64,000 bases of DNA from a virus. The notes under the pieces are model-generated. The model did no database searches and was not told the DNA's origin. It saw only the letters and a list, made by a program, of their open reading frames with translations. The position numbers and the translations under genes were made by a program. Positions 1 through 64,000 of this stretch are shown piece by piece (position 1 is the first letter of the stretch; the number at the start of each line of letters is the position of its first letter). Location of the stretch: IMG/VR virus record IMGVR_UViG_3300020411_003715, positions 116,107 through 180,106 of that record; one strand, given 5' to 3'.

Positions 1-408
1 ATTCCTGAGAATAGAATTTATAAGATTAAAGCCTACACGACAGCCAAGGACGAACTTTCTGATGATTTAGGCAGGGTTCCTTCAGTCCCTGAAATCGCAG
101 AGAGGCTTGGTTGGTCGTTAGCGGAAGCAAACCGGATGGATGCCGAGCTAAGGAATGATCTTATGACTCAAGGCTTTGAGGATGATCCCTATTCGATCAC
201 ACCCTCAAAGTCTGAAGAGGTTCTCAGACTTTTTAAGTATGAGCTTTCCGGTGATGAGAGAGATGTCTACGAGCACCTTACAGGCTTTGGGAAAAAACAA
301 CTCACGTCGACAAGCGAAATAGCTAAGCAGCTTAAAATGCCTGATTACCGCGTTAGTCGTCTTAAAAACTCAATTCAGAAGAAATTGAAGAGGTACTTAC
401 ATGACTAG
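1..408 (+). CDS. Sigma-70 family RNA polymerase sigma factor (regions 3-4), 5'-truncated
   Basis: Frame is open from base 1: IPENRIYKIKAYTTAKDELSDDLGRVPSVPEIAERLGWS resembles region 3 (ELGRxPTxxEIAExLG). C-terminal STSEIAKQLKMPDYRVSRLKNSIQKKL is a region 4 HTH. Confidence 0.85.
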   Translation: MPENRIYKIKAYTTAKDELSDDLGRVPSVPEIAERLGWSLAEANRMDAELRNDLMTQGFEDDPYSITPSKSEEVLRLFKYELSGDERDVYEHLTGFGKKQLTSTSEIAKQLKMPDYRVSRLKNSIQKKLKRYLHD

Positions 409-2059
409 CATGGGAAAAGAGGCGAATATCGCCAAGGTCCACTTTCTTATGAAAGAAAAGGGCATGAGCGCTAAAGAAGCTATTAAAGCGGCATACCCAG
501 AGTGGTCCGATGAAAAGGTTGCAGCTTTAGCCGCCAAACTCAGCGGCATGAAAGATGCTGGCATGGGCAAGGCTAAAAAAGAGGCCCCTGCGGAAGAAAA
601 GAAAGCGTCGGTCGAGAAGATGGAACGACTAGGCTTTAAGGACTCTCAGCGTGCTTTGATGCGCGGACTGTCTTCGGGAAAGCCCTCTGACCAGTCACTG
701 ATTGCCTCCAAGGACACAATTAAGCGACGACTTAAAGCCCATGGAAAAGGGGCACTTGTGGGTGCGCCCATTGGGGCTCTTGCTGGCCTTGCCCTTGCCC
801 CCAAGGGTGGACGTGCTCTCGGTGCGGCCCTCCTAGGCGCGGTCAGCGCGGGGGTTGGGGGGATTGTTGGGCAGACACGGTCTGATCAGAAGTTTTTGAA
901 GTCGAAAGGTATCGACATGAAGTGGCACGGACTTTCTGTAAAGATTACGCCCAAGGCTCGCGCCAAGTACTTCCCTGAGCACAAGTCACTTACTGACAAA
1001 ACTGCTGGGGTCAAGCTTGCCAAGCTGCGAGTGCATGACATCGAAGATGAGATTGGTGATTACCTAAGCGATGCGGATGAGACCAAAGTACGCCGCATGA
1101 TCACCAAGGCGAAGAAGAAAAGCTTCGCCATGCGCCATCCGATCTTAACGGGAATCCCCACGCTAGGGATCGCCCCAGCGATGGCAAACAATAAAGCTAA
1201 GATGAAGATCATTCGCCAGCTTGCGAAGTCTGACCCAAAGATGCGTAAGCAACTAAGGAAGATGCGTGAAACTAAGAGGCGAGAAGATCATGAGATGGCC
1301 GTCGCAAGAGCAGGCAGAACCAATGTCACGGTCAACGAGAAAAGCAAAGAGTCTTCCGTAAAGCTGGCTCAAAATGCGTTTACCGCACCGAAAAAAACAC
1401 ACACACCAATTAAACCAGCACCAACTAGAAAGACGCCTTCATATCCCAACATTGGGTCTGCAATCCGGTCTGCAGCCAAGCTCAATCGCCCACCAAGTAT
1501 TTCAGCAAGCCTTTTACCGAGGCCGTTCAAGCCGGTCGATCCCAATCGTCGTAGCCTCGGAGAGGCTATACAGGGGTCTGGGTGGGGAGCGAGAAACGAC
1601 ACACTCCTTAAACGGGAACAGGAGGGTAGACGCTGGCAGCTCCAGCAGCGCATCGACCGGGAGCGGAAGATGTTAGAACAGCAGCAGCAGCAGCAGCAGG
1701 GATTCAAAACAGCATCCGTTCAGCTAGTCGCCCTACAACGCGGCTCTGAGGCTCTTTATGAGGGCTACATACAAAAGCATGCTGTTTTGAATCCGGTAAC
1801 CACCGCTAAAGTCTCAAAGTTTTTTAAGGGCCTAATGACGAAAGCGAAGCCCGCAGCGAAAGCCGCAGGCGAAACGGTCAAGGGCTGGGGCTCTGCACTG
1901 GCAACCAAGTTCCCAGGAGCAACTAAGAAGGCAAAAGATGCTATTGCAGAATTTGTGAAGAACAACCCTAAAGCAGCAAAGGCGATCAAGGAAAACTGGA
2001 AGCCTGCCGCAGGCGGAGCCGCAGCGGGTGCTATTATTAGCAAGGCCATGAGTGATTAG
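401..2059 (+). CDS. Basic, modular probable internal head/ejection protein with glycine zipper and K-x-A motifs
   Basis: 552 aa ORF, Lys/Arg/Ala-rich. Gly-zipper GALVGAPIGALAGLALAPKGGRALGAALLGAVSAGVGGIVG; repeated KEA/KKAS/KTAG/KLA/KTAS/KHA; poly-Q7. Virion role is inferred from context. Confidence 0.55.
   Translation: MTSMGKEANIAKVHFLMKEKGMSAKEAIKAAYPEWSDEKVAALAAKLSGMKDAGMGKAKKEAPAEEKKASVEKMERLGFKDSQRALMRGLSSGKPSDQSLIASKDTIKRRLKAHGKGALVGAPIGALAGLALAPKGGRALGAALLGAVSAGVGGIVGQTRSDQKFLKSKGIDMKWHGLSVKITPKARAKYFPEHKSLTDKTAGVKLAKLRVHDIEDEIGDYLSDADETKVRRMITKAKKKSFAMRHPILTGIPTLGIAPAMANNKAKMKIIRQLAKSDPKMRKQLRKMRETKRREDHEMAVARAGRTNVTVNEKSKESSVKLAQNAFTAPKKTHTPIKPAPTRKTPSYPNIGSAIRSAAKLNRPPSISASLLPRPFKPVDPNRRSLGEAIQGSGWGARNDTLLKREQEGRRWQLQQRIDRERKMLEQQQQQQQGFKTASVQLVALQRGSEALYEGYIQKHAVLNPVTTAKVSKFFKGLMTKAKPAAKAAGETVKGWGSALATKFPGATKKAKDAIAEFVKNNPKAAKAIKENWKPAAGGAAAGAIISKAMSD
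1679..1699 (+). repeat. (CAG)7 trinucleotide repeat encoding poly-Gln
   Basis: Seven perfect CAG units read directly, in frame with the 552 aa ORF. Confidence 0.95.
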
Positions 2060-2332
2060 GTGGCGGAAGAAAAGGAAACCACGGAGGTCCCCGGACTTCT
2101 ATTACGGACGGCCGACAAGGATAAGTTCCTTGAGGACCTGAGAACGCAGACTTTGAGATTTCTCAAAGCGGAGAAGTACAGGCTTCAGGTAGAAAGAGAG
2201 TTTTTACTTAAATCCAAGGAAGGACTTAAGGACGCAGACAGCAAGAATAAAAGGCTTTCCGAGGTGCAGGTATACGCAGATGTAGCAAAGCTCCTAGGAA
2301 TAAAGATGCCAAAACAGGTTGAGGAAAAGTAG
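2060..2332 (+). CDS. Hypothetical protein (90 aa)
   Basis: GTG start abuts the previous stop; helical, charged sequence; fills the operon gap. Confidence 0.65.
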   Translation: MAEEKETTEVPGLLLRTADKDKFLEDLRTQTLRFLKAEKYRLQVEREFLLKSKEGLKDADSKNKRLSEVQVYADVAKLLGIKMPKQVEEK

Positions 2333-2353
2333 GAAGAGCTTTTTTGGTGGGCA

Positions 2354-3628
2354 ATGAAGGTTAAACTTGGAAAACGAGCGGTTCTCCCGTTCTTCGATAC
2401 GCAGAACGTAATGCCTGGAGGCGGCGGCCTAGAGGCATTTACTGTTACAGTTACTGACCCCGATGGAACAGACATCGCCACGGAGGACATGACTGCTGCG
2501 GTCGACGTACCAAACCTGTACACCAGCGCACCCATTCTTTTCTCCAAAGTTGGTAAATACACGAGGACGTACAAATATGGTGACGACCCCTCTGTAATCT
2601 TGCAGGACTACGTAGACGTTGGCCCGGACCCGGTGAGCGACCTCAAAAGAGGTGTCCCACAAACACTTATACTTGACCAGCGGGATGCTGGGGGGATAGG
2701 CGAGACCGTAACGGTAAAGATTGTAGACCAGAACCGCGCCTTGGTGTTGGACGAGACGGCTGCTGCATATTCCGCTGACGCGTCTGGGTACACGGCATCA
2801 ACAACCCTGTCCAAAGAGGGCCAGTACTTTATAGTCTGGTTTAAGCAGAACAACCTTAATCAGCAACAGCCGTTTATGTACGAGCACGCTCTTGTGCTTA
2901 CCCCATCGGGCGCTGAGCTTTGTAGTTTTGTTGTTGCAACATTAGAGGGTAATAACGGGAACCCGCACATTAATACTACTGTGGTTGCGAGCCTTTCAGA
3001 TGGAACAAAGGTCGCACAGGGCCTTACGGATAATGAGGGGAACCTATCGTTCAACCTAAACCCCGGAGCCCACGTGATAAGCCTGAATAAAGCAGGCACT
3101 GTTTTTTCAACCAACAACTTTGAGATCTCAGTAATAAACACTCGTGAGGCAGCAAAAGACCCGTCCCTTTATGCCGCCAGCGGAACCGAGATCCAAGCCT
3201 TCCAGCTAGTAACCAAGACGTTCTCACCTACGTTTACAGCCCCCGTATCTCCCGCCCCTATGTGCAAGCTCTACGCAGATGTGTTTAGGATGAACGGGAA
3301 GCCATTGGCTCACGCCACGGTGCAAGTAGGGCTTTTGCACAAAGCCCAGCTTTTTAGCGGAACTGCGGTGTTCGACACGCAGACCCAGTTTAAGATGGAC
3401 GCGAATGGGCACGTAGAGTTCGAGCTTGTCCAGGGAATACAGGTAGAGATTATTATCGCGCCTCTATCTATTAGGCGTGTTATAACTGTGCCGTCTGGTG
3501 CTGATGCTATGGACCTTGTTTCCGGCGAACTTATCCCGATCAACCTTTTGGACCTCATGGCGGGCGCTGATGATGTCTTTGACATAATTAAAGCGAAAGC
3601 GCCGTCGGCACCGAGGAGAACCCTATGA
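2354..3628 (+). CDS. Virion structural protein with tandem beta-sandwich (CnaB/transthyretin-like, tail-fibre N-terminal-like) domains
   Basis: Motifs VAQGLTDNEGNLSFNLNPGAHVISL and CKLYADVFRMNGKPL...MDANGHVEFELVQG; paralogous to 5813-6778. Confidence 0.6.
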   Translation: MKVKLGKRAVLPFFDTQNVMPGGGGLEAFTVTVTDPDGTDIATEDMTAAVDVPNLYTSAPILFSKVGKYTRTYKYGDDPSVILQDYVDVGPDPVSDLKRGVPQTLILDQRDAGGIGETVTVKIVDQNRALVLDETAAAYSADASGYTASTTLSKEGQYFIVWFKQNNLNQQQPFMYEHALVLTPSGAELCSFVVATLEGNNGNPHINTTVVASLSDGTKVAQGLTDNEGNLSFNLNPGAHVISLNKAGTVFSTNNFEISVINTREAAKDPSLYAASGTEIQAFQLVTKTFSPTFTAPVSPAPMCKLYADVFRMNGKPLAHATVQVGLLHKAQLFSGTAVFDTQTQFKMDANGHVEFELVQGIQVEIIIAPLSIRRVITVPSGADAMDLVSGELIPINLLDLMAGADDVFDIIKAKAPSAPRRTL

Positions 3629-4971
3629 GTTTTGACAGGGAACAAGCCTTGCTTCTCATGAGGGAGCTAACGAAGGAAGCCATGTATGGGGGGAAAGGTG
3701 CGCCAGGGGCGCAGCTACCGCCTGTTGCTGAGGGACAAAACACTCCCCCTAACTGGGCGATGAGCATGGACCAGAAGGCCCAAGGCACATCCCAGAGTAA
3801 TATGGGCGTGAGGTTAAACTTTAACCGGGCAAGCAAAAGCACTGCGGCGATGCACCGAAACCAGGGCTCTGTTATCCGATCTGCGGAAAGACAGAAGCCG
3901 AAGAAGAACACCGGTGGACTAGTGGGGCGCGCTGATAACATCGTGGCCCAGGAAAAGATATCGGTAGCCTCCGTTTTAAGTAAGCGGGAGGCGAAGGCTA
4001 GACTTGTTGAGCTTCTTCGCTCATCGGATAGCACCAAAGAGGCCTGGATCAGGAAAGAGGCCGCAGGCGGCCTTATTCTTCGAGGCCTCCAAGCAGCGAA
4101 AAACTTCGGCTCTAGGCTTTTTAGCGGGGCCGCTCGGACAGCCACTAAGCCTAAGCCTAAGCAGCTATCGTTTGACTTCGGTGGGGCCGCGTCAAGAACC
4201 AGACCCAGTGGGCCATACGCAAACCTGCCGTCCGCATCCCATGTCACATCCACAGGCCGGGGAACATCTCAGGCGGCAGGAATGGGGTCCCGACTCAGAG
4301 AAGGGGCCTCTAAGACAAAGCATTACCTGTCGCACAAGGGCTCAGGGTTTAAGAACGTCTACAAGCGAAAAGGCAGTGATGAGTTATTCACCTCCTATAG
4401 ACCCACAATGCTTCGACCGAAGAACTGGGAAGTGGTCCGAAAAGCACACCAGACCGGTGGCGCTGTACAGAGGGCGGTTAAGGGTATTGCTGGTGGCGCG
4501 GTTAAGGGCGGTCTCGGGGCATACGGCCTCTCATGGGCGCTAAACCGGGACGCTGCCTGGGATGATCCTAAACGACTCAATATGGCCCTTGGCGGGGCCG
4601 TGCTTTGGCCATCAATGTTTAGTGGCGGGCCAGCAGCCCTTGCCATGATGGGCGGCATGGCAGGGTCCGAAAAACTGAGGGGTGCCGCCGGAGGCTTTAC
4701 GCCTGCTGTCGGAGCCTTGTGGAACTCCAGGAACTGGAAAGATGGGGCCCCGTCAAAAACGCAGTCAACAATGGCAAATCTTACGGAAGCAACCACAAGG
4801 TATGATCCTAAAGAAACCAAGAAAGAGATTGACATGCTGAACCGAAGAGCTGCCGAAGCTGAGAAAAAATGGCTGGCCGAACAGGGCAGAAAAAAACGCG
4901 GGGAGACCAGCGGGGACCGAGCGGCAGCACAGACTCAAGCGAAGCAGGATAAACTCCTGCAGAAGAACTAG
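3625..4971 (+). CDS. Basic Gly/Ala-rich probable head/ejection protein with K-E-A motifs
   Basis: 448 aa; LTKEAM, STKEAWIRKEAAGG; hydrophobic Gly-rich segments near the C-terminus; ATGA overlap with the upstream stop. Confidence 0.55.
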   Translation: MSFDREQALLLMRELTKEAMYGGKGAPGAQLPPVAEGQNTPPNWAMSMDQKAQGTSQSNMGVRLNFNRASKSTAAMHRNQGSVIRSAERQKPKKNTGGLVGRADNIVAQEKISVASVLSKREAKARLVELLRSSDSTKEAWIRKEAAGGLILRGLQAAKNFGSRLFSGAARTATKPKPKQLSFDFGGAASRTRPSGPYANLPSASHVTSTGRGTSQAAGMGSRLREGASKTKHYLSHKGSGFKNVYKRKGSDELFTSYRPTMLRPKNWEVVRKAHQTGGAVQRAVKGIAGGAVKGGLGAYGLSWALNRDAAWDDPKRLNMALGGAVLWPSMFSGGPAALAMMGGMAGSEKLRGAAGGFTPAVGALWNSRNWKDGAPSKTQSTMANLTEATTRYDPKETKKEIDMLNRRAAEAEKKWLAEQGRKKRGETSGDRAAAQTQAKQDKLLQKN

Positions 4972-4974
4972 AGG

Positions 4975-5808
4975 GTGTCTATTATGATTTATAACAACGA
5001 CGAACAAATAAGCAGGCTTCACAGAGCGCTTCACAAGGTCGCCGCCAGGAAGCATGGAGAAACACAAGGCGTTGCTCTTGAGAAAGTTGCTCAGGCTGCC
5101 TTTTGTGATGAGCTATCGAACATAGACCCCGATTTTGAAAAAGTAGCGTTTGGTTGGTTAGACGTCGCCCTAACTGCTGCAATGTTTGTACCCGGGCTCA
5201 ACGTAGTTGCAGGTCTGGCCAGAGGCGCAGCCGTAGCCTATCGCGGGATCCAAGCTGCAAGAGCGGTTAATACGGCAGTCAAGGGCTTGAGCGCTGCGAG
5301 TAAGGTGAGAAACTACGCCCGAGGCTTGCGCGGAGTAACTCACGTAGGGAAGGGCCTCAAAGGAACTAGCCAGACCGCCCAGAAGTTCCGAGCGATGGCA
5401 AACCCAGCAAAACCACGACAGATGAATCTGTTCGGTCAGCAAGGGACGCAGGCGGCAACAAGGGGAACTGCCTCTAACGCACAAAGAGAGCTTGGTAAGC
5501 AACTTGGCACTCTCCAAAGGAAAACCCAGCGAGGGAATAGGTTCACGAGAATGCTTGGTCAGAACCAATCCAATATTCGCGCAAGCCAAGCACAGCAAGG
5601 GTTTAAGCACAGCATTAAGAGATCGCTCAAGGGACAGGCAAGCGTGCCCGGTTCGGCAGCGGCTTTTGGTGCGAATGCTTATTTTGGTGGCTGGGATGCA
5701 ACTAAGCGCCTGATGGACGGAACGAGCGGCAAGACCATGGGTCAGGGCGGCCCCGGGTACGGTGCGAAAGGGCTTTCCACCATGAAAAACCTCAACCGGG
5801 CGGGGTAA
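4975..5808 (+). CDS. Basic probable head/ejection protein with K-V-A motifs and hydrophobic hairpin (start may be ATG 4984)
   Basis: HKVAA, EKVAQAAFCDEL, EKVAFGW, followed by LDVALTAAMFVPGLNVVAGLARGAAVAY and a strongly basic tail. Confidence 0.55.
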   Translation: MSIMIYNNDEQISRLHRALHKVAARKHGETQGVALEKVAQAAFCDELSNIDPDFEKVAFGWLDVALTAAMFVPGLNVVAGLARGAAVAYRGIQAARAVNTAVKGLSAASKVRNYARGLRGVTHVGKGLKGTSQTAQKFRAMANPAKPRQMNLFGQQGTQAATRGTASNAQRELGKQLGTLQRKTQRGNRFTRMLGQNQSNIRASQAQQGFKHSIKRSLKGQASVPGSAAAFGANAYFGGWDATKRLMDGTSGKTMGQGGPGYGAKGLSTMKNLNRAG

Positions 5809-5812
5809 AGAA

Positions 5813-6778
5813 ATGGCAGAGGTATACGTGAAATGCAGGACAGCACTTCTTCCGGCTGGGGATCCGGTTGGGGACGTATACGTATCTCTTCACCATCTGA
5901 ATGACTATGCCCCCTTAGCAAGCGGCACTACGGACGCAGAAGGGTCTGTGTTTCTTGGGGACCGAGCGCCGGGACCATATGAAATACATATAACCACTAA
6001 TTTGCGAACCAGGATTGTCGATGGCGGATTACAAAAGATCACAGTCGTCAATGAAGACCTGAACGCAGATGGCAACAATGACCCTAATATATTCGACGTA
6101 CTAATAGACACTACGGAACTACCCCAGGCAACAGATGCCGCGTTCTGTCGGTGTTCGGGAAACTTCCTAGATGCATATGGAAAAGCTGTTGACGAGCTAA
6201 CCATCAGGTTTTCAGAGGGTCCCGAAGAGTTACCAAACCTAGTTTACTACCAGAACCAAAACACGGCACATGCAGTCATTCCCAGCCAAAGGGTTATCCG
6301 GACGGATGAGAATGGGTTTGCGTCAATAGATCTAATGCGGGGAGAGCAGTACACTGTGTACATGGAGGGGTATGAGAATATATCCAGAACAATAATTGTC
6401 CCTGATGCGGCCTCAGCACCGCTACCGGACGTTATTTTTCAGTACCCAGAATCAATTGAGTACAAACGCGATGGCGTTTTATTAAATCTTAATACCCCAA
6501 CAATCACACTTAATATCGGCCAAGAAGCCACCCTTGAGCTTGCAACAATCTTTAGAAGCGGGCTTCGGTTGGACGGTATTGTAGACATAAAGTTGTCTAT
6601 TCCAGAACAAGACATTATTAGTGGTAGCCAAGCAGATAACTCTTTAGTTATAACTGCTTTGTCCCAAGGAAGTGTAACGTTAGAGGTCACCCGTGTTAAA
6701 CCCGAGTCAGGAAGTGGAATCAAAGCACTACCAGACCCGGAGATGCGGGGTGCCCTCAGTGTCACTGTTAATCCCTGA
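5813..6778 (+). CDS. Virion structural protein with tandem beta-sandwich domains and a C-terminal Ig-like domain
   Basis: LASGTTDAEGSVFLGDRAPGPYEIHI; CRCSGNFLDAYGKAV...RTDENGFASIDLMRG; ends ITALSQGSVTLEVT...LSVTVNP. Confidence 0.6.
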   Translation: MAEVYVKCRTALLPAGDPVGDVYVSLHHLNDYAPLASGTTDAEGSVFLGDRAPGPYEIHITTNLRTRIVDGGLQKITVVNEDLNADGNNDPNIFDVLIDTTELPQATDAAFCRCSGNFLDAYGKAVDELTIRFSEGPEELPNLVYYQNQNTAHAVIPSQRVIRTDENGFASIDLMRGEQYTVYMEGYENISRTIIVPDAASAPLPDVIFQYPESIEYKRDGVLLNLNTPTITLNIGQEATLELATIFRSGLRLDGIVDIKLSIPEQDIISGSQADNSLVITALSQGSVTLEVTRVKPESGSGIKALPDPEMRGALSVTVNP

Positions 6779-7091
6779 TATTGAGGAGGCTGTTGGAAGA
6801 GGCAGCGGACGCCCGGTCCCTTGGTTTGTCAGGATGTGGGCTGCGGTTGTGCGTCGCGCAGCGGTAGACTGGGTTCTTTACCGAGAGCATAAAACAACTA
6901 AGCTCCGTAAAATAGGCGGCGACGCGGATCTCTGGATCTTTAGGGATGATGACCAAAAAAGGCTAAGCTCATTCTCCTCAGTATGCGATATTCTTGGTCT
7001 AGAGGCTGATCTTGTGAGGCAGAAGATCTCAGAGCTAAGCGAAGAGGACGCAAGACGACTACGAGGGATGGAGTTTGGCGATGACTGGTAA
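6693..7091 (+). CDS. Small conserved-type phage protein (true start probably near 6780-6834)
   Basis: Motif MWAAVVRRAAVDW...ADLWIF...SFSSVCDILGLEADLVR; the supplied 5' end overlaps the upstream gene, so it is probably too long. Confidence 0.6.
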   Translation: MLNPSQEVESKHYQTRRCGVPSVSLLIPDIEEAVGRGSGRPVPWFVRMWAAVVRRAAVDWVLYREHKTTKLRKIGGDADLWIFRDDDQKRLSSFSSVCDILGLEADLVRQKISELSEEDARRLRGMEFGDDW

Positions 7092-10023
7092 GATACCCGC
7101 GAGCGAAGTAGATGACAGCATTAACGTTCTCGGCCCAACGTCCCCCGCCATAAACAGGGGGGTCGTTCAGTCCGCAGACAGGATCGTCGACAACATAAAA
7201 GACTTTGTCTACAGGGCGCTAAACTCTGATGTAGACTCTGTATATGCGCTTATGTTCTTCCTTCGAAATAAGGAGATCCTAGCCTGTACGGAGGCACTGG
7301 GCGCAATTGTAGATGCGCTTGAGTATGCGCCTTTTTCTCAAGGCCAAGAGACCGAGCTTTCTACAGAAAGCATAGAAGAGATAGAGGACATCCTGCTAGA
7401 TATGGCCTCTGCAGGTGACACCGGGCTTAAGCACCTCACTGAAAGACTTGAGGGGGCGGTAGCTAACCTGTCTAGGAGTGCCAGAACCTCTACGGGGGCT
7501 AGACTCTCTGGGGTTAGCCGGGACACCGCAAAAGCAACAACACAATCGCTGTGCAGGGAGCTTTCCTTCTTCCTGAAAGACATCCTGAGAAACGCAGAGT
7601 ATTTCAGGGATACTATCGAATCCTATATGGGTGCAGACCTTGAGGCTGCGGGGAAGTACAGCCAAGCAGCCACGGCGGCGACTGTTATGGGAGCGCACGC
7701 CGAAGATGCGTTCAGGGACCCAAACAAAGCCGTCATCGATGCCGTCGTTGCACTATCTCTAGTGAAACAAGCTCTTGAGCCTAAGCGAGACATTCGCCTC
7801 CCAAAATTTGACGGGGACGTGTTAAACCTTCCCGGGGAGCGGGGGGAGCTTCTTAGTGGAACACTTCCGTTTATCGTTCAGCCCGAGTCTGAGTCAGTAA
7901 CGTTCGATCTGGACGGGTCCACCGAAAAGAGCGCCTCCCTGACAGCTCCACAATCCCTCAGCCCTGTAGATACGGTCACCATAAGCGATTTTGACATCGT
8001 AAGGACTTCGTCTGGATTAATGTGCACCATGAGCGCTGAGGGCTTTGAGTCATATGTGGTTGACCAAGGTAACCCATACTCACACCCAGATAACGATACG
8101 TCGCCAGCATTTAAGGACGTTGTAGTCCCTTACTCTGTAAAAATACAAGGAACATGGCTCACAGACCCAAACGACCCAAGCACGCAGGCCGCATATACGA
8201 TAGTCGATGTCCCCAATGACCCAGATGATTTATCCCAAGGAGGGCTACTAAAAACTATCTCTTTCGACCAGTTAAATCTCACAACTGTCGGCCAGATAGA
8301 TTACCTGAACGGTTATTACGCAGTCAGGATAGAGAACCACACGGGCTTCTACCTATTTGGCGGCGCATACGTTACTTATGACTATTACGTTCTTGGCGAC
8401 CTGATGTACAGGCACACTTCGGATAGTAAGTTCTGGGGCGTCAACAATGAGGTCGTACCCATGGATGGGCTATCCCTGGTGGCGCACAACAGTATTATTT
8501 CTTGGAACCCGAGCCTTGAGAACTCTGGCAAGGTTATCACCTGCGCTGGAGGCAAGAACGTTTCGGCAGGGAGCGCGTGGAAGACCTCCTTGGCGTCAGT
8601 ATTGGCAGGCTCTAGTTTGACCTCTGAGGGGACCGGGGTGGTAATCGAGGAGGGTGACTCGGAGACGAATAGTTTCTCTGTATCACTTTCTCACCGAGGC
8701 TCCGCCGTGCGACTACATTATCCACACATGAGCACCTCCCCTAGTGATCTGTTTCATCCAGGAGCTATGGCTCCCAAGTTCAAAACCAAGCCCAGCATAA
8801 ACATTCTTCTTGGGCTCGTCAGGGATCTTCGGATGGAGAGGTTTGGGGATGATACCCCCTACGAAGATATCTCTAGAGACGGCATGGCCGAAGGCGAGTA
8901 CGCCGAGGACACAGCCATTAACGGAGAAACAGTTAACATTGGGCAGGTCGACACACTGTCTGAAACGGTTGTTACCGGAGGGGTAGATGCGGTGACAACA
9001 GCCATGTTGATCGCCATACCATCAGAAGATGCTGTATCACCGGGAGATAACCTCTACGACAAAAAGACGGGAAGCAACAGTAAGGTCGTTGGTAGGTTAG
9101 AGCATGGCGGGGTTGTCTACACCAAGGCTGAACCGTCATTTGCAAGACCTGTCACTGAAGACGGGGTGGCAATACAAGCTCCAGCAGACATCGTGATGAC
9201 GAGACGGAGAGTGCGTGTTGAGTCTAGGTCTAACGCTGCATCTAGCAGCGTGGCTGTCTCGGGAGGATCAGGGGACAGGCTCGGATTTAGCGGAGAAGGG
9301 AAGGGAATCAGCACAACTGTAGCACTTGGCGCTACGCTGGACCTTGTTAATCCGAGCACCGATCCCGGGTACAACGTCAAGCCTAACGATCCTGTTCTAG
9401 AGGTCTTTGATAACGGGGTAACCAGAACAATCGGGAGAGTTGAAGGGGTCACGGGAAACCGTATTACTATAGTAATAACGCCAGGGGTGACATTTGAATA
9501 CCCACTCAGGCATCTTCAGATAGTTCCGCTTGGATGGCTCTCAAGGAAAGATATTGGCGGGGATTTATCTTCAGCAATAACCCTTCTTGAAAACATTGAT
9601 ACAGAAAAGCTTGTTGAGCTTTCAGTGGTCTACACCGAGTCTGGTGCTGCCCAGGGACAGTTTTTCGGGGAGCTTTCTTCTTCTATTGATGCATTGAGCC
9701 TTCTAAGAAATACCTATCTTAAATATGAAGCCCACGTAGTTAACACTGTTAATAAGCTGGTAGATTATCTGAAGCAGGAAAAACTTACGTATGTCCAAGA
9801 GTTGGTGATGACCGGTAGATTTAATGAAATCTCGCAACTTACCCCAGATAAACTATCCTCTAAGGGGGATGTTGAGAGTATGCTTGACGCCGCATACTCT
9901 CTTCTTGGGGGTGGTGCCGAAGAGACGGTCATAACTCGTGGGTTTGACCCGCTGTCTGATTTTGCGAGCAGGGGTGAAAATGAAAACTCTTTCATAGAAG
10001 AGTTGGCCACTATAGAGGAGTAG
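7075..10023 (+). CDS. Large probable tail/baseplate structural protein (982 aa; ATG at 7081)
   Basis: Helical N- and C-termini with a beta-rich centre, including VVPYSVKI...GQIDYLNG; lies just upstream of baseplate genes. Confidence 0.55.
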   Translation: MAMTGKIPASEVDDSINVLGPTSPAINRGVVQSADRIVDNIKDFVYRALNSDVDSVYALMFFLRNKEILACTEALGAIVDALEYAPFSQGQETELSTESIEEIEDILLDMASAGDTGLKHLTERLEGAVANLSRSARTSTGARLSGVSRDTAKATTQSLCRELSFFLKDILRNAEYFRDTIESYMGADLEAAGKYSQAATAATVMGAHAEDAFRDPNKAVIDAVVALSLVKQALEPKRDIRLPKFDGDVLNLPGERGELLSGTLPFIVQPESESVTFDLDGSTEKSASLTAPQSLSPVDTVTISDFDIVRTSSGLMCTMSAEGFESYVVDQGNPYSHPDNDTSPAFKDVVVPYSVKIQGTWLTDPNDPSTQAAYTIVDVPNDPDDLSQGGLLKTISFDQLNLTTVGQIDYLNGYYAVRIENHTGFYLFGGAYVTYDYYVLGDLMYRHTSDSKFWGVNNEVVPMDGLSLVAHNSIISWNPSLENSGKVITCAGGKNVSAGSAWKTSLASVLAGSSLTSEGTGVVIEEGDSETNSFSVSLSHRGSAVRLHYPHMSTSPSDLFHPGAMAPKFKTKPSINILLGLVRDLRMERFGDDTPYEDISRDGMAEGEYAEDTAINGETVNIGQVDTLSETVVTGGVDAVTTAMLIAIPSEDAVSPGDNLYDKKTGSNSKVVGRLEHGGVVYTKAEPSFARPVTEDGVAIQAPADIVMTRRRVRVESRSNAASSSVAVSGGSGDRLGFSGEGKGISTTVALGATLDLVNPSTDPGYNVKPNDPVLEVFDNGVTRTIGRVEGVTGNRITIVITPGVTFEYPLRHLQIVPLGWLSRKDIGGDLSSAITLLENIDTEKLVELSVVYTESGAAQGQFFGELSSSIDALSLLRNTYLKYEAHVVNTVNKLVDYLKQEKLTYVQELVMTGRFNEISQLTPDKLSSKGDVESMLDAAYSLLGGGAEETVITRGFDPLSDFASRGENENSFIEELATIEE

Positions 10024-10033
10024 GGGACCACGT

Positions 10034-10519
10034 ATGTCATTGACGGATGAAAATAAGCCTGGGGAGGTTGAAGAGGCAGACAGCAAGGGGTATTCCAACG
10101 AAACCAAAGATGTAACCCTGGCCGGAAACGTCAAGGACTACAAGGCGCAGATGAAAACCGCCGCCATTCTTGAGGAAGCCCTTGTCATGCTCCGATCTTC
10201 CGCTAGAACCAACGATTACTTCGTTGGTTACTCTTTGACAGAGGTAATGGAGGAGCGTATCCGCGTGATAGGCGGTAAAACTGGCTTAAACGGGTCGGCT
10301 GACGACGACAAAGTCGTAGATCAATTTATACCCGGAAGTACCCAAAACCCTAAAGCTAGGACTAAAATAGCTAGAGTAAACTACCTTTGGCACCTACTCC
10401 TTGGTGAGGACGAGGGAAAGACAAAAGAAAAGGGCGGGGCTATCGGCATGGCGATAAACATGAAAGAGGTGAAAGACCTCACTTGGCCAGATGGTGAGGA
10501 CGAGGGCACAGGGATATAA
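10034..10519 (+). CDS. Hypothetical virion-region protein (161 aa)
   Basis: ORF fills the operon; TAATG coupling to the next gene; contains MKTAA. Confidence 0.6.
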   Translation: MSLTDENKPGEVEEADSKGYSNETKDVTLAGNVKDYKAQMKTAAILEEALVMLRSSARTNDYFVGYSLTEVMEERIRVIGGKTGLNGSADDDKVVDQFIPGSTQNPKARTKIARVNYLWHLLLGEDEGKTKEKGGAIGMAINMKEVKDLTWPDGEDEGTGI

Positions 10520-11538
10520 TGATCGATCTTCAAACCATATACATCCGAAATGTCGCGGAGCTTGATGACATTAACATCGCTTCGATGATTAGGATTGAGA
10601 ATATTGACGTTAGTGCGGTGACCGATGTTTTGATTAACGGCGCAAGCGCCAAGTTCTTTCCGTTTGGTTTAGATGTGCTGATGGTCGCTCTGCCCGCTTC
10701 TTTTGCGCATTACCAACAGCTCGTAGCGAACGAGGCCCTGGGCACTTCGGTCTCTGAATCCGTAAACGACATTAAGGTTGTGCGGAGATACGAAGGGGTG
10801 GATGGGGCTGAGTACACAAACACAGAAATAGTTTCCTGGGAAGACAACGCACTAGACATTCACGCACCCTATGGGTCTAAGCGCGTAACCCTGGACAGCG
10901 GGGTCCTGAGACTATCCGGCAGAAACTTTGATAAGGTTGTCCGTGTAATTGTGAACGGGAAGGACCAGCAGTTCCTGATTGAGTCTGGTAGTTCGGTTTT
11001 AACCTCGATCCCCCCAAACGATTTACAGATAGAGTCTGTAGAGGTTATTACTACATCCGAAAAGGTTGGTCGCGAAACGTTCTTCGACTACTTGCTGGGC
11101 GGTGATGTAAACGTGGTTTCTGGGTTGTTTAAGATGGTGCAGCAGTTCGTCAAAGTTCTAATGACAACGCCGGGGACAGACTCCTTCAACAAGTCATTAG
11201 GCGGTAATATGCAGAACTGGGTTGGTCAGACGATTAACCTGGACAACCCGCAGGCCCTTGTGGCCAAAACTATAATTAATGTCGTACAAGTTGCGACACA
11301 GATCCAGATCCAGCAGATTGAAGCGAACGTTCCGGTTGATGAGAGATTAAGCGATGTTCAGGTTCTGGATGCAAGATTAGACCCGATGGACCCCTCGATT
11401 ATGCAGATGTCTCTAAAACTAAATACGTTCGCGGGAAAACAGGCGTTTTTTCAGATGCTTGTGGGTCAGGCGAAAGATCAGATTGATGCGGCTGCTGCTT
11501 CGGTAAATCCAAACAGCGCAACCCCTTCGACGAGTTAG
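10519..11538 (+). CDS. gp25/GPW-like baseplate wedge protein fused to two IPT/TIG-like repeats
   Basis: C-terminal MVQQFVKVLMTTPGTDSFNKSLGGNM...ERLSDVQVL fits the gp25 family. N-terminal repeats IENIDVSAVTDVLING...VALP and LSGRNFDKVVRVIVNG...TSIP. Confidence 0.7.
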   Translation: MIDLQTIYIRNVAELDDINIASMIRIENIDVSAVTDVLINGASAKFFPFGLDVLMVALPASFAHYQQLVANEALGTSVSESVNDIKVVRRYEGVDGAEYTNTEIVSWEDNALDIHAPYGSKRVTLDSGVLRLSGRNFDKVVRVIVNGKDQQFLIESGSSVLTSIPPNDLQIESVEVITTSEKVGRETFFDYLLGGDVNVVSGLFKMVQQFVKVLMTTPGTDSFNKSLGGNMQNWVGQTINLDNPQALVAKTIINVVQVATQIQIQQIEANVPVDERLSDVQVLDARLDPMDPSIMQMSLKLNTFAGKQAFFQMLVGQAKDQIDAAAASVNPNSATPSTS

Positions 11539-11550
11539 GTGTAGGTTATT

Positions 11551-14500
11551 ATGGCAGATTCATCTCTTAAAAGGTTTATGATAGAGCGGATGCTCGACCT
11601 TGACCCCACGCTGAGTGAGGACGAGGGGTCTATTATGTACACGAAGGTCATCGACCCGCTTATAGCTAGGCTGGGTGTTGATCCTGTATCTGTAGACGTA
11701 GAGACCTTCATAATGACGAGGCTCGCCAATGACTTTCCTGAGCTTGATGTAAACTCTCCCGGGTCTGTACTACGCGATGTCTTGGTATCCCCCCTCGTGC
11801 TTCTCCTTGAGCCTCTGCGAAGGGAGATCTTTTTCCTAAAGACACAGAACTCCTTAGCAGCAGGGTCGTCTCTAACCGAAGACGAGATGGACGCGCTCTT
11901 ATCTAACGTTCTCTCCGAGAGAAAATACGGTGCACACGCAAGGGGAACGGTGAGGGTTTTTTTCAACTCTGCCAAGACGATCTCTGTCGATTCGTCGATC
12001 GTATTCTCTACGGCTGACGGTATAAACTTCCACCCCGAGCAACCAGAGGTTTTTTACCCCGAAAACTTTACTCGGTCGGGTAACCTATGGTTTGTCGACA
12101 TAGGTATCAGGTCGTCCGAGGCCGACATCTCGGCGAACATTGGAAGGAACCAAATAAAGTTTGTTAGCGGATTAGCTGACGTAACGCGAGTAACCAATCA
12201 GTCTGCCATGTCAGGGGGCATCACCCTTGAGACAAACGAGGCATTTTTAGAGAGGGCTGAGAGGAGCCTTTCAGAAAGGTCACTCAACACCGATAGGGGC
12301 ATTGAGACCGAGCTATACAACAACTTCACTGATCTGGTATCGGTGACGGTAGTTGGTTTTGGCGACGAGGAGATGCAGCGCGACATACTTAAGGGGACCC
12401 TAGATACAAGCTCTTCGGAAAAGGTGGGCCCCCTAGCGTTTATGACTGCCGATTGGGCGACCATTGAGGTTATTAGTGGCAATCTGAGCGGGGGCTTCGA
12501 GAACGGCTTCCCATTTACGAACACGATTGTTCTCAAAGGCCCCTTCACCGGGGATGAGAAGGCCAAAATTCTGTCCGCTAAGTACCTCACTATTTCCGAG
12601 GGAACTCAGTATTACAACAATACACTTCTTGGGCGCGTCCGGGTAATAAGCGAGGTTTCGGAGCACCCGAACACCCAAGACATCTATATAAAAACTTCGG
12701 ACTTTGAGGTCTACCCGCAGCCCGCAAACCTTTATTCGTCCGGAACCTCCGTTCCCGTCTTGGGGCGAACTGACGCAGCGCACCACGGTCTTAATAAACA
12801 CTCCTGGCAGGGGTCCGAATTTAAACTCATTGGCGGCTCTGAGGACATAGATTACGTGACGGGGGCGCACCTCCCCTTTACAGATCATATCGACACCGAC
12901 TTTGATTTTATAGACATTCCCCCCTCTGTTATCCCAGGACGAGACTTCCTCGTTATTTCCAGCGAGGAAGAGTTTCTTGGGTCCGGCGACACGTCTGAAT
13001 GGTCTTCCAAGATCCGAACATTCCCTCTTCTCAAATATTACGGGAATGATGATCTGGGTATTGGGAGGTCGGACAGCTTCATGGTCAGCAAAAAGCGGAT
13101 ACTCTATAAGGGGCAGGCAGAGTATGACTTCGACCCCAATATTGAGTATTCAGCAAGCAGGGAACACATCCACGTCTTGGACTTTGGTGGGCCTAAGCTT
13201 TCTGCGCTAGGTGACGCCCAATATGGCGACGACGTGTACAGCCAAGAGGTCTACGGAGGGTCCGAAAAGGAAGACTACGGGAGACGACCGGGTGTCGCTC
13301 TTGAGGGCAAAAAAGTTAATGCTGTAAGTAAGTACTCTGCACCGTTAGATGGAGAGATAACGACACAAAACCACGATGCACTTCCCCAGGAGTGCGACAT
13401 CATCCTTCACCAGTCACAGAGCCCGTGGTCTACACGAGGCATCGTTGAAGGAGACTATATTGCGTGCACCGCGTACCGGACCAATTTTGCGGGCACCCCT
13501 TACAGGGGAGAGCTTTCGAACGCAGGTGGCGCAATGGCATGGCAGGCATGGGGTAAGGTTAAAAAGGTCGGGATGGGTTCCCCTTGGAGATTGCGTGCGG
13601 AAGGATTGGACTGGAGACCTCTGCACAAAGAGGGGGTTCTAGACTTTTCTCCTGTGAATATGTGCACCGTCACCATAGACAAACCGTTTGAACACTTTTC
13701 GCACAGATGTCAGAGCACCAGGGGTTTTGCTGAGAACATAGGCTCAGGCACACAGGCCAATCCAACCAACACCATTTTGGGTGTCTTGGGCTGGAACGCA
13801 GACCCGGGCAACGGGGGCCACGTTGAGACCCGGAGCATGGCGGCTTTTTGGGTTGCAGAGAGACACTCTGACAACACGCTTATATCCGGGTATATCTCAC
13901 CGGTAGACGGCAACCCTTTTTACTCTTTTGCTAACTACAATAACGCCCTTATGGACGGGGCCCAGCCCTTCTGGGAGGCCCTTGGCAATACGCATGACAT
14001 CATACCGTATTCAAACGGATGCACGCGGGAAGACTGGGTAGATGAGAATGGCAACTGGTCGGGACAGTACGGAAGGTACACGGTTTCGATTAACGAGAAT
14101 GACTTCAGAGCGCAGTGGAACGCCCTTCCCTGGTTTGACAATAACAATGTGCAGGTGAAGTGGTTCAGAATTACTACCTCCATCACAACCCACGCGAACG
14201 AGACGTTTGAAATACACACAGTGCTATCCAACACAGGACCGGCGAATAATGTTTGGTCCGCAAACCCACTACAAAAATTCTTGTATGCCCTCGCCACTAA
14301 CGCGAGATATGGAAGGCGGTTCAAATACTTTCCCGCGAACACGTGGCCCGCACAGGTCGGTGACTGGGACCCTGCGCTAGAGGTACCCCTCGGCCCAGCC
14401 AACGACAAGTGGTTTACAGACGATACCGTTGGGGATACGGGGGACCCCCAAACAGCCTTTACTGGTAGCGGTGGGTTTTCCATGCGTTCCATGATGTACC

Positions 14501-17500
14501 ACGCACTTGTCAATGACTGGACATGGTCAATGACTCTTGAGGAGACCGATGACTTCGACAACGGTCCCTGGGTGGTAGCAAATGGACAGGACCTATCAAG
14601 TTTCGGCTTCTCAGCGACCTCTGGAAACTTCGAGGGGGCAACGTCGCCCAGCACGTACGCGCACGCGAACGCCCTCGTAAACAGTATAAACATGTGCCCG
14701 TGGAACCTAGATGCGGTCCACGGAGGCCTTAGCACCGACAGAACCCTTCGGGCTAGCATTGCCCCCGGATATGAGCCCGATGGGCCAATAAATATTATCC
14801 TAAAATCAGGGAAGGGGTCCGACGGACTCATAACCAAGGAGATATGGTCTTTCGACCTTAGATCGAACGACACAGGGTATCCACCCATGGCCGATGGCCG
14901 TCCAGACCTGTGGAACTTTTTTAACCGATCGGGTGCAGGCAACCCAAGCTTGGACATCCCTGTGGCTGCTCAGGCTGATTATATTCACGTGGGTCTTTGG
15001 AATGGGCCGATGGTCTTTACGGGGCAGCCGGCACTTGCGGGAGAGGTCAATATTGGCCACCCCTACAGAAATGTAAACGGTGGGTTCTCTGGCGGCTTCG
15101 GACCCAGAAAACAGGTTTTTGGTATTGAGAGGGTTTCCCCAACAAACCCTCCGGCCGCTAGTATGCTACCAGCATTCAGCTATATAGCGCCGGGGGACAC
15201 GGAACATGATCCAACAAAAATTGGCTATGAGTTTCTTGGCAGCATGGTCGCTGAGGGAGGGAACGCTGTTGGGGCCCCGCCCACGTTCAACTTAGATACT
15301 AACGAATTTATATTTTCGCTTAATAATTTCCCCATAGCTGAGCCAACAAACGAGGATGATGACGGGGTCTCCCCGGAGTACACTTCGAGAGCGGGCGTAC
15401 GGGTGGTGATGAAAATATCACTCCCGGGACCTGTGGAGGCTGTAGCGCCCAACGCGGGCAAGCCTGCAACTGTCGACATGCTTCTAGCGTTCAGAGACGA
15501 CGGAAATGGAAAGATGATCCTGGATCCCGAATGGGATACCACTGACCAGACAGGCTTCTATTTTGACGCTAATGCCGCCAGTGGGTACGCGTGGCAGGAC
15601 TGGTTAGACGAAGAAAAATCAGAGGTTAACTACGTATCTGGGCAAGTAAAACTCGTTTTCAAAAAGGATCATCAGTTCTCGTTCCCATCTTGGAGCGGCT
15701 TTAATCACGACCCCATAAACCTATCTGGGGTTAGGTCTTACTCGGTAGACAATGTAGATGTGTCAGCAAAGCAGCCAGCGTTCTATGCAGGCTATGTTTA
15801 CATCGATAAGCCTTACAGGCTTTTTTGGACGGCCTATAGGGGGATGCGGGAGCTTCTAACCCCACAAGGCTACACAGTGCCATCTTATGACGACTTCGCA
15901 TTCCTGCCCGCGCACAGGCGTCCAAGCCAGGAGAACCCTATACATACGACTATGCCCAGCGGTTACGTTGGTGATGGCTGGGACAGCGGTAGCGAGAACG
16001 TGTTTACCAATTACCATCTGAACGACACCAGCAACAGGTGTAAGATGGTTTGGTTGCGGTTAGGGAAACCTTTTGACGCTAACCACCCAAGCATCGGAGG
16101 CACGCCTTACGAGAAATGCTTCTCGTCTGAGTTCGTAAGTCTTTCTGGGGAAACCATACCCTTTACCGACTTAGGCTGGGTCCCTAATGAGGAGATCGGC
16201 TATACGAAGCTCAGGTATAAAGAGGGGGTGCTAGACATCGATATCGGGTCAGGAGCATTGGACACAAAGGTGATTCTTACACCCATGAGCCTGCCCTTAG
16301 TCGGTGGGAGTACAAAGATTTCCGACATCGAGAAGGGCCTATCAGACTCAAATCTTCTCAACGTATCTACTTCGGATGCCCCTGAACCCAACGAGAAGGG
16401 GATGTCAGGATTTCTTATCCCGCACCCAATGGGAAGTGCTTATGATATGCACACAGACCATTTCGGTGCAGGAAAGCCGATGACGACTGGGGACAAGCTT
16501 GAGCATCAAGTCGTCAACCTGTACTCGGCAGTGCCCGCTGATGCTGGGGGCCAAACCCTAACCATCTCTGACATGCCCGGTGGCGTGCCTTTCCCGGACA
16601 TCTTTACCTTTAATCCGGTTAAGATACCTAACGACACTGTTCACATTGGAGGCATGACAGATGTTTACGTTAAGTCTGGATCAATCACTGAGAGAAGTAG
16701 CGCCGAGATAAAAATCCAACCGGAAGCGCCCATACAGTCTTTTGAGGAGGGCGGGCAAATTGTTTTCGAGGGCTCCGACGGGATCATAAACTGCTCCATA
16801 AACCAGTCGCATTTCGACAGCCCCACGCTTATCGCCGAGCTTTCGTCCCTGTACGGCTCCGCCCCAAGACCCTTGGATAATCTAGTGGTGGAGATCTTAG
16901 ACCCCCCAACGACAGAGATCCAACCGGTGTTCTTTAGGGCGGTTCACACTACAGACACCGGTGTGAAAATTGACGGAGAGTTCCCAGCATCCCTCGGGCT
17001 CGGGTTTGAGCAACTAAGGTTTAGGGTCCTGAAGGAGTGCGCAACAAATCTCGTTGAGCCGCTTATAATCTTGAAGCAGGGCACAGACCTTGTGGTGAAG
17101 AAGAACGAGATGACTGCCTGGAGCCCGTCTGGATATAATTTCGCAGACAATCCCGAGAACATCACCATATATCTGCACATTGACTCTGATATCGCCTACG
17201 GGGAGTACGAGGTCACAGGGATAAACCTCAACAACCTTGTTTTGGATAAAGCCTTCTCGGAGAGCGGATCAGGTCTTTCATACAGGATATACAAGAAGCA
17301 GGGCGCAGGACTGGCCATGCCGATTGTTCGCGTAAAGGAGGTCTCCCTCTCCGGCGACAGTGAGGGCGTCAACGTCCCGTACAGACATCCTGTGGATGTG
17401 CAATCAAGTGACTTTGCAGGACTTAACGACGACCCCATCAATGAGGACACGCTCGGCATCTCAGGCGGATATCTCACACTGGAGGAGGTGGACCTAGACT

Positions 17501-19623
17501 CAGACGGGGCAATGGATACAGAGCCGGAGTTAGAGGTGACGACCCTCAAGCGGATGTGCTTCACGGTCGACGCCAGTATCAACCTGTCTGACTACGGGAC
17601 CGCTATCTACGACGTGCTAAAGCTTGAAGATATGGATGCCCCAAACAAGTACTGGTACGTTGAGGGGCTCACCAATGAGCATTGGCCCGTAGACAGGTGG
17701 TTAGACTTCGCAGAGGAAGCTGTACCAAACGTTCCGGCTGGCGGCTTAAAGGTTACTGTGAACCCGAACGGCTATTTGCGTACCGTCGATGGCGCGGTAC
17801 CCACGCCTATTGACTTAAGGGCCCACCTAAAAAATGGAGATAAGATTTTCGAGGACACTCATGGAGGCTTGGGCACTGTTAAGGAATTGGTGTACGACCC
17901 CAATACGGGCAACTCGGACATCTACTTCTCTGGAGACTTCCAGCCCAATATTGAGCTAACCCTACTGTTCAAGAGAAAGGGCACAAACAATAAGCTCATC
18001 TTGGACAGAGAGCAGGCGCTACCAGCTTCGGTGGGAGGGCTCAGATTTACGCTTGGGCATCCGTCGATTGGTACGGGGCGGGTATTTTTCAAAGAGCCTA
18101 CTTTCTTTGAGGCCGGACCGGACACGGTGTTTACGTACAAAGACCAGGAGACGAACAAGGAGTGGTACCTCAGACCCTCTCCGGCAGAAAGTGCGACTAT
18201 CTACAAGAGCCCCCAGACCCAGACAGACGTTAAGTTAAACAAAGCAGACCCGGAAAACGGAACAAGGAAGCTCACGTCTAGAGAGGTCGACTTCTTCAAG
18301 CACAACATTAAGCCAGGAGACAAACTTAGGATTTCATCCGATGTATTGTGGTCCAGGGCGTTTATGTCCGGGCTTGAGGAGGATAAAAACCTGATGGTGG
18401 CGGGCAAGACATTGGCCATGTCCATCGATGGTTCCGTGAGAACGTGCACTTTTTCCGGTCCGAACCCAATGACTCTTGATGATGTCGTTGCAGACATAAA
18501 TCGACAGCTTGGGGACGCGGTCCTTGCGGACGTGTTCCAGTACAACGCTTCAGACAAGGTCGGGCCGGGGGTTGCAGAAGAAGAGGTCAACGGTCCCGGG
18601 TACCGAATAAGACTGTTCTCCGCTAAGGATATAAACCTTCTAACTCAGGGTACAATAGGGATATTGTCGAGTCTTGGGTTTGACGACCCATCCGAGCGGG
18701 ATAACACGCCTGATCCGCAACTCATTCGGGAGTATACAGTCTCCAGGCTTCTTTACTCTCCGGCTGTGGCGGACGTCCCTGCAGAGTACAGTATCCTTCT
18801 CACCCAAGACTCAACACAAGATAGTCTTCAAAACTACGCCTTGGGCAGTTTGGCAAGCAACAAAGACCTTCTTGATGACGGGATCTGGGATAGGTACTAC
18901 GATCTTCTTTTTATCGAGGTCTACAGAGAGAAGTACCAAAGAGTATACCCAGCAGATCTAACTCTTGGTGATGACGGGCTATATTATACAGACATAAGGC
19001 TGACGTCTTATGATGCCAACACGTCGACAGGAATTGTCCCAGACGAGTCTGCACTAACCCCAACCAACTACGATTCGCTTGGTTACGAGATTGTAGTGAG
19101 CAACACTAACTACTCTTACAGCGTTGGTGAGGACTCAAGCATACGAGTAACCAGCGTTGCGCTAAGCAAGACGGCCACCAGCTTTGAAACTGTTTATGAG
19201 GTTGCGGCGGCAAACGTGACACTGTCTTACGAGCAGTCTGACCTCGTACAGTCTGCACAGACGTTTATGCTGCAACCGTTTACTAGGGTGGTGTGCAACA
19301 ACCCGTTGGTGAGACATTACTTGCCGGCTTACCCAATAGCCTCCATCTCACACACAGGCCCACGGTCCAACGCCCTGGTTAAGGATGACCTCGCGACATT
19401 CTTCTCTTCGCTTTACCCGAATAAGCCCTTGGAGGTCTCAGATCTGCTAGGCGTTCTTCAGTCCGGGGGCTCCACGTATATCAAGCTGCCGCAGGAAGCT
19501 GCGTTCCTTGTGCATGACGAGAGCAGAAGGCTTAAGGTGGTCAGAGGTAAGGATGTAATTGTATTAGGAACGCAGTACCACATCATGGAGGACATCTCTA
19601 TGGTTAAGGTAAACGGGGAGTAG
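11551..19623 (+). CDS. Giant baseplate-J/gp6-like wedge protein (2690 aa)
   Basis: N-terminal SPGSVLRDVLV...ARGTVRVFF...GGITLETNEAFLERAERSL...VSVTVVGFGDEEMQRD is baseplate-J-like; follows the gp25-like gene as in contractile tails. Confidence 0.75.
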   Translation: MADSSLKRFMIERMLDLDPTLSEDEGSIMYTKVIDPLIARLGVDPVSVDVETFIMTRLANDFPELDVNSPGSVLRDVLVSPLVLLLEPLRREIFFLKTQNSLAAGSSLTEDEMDALLSNVLSERKYGAHARGTVRVFFNSAKTISVDSSIVFSTADGINFHPEQPEVFYPENFTRSGNLWFVDIGIRSSEADISANIGRNQIKFVSGLADVTRVTNQSAMSGGITLETNEAFLERAERSLSERSLNTDRGIETELYNNFTDLVSVTVVGFGDEEMQRDILKGTLDTSSSEKVGPLAFMTADWATIEVISGNLSGGFENGFPFTNTIVLKGPFTGDEKAKILSAKYLTISEGTQYYNNTLLGRVRVISEVSEHPNTQDIYIKTSDFEVYPQPANLYSSGTSVPVLGRTDAAHHGLNKHSWQGSEFKLIGGSEDIDYVTGAHLPFTDHIDTDFDFIDIPPSVIPGRDFLVISSEEEFLGSGDTSEWSSKIRTFPLLKYYGNDDLGIGRSDSFMVSKKRILYKGQAEYDFDPNIEYSASREHIHVLDFGGPKLSALGDAQYGDDVYSQEVYGGSEKEDYGRRPGVALEGKKVNAVSKYSAPLDGEITTQNHDALPQECDIILHQSQSPWSTRGIVEGDYIACTAYRTNFAGTPYRGELSNAGGAMAWQAWGKVKKVGMGSPWRLRAEGLDWRPLHKEGVLDFSPVNMCTVTIDKPFEHFSHRCQSTRGFAENIGSGTQANPTNTILGVLGWNADPGNGGHVETRSMAAFWVAERHSDNTLISGYISPVDGNPFYSFANYNNALMDGAQPFWEALGNTHDIIPYSNGCTREDWVDENGNWSGQYGRYTVSINENDFRAQWNALPWFDNNNVQVKWFRITTSITTHANETFEIHTVLSNTGPANNVWSANPLQKFLYALATNARYGRRFKYFPANTWPAQVGDWDPALEVPLGPANDKWFTDDTVGDTGDPQTAFTGSGGFSMRSMMYHALVNDWTWSMTLEETDDFDNGPWVVANGQDLSSFGFSATSGNFEGATSPSTYAHANALVNSINMCPWNLDAVHGGLSTDRTLRASIAPGYEPDGPINIILKSGKGSDGLITKEIWSFDLRSNDTGYPPMADGRPDLWNFFNRSGAGNPSLDIPVAAQADYIHVGLWNGPMVFTGQPALAGEVNIGHPYRNVNGGFSGGFGPRKQVFGIERVSPTNPPAASMLPAFSYIAPGDTEHDPTKIGYEFLGSMVAEGGNAVGAPPTFNLDTNEFIFSLNNFPIAEPTNEDDDGVSPEYTSRAGVRVVMKISLPGPVEAVAPNAGKPATVDMLLAFRDDGNGKMILDPEWDTTDQTGFYFDANAASGYAWQDWLDEEKSEVNYVSGQVKLVFKKDHQFSFPSWSGFNHDPINLSGVRSYSVDNVDVSAKQPAFYAGYVYIDKPYRLFWTAYRGMRELLTPQGYTVPSYDDFAFLPAHRRPSQENPIHTTMPSGYVGDGWDSGSENVFTNYHLNDTSNRCKMVWLRLGKPFDANHPSIGGTPYEKCFSSEFVSLSGETIPFTDLGWVPNEEIGYTKLRYKEGVLDIDIGSGALDTKVILTPMSLPLVGGSTKISDIEKGLSDSNLLNVSTSDAPEPNEKGMSGFLIPHPMGSAYDMHTDHFGAGKPMTTGDKLEHQVVNLYSAVPADAGGQTLTISDMPGGVPFPDIFTFNPVKIPNDTVHIGGMTDVYVKSGSITERSSAEIKIQPEAPIQSFEEGGQIVFEGSDGIINCSINQSHFDSPTLIAELSSLYGSAPRPLDNLVVEILDPPTTEIQPVFFRAVHTTDTGVKIDGEFPASLGLGFEQLRFRVLKECATNLVEPLIILKQGTDLVVKKNEMTAWSPSGYNFADNPENITIYLHIDSDIAYGEYEVTGINLNNLVLDKAFSESGSGLSYRIYKKQGAGLAMPIVRVKEVSLSGDSEGVNVPYRHPVDVQSSDFAGLNDDPINEDTLGISGGYLTLEEVDLDSDGAMDTEPELEVTTLKRMCFTVDASINLSDYGTAIYDVLKLEDMDAPNKYWYVEGLTNEHWPVDRWLDFAEEAVPNVPAGGLKVTVNPNGYLRTVDGAVPTPIDLRAHLKNGDKIFEDTHGGLGTVKELVYDPNTGNSDIYFSGDFQPNIELTLLFKRKGTNNKLILDREQALPASVGGLRFTLGHPSIGTGRVFFKEPTFFEAGPDTVFTYKDQETNKEWYLRPSPAESATIYKSPQTQTDVKLNKADPENGTRKLTSREVDFFKHNIKPGDKLRISSDVLWSRAFMSGLEEDKNLMVAGKTLAMSIDGSVRTCTFSGPNPMTLDDVVADINRQLGDAVLADVFQYNASDKVGPGVAEEEVNGPGYRIRLFSAKDINLLTQGTIGILSSLGFDDPSERDNTPDPQLIREYTVSRLLYSPAVADVPAEYSILLTQDSTQDSLQNYALGSLASNKDLLDDGIWDRYYDLLFIEVYREKYQRVYPADLTLGDDGLYYTDIRLTSYDANTSTGIVPDESALTPTNYDSLGYEIVVSNTNYSYSVGEDSSIRVTSVALSKTATSFETVYEVAAANVTLSYEQSDLVQSAQTFMLQPFTRVVCNNPLVRHYLPAYPIASISHTGPRSNALVKDDLATFFSSLYPNKPLEVSDLLGVLQSGGSTYIKLPQEAAFLVHDESRRLKVVRGKDVIVLGTQYHIMEDISMVKVNGE

Positions 19624-19625
19624 TT

Positions 19626-22600
19626 ATGCCGTTACCTACGTCAGAAAAGTGGGGGCTCCTAGACTACACGTTTAGAGCGTCGGACGCAGAGGTCAGCGCC
19701 ACTGGTGCACGCCTCTTGTCGGACTCGGAGTTCAATGTAGACCCCATGTCCTTCATACAGTTTCCAAACGTCGTTATCGAGGATGGTTATGCCACTTTCG
19801 TTGCTAGCGGCAATGCGGAAGCGTCCATTAAGGATGTAAGCTCTTTGATCCTCTCAGAAGAAATTTCTGGCGGGATACCGGAGAACTTCACACTAGAGTT
19901 CGAGATATTTCTGACGGAAAATCTACCCCTTCAGGCGTCAAATGTTAACAACCGCATCTTTGTTGGTGCCACCAATGCGCAGGGGTATTCGGCGGGGTTT
20001 ATCTTTTCTAGGGAGGGGATCCACCTAGCCTCCAGACCAGAGGACCCGGTCCCTATGGTTCTGGCAGGAACAAAAGATCTTTTATTTAATAGCGATGGTT
20101 CGCTGGTGGACGGGGTCTGCATCCGGGCAGTGATAAGCCAAGACGACGGTCGCCTGTTCATGTACGCGTCGTCTTCGTCCGGAGCATACGTGTCGGACAA
20201 GAATATTACTGACGCAGAACTGTACGCATCGGTAGCTGCGCGAGAGGCATCCCCCCTGCATACCGACTCGGTGATTGTATATGGGTCTGCGTGTTCGGTG
20301 GCTAAGCAGGTAGAGCTTAACTTAGACCTGAACCCGGAAGACTTGGTTCACCAAGAGTCAATCTTCTCAATAGGGTCATTGAGACTATCAGGCCAGAAAA
20401 CATACCCGATAGACAGGCCTACGGCCTCAGCGTTCGGGGAAACCCAAGTTGTTATTGGAACGGCCACGGTTTTATCCGGGATAAACAGTTCGGACAAGAT
20501 GCACCGACCTCTCACGTATAAGTGGGAGCTAGACGTGGTCCCTGAGGGGAGCAAGGCGAAACTCCAAGGGTCAAGCAACTCTAGGTGCTTAATCCCTGTC
20601 CAGGTTGAAAACCCGGGCCCAGGTGATCCGGCAACCGCTAATGCATTGGCGTTAGTGTTCCAGGACCCCAAGTCCGAGCACAACAGCTACAAGACAGTGC
20701 TATCGGTTGGGCCCGTGGGCTCCTCACTGTCGATGGAATTAGACACTAATAAAAAGACCTTAAACATTTACTTGGAGTCTACAGCAGATGGCGACTCGGC
20801 AACCACGGTCACAGAGCTTGCCTCCGCCTTCTCCGACCCTCTCAGTGCCGGCTACAGCCTGCAAATCTCCGGGGGCGAAGACTTGTCTACGGGGATCATA
20901 TACCCACGGGTCTTGTCTGCGTTTGTTTCTCCTAGCGGGGTCACGAATGGTCACGAGATAGTTCATCCTGGGGAGCACAGCTTTACTCGCGGCGTAGGGT
21001 CTTCTGTGGCGAAGCCTGTTTTCATACCGGATGTTCCTGGGACATACATGATCAGCCTTGTGGTCAATAATGGCCTCAGAGACAGCGCGAAGTCCATGGT
21101 AGTGCTAACAGCTACAGTGACAGAGCAGCTTTTAGGCCATAGGCCCCAGTCAAACTATATTTTTAAGTATCTTCCGGATTTCTGGAAAATGGTACAGGAC
21201 AAGGAGATGCTCCCTTCGGTATGGTCCGCTATCACGCAGGTAATCTCTTCTGAGCTAGTATCAGCTTGGCAAAATGACTACGCAAAAGCACTGAAGGATA
21301 TCTCTAGAAGGTACCAGCGACGGTGGCTAAGCTACCAGTGTCGAGTTGATGTGCCCGAGGACGTTACGACCAACTTGGTGTATCACGATGCCAGCGAGGC
21401 TGGTGTAGCACCGGACCCGCTTAGTGTATACCCAGTCCTAGATGGGACACACACGAAAACTTGTTATGTTGAGGGCTCCGAGAGCCTTCATCCCTTCACT
21501 GAGGGTTTTTCTGTTGTGTACAGCGCGATCGGCAAGCCCGAGGTGGCCGAGATCGTAAGCGTTGCCTATGAGGAGGCACACGGACGGTGGAAGGTCGATA
21601 CTAGGCTTCAGTCATTCGCAGAGTACCAGATTCTCGGTGACCGGGCCGGGGGGTACTTCGTAAAAGACCCGGACATCATCTCACAGACAACCCCAGTCAC
21701 GAGTAAAGTCTTCTACGATCCTACGTACACATTATCTAAAGTGGACGGGGTTACGGACAGGGTTCGGCTCAAGCTCCAAAATGGCGATGTTATCGTCACC
21801 AAGGTTGTTGAGCATAACCCGGGAGGGCTTAAGAATACGGTCCGCCTAGACCTGCCCAGCAGCCAAGACGTTAACGGCATCCCTAGAGAATGGGAGCACT
21901 TGCGGAAATCTGCGTACACGGCTCTGCGGCAAAGCGCCTACTTGGAGATTGGGTCCTCTTTCATGGTGTCCGCCTCCTTCGGAACGGGAGACTATGCGGG
22001 CATATCTGTTATTGATCCATACACGTCCCTTCCCGTAACAATTACGCTCCCGATAATTGCTTTCGAAAGCAACAGGGTGTTCCTGCAGTGGGGGGACTTG
22101 ATAGACGCCCTGAACGTTTCGGCAGACTACAATGGCGTGACTGACAAGAACTGGTCAGAGCAAAACCTCCCAGAGTTGTCTATTAAGCTTAAATACTTGG
22201 CTAGGCACAATAGAACCTTCCCTAAGGATGACCTCGTATCTGTCCCCACCATGGGGGCCAGCATCTCGAACCCGCTCTCGAAGAGGGAGAATTTTGACTA
22301 CGTGGTCTCCGACAACGCGGTATCGCTAAAGAGCATGATCTCGGGGGTTCTTAATATCGAAGACGGGTCGGTGGTAACCATCCACCAGGACTCAATATAT
22401 CACCCAGGGCTAAACGATATTAAAGACGATCTTGCGGGTATGGAGATTTCAGACCTGCACGATGCTGGTATACGGAACATTGTTATAGAGGAAGGCCCTG
22501 CAGGCACGTACCCAATTATTGGTGCGGCCAAAGACATTGCTACGGGGAACCTGATGCTAGCCCTCAGCGTTCAGCCCAATGGTCACGGAAAGGTTACGCT

Positions 22601-25600
22601 GGACAAGGTTAAGTTCCACATCCCTATCCACTCTGCACAGGACCCGGGGCCGGAGCAGTATTGGGCGGAGATCTCGTATTTTGATAACTCTAGTACGGTA
22701 GAGGGCAATTTCGGCCTTTTTGTCGGGTTCCCAGAGGAACTTGTTAAATCTTATGATGAAGACCTAGATTACCTCAGTGTCATTAAATCGCTCTGGTTCG
22801 CTTTTTTGAGCGGACCTCATTTTGAGAACATGAAACTGGGCGTGCAGGCGCTGTTCAACCTGCCGTACGCTGAGGTTGCCGGACAGGTCACCTACATAAA
22901 CCCGCCTACGAGCACGGAGGACGGGAAAATCGTCATGGTAGACGACCGTGGTCGGTCCTACACGTACACATACCCAGCAAATGCAAGCATCGCTATCAAT
23001 CCGAGTACGGGAAGAACGATAAGGCCCTTCGACATAGTAAGCGTGAAGGAGGAGGCCGCGCTCGATGATGAAAAGCGAGAGCAGCTAGAAGACTCTAAGG
23101 TTAAGGCTTTCACAAAACTAGTGGACGTGGTCCGAATCGATGACTACGTCTCAGACCCGGACCTTGTTAGCAGACAGCTTGGAGGAAACACAAGCTGGTA
23201 CGTCGACGACGAGGGTGTAACCCAGTACATTGACGAGCCCCCTACCGTCGTCGAAAAGTATCACAAGTTTATTGTTGATGTGCCACTGGATGTAACAAAG
23301 GGAACGCAAGTCTTCCCGCTTGTTAAGACCTTCCTGTCTGAGGCGAAGCCTGCCTACACAGATTTCATTCTATTAGGCTCTATAAGGCTGTCTGACCAGA
23401 TAAGCCTAGTAGAGGATCTGATCCTAAAGCCAACAGTCATCCTTAAAGATACACCACACACCTCCCCCTTCTGGGGCCTGTACGATGGGATGGGGAAGTC
23501 GTATCCAAAAATGCTCCCCGTGAGAGATGAGAACGGTGACCAACTACTGAGCCCCAACACGGGAGAACCCCTTTGGGTACAGGATTCCGTACAGCAGGCG
23601 GTTGTTCCCGAGACCCGGGAAAAACTGATATGGCCACACAACAAGACGACCCAGAAAGTGGCAATTGTTGATAATTTTGCCGTGGAAGAGCTTGCCTACT
23701 TGAAGCACTCGTTCCTTGATCTTGTGTTTCATGCAGCCGTAGACCCAGTAAAAGACGCGGACGACAACATCATAGTTAACCCGGACGGGGCGTTCCCAGA
23801 CACTGACTTAACGGCCGCCGACCCGATGGGCGGAGGGCTCCTCTACACTAATAAAAGCCATATTTACGGAAGCTATACCGAGGTGTGGGACGGGGTTTCT
23901 GATTGGAAGGAACTCTATTTAACAGACCTCGGAAAGCAGATAGTAGAGGCCGGTGATATAGGGTTTTATATCAAGGGCTCCCCGTGGCTGTATTTTGCCA
24001 AAGTTGTCGGGGTGAGCTTTACCCAAGACGGTTTCGTTGGAGGGCCTATCGGCCTAAGGTTTACTCTCGGAGCTTTTTCCGGACACGGTTACCCTTTCAA
24101 CACCAAAGAGATGGTTAGCACAGAGGCTATTTATTTCTTTGGGGACGGGGTCATAGGCGGGGACATCAAAGATCATCTGTGGGGGCAGGAGGTAACGTAC
24201 TGGGATTTTGGTGACGTAAAGGAGAAGTACGAGTCTGGATACTGCGAAGGGGTTCTCGACGACTACTCTGGAGACGCGTCATGGAACTCGAAACGCAGAA
24301 GCCTTGATATGGTTAACTCGCTCAACTCAGATATAGATGTTTTGAGCAGTAAGATATGGGTGCCCGTTACAAAAGATGTCACAGTGCCAGACGCACTAGA
24401 AACCGAGTTTATCACCGGGGAAGAGATAGACATTATGTGCGAAGGGGTGTTGGTGTCCGAACATGCCGAGTTCCAGGATAGCCACGTGGAATTCGAAGGC
24501 TGGGAATACACCATATGGGGAGACTCCCCTCCCGTGCTCATCCATTACGGAGCGGGCAGCCACCCTAAAATACCTTTTTCCGTAGATTCGCCACAAAACG
24601 AGCACCCGAACTCATATATGGTTCTCGGCTTCGAGGCCGAATACATCAATCGCCCCACAGCTTTGAGCGGGGAGATTCATAACAACGGGACAAAGAGCTT
24701 GATGAACTATGGCCACGAGTCCCGCCTAGACGTCATCTCTAGGGTAGCCGGCGAGCTACAACATAAACCGGGCTTAGACCTTTCAGACATCACCCTCGTA
24801 GGCAGGCGAAGCGGGGCGGTGGCCAATCTTGCGCCAACGATGGACGGAGCACTCTGGCCAGATAGATCTAACCCAGAGCACGCGCCATACTTCATGCTAG
24901 AGACCATATGGCAGACGGACAAGCTCATAGAGAATGGGCCGAAGGACACTACCGATATAATCGTCACCAAATACATCCCACTGGGCGGGATGGCGGTAGA
25001 TGAGTTTCAGGCGAGCAGCTTTAATTTCTCCTCGATGGAAACGTCTTACTTGGAGAAGTGTTTTTTCCACGAGAAATTTATAGGGCTCGTATTAGACAGT
25101 GATAAATGGGAGGTTAACCCAAATGCGCCCGGGGATTGCGGAACAAAGCAGTCGCACCCTAATTTTAATGCCTACGTTTTCGACGGAGGCGCTGCGAACG
25201 AGCCCAGACGGCTTCAGCTAAAGAACCCGGTGAAGGGCCCTGTGGTCGTCCAGTACGTTTACGAGGCTATTAGTCTAGGGGTGCTGTATCTAACGTACAG
25301 CACAGACAACGGGAACACCTGGGTCGCCCCCATAAACGTACACCAGCATCCAGATGTGTTTGGTGAGGCTTCGGCAACGATAAATGTTGAGGGAGATATT
25401 CTTCTGAGGTGGGGGTCCGATGTTCATAATGGGGCAGGCTCTAACAACTGGATGATTACTGACATAAAGATTTCTAAGGTAACCCAGCCGACTAATCCAG
25501 ACCCCACAAATTACCCCGATCCGCCAGCGCTAGCGGGGTTTGTGGCCGGAGAGCATCCCGGATGGGGGTGGGGAGGGAATCCGTTACTCCACACCAAGTC

Positions 25601-26582
25601 TGTTTTTGATAGCGCTAACCTCAGAAAGGTGGCGCTAGAGGTGCAGCAGCACCCATGGGACCCAAACATCCCTATGGGCAAACAGCTAGTACCTAGCTTT
25701 AGCCCGGGCTTCTACTCTTGGCAGCAACCAACAAACCACTGGGCCGGAATCGCGCATGTGCAGCTGGATCCAAACGGTGTAATCACCCCTAACGTTTCTC
25801 ACCCAAGTAGCGCCTTGATCTCTTGGGGATATAAGGAAGTTGGAAAGCTAACTGACGTTGAGACCGATTTTTGGGAGTTTGAAGCTGGGGCTGGGAATAG
25901 GGCCCTCCAGAACCTCCACATCGGTTTTAAGACTCGATGCGCGAAGGAACACCATTTTACACATGGCTTTACGGAGTTCTTCATTCCGCCTCCTAAGATT
26001 AAACTAATAGAGCCTTCTTCTTCTGCGTATGATATCAGGGTGGGGGGTTTTTATTTCTGCAATGATGATCCAACCCGAACCGAGGTGCCAACAAGTGACC
26101 CACTATCTTTTGATGGACAGATTGGCGGCTCGTACATCTTCTTCAGGAAGAGTGACTCCCAGGAAGAGTACCCTGTTACGGACTGGGTTTTTGAAACGGG
26201 AACTTGGGCTGGCAGGAACATTGTTCCTAAAGGCCGTCTTAACGATGGGACAACGACTTTCGTCGTCGGCAGAGATCCTGACCCGAATCAGCCCAACGAC
26301 AATGGGCAGCGGAGCGACGGACATATTTACGAAATCAACATCCCCGCACTACAACAGGGTGGCGAGGGATATTACGATATCATAATTAGGAACTATAGAC
26401 CTTGGAAGATGCACGCAGCAGATCAGACAAAACGCATTAAGATGGATGAGGTAATTGTGGAAAAAGCGTATTACTATACTCCAGGCGGCTGGGGCGGAAT
26501 TTCCTGGGGAACCGACTCCTGGGGAGGCGGAGAATCATTTCCGGGCATGCAGCAACCAAATGTCCAGGTAAACAACCCATGA
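19626..26582 (+). CDS. Giant baseplate wedge (gp7/gpI-like) protein with lectin-like, PKD and Asp-box modules (2318 aa)
   Basis: Follows the baseplate-J-like gene. YLPDFW...WSAITQ, SGPHFENMKLGVQALFNLPY and YHKFIVDV...FLSEAKPAYT are wedge-like; PKD motifs LTYKWEL and PDVPGTYMISLVVNNG; STDNGNTW. Confidence 0.6.
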   Translation: MPLPTSEKWGLLDYTFRASDAEVSATGARLLSDSEFNVDPMSFIQFPNVVIEDGYATFVASGNAEASIKDVSSLILSEEISGGIPENFTLEFEIFLTENLPLQASNVNNRIFVGATNAQGYSAGFIFSREGIHLASRPEDPVPMVLAGTKDLLFNSDGSLVDGVCIRAVISQDDGRLFMYASSSSGAYVSDKNITDAELYASVAAREASPLHTDSVIVYGSACSVAKQVELNLDLNPEDLVHQESIFSIGSLRLSGQKTYPIDRPTASAFGETQVVIGTATVLSGINSSDKMHRPLTYKWELDVVPEGSKAKLQGSSNSRCLIPVQVENPGPGDPATANALALVFQDPKSEHNSYKTVLSVGPVGSSLSMELDTNKKTLNIYLESTADGDSATTVTELASAFSDPLSAGYSLQISGGEDLSTGIIYPRVLSAFVSPSGVTNGHEIVHPGEHSFTRGVGSSVAKPVFIPDVPGTYMISLVVNNGLRDSAKSMVVLTATVTEQLLGHRPQSNYIFKYLPDFWKMVQDKEMLPSVWSAITQVISSELVSAWQNDYAKALKDISRRYQRRWLSYQCRVDVPEDVTTNLVYHDASEAGVAPDPLSVYPVLDGTHTKTCYVEGSESLHPFTEGFSVVYSAIGKPEVAEIVSVAYEEAHGRWKVDTRLQSFAEYQILGDRAGGYFVKDPDIISQTTPVTSKVFYDPTYTLSKVDGVTDRVRLKLQNGDVIVTKVVEHNPGGLKNTVRLDLPSSQDVNGIPREWEHLRKSAYTALRQSAYLEIGSSFMVSASFGTGDYAGISVIDPYTSLPVTITLPIIAFESNRVFLQWGDLIDALNVSADYNGVTDKNWSEQNLPELSIKLKYLARHNRTFPKDDLVSVPTMGASISNPLSKRENFDYVVSDNAVSLKSMISGVLNIEDGSVVTIHQDSIYHPGLNDIKDDLAGMEISDLHDAGIRNIVIEEGPAGTYPIIGAAKDIATGNLMLALSVQPNGHGKVTLDKVKFHIPIHSAQDPGPEQYWAEISYFDNSSTVEGNFGLFVGFPEELVKSYDEDLDYLSVIKSLWFAFLSGPHFENMKLGVQALFNLPYAEVAGQVTYINPPTSTEDGKIVMVDDRGRSYTYTYPANASIAINPSTGRTIRPFDIVSVKEEAALDDEKREQLEDSKVKAFTKLVDVVRIDDYVSDPDLVSRQLGGNTSWYVDDEGVTQYIDEPPTVVEKYHKFIVDVPLDVTKGTQVFPLVKTFLSEAKPAYTDFILLGSIRLSDQISLVEDLILKPTVILKDTPHTSPFWGLYDGMGKSYPKMLPVRDENGDQLLSPNTGEPLWVQDSVQQAVVPETREKLIWPHNKTTQKVAIVDNFAVEELAYLKHSFLDLVFHAAVDPVKDADDNIIVNPDGAFPDTDLTAADPMGGGLLYTNKSHIYGSYTEVWDGVSDWKELYLTDLGKQIVEAGDIGFYIKGSPWLYFAKVVGVSFTQDGFVGGPIGLRFTLGAFSGHGYPFNTKEMVSTEAIYFFGDGVIGGDIKDHLWGQEVTYWDFGDVKEKYESGYCEGVLDDYSGDASWNSKRRSLDMVNSLNSDIDVLSSKIWVPVTKDVTVPDALETEFITGEEIDIMCEGVLVSEHAEFQDSHVEFEGWEYTIWGDSPPVLIHYGAGSHPKIPFSVDSPQNEHPNSYMVLGFEAEYINRPTALSGEIHNNGTKSLMNYGHESRLDVISRVAGELQHKPGLDLSDITLVGRRSGAVANLAPTMDGALWPDRSNPEHAPYFMLETIWQTDKLIENGPKDTTDIIVTKYIPLGGMAVDEFQASSFNFSSMETSYLEKCFFHEKFIGLVLDSDKWEVNPNAPGDCGTKQSHPNFNAYVFDGGAANEPRRLQLKNPVKGPVVVQYVYEAISLGVLYLTYSTDNGNTWVAPINVHQHPDVFGEASATINVEGDILLRWGSDVHNGAGSNNWMITDIKISKVTQPTNPDPTNYPDPPALAGFVAGEHPGWGWGGNPLLHTKSVFDSANLRKVALEVQQHPWDPNIPMGKQLVPSFSPGFYSWQQPTNHWAGIAHVQLDPNGVITPNVSHPSSALISWGYKEVGKLTDVETDFWEFEAGAGNRALQNLHIGFKTRCAKEHHFTHGFTEFFIPPPKIKLIEPSSSAYDIRVGGFYFCNDDPTRTEVPTSDPLSFDGQIGGSYIFFRKSDSQEEYPVTDWVFETGTWAGRNIVPKGRLNDGTTTFVVGRDPDPNQPNDNGQRSDGHIYEINIPALQQGGEGYYDIIIRNYRPWKMHAADQTKRIKMDEVIVEKAYYYTPGGWGGISWGTDSWGGGESFPGMQQPNVQVNNP

Positions 26583-26622
26583 GTTTTTCGCTGATCGGGC
26601 TGGGTCGTAGGAGAGAGTTATA

Positions 26623-29600
26623 ATGGCGCATCTTAAATTAACACATGCTCCGGGAGGACAAACCGGGGACAAGATCTATAACGCTGAGGCCATCCAGCCG
26701 GGGGACCCTACTGAGAAGGTCTCCGTTGTATTCTCACAGGTTGATGACGTCACCAGCGCGCTCTGGACAGGCGGAGACTATTCTAACGATATCGCGGCTG
26801 TAGGGTTTTACATTAACCCATCGTGGAAGCTGTTTGGCCCCGATGGTCCCCCAAGGACACTCTCCGGAGGCACCGGCGAGGTCAACGACCCCAAAGAGTT
26901 CCATCCCCTCACTCCGGGACGATGGCTCGTTCGCGTGGATGCTACTGAGCTTATCCATGGCGGGAATGGGCAGGATGCGGTGGTCGCCGCAGCCAGCGCG
27001 ACTTCTTTCTCGGCTTTTATTGAAATTGAAGACCCAAACGTACTCGGTAATATTGATGGCGGCCACCAGGAGTATTCTCCAGGATCCATAGGTACGTCAT
27101 ACATGGCCCCTACGGAGCGGAACGAGTTCGACCCCGACGAGGGCTGGTCTCGAAGTGCTGAGCGCTACTTCTCAACCATCACTAAGCAGCTTGGTAACCG
27201 TAGGATACTGTCCGGTAAGGCAACAACTTCGGTCGAGCATGGGGACCTTGTAACGTTTGAGAATTATCGTCGGTGGAAGAACTCCATCGTCGGCGAAGAC
27301 CCAGGCGCGCAGCTAAACGAAAATTACTATTACAACTACGCAGTCGAGTTTAGGAAAGTAACGCTTTCAGACCTGGACGGTGGTGACATCCTAGAGCTGC
27401 CACTCTTCATAGCGCTTCAGCCCGCAGGTGTTGGGGAGAGAACGTATGCCCTTGTAGAGGGGACGCTCCCATTTGACACGATAGACATCCTTGGCGGAGC
27501 ATCCCCCGGGGACAGGATTTACGCCTCCATCGGGGGCGGGATAACCGCAACAAAGCCAAGCTCGATACAGGGAACTTACCTTGATAGGGTTATTGGTGAA
27601 GTCACGAACTCAGGACACGAGGACGCGCCGGGAATCCCAGGCACCATATTCTTCCACGGTACCACTCCGTGGCTCCCAGGGCTTGTTAGCGGCCCCCTTG
27701 AGAGCACGGACGACGCGCTTGTTCGCTGGGACGGGGTAACTGGCCAAAAAATAAAGAACAGCAAGGTCCTTTTAGAGGATTCAGAGAATCCGGAACCTGC
27801 TGCCCGGATACTCACAGCAGATTCCCCGAGGGCGCTAACAATCACAACTATGGCCAATCCAGCAGGGCCATCAAGCTCCACTACCGTTAGTGCGGGAGAC
27901 TCGTCCGGGGTCCATAACGCTGGGACTGTCTTTGTTTCGGGTGGTGCTGCTGATCAAGGCGACGGTGGTGACATCCAGATTGACGGTGGCGCTTCTGCGT
28001 CAGGAACCGCTGGCCAAGTAAACATCCAGTCTTCGACAGACGCTCCAACCATTGTTGGGTTCTCGGGGATGACGGTATCGTCCCCGTTCACTGTATGGGA
28101 GTCGGCTCAGGTGCGGTCCTCCGCTTCGGGTGCTGACTTTAGCGTTAATTCCTCTGCCGCAGCAGCAGAGGTACGCGTGGCGGGGACCACGGTGTCTCGG
28201 CTCACGCTTATATCCCCCGAAGACGTCTTGGTTGGGCTCATCTCAGCCAACGACAAGAACCCGGCCATAAAGTTTTACGACTATGATGCACCCGCAACCG
28301 AGCTGGGCAGCATTATTTATAATAAGGCGGTAAATCACACTGGTGACTACTTGTCTTTCGGGGTGGCCGCTCCAGGTCCCCCGCTAACCGTTGAAGAGAT
28401 ACTCAAGCTGTACGCGGCGTACGCAGTGGTGGAGGGTAATCTTGAAGTAAACGGTGAGCTTGCCGCAGACTCAGCGGCCATCGGCGGAGCAGGCGAGGCT
28501 GGAAAAACGCTCGTGGTTCATGGTGATGTGAAGATCACAGGACTCATTGACCCAACAGGAATGGTCTTTGACGAGCAGGACCCCGCAAACCCTCCTCACG
28601 ACCCAACCATAGCTGGCACAGAGGGCTTAATTTATGTGGCCCAGAGCGGGAACGCTGCTGTCCCCAACACGCTTAGGTGGATAAATAACCTTGGCACCGA
28701 AGTAGACATCAGCAAAGACGCTGTTAAGACTACGGCCACGTCTACAGACATGGCGATTGCTAGCTGGAGCGGTACCGGCGGAGACCAGCTTCAGAACACA
28801 CGCATTCTCATTGATCATGTTAACAGCACGTACCCTTCCATAAGCACAGACCCCAACGAGGCTTTGGTTGATGCGGACAATAACGGGGTGTGGGATGGAA
28901 CACCTTCACTCCTGATCCAAAGCGCTGACGCGGTCGACCTTGATGGCACACCGATAAAAACGGGTGACCTCCACCTCAAAACGGGTCAGCCGTGGATAAA
29001 TGCTGCGAACCAAGTGGTTTCGTCTGCTGGCGACGTGCTTATCAACCCAGGCCCCGGAGTCGGGGAGGATTGGAACTCTGCCTCTGCCGATGAAAGAGCG
29101 GGTGGCGGTAGCGCAAAAGTCGAAGCGGGCGGCTCCGTGCACATGCACGCCAAGGGCGGCGAGGTGTCCCTGAAGGGTGGTCTCCACAGAGGTGGGTTGA
29201 TCCGGGATCAAGTGGGGAACGTAGATCCTTCAAACCCCAATCACGGAATAGGTGAGGGCGGCAAGGTATCGGTTGCGGGAGGCATCGGCAACACAGGCGG
29301 TCCCGTCCTCATCAAGGGTGGAGACTCTGTAGTAGATGAATCAAATGACCAGCCCGGAATCGGTCCCGGTGGTGATGTTGAAATATCCGCTGGTAAGGGC
29401 GGTATCTGGGAAAACCACAATCAGAGCACAACAACCATACACGGGGAGACCCTAAGTGGCGGGTCGGTAACGATATCTGCTGGAGATTCTACGGCCTCCG
29501 TTGATGACGGTAACGGGGGAGGTAACCCAGGAGATCCGCTAAACAGATACGGCGGCGTAGGTGGTGGCGTCATCATAACCGGTGGTGATGCTGGGTACGG

Positions 29601-32364
29601 CACCGGTGGTCTGGGCGCAGAAACAAATGCTGGCGGAGTGATAGCAAAGCACGGACATGGTGGTGACATCACGATTAGGTCCGGAAAGGGCGACCATTTC
29701 GGTCCTGGCGGTAGTATCCACATCCGGACGCAGCACACGCACGTGCATGACCCTAATGATATACAGGGAGTGCCTCAAGGCCAGGGCGCTGTTGGGGACA
29801 TCAACGTTGTTGCGGGCGACAGTGTTGCGGGCTCTCTGCACCGCGTCATGGGCGGCGATGTGAATATTGCTGCTGGTAAGGCAGGCTTAAACAGTAAGGC
29901 GGTAAATAAATATAATGATGGTAATAACAATCTAGCCGGGACGGCTGGCGGTAACGTTATCATCAGACCCGGTGAGCCTGATTGGGATGGCGCGGGTCCC
30001 GACTTCAATTGGCCCAAGATAGTAAACCCCGGACAACCAAACAATGGCGAACTTCAGGGCCCTTGGCCTTCAGTTATAGCTCTCGACCCCGATAAACGCG
30101 GTATGGTTTCTATCGGCGCTGACCACTTCAACGGCCTAACAGATCAGGGAGCGAACGGAGGGTTCTTTCAGAACGGGTCTATGCTTTGCTTTGGGCGGGT
30201 TCCAAGTCTATTTGTAGACGGCTTAGTTAAGTTTACAGACCTTATTGATCCGACAGGACTCACCCTGACCCCGCAGACCGAAAACCCTGCGCTGGTGCAC
30301 TTAAGCTCTTCGGAGCGAACAGAGTTTGCGGACGAGGCAGCCGCAACGCTATGGATGCACTCTGACTACAATGGGCAGGGCCAAACGCTGATGATCGGCG
30401 ACGCCCCTGTGGGCACCGGCGGGGGCGGAGGCGGCGGAGGCGGAACAACAAACGTTGTGGCTCCCTTTGCCTACGCAGCGATGGAGCCCGGATCTCCTAA
30501 CAGCAACGACTCCGGAACAGGGACAGGGGTGTCTTGGACGTGGAATGCCACCACTGACACCTTCAGTGTGACCTTTGACACGGCGCGAGCGGACACTTCC
30601 TACGTAGTTGTTACGGACGAAGAGTTCGCTGATGGTACTGGTTCTCGATACATGATGGTGCAGAACAAGGCCACCACTGGTTTTGAAGTCAAGATGTATG
30701 GCGGCACAGGTCCTATGGGCGCGGGTGACGCTAAGGTCGTGATGGTTTACGGGGCGACCCCCACGATTGCCGTAGGCGGTGGCGGAAGTGGCGGAAGCGG
30801 AACCGACACAAACGGCTCCATATTCATACACTCGCTCACCCCGGACACCGGTAATATTGGCGTTACAACTGCTGAGAACAACACGCGTCTGTCCGGAGCG
30901 GTCGCGGATGCGAGCGTTAGTCAAATAACCGTTGGGGTGTTTGCTTATCCTGGCGGCCAAAACGTTAGACCCAACGCTACGGTTAACGGGCAGGCGGTAA
31001 CTTGGAGCACAAATCCTAGCCAGAACCTGACTACATATTTTGGTACTGCGGTTGTTACGATGAACTCGGGGGACATTGTCGCTACACACGAGGACGGAGC
31101 GACCCACACGATTACCGTGACGTCTGACCCTGCACCAGTTATATCGGCCACCCGCTTTCAGGGGTCGTACCCAGGCTCTCAGACAGAGCTTAAGGCGGGC
31201 GATACGTTTGATCTCTCTGTATCAGCGGATATTGCTTTCGACCGAATAGAGGTTGAGAACAGTGGGGCGGCTACAGGGTACACATGGACAGGCCTGAACA
31301 CTTCGAGCCATACCGTATCAATCACAGTTGCCGATCGAGGCAACACCACCCAGGCCCTACCGGTTCGGGTAAGGGTAAGAAAGAGCACGGGTACCTGGAG
31401 TTCATGGGTATACACAAACCAGGGCGGAAGCGTTGATGCAGTCAATGTTGTTAACTTAAATAACACGTACCCATCCGTAGAGTCTTTGTCGCAGGCGGAC
31501 ATTACATACCCGTCTGGACAGGAGGCGATTAAGGATTCTGAATCTGTCGATATCGACGCACTGTGTACGGATTTCGACACAATTTCTTACACAAGCCCGA
31601 ATGGACAAATCAGCATCCCAAGCCCAAGCTCGTATGCCCGTGTTAAGACGGTCAGTAGAGCTTCTGGTGGGTACAACCTAAGCTCTACCAATTACAGGGT
31701 CACGGCCACACGCACAGCCAACAATGCTACTACAACCAGGAATCTTGTTGTATACATAGCTCATGACGACCCGACGATAACAATGTCGTCTGCACAGTAT
31801 CTCAGAAGCGGTGGTGCGGACGGAACATCGGAACAGAGCCATACAATAACGATGACAAGTAACCAGCAACTATTAGGGTCCGCAGCACCGAGCATAACTG
31901 ATCCGCCGGCTGGTGGCGGAACTTGGTCCGGGACTTTTGGAACAGGAGCGGGCCCAACATACACAAGAACCCTTTTGGTAAATGACTCAGACCTGAAGGG
32001 TAATTATTCGTACGGAACGCTTAGCGGGGTTGTGAATAAGGCCGGGAGGGTTGTTACCGCCTACACCGGAAGCAACACGTTTTATACATTACGAGGCTTT
32101 GTGAGCAGAACAATCACCTTGGCAGCATTTGCAAATGAGGCCACTATGAACGTTCGAGCCATAAACTACTCAAATGTTGTGCTGTCTTGGAGCGCAAAGT
32201 CGCTCCCCAACAAGGAGGCCGTGGGTACAACCACGACACCAATGGCTGATAGCTGGTGTCTGGATGCGTTGGACTCAAATCCCACCACGATCCGAATATT
32301 GGATACCGGAGCTACAGGCTCCAGTTCTGCGCCGACGCAGATTACAATTGAGGAGACTGTCTAA
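26623..32364 (+). CDS. Long tail fibre-like protein with G-G-x-V-x-I-x-A/G-G repeats (1913 aa)
   Basis: Many Gly-rich beta repeats, duplicated fibre motifs, poly-Gly hinges and Ser/Thr-rich beta-sandwich C-terminus; GGAG SD upstream. Confidence 0.7.
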   Translation: MAHLKLTHAPGGQTGDKIYNAEAIQPGDPTEKVSVVFSQVDDVTSALWTGGDYSNDIAAVGFYINPSWKLFGPDGPPRTLSGGTGEVNDPKEFHPLTPGRWLVRVDATELIHGGNGQDAVVAAASATSFSAFIEIEDPNVLGNIDGGHQEYSPGSIGTSYMAPTERNEFDPDEGWSRSAERYFSTITKQLGNRRILSGKATTSVEHGDLVTFENYRRWKNSIVGEDPGAQLNENYYYNYAVEFRKVTLSDLDGGDILELPLFIALQPAGVGERTYALVEGTLPFDTIDILGGASPGDRIYASIGGGITATKPSSIQGTYLDRVIGEVTNSGHEDAPGIPGTIFFHGTTPWLPGLVSGPLESTDDALVRWDGVTGQKIKNSKVLLEDSENPEPAARILTADSPRALTITTMANPAGPSSSTTVSAGDSSGVHNAGTVFVSGGAADQGDGGDIQIDGGASASGTAGQVNIQSSTDAPTIVGFSGMTVSSPFTVWESAQVRSSASGADFSVNSSAAAAEVRVAGTTVSRLTLISPEDVLVGLISANDKNPAIKFYDYDAPATELGSIIYNKAVNHTGDYLSFGVAAPGPPLTVEEILKLYAAYAVVEGNLEVNGELAADSAAIGGAGEAGKTLVVHGDVKITGLIDPTGMVFDEQDPANPPHDPTIAGTEGLIYVAQSGNAAVPNTLRWINNLGTEVDISKDAVKTTATSTDMAIASWSGTGGDQLQNTRILIDHVNSTYPSISTDPNEALVDADNNGVWDGTPSLLIQSADAVDLDGTPIKTGDLHLKTGQPWINAANQVVSSAGDVLINPGPGVGEDWNSASADERAGGGSAKVEAGGSVHMHAKGGEVSLKGGLHRGGLIRDQVGNVDPSNPNHGIGEGGKVSVAGGIGNTGGPVLIKGGDSVVDESNDQPGIGPGGDVEISAGKGGIWENHNQSTTTIHGETLSGGSVTISAGDSTASVDDGNGGGNPGDPLNRYGGVGGGVIITGGDAGYGTGGLGAETNAGGVIAKHGHGGDITIRSGKGDHFGPGGSIHIRTQHTHVHDPNDIQGVPQGQGAVGDINVVAGDSVAGSLHRVMGGDVNIAAGKAGLNSKAVNKYNDGNNNLAGTAGGNVIIRPGEPDWDGAGPDFNWPKIVNPGQPNNGELQGPWPSVIALDPDKRGMVSIGADHFNGLTDQGANGGFFQNGSMLCFGRVPSLFVDGLVKFTDLIDPTGLTLTPQTENPALVHLSSSERTEFADEAAATLWMHSDYNGQGQTLMIGDAPVGTGGGGGGGGGTTNVVAPFAYAAMEPGSPNSNDSGTGTGVSWTWNATTDTFSVTFDTARADTSYVVVTDEEFADGTGSRYMMVQNKATTGFEVKMYGGTGPMGAGDAKVVMVYGATPTIAVGGGGSGGSGTDTNGSIFIHSLTPDTGNIGVTTAENNTRLSGAVADASVSQITVGVFAYPGGQNVRPNATVNGQAVTWSTNPSQNLTTYFGTAVVTMNSGDIVATHEDGATHTITVTSDPAPVISATRFQGSYPGSQTELKAGDTFDLSVSADIAFDRIEVENSGAATGYTWTGLNTSSHTVSITVADRGNTTQALPVRVRVRKSTGTWSSWVYTNQGGSVDAVNVVNLNNTYPSVESLSQADITYPSGQEAIKDSESVDIDALCTDFDTISYTSPNGQISIPSPSSYARVKTVSRASGGYNLSSTNYRVTATRTANNATTTRNLVVYIAHDDPTITMSSAQYLRSGGADGTSEQSHTITMTSNQQLLGSAAPSITDPPAGGGTWSGTFGTGAGPTYTRTLLVNDSDLKGNYSYGTLSGVVNKAGRVVTAYTGSNTFYTLRGFVSRTITLAAFANEATMNVRAINYSNVVLSWSAKSLPNKEAVGTTTTPMADSWCLDALDSNPTTIRILDTGATGSSSAPTQITIEETV

Positions 32365-32984
32365 TGGGAGTGTCAGAGAACGCTTTTGAGATCGAGCGCC
32401 GACAAATAGCATGGTCTCCACTAACGACCCTTAACGATACCGTTACGTCGCTTCTGTACGATGGGGACCCGAACCAAGTAAGTTCGTCGGGGACCGACGG
32501 CGAGCAGTGGTTATACACTCTTCCTATTGGGCAGTTTTACAAGCAATCAGACGCAACCCTTTGGTGGAAGTCCGCTTCGCCCAACACGTGGGTTAAGGTT
32601 ATACAGAACACGACTGGATCTGGCGGGGCCGTCTACCACTCTGTAACGTCGCTTACGTCCTCGAACGTTACCACCGGGGACACTATCGGAAGCGCAGACT
32701 ACACGTATTCTGTCACAAGCTCTGATTACTATATAGGTGTAGATAGCGGGTCAATTCTGTCAACGAGCCAAACATTAGCCATAGACCTGCCCCAGCCTAC
32801 CGCCCAAGAGGCGGGCAGGACCATAGTGATAAAGGACGCAATACCAAACGTGGTGAACGGTATCGTCAACATAAGGGCTTATTCAGGAACGTTTGTCGAC
32901 GGGGTAAGCACGTACCAGCTTAATTCGGTTCCGAGAGCTTCGGTAACCCTGTATACTGATGGGTCCAACTACTATGTTGTGTGA
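32364..32984 (+). CDS. Short fibre-associated protein with a C-terminal fibre/baseplate beta module
   Basis: YSVTSSDYYIGVD...IDLP...GRTIVIKD...VDG...SVTLYTDGSNYYVV is a recurrent phage fibre module; TAATG-coupled to the fibre gene. Confidence 0.6.
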   Translation: MGVSENAFEIERRQIAWSPLTTLNDTVTSLLYDGDPNQVSSSGTDGEQWLYTLPIGQFYKQSDATLWWKSASPNTWVKVIQNTTGSGGAVYHSVTSLTSSNVTTGDTIGSADYTYSVTSSDYYIGVDSGSILSTSQTLAIDLPQPTAQEAGRTIVIKDAIPNVVNGIVNIRAYSGTFVDGVSTYQLNSVPRASVTLYTDGSNYYVV

Positions 32985-33145
32985 CAGTCTTAGAGTATTA
33001 ACCTGTAATGAAAACAGGAAAAACTTTTTACTACACAACGTTCTCAATCCATTAAGAGGGCTATATGATGATTGTGGCGGAACTAATGGCTCGACTAAAT
33101 ACGCAGCCCTAGGTAGTTTAGGGCCAAGCCGAGGGGTTTAGAGAA

Positions 33146-33805
33146 ATGATTTTATCCGAAAAACTAGAGCCGACAATTAATGTGGCGGTCGCAGTCTTCT
33201 CTAAAGATGGGGAGCTGCTTGATCAAAGGCTCGGCCATAACGTATTCACGAACACGGGAAGGAATTGGCTTGCACGGTTGGTCGGTTCAGACGGGTATTC
33301 TTTCGACCCCCCAAGCCCCCACAGAACCGACAAAATAATGTATATAGGTTTCGGCTGTGGCGGTGCTCTGCAGTCAGATAGCAACTTCGCCACGGGGCAG
33401 ACCGAGCTTGTCACAGTCACCGCTCTGCAGGACCCCGTTCCAGTAAGTATCGATGTGAACCAACGACTTTATCTAAAGCGCGTAGATGACCAAAAGAATA
33501 ACTCAGTTTACTTCCCTGGTGATTTTAGAACGCGGTTCATTGTTGACATTGCTGAGGACGAGCTTTCGTTTGCAGGAAATGTCACGAGAGTGTCTAATGT
33601 TGAAGTGGGCACAAGCGTACCAATTTCTGAAGCAGGTCTTTATTTAAGCTCCGCAGATCCCAGGTTTACTCACGACGCAAACCCTCCGCTCCCGAACGAG
33701 GCGGACCCGGCAGCGCCCAATTATTTGGTTGCGTATAATATTTTTGACCCTATCCACATTACGCCCAATGTTATTTTGCGGATAGAGTGGGAACTGCGCT
33801 TCTAA
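33146..33805 (+). CDS. Baseplate-associated fibre attachment protein
   Basis: GHNVFTNTGRNWLARLVG...MYIGFGCGG...ISEAGLY...LRIEWELRF pattern is typical of proteins preceding tail fibre genes in myoviruses. Confidence 0.6.
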   Translation: MILSEKLEPTINVAVAVFSKDGELLDQRLGHNVFTNTGRNWLARLVGSDGYSFDPPSPHRTDKIMYIGFGCGGALQSDSNFATGQTELVTVTALQDPVPVSIDVNQRLYLKRVDDQKNNSVYFPGDFRTRFIVDIAEDELSFAGNVTRVSNVEVGTSVPISEAGLYLSSADPRFTHDANPPLPNEADPAAPNYLVAYNIFDPIHITPNVILRIEWELRF

Positions 33806-33817
33806 GGAGTCTAAGGT

Positions 33818-36800
33818 ATGTCATACAAATATTTTGGTAGATTAGCGGGCGGGATCCCAACGGCGAAGCAGGCCCTTAAAGAGACAGCGCCCCCGAATAC
33901 AAAGACGCCATTCAACGCACAAGCGCCCGCAACAAAATTTCTTGCGTACGGTGAGGATGCTACAAGTTTAGCCTTCAACAGGGCATTTGCGGCCCTTTCC
34001 GCAAACGCTGATTATTTAGCGCACGTCTTAGACTCTCCGACAGTAAAGGACGTCACCCTTTCACCCACAAGGCAAACTGCTGTCTCGGCGGGCAACGATA
34101 CACCTGACGATATAGCGCTAGGGCCCGAGGGCTATTACGAGAGCGGGTTATCAACGTTATCTGGCGGGACGTCTAGCGCTTCTTCCCTGGTCCACCTTCT
34201 GGACACATCAAACGGCGCTGGGGGAGAGTCAAAAACGCCGATCACGTGGGTTTACCTCGGACTTCACAAATCCAAAATTGGTAGCAACGTACAGTTCTAC
34301 CAGACCTCCCCAAACACCCTTCACCATAGCTACTCTAGTTCCTACACGGGCACCGCCCACGTTGGTCCACAAGTGGGGGGTGTCGGTGGGCTTAGTGATC
34401 CATACGCGACACATACAACTACTCCGATTGACGCATACAGAAACTCTGCGGATGCCAACGCGGGAGTTTCCTATTGGTCGATGGATTACAAGCTCGGCGG
34501 CGACCAGAAGTATCTCGCTAATGTCTCTGAGGGCATGCCCATCCACGTGCCACCCATTCAGAGAATCAAGGCCCAGGTCACCCCGTACGCTGGTGACTGG
34601 AAGGCTGTAAACATTTATAAGTTTGATTCTGACGGGGTGTACCTACAGGACCATACATTTTCTGAGCTTTTTCTCCGCCCCGGTTGCTTTGTTGAGATTT
34701 CGGGGGATGGGGACGAGCATGTAAACCATGGGAACAATGGTCTCTTCCAGATAGCTTCTGTGATCGGGAGCGACCATAAGCCTGCAGACGGAGGACAGGG
34801 AGACAAGGCGATCCTTACCCGTGGTGGCTTATGTCGAGTCACGGTTCGCGATTGGCGCGTTTTCGGTCGCGGGGAGATGGTCTCTTGGGCCAGCGCACCG
34901 AATCATAACGTAGACGTGAACAAACCGGGCGAGCGAGATAACTACGCCTATGTGGCCTACATTGTCCCCCGACCAGATATCGAGGTGGCTCCAGCATCGG
35001 GAGATTATCCTGGCGACCTATATTTATCGGCGCACAGCGCGCTAGACGACTTTAAGCATGGGGACTCCGGCCGTAGAATCGGAAGCCCGTCCAATGCAGG
35101 GTCCGCTAGGTACGAAGGTATTGGGAACGCCGGATTCGGGACGCTGGACCCAGAAGATCCAGTGAAAGACCATCTCGGAAATGAGATAAATAACGCGCTA
35201 CAAAACCACGGAATTCTTCCTGGCACTCGGCTTTATCACGGCCACGCACACTTCTACCCAGACCAGTCCCCATGGAACCTTCCCGCAGAGTACGCTAGTG
35301 CATACTCTGACGTTCTCTCAAAAGCTGAGGGAGGGGCAATCGTAGGTCCGGGAGAGCCTGTTGTCTTTGATACAACTACTGCGGCAGGCCGCGTGTGGCC
35401 ATGCTCCCCTGCTGGATTTTCGCTCAACCCGTCTTTCCATATGCCGGACGATAATCAGCTAAGAAATGCTGACTACATGGTAGCGGCAAAGACTCTTACA
35501 ACGGTAAGAGAATCACTTATCGAGTCTTCTGTTTCCGCCGGAGGCGTTAACACTTTTGGGATAAATAGCCCTAAAGAAGCACTGCTGGATAAGTGGTTAA
35601 AATACGTTAAGTACGGCTCAGTCACTGTCGCTAACGCAAACGCTGACGACCTCATGCATGGGTCGGATAAGCTCATCGGTTCCCAAGCTCTTGGCAAAGT
35701 GGTCGCCCCCAGGCACGATAACTTGAACGACGCATGGGCTCCAACTGCAACGCTTTTGGGTGCGGACCTTTGGGAGGTGACGGTCGTACTCGATTCGACG
35801 GCTGGTCCCGCCGTTGGTGATCAAACTACGTTTGAGTCTCACTACGCGAGCTGGAAGGCTCTCGGCAACAATAACATATGGCCCACTATCGGAAATTCTC
35901 ATGAACTGGCCTTTTGGGATGTATCCCAGCCCTACATGGACGGTTTCCTGGGGGTAGACGCTGGTAGCGAGAGGACACACACCAAGGCGCGAATCGTAGC
36001 CGTAGACGGGAACAAGGTCACCTTTGCCAACGTCTTCAGGGCCCCAACATCTTTTAATTCTAACAATACCTTCTCTCACTATCACCTCCATGACGGGTGG
36101 ACGGAGAATAAAAAGCTCTGGCCGATAACAGACCAGGGCGACAAATCAAAAATCAAATTTAACATAGCTGGCTCGTACGCTATTTATAAGGTCGAGCAGA
36201 TACACAAGGCCCCCGTTACGGACAATCTTGTTGGCAACCTCTCTATTCCGAGAACAGGTCTCGATGGGATATACAACAATAGCCTTTCTGCCAACCCAGC
36301 TCTCCGCGGAGACTTGGGTACCGCCGGTGCCGATAACATACATGTAGCGTCCGGAACAGGTAATGAGGTTTGGGTAAATCCGGCAAGGCCCATTACGTTA
36401 ATACTTCCTGGCGGGGACGAGCTTGACGGCCTAACAAAGCACCCGCATGAGTGGGCTAGCGGTAAGGGGGAGGTCGGCCTACTCACCAAGAACAACAATA
36501 AATATTATGCCGTAATGGCAAGAATGACCCGGCGGTATGCGTCGGGGGACGTTCAGAACTTACTCCATTCGAACGACCAGACTACTTCGTGGAATGACGG
36601 CGAATTCTCTCTCGGTGAGCCGAGGCTTGAGATCTCTTGGCGTTACGGAAGCTCACATGCCCACAGGCTTACGCACGGATGGTTTAACGCTAACTCTGAC
36701 GGAAATGAGTACGCACCATCCTCCTGGAAGGGTCTCGCTGGGACGCACCTGTTCACATATTCCGAGTCCATGGTCGGTGGGTATGACAAGTCTAAGCGTA

Positions 36801-39800
36801 TGCTTCTTGTTGACGAGACGACGAGTGAATTCGGTGTATCCCCAGAGATTGGGGAGTGGTTGCCACTAGAGACTCGCTCAGGCGACCAGTACCTCACGGT
36901 TAATCCGGACTCTGAGCTTACACACGCTACGGCGGATAAAGAGGTTTCAAACCTTGGTGTGGCCAACAGCATCGGACCCAAGCAGGGGGTCCGTCCAGGG
37001 GTATTTCTTTCTAATAACCTCTCCAAGGTAAGGCAGCGGGAGACGGACGGCGCGTACTACCCTGCGCCGGATTTCGACTCCAGATCTACCCCAGAGGAGA
37101 TGCAGGACCGGAGTATTTTAGGGTCCATAGAGGGAACTCTTTTAGGTAACTACGTTCACTGGAACAGCAGGGCACAAAGTGTAGGAGACGCTGGCTTGGG
37201 GCTGAAAGATGTCTCCAGCTTTGGTGTGTTCTCTAACGGGGTAATAAAGGGCGGTAAGGCTTGGTCACACAGGCAGCAGAATGATTCCGGGTTCCCAGAG
37301 CACAGGTTAACATTGAACCCCTCAGTGTCTACGCTCTACATAGCTGAGACGTATCTTCTAGTCGGCGGCGCAAAGTGGTATCAGCCGGAGTTCGTTTTCG
37401 ATGTTTCGGATGTAAACGCCCCATATAATTTCCAACAAAATGGTGACGCGCTTGTTGTTTGGAACGCTAACGACCGAGAATATAAAGTTAGTGCGCTAGA
37501 TTCGGACGGGAATTACCTATTCCACCATAGTTCCCCAGCGCTCAATGGTACTGCTCCGGTGTGGTGGTCTGCGGAAGATATCCCTATCTGCATCGTTACC
37601 TCTGTTAACAACGGGGTCGAGGTCGTTACGGACGTCCGTATGCGTGTTCACAGGCAGGAGCGGAAAACAAGCCTATACGTCGGCTCTGTGGTTCCTTCTC
37701 ATGAGACGGTTGACGCTAATGGTGGGTATGTTTCTGACGAGATGAACTTTAGCACCATAGGCGAAGCTCTTAAGGCTATTGAGTGGTGGGATAAGGGTCA
37801 GGTCGACAGGAACTGGACTATCGAAGTTGTTGGGCCAACTACCGAAAAGGGCGACCAGTACCGAGGAATTACCATTCCGTACAAGCTTCCGTGCAACGGA
37901 ATAACCGTGCGGGGTCTTCGGGGAAGGGGCACAAAGAGCGCCACTGATGCACAGGGGCACGGGCCTGGGTGGTCAGGACTCACTAAGGGGCTCGACACAG
38001 TGAAGGCCAATTATAGTGGGGACAGCGGACCGGTTATCACCTGGGGAGATCGGGGCGGTATTCCAAAGTTTGGCCTGTTTGACATGGACTGTCGGTATGG
38101 GATCACCTTTGAGGACCTTTCCTTTGTTTTCGATGGGGACCTAAACAAGTCTTTGCCTGGGCCGAGCATGGTTCAGCAGGGGGACCTTTACCAGCCGGGT
38201 GGCATTGCAGCCACTTATCACCCGTATGGGGCTTGGCCGATGGACTGCTTATTTGTCACTGGGAACGACGCGTACACCAGTGACAACTCGGTCGACATGC
38301 TCAATGATCGCGAATCCAGGTTTAACACTGCGGGGTACGCGCACCCACTTAACAACCAATCATCTGCATTTGCTGGCGGCTGGACGTTTAGAAATATTGA
38401 TCTGCAAAATGCTGGAGGGCTTTTATGCACGTTGAACTCTTTTTATGAGATTGACGGCATTACTATCGAGAATTGCTCCGCTAGGTCGTGCTTGAGCTTT
38501 GCTACCTTGGGAATCAACACCGGAGACTTAACAGATTCTGGTATAGGATTTCCTAACCAAGATTCTAAGTACATAGCGAACGTATCCATTCGCAACAACT
38601 ACGCTTGTTTCCCGACAGTGAAGCACTATGCGGGAGGGAACCCGGAGGCGAATTCCAGCTACTATCTTGTCCAAGGCTTAGACTGCTTAACCCACTGGGT
38701 TCCTGTGCAAGGTGGGCAGGTAAACGAGTACAAAAACATCGACGGCCAAGCGGGCGAGGTTACTGGGCTGCACGCTCGATACAGGTCTGGTGTTTACGCC
38801 ATGAACTGCAAGCACATAAACGTAGAGAGCAACAGGTTTGAGCGTTTCTACTACGGCATTGCGTTCGCCCCAAACAGCCTCAGGTGGAACAACAATTACA
38901 TGCAGTACTGCGAAGGTGTGATTGATGGTAACACGATCACCTACACGCAGAGCACGGGAATCTACGCAACGGCGGCCCACCCGAAAGCAAACATCACGAT
39001 CACCAACAACACGGTCACAGACCCGGGGATGCCTTTGGGGGCGACTACGTATGATCCAGCAGAGCCGGGGTCAACAAAGTGGGGGCCGAACATTTTTGAC
39101 CTAGAGGCTTGGTGCATTAAGGCTATGGGTAAGGGATATACAATTTCCGGAAACCGGCTCCAGAACACTTGGCGACAGTCTTCCAAGCTCAATCTAGGGT
39201 GGCACTCTCACGTCCTGCACACCGACAAGTATCAGGCGGTATTTGATCGGTGTGATAAGACGGGGACGGAGAAGCCAGGGGGCCACAAGACGGCATACCA
39301 AGCGGGAGCGATTCAGCTATTTTCACACAACTCCATAATGGAGAATGACTCTGGAATAGACACGATTGTCTCTGGGAACAGCATTACTGTCGCTGGGCGC
39401 GCAATTATCGGGGTATGTCTCACGAACAGGGTTCCAAACGCCATCTTCACCGACAACTCTATTAACTTTGAGCCCCAGTTCAGGCATGAGTACAACAATA
39501 ACGATGTTGTTCATAACCGCATCACCGGCTCAACGAACTCACGGATAAATGACGCCGCACACAAGCTTCCTTGGGGTTTTTGGGTGGGGGATAACTGTCA
39601 CGAACTTAAGATCACGAATAGCCGAATTGGGGGGTCGATTCGTATCGGCGCGAACTCCCCTCGGTGTGAAATCTCAGGAAACACGATAAGCGCCGACTCG
39701 TTTAGGTATAAAAGCACTAACCTTAACAATGATGCCACACGGTCTAACACGGTTATCAGCGTTGCCGGGAACTGTCCGGAGACTACTATACATAACAATA

Positions 39801-42025
39801 GGGTCAGCCTCGGGTTCATTAACATCGGCACCCCAGTCAGCTCGATGTACAACTGCTCAATAACCAACAATGACCTAACATTTCAAAACCAAAATCTGAT
39901 GGAGTACTCAACAAACGAGCTGAGGGACATGCTAACCGCCCCTCCTACCGGGTGGCCTGACCCCTACCCAAACGAGCCTGATGAGAATTGGGATTGCCCA
40001 ACTGGAATCTGGGTTGATGGCTTCGCTGCAAATCTAAGCATTAACCATAACAGGACATACGGCGGGCAGATCCGTATCGCGGGGGCCTCGGCCTCACCTT
40101 CATTGAAAGTCATAGGCAACAGCACGGGCAGCCTAAATAGCACGAGACGTGTTACCTATGACCATTCTGGCCAGCCGAATAATGACCATGCATTCTACAC
40201 GCCCATAGCCCCTTATCGGGACGTATTAGGCGCGGATATTATAGTTGGAATGGCAGACGACGTAGTTGTTTCAGACAACGATACTGCTGGCGGGAGCATC
40301 CGGTTGGGCGCGCACGGCAACGGGCCTCTGAACAACCCAAGCTTTTATGTAGGGGCTGTCAACAACCTCACTGCTTCCGGGAATATACTCAACGGTGGAT
40401 CGATCCTGTTTTCTGGTTGCAATGCGTCTATAGCGAACAACATCCTTTGGACCGGGCGCGCTAATCAGACAGGCACTGCTGCTGGAACAAACCCCTACTG
40501 GGACAGTGGTAGAATCCACGCTTATGATAGTTGGGCGGTCACGATTTCTGGTAACGCTGTTTGTGGACCTATTTTCGCGGAACTTTGTCATGGTGTGAAG
40601 ATAGACGGCAATCGTGGCCGATATGGGTTTGAGCTTAAGGAATGTCACAACGCTGTCGTCTCCAGGAATAGCTTTATAGGCATGAACTGGCGGGACTACA
40701 GCGGCAACGGTCTCGTAAATGACTCAGTTAACGTATCTATCGACAACAACAAGATGTCGACAGCCGAAGGACAGCAAGTTGAGTTTGGTAAGCATGATTA
40801 CAGAAATACACTAGATCTTCTTCCTGTGATTTTCCCTGCGGACAGTCTGGCGGAAGCGGTACAGCCTTCGTGGGTAGATATTTGGGGAGCGGAGGGATGG
40901 AAGTGGGGCCACTCAGGCACTACGGACATGAGCGATGGCCCACCCGTGCCCGGGAGTATATCCGTAGTTATTGGGGGCGCGACGCAGTACCACCAGAACA
41001 GCGCCCACCCAACTATCGAAACGTGCGGAGGTAAGTTAACTATCCGGAACAGCCCAGGTGTTGTGCTGGACTCCAACCAAGCTAATCAAGCTCACCTCTT
41101 GAACTGCCCAAAGGCTGTTATTAAGAAAAATAAGTTTAACTTTGGTGGGGCTATGCCGGCCGGAAATAACAACTTCGGGGTAAAGGTTGAATGGGACACG
41201 CAGGGAGCGTCCAGGAATACGACTGTCTTAGAAAATGAGGTTGCTGGAAATATCCAGGTCGGAGTTAGCTTCCCAATTGCGCGGTCGATTTATAACAATT
41301 TTTATATCGTCGAGAGGAACATAGTGGGCACCATCATGTCCGGCGGACATTATCTCAGGACGAATACTGACAGTGAGAGCTACCCCGACGGCGTAGGCTG
41401 GCCCGATTTTTACAACTCGATTGGCCTGGGTACTGATTATAAACGCGCCTGGAAGGGTGGCGGAGGTTATATCGTAGTCGATGAGAAGGGTGGCGCTGTC
41501 ATTAAAGGCAATGACACCGTGTCCAAGGATTATTTCGGTTCCAGCACACTCCTTTTAAGCACTGTTTTTGAGGATGATTATGCGACCGAACACACACCCA
41601 TGTATCTGGGAATGAACTTTGGGGCCATTCTAGTTAACAGGTATAGGCACTATCAGGCATCAAAAGAAACTTTTGCTGACGGTACCGTTGGCACGTTTAA
41701 CTTTTTTGTTAGTAATGGAACAGCGATGCTCCTCGGAAACCGTACTGGTTGGACAATGCTGGGGCAGGGGATGTGCGTGAGGAATGTCGAGTACGACAAC
41801 CCGACAGACAGGAACATCGTCAGTATCGAGGAAGCGGAAGATGAGCAGACAAGTAACAAAGGTTTCGGTATCTTGGCGAACAAGAAAAACGTTTTTGTCG
41901 GCGTCGGGAACCCTATCTCCAACGGCTTTAAGCACAAGTTTTACGATGGATTGAATAGGAGTTCGCCCGTAGGAGGGATTCACAAGGGTGATATGCAGGA
42001 TGAGTGGGATCCTGGCGACGAATAA
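33818..42025 (+). CDS. Giant tail spike/fibre with long parallel beta-helix (pectin-lyase-like) region (2735 aa)
   Basis: N-terminal anchor FLAYGEDATSLAFNRAFAALSAN; FSTIGEAL helix cap; about 20 [IV]-x-x-N-x-[IVL] turns (ITNNTV, ISGNRL, VSGNSI, ISGNTI, IHNNRV, ITNNDL, ASGNIL, IANNIL, ISGNAV...); AAGGAG SD. Confidence 0.75.
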   Translation: MSYKYFGRLAGGIPTAKQALKETAPPNTKTPFNAQAPATKFLAYGEDATSLAFNRAFAALSANADYLAHVLDSPTVKDVTLSPTRQTAVSAGNDTPDDIALGPEGYYESGLSTLSGGTSSASSLVHLLDTSNGAGGESKTPITWVYLGLHKSKIGSNVQFYQTSPNTLHHSYSSSYTGTAHVGPQVGGVGGLSDPYATHTTTPIDAYRNSADANAGVSYWSMDYKLGGDQKYLANVSEGMPIHVPPIQRIKAQVTPYAGDWKAVNIYKFDSDGVYLQDHTFSELFLRPGCFVEISGDGDEHVNHGNNGLFQIASVIGSDHKPADGGQGDKAILTRGGLCRVTVRDWRVFGRGEMVSWASAPNHNVDVNKPGERDNYAYVAYIVPRPDIEVAPASGDYPGDLYLSAHSALDDFKHGDSGRRIGSPSNAGSARYEGIGNAGFGTLDPEDPVKDHLGNEINNALQNHGILPGTRLYHGHAHFYPDQSPWNLPAEYASAYSDVLSKAEGGAIVGPGEPVVFDTTTAAGRVWPCSPAGFSLNPSFHMPDDNQLRNADYMVAAKTLTTVRESLIESSVSAGGVNTFGINSPKEALLDKWLKYVKYGSVTVANANADDLMHGSDKLIGSQALGKVVAPRHDNLNDAWAPTATLLGADLWEVTVVLDSTAGPAVGDQTTFESHYASWKALGNNNIWPTIGNSHELAFWDVSQPYMDGFLGVDAGSERTHTKARIVAVDGNKVTFANVFRAPTSFNSNNTFSHYHLHDGWTENKKLWPITDQGDKSKIKFNIAGSYAIYKVEQIHKAPVTDNLVGNLSIPRTGLDGIYNNSLSANPALRGDLGTAGADNIHVASGTGNEVWVNPARPITLILPGGDELDGLTKHPHEWASGKGEVGLLTKNNNKYYAVMARMTRRYASGDVQNLLHSNDQTTSWNDGEFSLGEPRLEISWRYGSSHAHRLTHGWFNANSDGNEYAPSSWKGLAGTHLFTYSESMVGGYDKSKRMLLVDETTSEFGVSPEIGEWLPLETRSGDQYLTVNPDSELTHATADKEVSNLGVANSIGPKQGVRPGVFLSNNLSKVRQRETDGAYYPAPDFDSRSTPEEMQDRSILGSIEGTLLGNYVHWNSRAQSVGDAGLGLKDVSSFGVFSNGVIKGGKAWSHRQQNDSGFPEHRLTLNPSVSTLYIAETYLLVGGAKWYQPEFVFDVSDVNAPYNFQQNGDALVVWNANDREYKVSALDSDGNYLFHHSSPALNGTAPVWWSAEDIPICIVTSVNNGVEVVTDVRMRVHRQERKTSLYVGSVVPSHETVDANGGYVSDEMNFSTIGEALKAIEWWDKGQVDRNWTIEVVGPTTEKGDQYRGITIPYKLPCNGITVRGLRGRGTKSATDAQGHGPGWSGLTKGLDTVKANYSGDSGPVITWGDRGGIPKFGLFDMDCRYGITFEDLSFVFDGDLNKSLPGPSMVQQGDLYQPGGIAATYHPYGAWPMDCLFVTGNDAYTSDNSVDMLNDRESRFNTAGYAHPLNNQSSAFAGGWTFRNIDLQNAGGLLCTLNSFYEIDGITIENCSARSCLSFATLGINTGDLTDSGIGFPNQDSKYIANVSIRNNYACFPTVKHYAGGNPEANSSYYLVQGLDCLTHWVPVQGGQVNEYKNIDGQAGEVTGLHARYRSGVYAMNCKHINVESNRFERFYYGIAFAPNSLRWNNNYMQYCEGVIDGNTITYTQSTGIYATAAHPKANITITNNTVTDPGMPLGATTYDPAEPGSTKWGPNIFDLEAWCIKAMGKGYTISGNRLQNTWRQSSKLNLGWHSHVLHTDKYQAVFDRCDKTGTEKPGGHKTAYQAGAIQLFSHNSIMENDSGIDTIVSGNSITVAGRAIIGVCLTNRVPNAIFTDNSINFEPQFRHEYNNNDVVHNRITGSTNSRINDAAHKLPWGFWVGDNCHELKITNSRIGGSIRIGANSPRCEISGNTISADSFRYKSTNLNNDATRSNTVISVAGNCPETTIHNNRVSLGFINIGTPVSSMYNCSITNNDLTFQNQNLMEYSTNELRDMLTAPPTGWPDPYPNEPDENWDCPTGIWVDGFAANLSINHNRTYGGQIRIAGASASPSLKVIGNSTGSLNSTRRVTYDHSGQPNNDHAFYTPIAPYRDVLGADIIVGMADDVVVSDNDTAGGSIRLGAHGNGPLNNPSFYVGAVNNLTASGNILNGGSILFSGCNASIANNILWTGRANQTGTAAGTNPYWDSGRIHAYDSWAVTISGNAVCGPIFAELCHGVKIDGNRGRYGFELKECHNAVVSRNSFIGMNWRDYSGNGLVNDSVNVSIDNNKMSTAEGQQVEFGKHDYRNTLDLLPVIFPADSLAEAVQPSWVDIWGAEGWKWGHSGTTDMSDGPPVPGSISVVIGGATQYHQNSAHPTIETCGGKLTIRNSPGVVLDSNQANQAHLLNCPKAVIKKNKFNFGGAMPAGNNNFGVKVEWDTQGASRNTTVLENEVAGNIQVGVSFPIARSIYNNFYIVERNIVGTIMSGGHYLRTNTDSESYPDGVGWPDFYNSIGLGTDYKRAWKGGGGYIVVDEKGGAVIKGNDTVSKDYFGSSTLLLSTVFEDDYATEHTPMYLGMNFGAILVNRYRHYQASKETFADGTVGTFNFFVSNGTAMLLGNRTGWTMLGQGMCVRNVEYDNPTDRNIVSIEEAEDEQTSNKGFGILANKKNVFVGVGNPISNGFKHKFYDGLNRSSPVGGIHKGDMQDEWDPGDE

Positions 42026-42036
42026 CAGTATTAGGT

Positions 42037-42068
42037 AAAAAAAGAGGAGGGGGATAGCCCCCCTCCTC
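42037..42068 (-). terminator. Rho-independent terminator after 42083-42550
   Basis: Minus strand GAGGAGGGGG-GCTAT-CCCCCTCCTC-TTTTTTT: 10-bp stem plus U7. Confidence 0.9.
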
Positions 42069-42082
42069 CCCCTTCGGCTCTC

Positions 42083-42550
42083 TTAGCCTTGATTACGCAT
42101 CTGGCCCTCTACGGACAGCGAGCGTACAATCAAGTCTGCCAGTTCAGCCTTGGCCTTCCCGGCAGTATTGATACCGAGCGATGCGGCCTTCTTCCGAAGG
42201 TCGTTAATGGAAGCAGCGTTCATCAGATCGAGCGCTTGCTCATTCAGGCCTACGGTAAAGAGCGGCTCCTGAAAATTCTCCTTCATCTCGTTCGCCTGTG
42301 CGTACACAGCCGCCGACTCCTCTGCCTCCGCAGCTTCAGCCTTAGCCTTAGCCTTAGCTTCAGCCTTGGCGGCCTTGGCCTCAGCCTTAGCGGCCTTTTT
42401 GGCCTTACGCCAGTCCGAAATTTTTTCGCCCGTCTTGTCCATAGCACGAATGACGTGGACAGCTACGACGGTTGAGAGAACAGCCTTTCCAAGCTGTTTT
42501 GCGGTTGGGCCTGTGATGGCCTGGATAGCAGGTTGCATTAGTCCGTTCAT
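42083..42550 (-). CDS. Lys/Ala-rich protein with C-terminal Rho-N/HeH-like nucleic-acid-binding motif
   Basis: KAKKAAKAEAKAAKAEAKAKAKAE tract and SINDLRKKAASLGINTAGKAKAELADLI; AAGGAGG SD. Confidence 0.65.
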   Translation of the reverse strand: MNGLMQPAIQAITGPTAKQLGKAVLSTVVAVHVIRAMDKTGEKISDWRKAKKAAKAEAKAAKAEAKAKAKAEAAEAEESAAVYAQANEMKENFQEPLFTVGLNEQALDLMNAASINDLRKKAASLGINTAGKAKAELADLIVRSLSVEGQMRNQG

Positions 42551-42610
42551 GGTTTCCTCCTTAAGGATGTTGTGGGACTTTGAAAGAACCTAATTGATCC
42601 CTTCAATATT

Positions 42611-42624
42611 CTTATCCCTAAAAA
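42611..42624 (-). promoter_or_regulatory. Putative promoter element TTTTTAGGGATAAG
   Basis: Intergenic, about 60 nt upstream of 42550; matches motifs at 43492 and 60613. Confidence 0.5.
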
Positions 42625-42650
42625 GGGTCTTACTTTTGCACCCCTAGGTT

Positions 42651-42675
42651 AAAAAAAGGGGCCGAAGCCCCCTTT
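42651..42675 (-). terminator. Rho-independent terminator with C(UUCG)G loop
   Basis: Minus strand GGGGC-TTCG-GCCCC-TTTTTTT, directly after the phosphoesterase stop. Confidence 0.92.
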
Positions 42676-42679
42676 AGTT

Positions 42680-43444
42680 CTAGTTCAGCTCTAGAGGATC
42701 ACAGTAAACCGTCTCCGCCTTAATGGTTACGTATCCGTTGACGCCTGCGTAGAAGTCACGAATAATTACCGCGCAGAGATGCCCACCGTGGACACATCCG
42801 AGGTCGAGACCAGTGGCGTGCTTAAAGGAAACAGGCATGCTCTTGTACAAGAAGGGCTGGTGCCCGAAGAACACATGCCCAAACCTGCCATCATAGATGT
42901 CTGCCCAGTAGTCGTCTTGGCCGGTTTCTTCGCCAAATACGACCATTGAGCCCGCATCGTTCACGTAGCGAGTGTACATCACTCGATCCACACGCTTCTT
43001 CTCTTTGCCCGACAGCGTGGAGGGGTCATCTGGGAGACTCTCAAGCTTGGGGGTTATTCCTCCATGCACGACCGTGTAGAAGTCCTTTCTGAAGTACGGC
43101 ACAACCTTGTGCCGCAACCAGTCCCTAAGGTCTTGGTCTGTGGACTCCATAACGGCGGACAGTTCCTCCGCGCCCTTCATCTCCATGGCCTTGTCCCGAT
43201 TGTCCGCCTCCACCTTCTTCCAGAACCGGAAGTTTTTGTTCTCGTGGTTACCTTGAACAATGACCGTATTCTCGTCTCCGAGACTACGAACAAAGCGAAG
43301 AACTCCCGCGCTATCAGGCCCCTTGTCGACAAGATCCCCGACGAAAATAAACTCGTCGACTCCTTTCTCCTTCAGGCTCCCCACAAGCCTCTGTAGCTCC
43401 ACGAGACACCCGTGAACGTCGCCGATAATTGCTGTCCCCGGCAT
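42680..43444 (-). CDS. Calcineurin-like metallophosphoesterase (PrpE/ApaH/PPP family)
   Basis: IIGDVHGC, FVGDLVDKGPDS, QGNHE, VVHGG, FFGHQP and LDLGCVHGGHL: the complete PPP-family motif set. Confidence 0.93.
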   Translation of the reverse strand: MPGTAIIGDVHGCLVELQRLVGSLKEKGVDEFIFVGDLVDKGPDSAGVLRFVRSLGDENTVIVQGNHENKNFRFWKKVEADNRDKAMEMKGAEELSAVMESTDQDLRDWLRHKVVPYFRKDFYTVVHGGITPKLESLPDDPSTLSGKEKKRVDRVMYTRYVNDAGSMVVFGEETGQDDYWADIYDGRFGHVFFGHQPFLYKSMPVSFKHATGLDLGCVHGGHLCAVIIRDFYAGVNGYVTIKAETVYCDPLELN

Positions 43445-43491
43445 CGCAACCTCCTTTTGGTTATGTAGCCTGTAAGTAGGTCTACATAAAT

Positions 43492-43505
43492 CTTATGCCA
43501 ATATT
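43492..43505 (-). promoter_or_regulatory. Putative promoter element AATATTGGCATAAG
   Basis: Intergenic, between a terminator and the phosphoesterase start; shares GG-N-ATAAG. Confidence 0.5.
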
Positions 43506-43526
43506 AGGTTGTAATATTGCATAGAT

Positions 43527-43566
43527 AAAAAAAGAGGGAGAGGCTGCCGAAGCAACCTCCCCCTCT
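43527..43566 (-). terminator. Rho-independent terminator with C(UUCG)G loop
   Basis: Minus strand GAGGGGGAGGTTGC-TTCG-GCAGCCTCTCCCTC-TTTTTTT: 14-bp stem with two G-U pairs. Confidence 0.9.
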
Positions 43567-43600
43567 CACCACAACCCTGAAGGAGGTCCAGGGATTCTAT

Positions 43601-44383
43601 CTATCCGTCGTCGTTCACAACGTACTTGTCCGGCGTTGGGATCTTTGAGAGATCGGCAACCATCTGCTCGTCCTCATCAATTGCGAGAGTGTTTACCAGG
43701 AACGCTAGCGTGTTGGAGACCATGTTCATTGATTCGGTCTGTTCAATCCGAATTGTGTTTAGGTCTGACTGAAGGGCGCTAACCATCTCTTGTAGCATCT
43801 TGATATTATTACCTTGCTCAGCAATCTTATCAAGGAAGGCAGCGGAGGCGAAGTCTACCCCCCGGTCAAAGTCCTCAATGCTGCTCGCAACCACCGCGGT
43901 TGCCTTCTTTACCTCTGCGGCCCCTTTGCTGGTAGCAGGCTCAATCTTTTTACGGGGACGACCGCGCTTTCGCTTCGGAGCGGCCTCCGCCTCAGGTTGA
44001 GCAGCCTCAACCTTTCGAGGCCTGCCACGCTTTCGCTTTGGAGGATCTGGAACGACATCAACTGTCTCATTCGCAGACTCCGCCACATCGGCATCACCCC
44101 CCTCGGGAGGAAACTTTGGGGCCGGACGATTGCCGGTAACAAACTCTTGCAGTTGGGAGATGTACGATGACACTCCGGGCCTGAATGTATCCTCACCTAC
44201 GGAGGCGAGACTGATTTTAGAGAATTCTTCGGCGCGCTCGTGAATCCACGAGACAACCTCCGTCTCTTTCATCGTATACGCGTCGAGGGGCTCAAGCCCC
44301 ATTCCTACGATAGCGATTTTCCGAAGCTCCGCCCTGTCGAGCGGGTCCAGCATCTTCTTAGTAAATCTTTGCTTACTAGCCAT
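43601..44383 (-). CDS. AT-hook DNA-binding protein (260 aa from MASKQRF)
   Basis: KRKRGRPRKVE and PKRKRGRPRKKIE in an acidic/Pro linker, with a C-terminal coiled coil. Start reset to 44383 (GGAGG SD, overlap with the 44376-44663 ORF). Confidence 0.75.
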   Translation of the reverse strand: MASKQRFTKKMLDPLDRAELRKIAIVGMGLEPLDAYTMKETEVVSWIHERAEEFSKISLASVGEDTFRPGVSSYISQLQEFVTGNRPAPKFPPEGGDADVAESANETVDVVPDPPKRKRGRPRKVEAAQPEAEAAPKRKRGRPRKKIEPATSKGAAEVKKATAVVASSIEDFDRGVDFASAAFLDKIAEQGNNIKMLQEMVSALQSDLNTIRIEQTESMNMVSNTLAFLVNTLAIDEDEQMVADLSKIPTPDKYVVNDDG

Positions 44384-44663
44384 TTGGTTCCTCCATGAGT
44401 TGGTTGTGACAAAACACAACTTGCCCATCGTGATGTTTGTAACAGTCCCCATCGCATGGAAGGGAGAGCTTGTTACGGTTGTTCTCGATAAATTCAATAA
44501 GGTTATCCCGCATAACATTTATAGGGCTTTGGGGGACAACATTAGTCTTATACTGAAGAAAGTCGTGTAATTGCTCTGGGCTTGCTGAGGGGCTTACACG
44601 AACGCCCATCTGCTCCCACACGATGTGTCGGAGTTCTTCGAACCCGACGTCAGGATTCATCAC
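44376..44663 (-). CDS. Small Cys/His-rich hypothetical protein (95 aa)
   Basis: Coupled by short overlaps to both neighbours; LSLPCDGDCYKHHDGQVVFCHNQL. Confidence 0.65.
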   Translation of the reverse strand: MMNPDVGFEELRHIVWEQMGVRVSPSASPEQLHDFLQYKTNVVPQSPINVMRDNLIEFIENNRNKLSLPCDGDCYKHHDGQVVFCHNQLMEEPNG

Positions 44664-45075
44664 GCACCTCCGCTATAGTTAACCTGATGCCGACAAAATC
44701 AGAATCAGGGCCATGATGTTTTTTAACGAATTCTTCTATGAAGCAGGAGTCATCTATGCCGAGGCATTCTGAAACAACGTCTTCAAGAACCTTCACCAAA
44801 TTTGAAACATCTCTTCTTTTATACCGCGTTTTCGCCTTTTTCGGCCACCCCTTATTAAACATTGATGGTAGGTAGTAGTGGACGTTCAGTCGGTACGGCT
44901 TATTTGGATCTAGCGGCTCCCCGCTAAAGTTCACCTGCTTAGCTATCTCTACCCCGGCCTGCGCCTTAAACTTCTTCATTTTTGAGGAAGGTCTGGGCCC
45001 CCGGGTCGTGTAGACATACATCTCATTTACCGATGGCGGCAAGATGGAGATGGTTGCTGAGAATACTTCTTTCAA
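44650..45075 (-). CDS. rusA: RusA-like Holliday junction resolvase
   Basis: LPPSVNEMY and RRDVSNLVKVLEDVVSECLGIDDSCF match the RusA D-x-x-N-x-x-K-x-x-x-D...DD motif. Confidence 0.85.
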   Translation of the reverse strand: MKEVFSATISILPPSVNEMYVYTTRGPRPSSKMKKFKAQAGVEIAKQVNFSGEPLDPNKPYRLNVHYYLPSMFNKGWPKKAKTRYKRRDVSNLVKVLEDVVSECLGIDDSCFIEEFVKKHHGPDSDFVGIRLTIAEVRDES

Positions 45076-45623
45076 GAACCCCTCCTCTTAAACCCACCGG
45101 GGCGAATAGACCTCTCGGCCCCCTTGTGTCGGAAAAACTCACCATCCGGTTCGGAATCATTCTGGGTTCTGAACCAGAGTTCCCGCCCGATCCTATCCAT
45201 ACACTTGCTTATCTTTTTTTTGCGGTCCTCCTGCACGGAGAGCCTTCCTTTGAAATAAATATAGTCCCGTTTAGCTCCAATCACGCCGGGATCTGTATCA
45301 ACGGACGCCTTTCGCATATCCGCGTTTGTTAACCTTTGGTCCGACGCTGCTCTCTGAGAAGCCTCCGCGGTCTTAAGGTCCAACCGTGCCTTGCTGATAG
45401 TAGCGTCGCACGAGTCCTGGGCCACTTGGTCGGTCAGGTACGCGTAGTAAGACAAAAACTCGTCGTAGAGGGTTTTCAAGAAGTCGCTCGATTTTGAGCT
45501 TAGGTCTTTTGGGATCTTTGGCTCTTCGCCCGGTCCACCATCAGCGTCCGGCGAGAACCCGGTCCTCTTTAGATCTTTTTGTAAAGTTTCACGTAGCTCT
45601 AGGAAGATATCCTTCTTTTCCAT
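45072..45623 (-). CDS. Coiled-coil protein, possible UvsY-like recombination mediator
   Basis: All-helical; NADMRKASVDTDPGVIGAKRDYIY resembles the UvsY C-terminal half; lies in the recombination cluster. Confidence 0.45.
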   Translation of the reverse strand: MEKKDIFLELRETLQKDLKRTGFSPDADGGPGEEPKIPKDLSSKSSDFLKTLYDEFLSYYAYLTDQVAQDSCDATISKARLDLKTAEASQRAASDQRLTNADMRKASVDTDPGVIGAKRDYIYFKGRLSVQEDRKKKISKCMDRIGRELWFRTQNDSEPDGEFFRHKGAERSIRPGGFKRRGS

Positions 45624-45634
45624 ACGTCCTCCCC

Positions 45635-46357
45635 CTACGCCTCATCAAAATTTGGTTCACACGCGTGGAGGAACTTACAGCTTCGACAAACCCACTTGCT
45701 GATCTGTCGTGGCGGCTCCGACCCTTCTTTTACGTGGTCTTCAACAAATTTCATTATCTCGCAAACCTTCTCCCAGACACTCGTCTGAAAGTGGACCTTC
45801 ATGTTTCGCATTGCACCGGTTGCCCTGTTCACATACAGAAGCTGACACCTGGGGATGTCTAACGCGTACATGTAGCAGTGGACTTGGTACACGTGCTCTA
45901 TCTTGGGCTTGGTCAGGTTCCTGTAGACGCTTTCGCCCACGGTCTTGATCTCAAGAACCCACTCTTCATCTCTGAATACGCCGTCGCAGTGTCCAAACAT
46001 GTTAAGCTCTTCGCTGGCTACAGGTACCTCTGCCTTAAAGCTGTCAAACTCTTTTTCCAGCTTTGTCTGCAACATGTCATGGAGCGCGTGTCCCATGTCA
46101 AAGAGCATCCTAAGGTCTGGAGGTATTCTGCTTTCCGGATCTTCCCCTATGCGGTCGTACCATATTGCGCGCTTGCAGGCGTTTGGGTGCAGGGAAGAGG
46201 GGTGATAGACCCCTGTCTTTCTCGACCAAGACTCCTTGTTGGACTCTTCGTCGATACGCTCCAGTTCGTTTTTAACATCAAAGTTTATATCTGGCTCGGG
46301 GTTGTCCTCCCGGAGGCAGCGTTCTGGGATCTTAAACCCCTTCTTCTTGTTCGTCAT
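45635..46357 (-). CDS. Cas4-like PD-(D/E)XK exonuclease with Fe-S cluster ligands
   Basis: HPSSLHPNACKR, GHALH, GHCDG, LEIKT, QVHCY and CRSCKFLHAC (1+3 Cys). Confidence 0.88.
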   Translation of the reverse strand: MTNKKKGFKIPERCLREDNPEPDINFDVKNELERIDEESNKESWSRKTGVYHPSSLHPNACKRAIWYDRIGEDPESRIPPDLRMLFDMGHALHDMLQTKLEKEFDSFKAEVPVASEELNMFGHCDGVFRDEEWVLEIKTVGESVYRNLTKPKIEHVYQVHCYMYALDIPRCQLLYVNRATGAMRNMKVHFQTSVWEKVCEIMKFVEDHVKEGSEPPRQISKWVCRSCKFLHACEPNFDEA

Positions 46358-46359
46358 AA

Positions 46360-47127
46360 TTAGAGATCTCTCTTCGCGAACCAGAGGAACTTTTCGTAGT
46401 CCATTATCAGATACTCAGTTCCTCCCACATCGAGTCGGAGGCAGTTCCCTGATAGTACGTAGCTCGCGTGGTTGCTGGTTAGGGTGAATGATTTTTTAGG
46501 CTTTCTTCCGGCAGGGCTTTTTATTTCCCCGAAGTGCTCTAGCTCTTCGTCGCCTAGCTCTTGTGAGGGCAGGATGACTATCTCACCATGCTTCCCAAGC
46601 TCTACAATATATGCGGGGACTTTGCCCTGGCTATACGCCTGCACCCGAAGATGCTCAAGGTCCTGAACGGAGAGAGCGTACTTTCCCCCAGAGGTAGTTT
46701 TCGCCTCCACCAGAATCGAGGGAGTTTTAACGTCCCGACGGTAGCCCCAGACGGCCCCGGAGGCCGGCTGACGCTTGCCCCCGAGATCTTTAGCTATACG
46801 CTTCTCTTGTTTATCGCTCATAGCTTTTTTGTCTGTAAGCACGGCTAGCGCCTCCTTTATTACAATGTCATATGTGTTATCGTAGTATATTTCCTCGGCA
46901 GCCTTTTCCCAGTCCACCCGACCAAGAATCATTCTAGCTAATTCGAGCCTTTTCTCGCTTACATACGTGAGGACCGAAAGACCACTACCTACGTGAGTAA
47001 CGTTGTATAGAGGCTCGTTCTTTGCTGTGTCCGGAGGCTTATGGAAGTAAAGTCCCGGAAGGAAAGGGAGAGCATCTATAAATAAGGTAGAGGGCTTAGG
47101 CCCCACTTGTATGCAAACTCGTGCCAT
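46360..47127 (-). CDS. PD-(D/E)XK nuclease, putative Holliday junction resolvase, with extra N-terminal domain
   Basis: QEKRIAKDLGGKRQPASGA...DVK...LVEAKTT; the first ~95 aa appear to be a separate small domain. Confidence 0.7.
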   Translation of the reverse strand: MARVCIQVGPKPSTLFIDALPFLPGLYFHKPPDTAKNEPLYNVTHVGSGLSVLTYVSEKRLELARMILGRVDWEKAAEEIYYDNTYDIVIKEALAVLTDKKAMSDKQEKRIAKDLGGKRQPASGAVWGYRRDVKTPSILVEAKTTSGGKYALSVQDLEHLRVQAYSQGKVPAYIVELGKHGEIVILPSQELGDEELEHFGEIKSPAGRKPKKSFTLTSNHASYVLSGNCLRLDVGGTEYLIMDYEKFLWFAKRDL

Positions 47128-47129
47128 TT

Positions 47130-48173
47130 TTAGATCCTTGCCAGCACCGCTTCTCGAACTTCTTCGAGGAGTTTTGGTGATTTTGTGAGCATGTCGATGA
47201 CCCCGTCCAAACCGCCCTCAATGCGGTCTTCATAGTCAAGAATGTAGTAAAATCTACCCTTGTTGAACACGACCTTCTGCGCTTTTGCCGTGTTAACAAG
47301 ATCCGCGATCATGTCCACGCCCTCATTGAACTTGAAGACGTACTCACCCTCAGCACCCTCGCTGATCCCATGCTTGCCTTTTGACACCTTCCACTTAACC
47401 TCTTTTCCAACCTTGGTCCCGCCTTGTTTCACAAAGGCCCCCGGTCGCAGGTGGATGTCTACGGCTTTAGCATGCTTTAGCGCGTAGCCCCCCGGCTGCG
47501 TGTAGGGAACATACTTAGCGGAGTGCGCGTTCATGTTCGCACGGACGGGGTTAATCATTATAACGCACGTCTTATTCGGGGAGCCATCCTCCCCGGGCGC
47601 TCTCATGGCACTGTAGAACTTTCGACAAAAGTTACTGAGGAGGCTGGCCCACGTGGCTATCTTGGCGTCTTCACCTAGACCCTTTACCACGTTGTCCTTA
47701 GTCTCCCCTGAACCAAGCTCATTTATTATTAGTAGTTGGAACTCCTGCGATTTAACCAAATCGAGCATTACGTCCAGAAGAACCTCTGCTGGGCGCTCGG
47801 ACGCGGCCTCCTTTAGGTCCACAAAGAGAAGGTTACCGGCCCCGTTAAGGTCTACCCCAGCAAGTTCCATAAACTCAGGGTCGGGCTTGTACCCAAAGCT
47901 CATCCAGGCAACGTTCGCCTCTTTTCCGTACTCGCGCTGGACCTCTGCAATCACCCTGTTTGATAGGTAGTCTTTGCCAACACCGTCTGGCCCAAAAAGC
48001 TGGATCATGGACCCTGCGGGAAAGCCCCCTTTGAGGGCGATATCAAGAGATAATATCCCTGTAGGAAGCCGGGTCTCAAACGGAGTTGCAACGTCAGCCA
48101 TTGGCTGGATTGTTGCAGCGTTCCCCAGCCTTTTTTGGACATTCTTAATTAGTTGACTGAGGTCTTTTGCCAT
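47130..48173 (-). CDS. recA: RecA/UvsX-family recombinase with divergent active site
   Basis: PTGILSLDIALKGGFPAG, GPDGVGKD, PGGYALKH, GKEVKWKVSKGK and KGRFYY align along the whole RecA core. Confidence 0.88.
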   Translation of the reverse strand: MAKDLSQLIKNVQKRLGNAATIQPMADVATPFETRLPTGILSLDIALKGGFPAGSMIQLFGPDGVGKDYLSNRVIAEVQREYGKEANVAWMSFGYKPDPEFMELAGVDLNGAGNLLFVDLKEAASERPAEVLLDVMLDLVKSQEFQLLIINELGSGETKDNVVKGLGEDAKIATWASLLSNFCRKFYSAMRAPGEDGSPNKTCVIMINPVRANMNAHSAKYVPYTQPGGYALKHAKAVDIHLRPGAFVKQGGTKVGKEVKWKVSKGKHGISEGAEGEYVFKFNEGVDMIADLVNTAKAQKVVFNKGRFYYILDYEDRIEGGLDGVIDMLTKSPKLLEEVREAVLARI

Positions 48174-48415
48174 TACTCCCCCTCAACTTCTTTCTTAAGC
48201 TGTGCAAACTCGTCAGCAAGCTCATCAGATATCTCCGTGTGCGTTTCGTAGACAGAGATCATGTCTTCGAGGAGCTTGAGTTTGAATTCTCGAATCATAC
48301 CGTTAGCTGTGCCGGAAGCTACCTTCTCAAGGGCCTCTTCTTCTGTCTCACACAGCTTCATTTTCATAAGGGTGGCAACCACACTTGAGGAGTCGCCGTA
48401 TTTCTCCATGGACAT
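48173..48415 (-). CDS. Hypothetical protein (80 aa)
   Basis: TAATG coupling at both ends; helical acidic sequence. Confidence 0.65.
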   Translation of the reverse strand: MSMEKYGDSSSVVATLMKMKLCETEEEALEKVASGTANGMIREFKLKLLEDMISVYETHTEISDELADEFAQLKKEVEGE

Positions 48416-48690
48416 TATTGCCCTCCTTTGTTTTCAATTGACATTCGATTGTGGAAATCCTCCCGTTCTTTGACGAGAGCGCTTGCATGGTCCTTACCAA
48501 GGATCCCTAAGTTCAGAAGCAACGCCGCGCCGCAGGAAAGCTCTATCACCGCAGTGTCGTGACCCTCCGTTAGGAACATGCCCTTCATAACGTCCCCCTC
48601 CTCCACCATGGTGTTTACGGCACCAACGATTTCTCTGAGGGCTTCACGCTTTAGGGAAAAAATAGTAACTGTGTCGACTGGTTCATTCAC
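48415..48690 (-). CDS. Hypothetical protein (91 aa)
   Basis: GGAGG SD before the GTG start; coupled to the next gene. Confidence 0.65.
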   Translation of the reverse strand: MNEPVDTVTIFSLKREALREIVGAVNTMVEEGDVMKGMFLTEGHDTAVIELSCGAALLLNLGILGKDHASALVKEREDFHNRMSIENKGGQ

Positions 48691-48705
48691 GTTGAGTCCT
48701 CCCCG

Positions 48706-48774
48706 CTATCTAAAGTCTCTGAGGTAGACAATAAAACCTGCCCCGACAATAAAACCTAAAGTAAAAGTCATCAT
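48706..48774 (-). CDS. Hydrophobic micropeptide MMTFTLGFIVGAGFIVYLRDFR (22 aa)
   Basis: Translated by hand; ATGA overlap with the upstream stop, GGAGG SD, fills the gap exactly. Confidence 0.55.
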   Translation of the reverse strand: MMTFTLGFIVGAGFIVYLRDFR

Positions 48775-49181
48775 TCCTCCAGAACCTCCTGTAGCGTGTG
48801 TTTGTGTAGAAATATTGGTGTAAGCTCCCCAACCCAAGCCCCTATGACGTTGTACTCGAAAAACTCCATAGCCCCTTCTCGGGACATGTTACTTCTCATC
48901 AAAACCTCTATGCACTTGTCATAATCATAGGTCGCCACAGGTCTATCGATCCCGAACCTTCTGGAGAGTCCGATAAAGGCGTCCTCAAACCCGTCTGCAA
49001 ACAAGAGGTCTTCGTCATGCTCGCCCTTTTCGTACGGGGTCGAGTAAAGACTCCCGTCGGTTGACAAAGACTTATCACTTTCTGCAGCCGCCAGCGCCTC
49101 AGCCTCGGAGTCGTAGGGGCCAACCTCTTCCTCGTCTTGGGTGGCAGGCGATGCTTTTGAGTAATACCAGTTTCTCTCCAT
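48771..49181 (-). CDS. Conserved-type phage hypothetical protein
   Basis: ADGFEDAFIG...VATYDYDKCIEVL...FFEYNVIGAWVGELTPIF, a pattern I recognise from uncultured aquatic phages; function unknown. Confidence 0.75.
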   Translation of the reverse strand: MERNWYYSKASPATQDEEEVGPYDSEAEALAAAESDKSLSTDGSLYSTPYEKGEHDEDLLFADGFEDAFIGLSRRFGIDRPVATYDYDKCIEVLMRSNMSREGAMEFFEYNVIGAWVGELTPIFLHKHTLQEVLEE

Positions 49182-49217
49182 GAGTAAGTTCCTTATATTA
49201 GAGTTCCCATAAGGGCA

Positions 49218-49514
49218 TTAGTTTTGTGACTCTTTTAGCCAATCAAGGGCAAAATTGCTTCTGAGCTTAGCCTCAGTTGTCACAAGAGACAATGTGTCGT
49301 GATCAAGCTCTATGGCTCGCCCGTCCTCTGGATCATACACGCTGGCGATCTCCAGGCGACCATCACGAGCAAGCATCATCACCCGGACGGGGTGTTCGAT
49401 CCAAAACCCATCCATTGAATAAAAGTTCTTCATGGGAGAAACTTCGAAATCGAACGTCTTCGAAGTAAGACATAATTTACCAAAAGGCGTGTCGAGACCG
49501 TTGTCCATTATCAC
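49218..49514 (-). CDS. Hypothetical protein (98 aa)
   Basis: GGAGGAG SD; in operon. Confidence 0.6.
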   Translation of the reverse strand: MIMDNGLDTPFGKLCLTSKTFDFEVSPMKNFYSMDGFWIEHPVRVMMLARDGRLEIASVYDPEDGRAIELDHDTLSLVTTEAKLRSNFALDWLKESQN

Positions 49515-49795
49515 TACTCCTCCTGCTGCCGTAGCTGCTCTCTAAGCTCTCGGACGCTCCGCGTTCTTCCCCGTAGCTTTTTATTTAGTTGTCTAATCTC
49601 CTGGATACGCTTGGTACCAAGAAGTCTATAAGCCCTGCGGGTTACCGCAGCGTCAGAGCGCTTCAGCTTTCTGGCTATTCGGGTGACGTGGTGTGTCGGC
49701 CAAAGCCTCCGCACCACTTCATCCTCATGCCTGCTCCAGGCTCTTTTTATCACGGGGTAATACCGTAGGTACTCAGGTCTTCGCCCGTCTGACAC
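49514..49795 (-). CDS. Myb/SANT-like HTH protein (likely start GTG 49753)
   Basis: WSRHEDEVVRRLW...IARKLKRSDAAVTRRAYRL fits W-x-x-x-E-D...IA-x-x-L-x-R-S. Confidence 0.65.
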   Translation of the reverse strand: MSDGRRPEYLRYYPVIKRAWSRHEDEVVRRLWPTHHVTRIARKLKRSDAAVTRRAYRLLGTKRIQEIRQLNKKLRGRTRSVRELREQLRQQEE

Positions 49796-49947
49796 TCAAT
49801 GTGAAAGATCTCACCTGTCTCCAATTGAGTAACTACGGCGACGGTCTCTTCAGACCGCAACCGTTCAAGCATATCTCGAAGAGCCTCCTTTGGGCTTTCC
49901 GCTTCTAATTCGTCGGTTATTTCCACTGAGTAAGATTTGCCCATCAT
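49750..49947 (-). CDS. Small acidic hypothetical protein (65 aa)
   Basis: Starts in the repeated junction TGGAGTGTAAATGATG. Confidence 0.65.
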   Translation of the reverse strand: MMGKSYSVEITDELEAESPKEALRDMLERLRSEETVAVVTQLETGEIFHIECQTGEDLSTYGITP

Positions 49948-50204
49948 TTACACTCCACGGTTCCGTCCTCGTCTATGTCGATACCTTCGACATTGGCTTT
50001 CTGGACAAACCAGCCTTGTAGGTTTTCGTTTATATGCTTCACTAGGTCTTCCGACGAGATCGCGCAGTCTGTGTCGAGGTGCCAAGCCGGGTAGTTATCC
50101 GGCGTGTACGAAACCTCCTTGATGGCCGTATCACCGTCCATCACCCACAGAACCGCAGATGCCCCGTCAGTAAGGGCGACATTGCCCCGCTCGTTATCTG
50201 CCAT
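49944..50204 (-). CDS. Small acidic hypothetical protein (86 aa, ends ECK)
   Basis: GAGGAG SD; ends in the junction repeat. Confidence 0.65.
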   Translation of the reverse strand: MADNERGNVALTDGASAVLWVMDGDTAIKEVSYTPDNYPAWHLDTDCAISSEDLVKHINENLQGWFVQKANVEGIDIDEDGTVECK

Positions 50205-50207
50205 CAG

Positions 50208-50354
50208 TTACTCCTCGGCATACCGACTTAACGCCTCGTGCGCGATCCGCCGCATATTGTCGAAATCCGCCAGGATGTCGGATGTCGGCGTATCGTCGTC
50301 ATAGGCGTGCTGGCATATTAGCTCCAGCGCCAGCAGCAATTCTTTTTCCATCAT
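50208..50354 (-). CDS. Small hypothetical protein (48 aa, MMEKELLLALELICQHAY...)
   Basis: Translated by hand (below the track cutoff); starts in a junction repeat and fills the gap. Confidence 0.65.
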   Translation of the reverse strand: MMEKELLLALELICQHAYDDDTPTSDILADFDNMRRIAHEALSRYAEE

Positions 50355-50590
50355 TTACCCTCCAACCAGCCCTTGAGGCCCTCTCTCACGTCAATTTCTG
50401 AAGGAACTCCCTCACCGTCGTCGTGCCAAGGCTCGCCCTCATTAAGGCAGTTTCCTCTATTGTCGTACAAATCGTAGAAGCGGTCCTTGTCTGCTTCGGG
50501 CTCCTTGCCCTGCCAGCAGAGGACCACATCCACTTGTTTATTGTTTATTACGTAGGACGCTACGGTTTCGCTGTGAAGCTTGCTCATCAC
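50351..50590 (-). CDS. Small hypothetical protein (79 aa)
   Basis: Starts and ends in junction repeats; FYDLYDNRGNCLNEGEPW. Confidence 0.7.
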   Translation of the reverse strand: MMSKLHSETVASYVINNKQVDVVLCWQGKEPEADKDRFYDLYDNRGNCLNEGEPWHDDGEGVPSEIDVREGLKGWLEGK

Positions 50591-50940
50591 TTACACTCCT
50601 CTAGGCTTTTGAGGAGAGCAAGGTGGTACTGCTCCGCCTGTCCTTTTGAGCCATCCTGAGGAAAGCTTCTTGAGTTACGTGCCTCCTCTAGGAGCCTCTC
50701 GAAAAGGCTAATAGCCTTTCGGCGCATACTTTCTTTTGTCTCGCCCCAATGGGCGAATTCTGATTCATCGTCCACTATTAGCTCTACGGTTAGCGCGGAG
50801 TCATTAACGTATTCCACACCGTCTAAGAAACCGGTGGCCGCTTGTTCTGATGTAGGCCCATAGATAATGGACCCATTATTTTCAGGATTATCTGTGTCGC
50901 TTTTTATGGCGACCTTGTATTTACTATCAGTTTCCATCAC
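50587..50940 (-). CDS. Small hypothetical protein (117 aa, ends ECK)
   Basis: Starts and ends in junction repeats. Confidence 0.7.
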   Translation of the reverse strand: MMETDSKYKVAIKSDTDNPENNGSIIYGPTSEQAATGFLDGVEYVNDSALTVELIVDDESEFAHWGETKESMRRKAISLFERLLEEARNSRSFPQDGSKGQAEQYHLALLKSLEECK

Positions 50941-51117
50941 TTACACTCCATCCAGTTGTTCTTCATCTCTGGCCCTCCGCTCCAGGTACTCCTGTAAGTG
51001 GGATTCGTAGCCAGCGCCGGGGACTGGTTGAACGCCCTCTATGTAGTCGCACAGAATGGAAATAATTGATTGGTCATTCCACCCCATTAGTCGCTGATAT
51101 TCTCGTATTAGTTCCAT
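50941..51117 (-). CDS. Small hypothetical protein (58 aa, MELIREYQRLMGWNDQ...LDGV)
   Basis: Translated by hand; TGATG overlap with the polymerase stop; flanked by 28-bp direct repeats. Confidence 0.65.
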   Translation of the reverse strand: MELIREYQRLMGWNDQSIISILCDYIEGVQPVPGAGYESHLQEYLERRARDEEQLDGV

Positions 51118-53006
51118 CACTTACACTCCAGCCAGTTGTCCCCGTACTTGCTTGACGTTTCCAAAGGAACTGCCAAGTCAAAGTCAAAGGGATGCATCAT
51201 TAGGTCTCTGATGCGGTCGTTAAATTCTTTGTCATCTACGTACTCATCAGGAACTTCAAACACGATCTCATCGTGTACCTGAATCACCATTCGCGTGCCT
51301 GATGCCGTGATCAGGGGGTCTTCCCAGATACGAACCATGGCCATCTTTGTAATATCTGCCGCAGAGCCCTGGATTGGAGAGTTTTTTACTTTCCTCTCGG
51401 CCTGGGCTTGGTCTGACCCAACTCGGGAACTCAGCCCCGGCACAAGCCTTCTTCGGCCGAGAATTGTTGAACAGTGTCCCGAGCGCCTTGCGGATGAGAT
51501 TGCTGACTTAAAGTACTTTGTAACTTTAGGGAACGCCGCGAAGTATTGCCGAATCAGCATTCTTGCTTCGTCCGTAGAGCACCCCAATGTTGCGCCGAGA
51601 GCCCCGGCCCCCTGCCCGTACATGAGACCAAAGTTAATAGCCTTCGCGCCTTTTCTGTGGGAGAGTAGCCTGCGGTCGTATTCACTCAGGTCTTCGTCGT
51701 TATCATCACGTTCCCTGGCCAACATAATATGCTCATACGGTACTTTGAACATTTTAGCAGCCGTAGATGAGTGGACGTCCATGCCGCCAATAATAGCCTC
51801 GGACAAGGTTTCATCTTCAGAGAAGTGGGCAAGGATTCTCATCTCAAGCTGCGCGTAATCTGACGCGAGAAGTCGATGGCCCGGACTGGGCAGATAGGCA
51901 GACCGTATGTATGGGGGCTGGTTCTGAAGGTTTGGCGCGGATGAGCTGAGTCGTCCCGTCCGAGCCCCAGTCTGATTGAAAGACGCGTGGATGCGTCCAC
52001 CCCGGTGAATCTTTTCAAGAAGATTAGATATGTAGGTGCCGAGCTTTTTATCCAGGTCCCGGTAGTGCAGTAGCCTCTCGGCGTATTCACAGCCAGCGCT
52101 TTTCCATTTGCCCAGAACTTCTTTGTTAAGCTGAGGTTTCCCTTTTTCCGTGTAGGATATTGGGGACCGGCCCAGATCGTTGAAAAAGAAATTACCCATT
52201 TGATCGTTACTGTTTAGGTTCACATAAAGCTTGCCAGTCGCCCGCCCAAACCACTTCTGTATGTCTAGAAGCTCTTCCTCGATCAGAGGGGCTTGAGAGA
52301 GAAGTGCGTCTTTGTCGATAAGAACGCCTGTGCGCTCCATTTCCCAAAGAACTCTCGTAAAAGGAACCTCAGTTTCTAGGTAATAGTCCCAGAGTGTTGG
52401 GTATGTGTCCGCGTCAATATTAATCCCTAATAACTCCTCCCTAAGCTCAAAGAAAAGCTTGTAGGTAGCGTATGCATCTAGAGAGGCGTAGTTAGTTACT
52501 ATTTGCTCATTTTCGTCATCGAGGAGAACTTCGTGAAGCTTCCTTTTTCGCAACATTTTTCCGAAAACAGCCTTAAACGGGACCATCTCGATGCCCAAGT
52601 ATCTTTCCGATAAATATTTCAAATCGTGCGGAAGGGTGTCATCCGCCAGAGCGTGCATGACCATGGTGTCGAACACGCGGTAATGGTTTCGATTGGCGTG
52701 CCGGTTCACATCTATGCCGGAGTTAAGGAGCATCCAGCAGTCAAAGTTTGCGTTGTGCATTACTAGTTTTATTTCTGGATGCTCAAGCATTTCCTTGAAG
52801 TAGGGGATGACCTCTGGCCATACGGCCCAACGTTCTTCCCCATCACTCAGGGCTAAAATTATTGCGCGATCCTTTTGCCGGGAGAGACCTGTGGTCTCCG
52901 TGTCCACGGCGACTATTTTCTTAGATTGGAGCCGTTCTGCCGCAGCAATAGCCTCTTCCGGCTCTCGGACGCAGATCGGCTCTGGGAGTATTGAGAACAT
53001 CCCCAT
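51117..53006 (-). CDS. polA: Family A DNA polymerase (3'-5' exonuclease plus polymerase, no 5' nuclease)
   Basis: VDTETTG, HNANFD, YASLDAYAT, TGRLSSSAPNLQN, DYAQLEMR, KAINFGLMYG (Phe at the E. coli 762-equivalent position), IQGSAAD and QVHDE. Confidence 0.97.
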   Translation of the reverse strand: MGMFSILPEPICVREPEEAIAAAERLQSKKIVAVDTETTGLSRQKDRAIILALSDGEERWAVWPEVIPYFKEMLEHPEIKLVMHNANFDCWMLLNSGIDVNRHANRNHYRVFDTMVMHALADDTLPHDLKYLSERYLGIEMVPFKAVFGKMLRKRKLHEVLLDDENEQIVTNYASLDAYATYKLFFELREELLGINIDADTYPTLWDYYLETEVPFTRVLWEMERTGVLIDKDALLSQAPLIEEELLDIQKWFGRATGKLYVNLNSNDQMGNFFFNDLGRSPISYTEKGKPQLNKEVLGKWKSAGCEYAERLLHYRDLDKKLGTYISNLLEKIHRGGRIHASFNQTGARTGRLSSSAPNLQNQPPYIRSAYLPSPGHRLLASDYAQLEMRILAHFSEDETLSEAIIGGMDVHSSTAAKMFKVPYEHIMLARERDDNDEDLSEYDRRLLSHRKGAKAINFGLMYGQGAGALGATLGCSTDEARMLIRQYFAAFPKVTKYFKSAISSARRSGHCSTILGRRRLVPGLSSRVGSDQAQAERKVKNSPIQGSAADITKMAMVRIWEDPLITASGTRMVIQVHDEIVFEVPDEYVDDKEFNDRIRDLMMHPFDFDLAVPLETSSKYGDNWLECK

Positions 53007-53030
53007 AAGTACTTACCTCCAAAGTAAATG

Positions 53031-53105
53031 TGTTGGGCCCGCGACTGTCCGTCACGAAGACGGAGCAATCTCTCAGAGCCCCGCCATACAGGCGCGAGCC
53101 CAACA
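53031..53105 (-). other. Intergenic structured element (13-bp closing stem with internal hairpins)
   Basis: TGTTGGGCTCGCG pairs with CGCGGGCCCAACA (one G-U); internal TCCGTC/GACGGA and GCC/GGC hairpins. Confidence 0.6.
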
Positions 53106-53115
53106 GTGTTAGAGA

Positions 53116-54267
53116 TTAGAACGGGACTGAGTCTGAGTCCTCCTCGTCATGTCCCGCCTCATAGTGATTATCTAGAATGCTCTGTGCGGAGCCATCGAAG
53201 GGGTTGTGTCGCCCCATCGCTCTAGCTTGGTCATCAAGGCTTTGCATGCCGAGAAAGTAATTAAAGTCAAAAGGCTCAAGGTCCTCTTGAGGAACATCAG
53301 ACGTGGCAACGGTGTCAGCCGCCTCAAACCCAGCGATTTGGTAGGACACCCGACCGCCAACTTGGTCTGCGCGGAGAACAATGTCGCAATCCTTCCAATC
53401 AAGTTGGATAGGGTTTCCGCATCCCTCTTCGTAGGTCTTCCTGCTTCCGTGACCCTTAGGGTGCACGCATTCGACGACAGGCGTGGCCATACCAATGTAA
53501 CCGCAGGATGAACACTCAACAGGGCTTGTCCTGAGGACCTCTTCGTCGCTGGGATCGATCTCTTCTTCTTGGTGGTTTGCCATCACAAACTCACACTCTG
53601 GGCACGCGTATGCGTAGGTGCTTATCTCGCCCTTTTCGCAATTAGCGCACTTATTTCCGATCTCAGCCAACTTCTCAAGAAGTTGCCTCTTCTGACCGGG
53701 CCAAAGCTCCCACCAAAGCTTTCTTCCGAATACGATTTCGTAACCCTCATGCGCCGAGGATGGATGTGAGATCCTTCCGTTTCGATCTGGCGCGGGCACG
53801 CGCTCGTATGTGAAGTACTCGTAACCCTTCTCAGAGGTGTGGGGAATCTTGTAGAAGTCCTCCATGACAAAGACCGATACGGCGCACTTCTCGTCCGCCC
53901 AGAAATCCTCCTTCTCCTCCTCTGCGCAATAGTAGTAAAGCACGCAAGGTAAGGCGCGCTCTGTATTCCATGCGTTGGAGATGATTTGCCGCTTTTGGCC
54001 CTGAGGCGTGGTTACCCACTTAGCGTAATACTTGTAGAAGGTTTGGTTTTCTTCGGTTGGGATGATTCTTACACGAGTCTCGTTCTCATCAGGACGAAAC
54101 TTGTAGTCGCGCATTCGAAACTTCCATGCTGGTGGCTTTCTGGGCTCGAAGCCACCTCCAGCACCGCCACCGAACTTCTTTCCGCCGCCACTCTTCTTGG
54201 CGAGCATCTTTTGTCGAATCTTCGACTCTTTCTGTTGCTTGTGAAAATCTTCAAAACTAATAGGCAT
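53116..54267 (-). CDS. gp32-like single-stranded DNA-binding protein with zinc-ribbon insertion
   Basis: KFRPDENETRVRIIP N-terminal motif, DCDIVL...SYQI, acidic tail DEEDSDSVPF; several CxxC; lies between primase and polymerase. Confidence 0.65.
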   Translation of the reverse strand: MPISFEDFHKQQKESKIRQKMLAKKSGGGKKFGGGAGGGFEPRKPPAWKFRMRDYKFRPDENETRVRIIPTEENQTFYKYYAKWVTTPQGQKRQIISNAWNTERALPCVLYYYCAEEEKEDFWADEKCAVSVFVMEDFYKIPHTSEKGYEYFTYERVPAPDRNGRISHPSSAHEGYEIVFGRKLWWELWPGQKRQLLEKLAEIGNKCANCEKGEISTYAYACPECEFVMANHQEEEIDPSDEEVLRTSPVECSSCGYIGMATPVVECVHPKGHGSRKTYEEGCGNPIQLDWKDCDIVLRADQVGGRVSYQIAGFEAADTVATSDVPQEDLEPFDFNYFLGMQSLDDQARAMGRHNPFDGSAQSILDNHYEAGHDEEDSDSVPF

Positions 54268-54268
54268 C

Positions 54269-55252
54269 TTATCTTCCTCTCGTTGTTGGCCAGGGCTTTA
54301 GCGCCCCCTCTATAGCCAGTTTTACTTGTGTGGACGTTAAGTCGTCCGGTGATATCGGATCGCTGGTCCTATAATCAGCAACCCGAACTGTTATGCCAGA
54401 TAGCTGGCGTGCAATCTTCTTAGTGGCCTCCCTGCCTGCGTCATCATTGTCTAAGAACAGGACGACAGAGTTTGTCACCCGCTGTAGCAGAACAACCTGC
54501 TCGTTACTCATGCTTGCGCCCAATAAAGCGACACTGTCAACGTACCCTGCTTGGATACACCACAGACAAGCCTTGAAACCCTCGCACACGATAACGGGCA
54601 TGTCAATATCTGTATACATCCTTCTGGCGTAGAACTTGTCCAGGCCGTACAGGAGCTTTCTTTTATTGAGCGCATAGCCCGGTAACAATTCGTGAAACTC
54701 AGATCTATAAATTTTATATCTTGGGTGTTCACCGCGAACAGTTCTCCCGGAAACTCCCACAAGGTCGCCGCTGTGACTCCTGAGAGCGAACGTCACCCGC
54801 TTCCTCTTTCTGTCGAACCCGACGTCGTACTTCTTGAGAAGACTCAAGTCGAACCCGGCATCAAGAAGCATCTTCGGTGCGTACTCAAACAGACCGAGAG
54901 CTGCCTCCGGAAGAGTGTCCATCTTGAAATCCATACCAAGAATAGGGTCTTTGCGCTCTTCCCTCTCTGATTTAAGTTCCGCCTTTATGGCGTCGATCAG
55001 AGAGGGGCCAACGTGTAGATCCCTAAGGAGGCCCGTCAGGGTCCACCCCCGGTTGCAAGTATGACAGAATGACATACCTACATGCCTGGACGAGGTCTCC
55101 GGACCGACATAAACGTAGAAAGACGGTTTCTGCTCTTTTCCTTCTTTATGGAAAGGGCAGTGCGCCGCTACGTTGTTTGCCGGAGCCTCCTGCTCCGAGA
55201 AGCGTATATAACCGGATAATATTGAATGAACTTCTTCCTTAGACAGGCCCAT
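54269..55252 (-). CDS. dnaG: DnaG-type DNA primase (CHC2 zinc finger plus Toprim)
   Basis: HCPFH...PSFYV...FCHTC; VIVCEG; VALLG; LFLDNDDAG. Confidence 0.9.
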   Translation of the reverse strand: MGLSKEEVHSILSGYIRFSEQEAPANNVAAHCPFHKEGKEQKPSFYVYVGPETSSRHVGMSFCHTCNRGWTLTGLLRDLHVGPSLIDAIKAELKSEREERKDPILGMDFKMDTLPEAALGLFEYAPKMLLDAGFDLSLLKKYDVGFDRKRKRVTFALRSHSGDLVGVSGRTVRGEHPRYKIYRSEFHELLPGYALNKRKLLYGLDKFYARRMYTDIDMPVIVCEGFKACLWCIQAGYVDSVALLGASMSNEQVVLLQRVTNSVVLFLDNDDAGREATKKIARQLSGITVRVADYRTSDPISPDDLTSTQVKLAIEGALKPWPTTRGR

Positions 55253-56656
55253 TTAGTCACTCAGGTCTTCGTCGATCTCGTCTGGATCGCGCTCAGCCCT
55301 TGATCTGTCCATAATGGGACTGGTGACTTCAGGCGTCGGTTCAATCTCTGCTTCAGACCCCTCCTCTTCCTCGTGAACATCGTTGATGGCGTACAGTGTG
55401 TCGTGCGCGTAATCAAAATTTTCACAAGCAAGAGCGTGGATCGTAAATCCGTCATCGGTAGTCTCTCTTGCTGCCGCAAGGTGCAGGCTTATTTCCTGCT
55501 TAGCCTTATGGTACACAAGCCTTATTCCGACATCGCAATCCATAACAGCGCCAGTGTTCATTGCTAGTGAAGCTGTGCCTCTGGACTTATTGTATTTATA
55601 CGCAGACCTCTCATTCTCTTGCAGGATTGCCATGATGGGGATGCCGGTTGTTTTGGCGATCTGCTTTATCTGCCTATTAATGGCAGAAAGAACCTTCCAG
55701 TCTAGCGCATTTGAGCCTGAGTTTATGCCCGGAAGTTCAAGCATGTACGAGGAGTCCAGCAAAACAAACTCAGGCCTATAGGTGTCTATCTTTCTTCGTA
55801 TCTCTGCGGGGCCTCCGGGAGACCCGTCTGGCCGGTCGCAATCCGTGAAGATGATCTCCCCACGAAAGTCATCAGCGCAATGCTGAGCTACGGTTTCTAG
55901 ATAGTGGGCCTGCTCAATAGTTGAGAGACTTCCCTTCTTTAGGCGCGTATAGTTAACCTTGGCGTTGATAGCGGTAATCCTTCTGCGCATCTGGTCCCAG
56001 GTCATCTCCTTGCTATAGACAAGAACCCGGTGCCCCGCCCTGAAAAGCTTTGCCGCCACAATTAAACCAAACCAAGTTTTCATTGATTTTGGCAAGGCCC
56101 AACACATGATAAAGTCACCGGGCTGGATGCCCTGCGTGGCTTGGTTCATCCTTGCCCACGGCCAAGGCATCCCCGTCAGGCCCTCGGTATCCCCAGTCCT
56201 TCTAAGCTCTGCGATAGTCTCCTCAAGCGCTACATCGCTAAAGGTTACGTCAGTTGTCGCTGAAGCCTTTTCTTGGAGGCTTCCAAGGGTGTCATGGATA
56301 TCCGAGAGGGCGGAAAACGGGTTTGCGCGTGAGTCCTCCTGCCACTTCATCATGGCCTTGTCCACCTCTCGGTGAACGAAGGCCCCTTTGATCTTCTCGC
56401 AAAGATCCTTAAGGTTTTCTACTGGCGTCGGGAGGTCTAGCCCGGGAAATTGCTCAATAAGAGATTGCTCGCTGGGAACGAAGCCAAAATTGTTCGGCCT
56501 TCGGTAGTGAGCATCTATTGTTGAGTATATTGACTTGGCCTCCATACTCCCAAGGGAGCGAAACTGGATTCCCTGACGAAGGGCCTCCTCCCACGCCTCG
56601 GCCGGCTTTTCGGCGCGAACTATGGATGATATTAGCTGTAGCTCCCAATTTGCCAT
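55253..56656 (-). CDS. dnaB: DnaB-like SF4 replicative helicase
   Basis: TGMPWPWARMNQATQGIQPGDF, ALPKSMKT, YSKEM, VLLDSSYM, IKQIAKTTGIPI...LQEN. Confidence 0.88.
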   Translation of the reverse strand: MANWELQLISSIVRAEKPAEAWEEALRQGIQFRSLGSMEAKSIYSTIDAHYRRPNNFGFVPSEQSLIEQFPGLDLPTPVENLKDLCEKIKGAFVHREVDKAMMKWQEDSRANPFSALSDIHDTLGSLQEKASATTDVTFSDVALEETIAELRRTGDTEGLTGMPWPWARMNQATQGIQPGDFIMCWALPKSMKTWFGLIVAAKLFRAGHRVLVYSKEMTWDQMRRRITAINAKVNYTRLKKGSLSTIEQAHYLETVAQHCADDFRGEIIFTDCDRPDGSPGGPAEIRRKIDTYRPEFVLLDSSYMLELPGINSGSNALDWKVLSAINRQIKQIAKTTGIPIMAILQENERSAYKYNKSRGTASLAMNTGAVMDCDVGIRLVYHKAKQEISLHLAAARETTDDGFTIHALACENFDYAHDTLYAINDVHEEEEGSEAEIEPTPEVTSPIMDRSRAERDPDEIDEDLSD

Positions 56657-56943
56657 TAGAACTCCTCAATAAGGCTTTTAGGTTTCTCCGGCTTACTGGT
56701 CGCCGCTTCCTCTGAAACGGTACTTACCACAACCTCCTCCACTGCCTTTAGCAAATCCTCTGCTATCTCGGTCAAATCTTCAGGGAGGTCTTCTATTTCC
56801 ATATTACCAACGGGCCGACCGTCAGCCATCAAACCAAGCTTGGCGCTTAGTATGGGTCTGTGGGTTGGCCCATGGAACATCTTCGTTACAACCACTTGGT
56901 AACAGTGGAGGCCATCGACTTTTGACTTTTTGATTTCAATCAT
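56656..56943 (-). CDS. Hypothetical protein (95 aa)
   Basis: Coupled to both neighbours. Confidence 0.6.
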   Translation of the reverse strand: MIEIKKSKVDGLHCYQVVVTKMFHGPTHRPILSAKLGLMADGRPVGNMEIEDLPEDLTEIAEDLLKAVEEVVVSTVSEEAATSKPEKPKSLIEEF

Positions 56944-57355
56944 CGAATTTTCCTTTATATAGCCTCTCTCGGATGTCGCTAACGTGCCCGAGGACCGCCC
57001 CGCCGATGTGCTCTCTGGACGCTTCCCAGGCTAGGTCATAAGCCATGCTATGCCCCGCAGTAACGCCCTCCTGCGTTTGGTCGCATTTGACTGTCACTGA
57101 CGAGAAAACTTCTACACTGTAAGGGACCTTGTCCCACTGCCCGTCACCATAGCGAACAGAGTCAGAGACTTTTGTGCTTACGCTTGCGGTGACAGAAGCG
57201 ACCTCATGCCCGTCAGTGACTAACGTGCTTATGGGTATCTGCTCCTCAACTCTTTCAGACATATCCTTCTCCTCAAAGTTTGCGTCTTTGTAAGCCTTTC
57301 GGACAGTTACCGTCCTATCGGCGTACCCTTCTGGTTGTTTCGGTTTGTATGGCAT
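56936..57355 (-). CDS. Hypothetical protein (139 aa)
   Basis: In operon; beta-rich core. Confidence 0.6.
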   Translation of the reverse strand: MPYKPKQPEGYADRTVTVRKAYKDANFEEKDMSERVEEQIPISTLVTDGHEVASVTASVSTKVSDSVRYGDGQWDKVPYSVEVFSSVTVKCDQTQEGVTAGHSMAYDLAWEASREHIGGAVLGHVSDIRERLYKGKFDD

Positions 57356-57357
57356 TG

Positions 57358-57789
57358 TTAGCCCACCTTGACAGAAATTTCCTTCGGCGCAAGAACCTTG
57401 GGGGAACCAAACTTCTTGGATCGTGCGGGCTCAACCTGCTCGATCTTGAAGGCACCAGTGATTAGCCCGTTCTCGATCACCTTATTGTCCACGCGACCTA
57501 CGACCCCTGGAGTCTGAAGAACTTCTGCAGGGAGTTTGTGCGCTTCGTATTTCCAAGACTCAGGAGCCTTTGTTCTCCGGAAGCTTTGGTACGAAAACTG
57601 TTCCTGCCCGTCCACCGCTCGAACAGAGTCTTTCGCATCAGCGAGGAGACGATTATACCGCTCACTCAGGTCATAAAAGATATCGAAAACCTGCTGGTTA
57701 TCTTCGATAAACTCTTTGATGGCGTTGCGAGCATCCTCGAACGCGTCTACAGCCTCATCGGCTTTCTTTTTTGTTGTCTTAAAACTCAT
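57358..57789 (-). CDS. Hypothetical protein (143 aa, N-terminal coiled coil)
   Basis: GGAG SD; ATGA overlap. Confidence 0.6.
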   Translation of the reverse strand: MSFKTTKKKADEAVDAFEDARNAIKEFIEDNQQVFDIFYDLSERYNRLLADAKDSVRAVDGQEQFSYQSFRRTKAPESWKYEAHKLPAEVLQTPGVVGRVDNKVIENGLITGAFKIEQVEPARSKKFGSPKVLAPKEISVKVG

Positions 57790-58448
57790 TGTTTTTCTCC
57801 TTGTTCAGAAAGTATTAGTGCGACCTTAAGCCCCTCTCGAAGGCTTTCGAGAGTCTTATTCCACATACCTCCCGAGTTTTGTGATGTGTTTCTGTATAGT
57901 TGGTTTATTGATGGTAGTGGCATGATAGGGACGGCGTACTCAACAAGCTCGCCCTGTATAAACCCCTCCACCACACGACCATTAACAATGGATTGCTTTG
58001 GGTAGAGGGCTTTTACAGCCGAACTCCCGAATGCGAATACAATGTAAGGCTCTATGCGACTAAGCTCCCCATGGAGTCTTTCGCGGCAGGCTTTCGCCTC
58101 CGATAGCTTTGGCGCTGGGAGCATCTCAATTCTCCCACGTGCGCGAGGAATCAGAGATCCTGTTGGGCAAGACACAACTGGTGTTGTCCACACGGCGCTT
58201 GGGGATATCCCGGCCCGCTTAAGGAGCGTCACCAGAACTTTCCCCTCCCCACCGGATAATATATCTCCAGTCGCCGCGCCTGATGGCCCTACCCGGTCTA
58301 TGACGGCGACGATCTTTGTGTCGACCCGACCTTTGCCACGAATCATAACTTTTCTGTTCTCGTGGAGAGGGCACCTTGAGCAATTTCGGTACTCAAAGTT
58401 TAGATCTTCAATTTTCGTCACTACCGATGTTCTTGAATCTGAATCCAT
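57786..58448 (-). CDS. Family 4 uracil-DNA glycosylase-fold protein with degenerate catalytic motifs
   Basis: CSRCPLHENR, GEGKVLVTLLKRAGI, VVSCP, ACRERLHGELSRIEPYIVFAFGSSAVKAL; GEAPG and HP motifs are absent. Confidence 0.8.
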   Translation of the reverse strand: MDSDSRTSVVTKIEDLNFEYRNCSRCPLHENRKVMIRGKGRVDTKIVAVIDRVGPSGAATGDILSGGEGKVLVTLLKRAGISPSAVWTTPVVSCPTGSLIPRARGRIEMLPAPKLSEAKACRERLHGELSRIEPYIVFAFGSSAVKALYPKQSIVNGRVVEGFIQGELVEYAVPIMPLPSINQLYRNTSQNSGGMWNKTLESLREGLKVALILSEQGEKQ

Positions 58449-59838
58449 TGGCTGCCACAGCTTTTCTTAAATGTCGACACATAGCCCCAGCGGGACCGAA
58501 TTTATAGTCATCAATAACCACAACGATAGGGTCCTTCTTGCCAGGACTCTTTCTTTCTATTCGCCCCTTCCCTTGCTGGAAGGACCCCCATGCTTTGAAC
58601 GGGGTGGCGAATATTAGAGTGTCCAGGCGCGCAACATCAAGACCCTCACGGGCCACACCGAAAGTTGCAAAAGTGACGTCACACTCATCAATAATTCGTG
58701 TTCTGTCTGCACCCTTGGTGTCGCCAGTGACAACCCCGGCCGTATACCTTTTCATACGGCTATTGTCTAGAAACTTATTTTTCAAGACGCTGGGATGATC
58801 CTTGCTGTGACACAGTACAAGTATCTTCCTCCCCTTGGTGAGCGCATCTTCAACAACAGACAGAATCTTTTTGTTTCTTGGGATGTTGTCCGCAAAGTAT
58901 TTGTACATCTTCCCTGCGGAGAACTCCCCGGTCGTGTCTGCAATCACCCTTTCGTCCAAAGGTAAGCTTGTGCTTGTTCTTAAGAAGAAGATCTGAGCCT
59001 CAAGGTCGCCAACCAAATCGCTGTAAAAGATTTTTCCGATGTGAGAATAGTATACCTCCTCAAGACCGTCTTCCCGCTTTGGTGTCGCCGTCAACCCATA
59101 CCTATTACCGATAAATAAAGGCGCAGTTTGACTGAACGTTGTCGCGGAAAGATGGTGCACCTCGTCAAAGACGACAGTTCCAAACCTAGCCCTTATTTCT
59201 GGTGGAACTTTGTGCGCCCTCTTGGCGAGCGTATGTATCATCGCAAGCACCAGCGGCTTGTCCCAATCCTCGTTCGGACCTTGAACAACCCCGATGTCGT
59301 CATCTGAAATACTTAAAAATTCAAGCGCTCTTTCCCGCCATTGGTCCATGAGGCCGGAGTTGTTGACTACAACGATGGCCGGATACCCTCTTTGAGCGAT
59401 CTTCTTTAAGCCCATCACCGTTTTGCCCTTCCCGCAAGCAAGGTTTAGGACGCCCCCTTCTTGTGCGGAGAAGGCCTCCCAAGCCCGTTCTTGGTCAGGG
59501 TCTCTTGGGGAGATCCGATCACCAAAATCGAAGGTCTGCATCCCGTCAGTAATTCCTATATTCTCCCAGGGACCTATTTTATTAAGCCACTCTTCGTCAG
59601 TAAAAAAGTGCCTAGCTATTACTACGTAATCTCCTAAATCTCTCGCTAGTGGGAATTTAGAGACTTCGCCGTTTCTGCTGTTTACTGAGGTTATGGTGGC
59701 TGCGCGGATGAAGGCCCGCTTATTGGGTATTAAGTTAGCGGGAACCCACATCCAGGCAGACCTAACCGCACCACCGCTCAAAGACCTCCCGTCGTCCATC
59801 TCTGGAAAATCGGGGTGCCGTGGTTTTCTACTATTCAA
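58408..59838 (-). CDS. SF2 DEAD/DEAH-box helicase (UvsW/XPB-like)
   Basis: LACGKGKT, VFDEVHH, GLTATPKREDG, REGLDVARLDTL, QGKGRIER. Start reset to TTG 59838 after GGAGG. Confidence 0.92.
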   Translation of the reverse strand: MNSRKPRHPDFPEMDDGRSLSGGAVRSAWMWVPANLIPNKRAFIRAATITSVNSRNGEVSKFPLARDLGDYVVIARHFFTDEEWLNKIGPWENIGITDGMQTFDFGDRISPRDPDQERAWEAFSAQEGGVLNLACGKGKTVMGLKKIAQRGYPAIVVVNNSGLMDQWRERALEFLSISDDDIGVVQGPNEDWDKPLVLAMIHTLAKRAHKVPPEIRARFGTVVFDEVHHLSATTFSQTAPLFIGNRYGLTATPKREDGLEEVYYSHIGKIFYSDLVGDLEAQIFFLRTSTSLPLDERVIADTTGEFSAGKMYKYFADNIPRNKKILSVVEDALTKGRKILVLCHSKDHPSVLKNKFLDNSRMKRYTAGVVTGDTKGADRTRIIDECDVTFATFGVAREGLDVARLDTLIFATPFKAWGSFQQGKGRIERKSPGKKDPIVVVIDDYKFGPAGAMCRHLRKAVAANGFRFKNIGSDEN

Positions 59839-59839
59839 T

Positions 59840-60280
59840 TTAATCCTCCAGTATCCTGGCCACTTGCCTTGCAAGGTAGTGTTCCAGGCTATCAGTCCGC
59901 TCAACCTTACAGTGCTCGAAGAACAAAGACGTTATTCTCTGAACCTTGTCTTCAGAGGCTTCTTTTTTGTTGCCAATCATGGTCAACAGCTCTGAGTTTG
60001 CGGAAACGCCAAACGCCCTTTTCTTGGAAGGTTCTCTTTTGGCACGCTCTTCGTATAGGGCGGATATTGTTGATTTGGCGAGGTCGCTCCCATTGGGATC
60101 TATCCCTGCGCCATTAAATAATTTCATCAAACTTTGATTTGACGGCAAGGCAGAGCCCGCTTCGTACTGACGAAGCGTCTCTCTGCTTAGGCCGCACCTG
60201 ATCGCGAACTTTCGGGACGATTCCCCGCGCACCGCTCTTAGCGAGCGTATAAGCTCCGACAGTCTGCTCTCATTGCCCAT
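59840..60280 (-). CDS. XRE-family helix-turn-helix regulator
   Basis: LIRSLRAVRGESSRKFAIRCGLSRETLRQYEAGSALPS fits HTH_3. Confidence 0.85.
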   Translation of the reverse strand: MGNESRLSELIRSLRAVRGESSRKFAIRCGLSRETLRQYEAGSALPSNQSLMKLFNGAGIDPNGSDLAKSTISALYEERAKREPSKKRAFGVSANSELLTMIGNKKEASEDKVQRITSLFFEHCKVERTDSLEHYLARQVARILED

Positions 60281-60568
60281 TTATTCCTCTTCATAGATCT
60301 CTTCGCATTCCAACCACTCCTGGTCGTCGAGAGGTCTATCTTTGTATACGACAACTTCTTCATTGTCACAAGAGTTTTCTTGGGGGCTCGGGAGAGACTT
60401 AGTCCCATCCCCTGTATTTCTTCGCAGACGCAGTTGCGAAGATATGTTTTCGAAGATACTAGCAATGGCGTCGATTGCTATTTCTGTGTACCCCCGGTTA
60501 TCATCCTTATCTAAATGTGTTGGTACTTCTACTTTAATGGTATACGGTTTATCATCAGACATGCTCAC
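60281..60568 (-). CDS. Small acidic hypothetical protein (95 aa)
   Basis: GGAGG SD; first gene of the minus-strand block. Confidence 0.6.
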   Translation of the reverse strand: MSMSDDKPYTIKVEVPTHLDKDDNRGYTEIAIDAIASIFENISSQLRLRRNTGDGTKSLPSPQENSCDNEEVVVYKDRPLDDQEWLECEEIYEEE

Positions 60569-60612
60569 TGGCCCTCCGTGGTTGAGTGTAGGTAAATCTC
60601 GGTTGCATGGTG

Positions 60613-60626
60613 CTTATACCCAAAAA
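60613..60626 (-). promoter_or_regulatory. Putative promoter element TTTTTGGGTATAAG
   Basis: In the divergent intergenic region, about 45 nt upstream of 60568; matches 42611 and 43492. Confidence 0.55.
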
Positions 60627-60652
60627 CCAACAACCCTTGTGGAGAAGGTGAA

Positions 60653-61645
60653 ATGACAAATCTTTCAGGTGTGTATGATCAGTATGATGACGGCGGTCTT
60701 TTTCTTAGAAAGGAGATCGGGTCCCGAGGAATCCCAGCAATCATTAAGACTGCTTCAGACCTGTCTTCTCCGGCTAGAAGGTTTGATGATGACTACGCAC
60801 TTGTGGTCGGAACAGGTCTTGGGAGAGAGTACCGATACCCAGTTTCTGACGCAGGCAATACCCTAGTTTCAGCCATGTACTTTTCTGAGTACGGAGACCA
60901 GCTTCCCGAAGAAATGAGGAAAAGTGCGGCTATCAAGATCAAGGGGGCGCTAGAGTCTTTTGGTTTCGATGTTCCGGAGCAGTTAACGAAGACCGCTGCG
61001 TTCGAGCTTGGGTACAGCGGTGAGGGGGAAAACATGTCCCTCGAAAAGCTATTCGGCGTTGGTGGGGAAGACGATCCTATGGAGATTGTCGAAGATGCGT
61101 TTGACAAGCTGAGCCCCCGAGGCAAACGCCGACTGGCGATGCAGGTTAAAGAGGCAAGCGCCACCACTCCGGACAGGCTTGAAAAGTACTCCGGAACCTC
61201 TGTGGGGTCAGACTTCTCTTTGGCGGTCGACACTAGAAAACTGGTTCTTTCTGGTGAGGATAAGCATGCTGAGCTTGAAGGTTTGCGGAAGAAGGCCTTT
61301 GCTGAAGGCGTTAACCCCGAGGAACTTGCTGAGGAGCTAACTCTTTTTGATACCGTCAACGAGATTACCCATCTTTATGATCGTGTAATACCTGACCCGT
61401 ACGCGGCTGTCTTTGGTAACGAGATTGAAAAGAGCGCCAGTGTGCTGGGGCCGGTCGAAATAGGGGGGCGTGAGTACACTCAGGAAGCCATTAATTCTTG
61501 GTCCTCCTCTGGTGGGATTGATAAAATTAGAGAATCTTTTGGGGACGACTTCGCCTCTCAATTCGGGACCGAGCCTGCGGTTGTTTTGGAAAGCCTTCCT
61601 TCAACCCACAAGCAGGCAATCGCCCGGATGATTGATGAGAACTAA
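60653..61645 (+). CDS. Acidic probable prohead-associated protein with many K-x-A motifs
   Basis: IKTASD, RKSAA, TKTAAF, VKEAS, DKHAE, EKSAS; two genes upstream of the portal. Confidence 0.55.
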   Translation: MTNLSGVYDQYDDGGLFLRKEIGSRGIPAIIKTASDLSSPARRFDDDYALVVGTGLGREYRYPVSDAGNTLVSAMYFSEYGDQLPEEMRKSAAIKIKGALESFGFDVPEQLTKTAAFELGYSGEGENMSLEKLFGVGGEDDPMEIVEDAFDKLSPRGKRRLAMQVKEASATTPDRLEKYSGTSVGSDFSLAVDTRKLVLSGEDKHAELEGLRKKAFAEGVNPEELAEELTLFDTVNEITHLYDRVIPDPYAAVFGNEIEKSASVLGPVEIGGREYTQEAINSWSSSGGIDKIRESFGDDFASQFGTEPAVVLESLPSTHKQAIARMIDEN

Positions 61646-62315
61646 TAAAGAAGAAAGCCCTCTCAAAGGGGGCGGCCCGGGGACTCCGAGACACGCGTTC
61701 ACCAACAAGGATAGCCACCCGCTAGTGCTAAACCTTCTCCTTGTTAAGGAGTTTGGTCCGGACTACCTCGGGTGGGAGCCGGAGACATGTTGGGTTGAGA
61801 TTGCGCGGACGTGGAAAACCACTATCTCCGAAGTTAATCGAAATAAGATCCAAGCAGTCCGAACCTGCCATACAACCGACCAGCCTTATGAGAGATGGGA
61901 GGCTTTTGACTTGGTGGCGTCCGGTCTTTTAGGGCTTCCGCCGAAGTTTGACCTCATACAGAAACCTACCCCGCACCGAGCTGGATTGGCTTTGGATATC
62001 ATGGGTCAAATAAAAGAGGGTGGTAAGATCAGCAGCGATGTGTATAAGTATGTTGCTGCCTGTATGATGGACTACGGCATGGTCTACGGGACAGGCCCCC
62101 TGGAGCCGTGCAATGAGTATCTTCTAGACCTTCTTCCGGAAGGATCTAAGAAGGTTCAGGCCAGGGTAAAGGTGGCACTCGATAAGAACAGGAAACCAAA
62201 GTTCGACGGGAATAATGAGGACGATGTTCACTTAATGAAGAGCATCTCGGTGTCCGATTTCCTGGAGGGCTCCTCAAGAATCTTGCTTATACAGCTTAAA
62301 AGGCTGTTATCGTAA
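61632..62315 (+). CDS. Hypothetical protein upstream of portal (227 aa)
   Basis: Clean ORF coupled to its neighbours; function unknown. Confidence 0.65.
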   Translation: MMRTNKEESPLKGGGPGTPRHAFTNKDSHPLVLNLLLVKEFGPDYLGWEPETCWVEIARTWKTTISEVNRNKIQAVRTCHTTDQPYERWEAFDLVASGLLGLPPKFDLIQKPTPHRAGLALDIMGQIKEGGKISSDVYKYVAACMMDYGMVYGTGPLEPCNEYLLDLLPEGSKKVQARVKVALDKNRKPKFDGNNEDDVHLMKSISVSDFLEGSSRILLIQLKRLLS

Positions 62316-62326
62316 AGGGTGCTGGC

Positions 62327-64000
62327 ATGTCTGGAATATCTGGAAGATTATCTCGGTACGCCCTCGGGGGCAGATCCAGGGCGAAAACGGTGGGGAAGCC
62401 GGAGAGCTTTTACCCAAGCCCGTTTTTTGACGTAGCGCAGAACTACTTACCGAAAACCATTAAAGAGACGTTTGACTGGTGTCTCTATTACCAGCTTACC
62501 AACCCTCTTATTAACGCGGTCACCAGCAAGCTGGCCACATACCCAATCACCGATTTAATTTACGAGGACGATAACGAGGGAGTTGTCGATCTGTACAAGC
62601 AGATTTTTGAGAGACAATTTCTCCTTAGACAGTTTCTCGTAGAGGTCAATCTCGACAGATACACCTATGGCAATGCGTTTGTTTCTATATCTTTCCCGTT
62701 CAAAAAAGTGCTCTCCTGTAAGGAATGCAAAGCCGAATGGGAAGCAAAAGACGTCAAGTACAAGTGGAAAGACTTCCAGTTCCATATCGACTGTGAGCAC
62801 TGCAGCCACTCAGGGGTGGCCAAAGTAAAAGATGAGCCTATCAAGTCCAGCACGCAGATTCGGCTTATTCGGTGGAACCCAAAGAATATAACGATTCGAC
62901 ATAATGAAATAACCGGCAAGTCAGAGTATTACTACTCGATGCCCAGGCACCTGAAAAACGACATCATGCTTGGTAAGCCATCAATGATCGAATCGGTGCC
63001 GCAGGTTTTTATCAGCGCCATAAAGAAGAAGAAGTCAATACTTCTTGAGGGCTCAAAACTATTCCATTCCAAGCGGGCATCCATCTCAAGAGATCCGTCG
63101 GACAGCGGATGGGGAGCACCCCTTATTCTTCCAGTTTTGAAGGACATCTTTTTTCTTCAGGTGCTAAGGAAGGCGCAAGAGGCGGTGGCGATGGAGCACA
63201 TTGTCCCTATGCGTGTGATGTTTCCACAGGTCACCACTGACGGGAACAACCCGTATGCCCATATTAATCTCCAGGACTGGCAAACAGAGGTGTCCGGGCA
63301 GATCAAGAAGTGGCGGATGGATAACAATCACATCCCAGTCATGCCCGTCCCTGTGGGCTATCAGATGATAGGTGGGCAAGGGAAGTCTCTGCTCCTGCAT
63401 CAAGAGCTTAGGATATATAACGACCAGATTATCGCCGGCATGGGCGTGCCTACGAGCTTTTTCTACGGGGAGGCTCAGTATTCGGGTGCCGCTGTTAACA
63501 TGCGTGCGCTTGAAAATGAGTTCCTGGGTAACCGGCAGGACATGTTGAGGCTTGTTGAGTTCATTCGAGACCGGGTATGCGCGTTCTTGGATGTGCCCAA
63601 GATCGACCTTAAGTTTAAGCCGTTCAAAATGGCAGACGATATCCAGCGGGCGTCATTCGATATGAATCTTGCGAACGCAGGAATGATCAGTAGAAGGTCG
63701 TTCCTAGAGACGCGGGACTTCAGTTTCGACACCGAGCAAGAGTTGCTTCATGCAGAGGGCAAGAAGCTGAACCGGGCGCAGCGAGAGGGCATGATATCTA
63801 ATGCCGAGTCCCAGGGCGAAGCGATGCTCATACAGACAAGGTATCAGATACAGGCCCAATCCCTTCAGCAAGAGGCCCAAGCGCAGATGCAGCAGCAAAT
63901 GCAGCAACAGATGCCCCAGCAACAGATGCCCCAGCAGCAGGGGGCGCAGCAGCAGGGGGCGCAGCAGGGGGCGCAGCAGGCCCCGGGACAAGAGGGCGGG
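62327..64000 (+). CDS. Portal protein, 3'-truncated (558 codons in window), with zinc-ribbon insertion and Gln-rich tail
   Basis: Translated by hand, open to the window end. NPLINAVTSKLATYPI, DRYTYGNAFV, SGWGAPLILPVL and IIAGMGVPTSFFYG are portal-like; CKEC...CEHC insertion. Confidence 0.8.
   Translation, partial: MSGISGRLSRYALGGRSRAKTVGKPESFYPSPFFDVAQNYLPKTIKETFDWCLYYQLTNPLINAVTSKLATYPITDLIYEDDNEGVVDLYKQIFERQFLLRQFLVEVNLDRYTYGNAFVSISFPFKKVLSCKECKAEWEAKDVKYKWKDFQFHIDCEHCSHSGVAKVKDEPIKSSTQIRLIRWNPKNITIRHNEITGKSEYYYSMPRHLKNDIMLGKPSMIESVPQVFISAIKKKKSILLEGSKLFHSKRASISRDPSDSGWGAPLILPVLKDIFFLQVLRKAQEAVAMEHIVPMRVMFPQVTTDGNNPYAHINLQDWQTEVSGQIKKWRMDNNHIPVMPVPVGYQMIGGQGKSLLLHQELRIYNDQIIAGMGVPTSFFYGEAQYSGAAVNMRALENEFLGNRQDMLRLVEFIRDRVCAFLDVPKIDLKFKPFKMADDIQRASFDMNLANAGMISRRSFLETRDFSFDTEQELLHAEGKKLNRAQREGMISNAESQGEAMLIQTRYQIQAQSLQQEAQAQMQQQMQQQMPQQQMPQQQGAQQQGAQQGAQQAPGQEGG
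63881..63985 (+). repeat. Low-complexity Gln-rich tandem repeats (QQQMP, QQGA)
   Basis: CAGCAACAGATGCCC twice and CAGCAGGGGGCG three times. Confidence 0.9.

Follow-up and report, generated by a model that had tools for sequence, protein, structure and literature searches.

Copies of the polA 3′ end join small, unrelated genes behind the DNA polymerase of an uncultured marine phage

The window, a 64,000-nucleotide stretch of viral DNA (IMG/VR record IMGVR_UViG_3300020411_003715, positions 116,107 to 180,106), belongs to the 180,106-bp genome of an uncultured marine phage. It contains polA, encoding a family A DNA polymerase, followed on the minus strand by small genes that are linked by a recurring junction sequence (the joint), by further variable genes and by a conserved recombination module:

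51117–53006, minus strand: polA, family A DNA polymerase, 629 aa (open reading frame; Pfam DNA_pol_A_exo1 and DNA_pol_A on an identical product), ending NWLECK-TGA
51112–51139, minus strand: joint J1 (core 51115–51130), the polA tail with SD GGAG and a TGA overlapping the ATG of g59
50941–51120, minus strand: g59, acidic ORFan (58 aa from the second start), ending QLDGV-TAA; its 3′ end is a polA-tail copy in another frame
50932–50959, minus strand: joint J2 (core 50935–50950), 27/28 identical to J1
50587–50940, minus strand: g117, two-module fusion (N-half to about 50775, C-half 50587–50774), ending LEECK-TGA
50585–50600, minus strand: joint J3, a breakpoint between the window and contig L154; in contig L188, which links polA to g79, it pairs with J1
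50351–50590, minus strand: g79, small folded protein family, ending GWLEGK-TGA
50349–50372, minus strand: joint J4 (core 50349–50364), 21/24 identical to the polA tail plus joint
50208–50354, minus strand: g48, acidic ORFan, ending EE-TAA
50202–50216, minus strand: joint J5, degenerate (SD, TAA, 3 nt, ATG), at distance 4 from the core 15-mer
49944–50204, minus strand: g86, acidic ORFan, ending TVECK-TGA
49942–49957, minus strand: joint J6 before g65, exact 16-mer
49750–49947, minus strand: g65, the first gene of the interval that is common to many relatives (8/14 loci)
48173–49795, minus strand: remaining variable interval (g93, g98, g136, g91, g80), without joint; breakpoint 49570 lies inside g93
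44650–48173, minus strand: conserved recombination module, comprising a RecA-like protein, g255, a Cas4/PD-(D/E)XK-like nuclease, g183 and a RusA resolvase
47130–48173, minus strand: RecA-like protein (Pfam RecA, 1e-24)
45635–46357, minus strand: Cas4/PD-(D/E)XK-like nuclease (Pfam Cas4, score exactly at the cut-off)
44650–45075, minus strand: RusA resolvase (Pfam RusA, 1e-8)

The recombination module is syntenic in those relatives whose sequences extend that far. The 16-mer WGGAGKGTAARTGATG is found five times without mismatch, always on the minus strand (49942, 50349, 50585, 50935 and 51115), while none of 100 dinucleotide-preserving shuffles contained a match (0 expected vs. 5 observed). 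The five copies occupy consecutive gene junctions behind polA and are complemented by a degenerate sixth copy at 50202–50216, in the positions given by the original prediction. When the whole 180,106-bp genome was scanned for the 15-mer core with up to two mismatches, only these five sites were found, and no other dispersed 15-mer of normal complexity reaches three copies in the genome. Start contexts within two mismatches of the motif are likewise confined to the polA cluster among the approximately 215 ORF-level genes. The motif is not common at other gene junctions, as it would be if it reflected a mere coupling preference. The likeness extends beyond the 16-mer, with about 21 of 24 positions shared between the polA end and the g79 end. 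At least six independent assemblies contain this array with 100% identity, which rules out an assembly artefact. A scan of viral contigs with an 18-mer returned six stretches only, two of them new; these were rejected, one belonging to an unrelated gene ending in RECK and the other being an in-frame chance match. Among the matches listed for the corresponding 16-mer scan, most are unrelated single ones.

The motif combines an SD sequence (GGAG) 8 nt before the ATG with a stop-start overlap and tandem starts. At the joints, the stop codon overlaps or abuts the next start and the SD lies within the last codons of the upstream gene; the junction is either a TGATG overlap or a TAA followed by one codon and ATG. 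Reading frames entering the motif can terminate in two ways. PolA, g117 and g86 reach the TGA as ECK and g79 reaches it as EGK, while g59 ends in DGV before a TAA that shares its frame with the ATG of the following gene; within the motif, no stop exists in the remaining frame. These endings are as first described, and the claim drawn from them, that the constraint acts on DNA or RNA and not on protein, is supported by the tail of g59. This tail is identical to the polA tail at 27 of 28 positions but read in a different frame, indicating a duplication at the DNA level.

The compact arrangement of these signals invites an explanation by convergent selection, in which the copies represent a shared operator, e.g. 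for a RegA-like or polymerase-mediated repressor, or an optimal reinitiation signal, and are not products of recombination. Every copy is located at the start of one of a series of consecutive early-region genes, and the SD spacing, the stop-start overlap and the tandem starts all suit initiation, as does unstructured RNA around the copies. The five junctions with their flanks (66 nt each) fold no better than shuffled sequences (z −1.5 to +1.6) and have no structure in common. Yet the identity reaches 8–12 nt upstream of the SD, where no role in initiation exists and where the sequence is read in a different frame. In addition, the motif is missing both from the other approximately 210 starts of the genome and from homologous cassettes at another site in relatives. 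A search for a RegA-type translational repressor gave no match, although the control genomes were silent as well. Convergent selection is therefore quite improbable as the source of the copies.

The origin of the motif is revealed by polA itself. The C-terminal sequence NW-x-ECK was kept in all 14 relatives first compared, and in 12 of the 14 the J1 sequence is present at the polA end when up to two mismatches are allowed. Both features are retained in relatives down to 61–65% polA identity. Each of the five relatives searched whole carries one copy of the motif, and a second exact copy was found in only one other lineage (L012). The motif is the native polA 3′ end with the overlapping start of the next gene, and this polA-derived sequence has been multiplied locally in the lineage of the window. 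It is thus not the independent universal adaptor that had been proposed.

The copies contain polA tails of different length (28, about 24, 17 and 16 nt), but all of them start at or upstream of the GGAG, as expected if only those events survived that retained the SD. The tails of the cassettes were probably acquired, which counts in favour of an origin from polA: g117 homologs elsewhere carry no ECK tail, and in the g79 family the core is conserved and the last residues are hypervariable. The closest homologs of g86 likewise end in TVEC(K/E); the tail of this gene may be partly native, or its homologs may also be located at joints. Divergence of the joints does not rise monotonically with distance from polA. 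An ungapped scan for decayed polA-tail copies (at least 17/24) returned only the clear copies, 4 vs. 0.19 expected; further decayed copies proposed in L013, L178 and L196 are only suggestive, their alignments needing indels.

The genes between the joints are small, acidic and unrelated ORFans of 48–117 aa, and all-against-all BLASTP detected no similarity among them, in agreement with the earlier description. A tandem array with a repeated boundary is also the expected outcome if one small gene was duplicated together with its junction and the paralogs then diverged. This origin is extremely unlikely, considering the lack of mutual similarity, the spread of lengths and the occurrence of cassette homologs singly in other contexts.

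The interval between polA and recA is hypervariable among relatives, ranging from 1.1 to 4.1 kb. Gene content and order behind polA vary even between near-identical genomes, and the relatives share no fixed gene order, as predicted for genes that are added, lost or shuffled behind the polymerase. While g79 follows g117 in the window, a homolog with 87% identity immediately follows polA in L178, where polA itself has an identity of only 61%. Cassette c23 follows g117 in L154, g79 in L178 and c29 in L013; c29 itself is first behind polA in L012, where it is accompanied by the exact second joint, and second in L013. Cassette order, as read from these genomes, is combinatorial. The underlying events could have been stacking by insertion or loss in the relatives, both being possible. 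No g59 homolog is present behind polA in 14 relatives, and no locus of the g86 family was found in viral contigs; a metagenome scan with polA added few new loci, including L178 and L182. Homologs of g62, c32, g79 and c141 form a block at another site in relatives, which is empty in this genome. This block lacks the joint motif, suggesting that the motif was acquired at the polA site.

Genomes that are at least 99.9% identical to the window differ from it precisely at the joint region. L154 diverges at 50594, inside J3. In L146, the C-terminal half of g117 is a separate 62-aa gene behind a joint copy and is flanked by two identical 17-mers, with homology beginning right after the joint copy. 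The 505-bp contig L188, in which a shared 15-mer connects polA to g79, matches the window with 100% identity to either side of this junction. Between the window and L178, the g79 homology also begins at the joint. Breakpoints thus map at or beside joints in these sequences, and one contig connects joint to joint. L188 could represent the ancestral arrangement and not a deletion, and as a single short contig it could in principle be a library chimera. The divergent tail of another contig, L187, was set aside, as it resembles a chimera of low coverage with unrelated GC-rich DNA.

Some exchanges occurred away from the joints. In the comparisons with L154 and L146, the sole two mismatches in each lie within 30 nt of the breakpoint, indicating that the latest exchanges took place by ordinary homologous recombination inside shared cassettes and not in the joint. 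For these two recent exchanges, the crossover lies inside g117, about 30 nt from the joint. The breakpoint at 49570, inside g93 and between near-identical genomes, is at no joint, and when g79 entered the L196 lineage, recombination was plainly illegitimate at both ends. The original prediction of recombination at the repeat is partly supported, by the breakpoints in or beside joints and by the joint-to-joint contig L188, and does not cover these other exchanges.

The same data bear on whether the joint is the main engine of both gene gain and loss. This is conceivable if joint-to-joint recombination excises a circle with one joint and at least one gene, and if one crossover with the joint behind polA in a different genome re-inserts it, leaving a joint on either side. 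Such cycling resembles that of the promoter-early stem-loop (PeSL) elements, regulatory cassettes of T4-type phages (Arbiol et al. 2010, PMC2839356; Comeau et al. 2014, PMC4122927), for which mini-circles in phages RB49 and phi1 provide a precedent (PMC2839356). Joint copies flank each cassette, including the 62-aa gene of L146, L188 is the exact product expected from recombination between J1 and J3, and a RecA-like protein, a nuclease and RusA are encoded next door. However, 15–28 bp is a short homology, and a crossover in the core would not produce the different polA-tail lengths upstream of it. As the exchanges inside g117 and the g79 transfer also bypassed the joint, cycling of this kind is unlikely to be the main engine.

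The original prediction also considered site-specific recombination and compared the array to an integron. Like integron cassettes, the genes of the locus are ordered, promoterless and unrelated, follow a fixed site, would be expressed from upstream and vary in content between relatives. Their arrangement would be accounted for by a recombinase for which the 16-mer is the attachment site and which inserts captured cassettes behind polA, but such a system is very improbable. The complete 180-kb genome contains no tyrosine recombinase (PF00589), although 14 of 14 control genomes were positive, and no serine recombinase (PF00239). The joints lack hairpins and imperfect inverted repeats, the motif is an ordinary coding end with one copy in each of the five relatives searched whole, and some breakpoints lie outside it. 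In contrast to an integron with its IntI integrase, attI, attC and Pc, the locus therefore shows neither an integrase nor attC hairpins nor a sign of site-specific cutting, and this part of the prediction was not sustained. Promoter-like sites are absent from the joints (6 in the whole region vs. 8.4 expected), and terminators are not in excess there.

The favoured explanation, which is probable though by a modest measure, is that recombination anchored in polA repeatedly stacked genes behind polA, that the displaced genes kept units of the polA tail, and that these copies then serve as short homologies. The joint would be the translation-initiation unit that is normal at the polA end, consisting of the last codons with GGAG, the TGA and the overlapping GTG/ATG. 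Small new genes would have been inserted several times directly behind polA in this lineage. In each event, one crossover would have occurred in polA or its tail, which provides a long conserved anchor, while the other would have needed hardly any homology or none and would in many cases have used the GGAG(TG) common to gene tails. The former first gene would be moved downstream with 16–28 nt of polA tail, while the incoming ORF would run into the polA tail and end at TGA (ECK or EGK) or TAA (DGV). A trace of such an event may be present in the window, where the g117|g79 junction corresponds to the g117 end of L154 plus the polA-joint-g79 form of L188, with an overlap of 6 nt (GGAGTG). The copies were presumably retained because they provide RBS, stop and start, as required for coupled translation where an operon has no internal promoters. 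As direct repeats of 15–28 bp, they could also allow the RecA-like protein, the PD-(D/E)XK nuclease and RusA to remove cassettes or swap them. The order of events, the microhomology crossover and the translational coupling are what we infer from sequence comparison.

A combination of one homologous anchor with one end of micro- or no homology is known as homology-facilitated illegitimate recombination and has been described for natural transformation. The locus, with the long polA anchor on one side and the very short GGAGTG on the other, would fit this scheme, judged by its sequence. A further-reaching proposal is that the polA end acts as a recombinase-free capture site, at which circles or fragments carrying one joint integrate via general recombination. 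Each event would regenerate the joint, and the array would grow from the polA side like an integron from attI. This proposal is doubtful; if true, the two-frame stop would let almost any incoming ORF end and the next one restart, and, should it hold generally, large lytic phages would have their 'attI sites' at the ends of conserved genes.

The joints are best read as a variant of the modular shuffling known from PeSL and boundary sequences of phages, and not as an integron. In the PeSL system, as at the locus, ORFans of a hyperplastic region are bordered by short repeats that carry an expression signal, and close relatives differ by insertion, deletion or replacement at the repeats. The element includes at its end the SD and start of the gene that follows and requires no dedicated recombinase. 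A PeSL is an intergenic unit of about 100 bp with a sigma-70-type promoter and a terminator stem-loop, for which an integron comparison was likewise drawn (PMC2839356; PMC4122927). The joint, in contrast, is 16–28 nt long, lies inside coding sequence without promoter or hairpin, is predicted to act at translation (stop, SD and start) and derives from the 3′ end of one essential gene. It resembles boundary or linker sequences in being short, conserved and located between genes, at points where the homology of two genomes begins or breaks off; the breakpoint at 49570 is the exception. A relation equal to that of g59 and polA exists in Island3 of mycobacteriophages, where the 3′ end of the inserted orphan gene 68 repeats the 3′ end of the upstream gene in nucleotides, implying recombination between short repeats (PMC3029335). 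Island3, however, records one event only, its repeat being about 50 bp long and in the same frame, while the locus contains five to six copies in a row, down to 16 nt, in two frames and with variants in the population.

How phages acquire and try out small genes while keeping operons intact is the subject of an old debate between Botstein's linker idea and Hendrix's illegitimate recombination followed by selection. The locus is unusually legible in this respect: the origin of the joint is known, the lengths and frames of its copies record separate events, and co-circulating genomes of at least 99.9% identity display the variants. It suggests that both views hold, in that joints arise by rare micro-homology events, are maintained by selection for coupled translation and afterwards aid shuffling as short homologies. 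Able to terminate an ORF in two frames and to restart the following one within 16 nt, the joint could also find practical use as a compact natural operon linker.

The cassettes themselves constitute a pool of small acidic proteins without family or structural match. Pfam and PHROG searches assigned no family to g59, g117, g48, g86 or g65 and gave only a sub-threshold match for g79. Comparison of the g79 and g86 models with PDB structures returned no match at E ≤ 0.001. Each half of g117 is found alone in other proteins. The cassettes are candidates for functions in host take-over or anti-defence. Both g79 and g86 are predicted to fold, with mean pLDDT values of 85.6 and 74.8, respectively, in their AF2 models.

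The virus record comprises 180,106 bp and is rated complete by CheckV, the window being its bases 116107-180106. Its PolA is at most 33% identical to those of the closest cultured relatives, which indicates an uncultured marine phage lineage, and marine metagenomes, those of Tara Oceans among them, contain contigs near-identical to the window. Both record ends (window 63934-64000; G000:C1:1-50 in genome coordinates) consist of a 12-nt tandem repeat with the unit AGCAGGGGGCGC, and the assembly probably opens within this repeat region. Four consecutive very large plus-strand ORFs of 2690, 2318, 1913 and 2735 aa (window 11551-42025) presumably encode virion or injected proteins.

Features of the tightly packed operon around polA, in order of transcription
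Minus strand: helicase, UDG-like protein, DnaB, primase, 383-aa protein, then polA
51117-53006, minus strand: polA, upstream of the small-gene row
Minus strand: small-gene row behind polA, in the order g59, g117, g79, g48, g86, g65, g93, g98, g136, g91, g80 (named by approximate length in aa)
47130-48173, minus strand: RecA-like protein, after the small-gene row
Minus strand, beyond the RecA-like gene: 255-aa protein, Cas4/PD-(D/E)XK-like nuclease, 183-aa protein, RusA

The original prediction described a 16-mer repeated at small-gene junctions, and five exact copies of this joint are present on the minus strand only (49942, 50349, 50585, 50935 and 51115; chance expectation, none), together with the predicted degenerate sixth at 50202-50216. 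Every copy carries GGAG 8 nt ahead of an ATG, a TGA overlapping that ATG, a TAA in its frame and a GTG or ATG immediately before it, while the third frame lacks a stop. The upstream ORFs end ECK (three), EGK (one) or, through TAA, DGV, as had been noted. Similarity exceeds the 16-mer: the polA end (51112-51139) matches the g59 end (50932-50959) at 27/28 positions, and the g79 end matches the polA tail at about 21/24. Several assemblies contain an array 100% identical to that of the window, which shows that it is genuine and widely distributed. Gene junctions do not carry the motif as a rule, since the 180-kb genome contains no further copy even with two mismatches allowed, and among about 215 ORF starts no context within two mismatches lies outside the cluster. 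A translational operator maintained by convergent selection is an improbable explanation. The core is the sole dispersed 15-mer of normal complexity with at least three copies; the only other one with three copies (G000:C1:23210, 23477 and 23516), inside a 300-bp stretch, is probably a repeated protein segment.

The array is statistically clear, and its origin is identified. Among 14 relatives with 65-80% PolA identity, the PolA C-terminus NW-x-ECK is found in 14/14 and the motif, with at most two mismatches, at the polA end in 12/14, where the next gene starts in a TGATG overlap. Five relatives searched whole have exactly one copy each. These findings indicate that the motif is the native 3' end of polA plus the start of the next gene. 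A run of copies is restricted to the window's lineage, and one other lineage (contig L012) carries one further exact copy, downstream of a 78-aa gene with the C-terminus LECK. In a different lineage, a perfect 21-nt tandem duplication (L015:7879-7920) begins exactly at the polA stop and next-gene start, a small in-frame junction duplication.

The genes between the copies are mutually unrelated, all small and acidic, and match no Pfam or PHROGs family; duplication of paralogs, which their lack of kinship contradicts, is the remotest of the explanations. The folds of g79 and g86 are predicted with reasonable confidence and match no solved structure. No counterparts of g59, g79, g48 or g86 occur behind polA in the 14 relatives. 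The g117 gene (50587-50940) fuses two modules that are also found separately: its N-half forms the C-terminal segment of another protein, of 122 aa, and its C-half occurs with various N-termini or, in L146, a contig near-identical to the window, as an independent 62-aa gene. Homologs of g117 elsewhere have a C-terminal end without ECK, and within the g79 family the core is conserved but the last ten or so residues vary. The ECK-type tails thus appear to be acquired, not native. Two relatives contain a single 2.2-kb block (L203:2971-5194; also L201), about 80 kb from their own polA, that combines homologs of the g117 C-half, g79 and the cassettes c32 and c141 and has no joint motif at its junctions. 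This block occupies another hyperplastic site; the matching site in the present genome (about G000:C1 67,832-67,838) is empty, and the same families sit behind polA. Their occurrence elsewhere without the motif indicates that a gene acquires it at the polA site.

Comparison among relatives bears out that gene content and order vary. While polA and the recA module keep synteny, the interval between them is hypervariable (1.1 to 4.1 kb), with genes changing genome by genome and a combinatorial cassette order. The g79 gene follows g117 in the window, and an 87% identical homolog lies directly behind polA, via a joint, in L178, whose PolA is only 61% identical, which indicates lateral transfer of the cassette. 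The 70-aa gene c23 follows g117 in L154, g79 in L178 and c29 in L013; c29 directly follows polA in L012 and takes the second place in L013, where the tail of the preceding gene is suggestive of a decayed polA tail. A 62-aa GIY-YIG fragment between two cassettes (L199:2607-2795), absent from the sibling L196, is possibly a homing-endonuclease remnant within the same interval.

Near-identical genomes provide the population view. L154 (180.9-kb Tara scaffold) is identical to the window through polA, g59 and g117, and diverges at 50594, within the g117-g79 joint, into c23 and a 141-aa gene. L146 (180.6 kb) is identical from 50774 downstream; its upstream part differs, with c32 followed by a spacer and then by an exact copy of the joint ahead of the stand-alone g117 C-half. 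The 505-bp contig L188 (ERR599013) is 100% identical to 51381-51115 and 50599-50347, with the common 15-mer as the overlap of the two segments; a single joint thus links polA with g79. It represents either a joint-to-joint deletion or a pre-insertion state, with a crossover in the joint either way. The window's g117-g79 junction can be read as an L154-type g117 end plus an L188-type polA-joint-g79, with a 6-nt GGAGTG overlap. Several independent assemblies end in or near joints or g117 (L167, window 51134; L155, 50624; L193, 50656), which fits variants co-existing in the same samples. Comparative and population evidence directly indicates that cassettes have been gained, lost and reordered at the joint or beside it.

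Three observations argue against a purely joint-centred reading. First, L154 and L146 each differ from the window by two mismatches (in 8,413 and 6,775 bp), all at most 30 nt from the breakpoint, which indicates that the recent exchanges took place by homologous crossing-over within g117, the donor being a diverged one; the breakpoints at the junctions are of earlier date. Second, the near-identical genome L152 (9438-10287; also L162) diverges at 49570, inside g93 and away from any joint; g93 ends early there, and the next 850 bp or so contain different small genes, among them another member of the g65 family and counterparts of the cassettes c28 and c16 from the L011 and L015 lineages. Third, the insertion of a g79 cassette in the L196 lineage was illegitimate: its left end, about 25 nt upstream of the g79 start, carries what resembles a decayed g117-tail-plus-joint, and its right end is 22 nt into the next gene.

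The best-supported model, which we consider fairly probable, is repeated gene addition directly behind polA, displaced genes keeping the polA tail. One crossover would lie in polA, which is conserved, or in its tail, while the second would rely on very short homology; the displaced gene would retain 16-28 nt of polA tail as a ribosome-binding, stop and start unit, and the copies could then serve as direct repeats for the phage RecA-like, nuclease and RusA functions. Addition behind polA would explain why conservation starts at GGAG, why tail lengths are unequal, why the frame decides whether an upstream ORF ends ECK, EGK or DGV, and why the same families lack the motif at other sites.

The suggested analogy to integrons holds for architecture, but neither an integrase nor attC hairpins were found. 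A dedicated site-specific system is very improbable, as the genome encodes no tyrosine or serine recombinase (controls were positive) and no RNA or DNA hairpin is found at the joints. Among known systems, the PeSL cassettes of T4-type phages (PMC2839356) come closest: in these, repeated expression signals likewise flank ORFans, close relatives differ by shuffling and a dedicated recombinase is lacking. PeSLs, however, are about 100-bp intergenic promoter-terminator units, unlike the joint, and the array contains no excess of promoters or terminators; PeSL-like cycling of cassettes through circles is a rather unlikely alternative to addition behind polA. The joint array is a new variant within known phage modular shuffling, not a new kind of system. 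In mycobacteriophage Island3, gene 68 has a 3' end that duplicates the 3' end of the gene before it (PMC3029335), a single instance of an event of this type.
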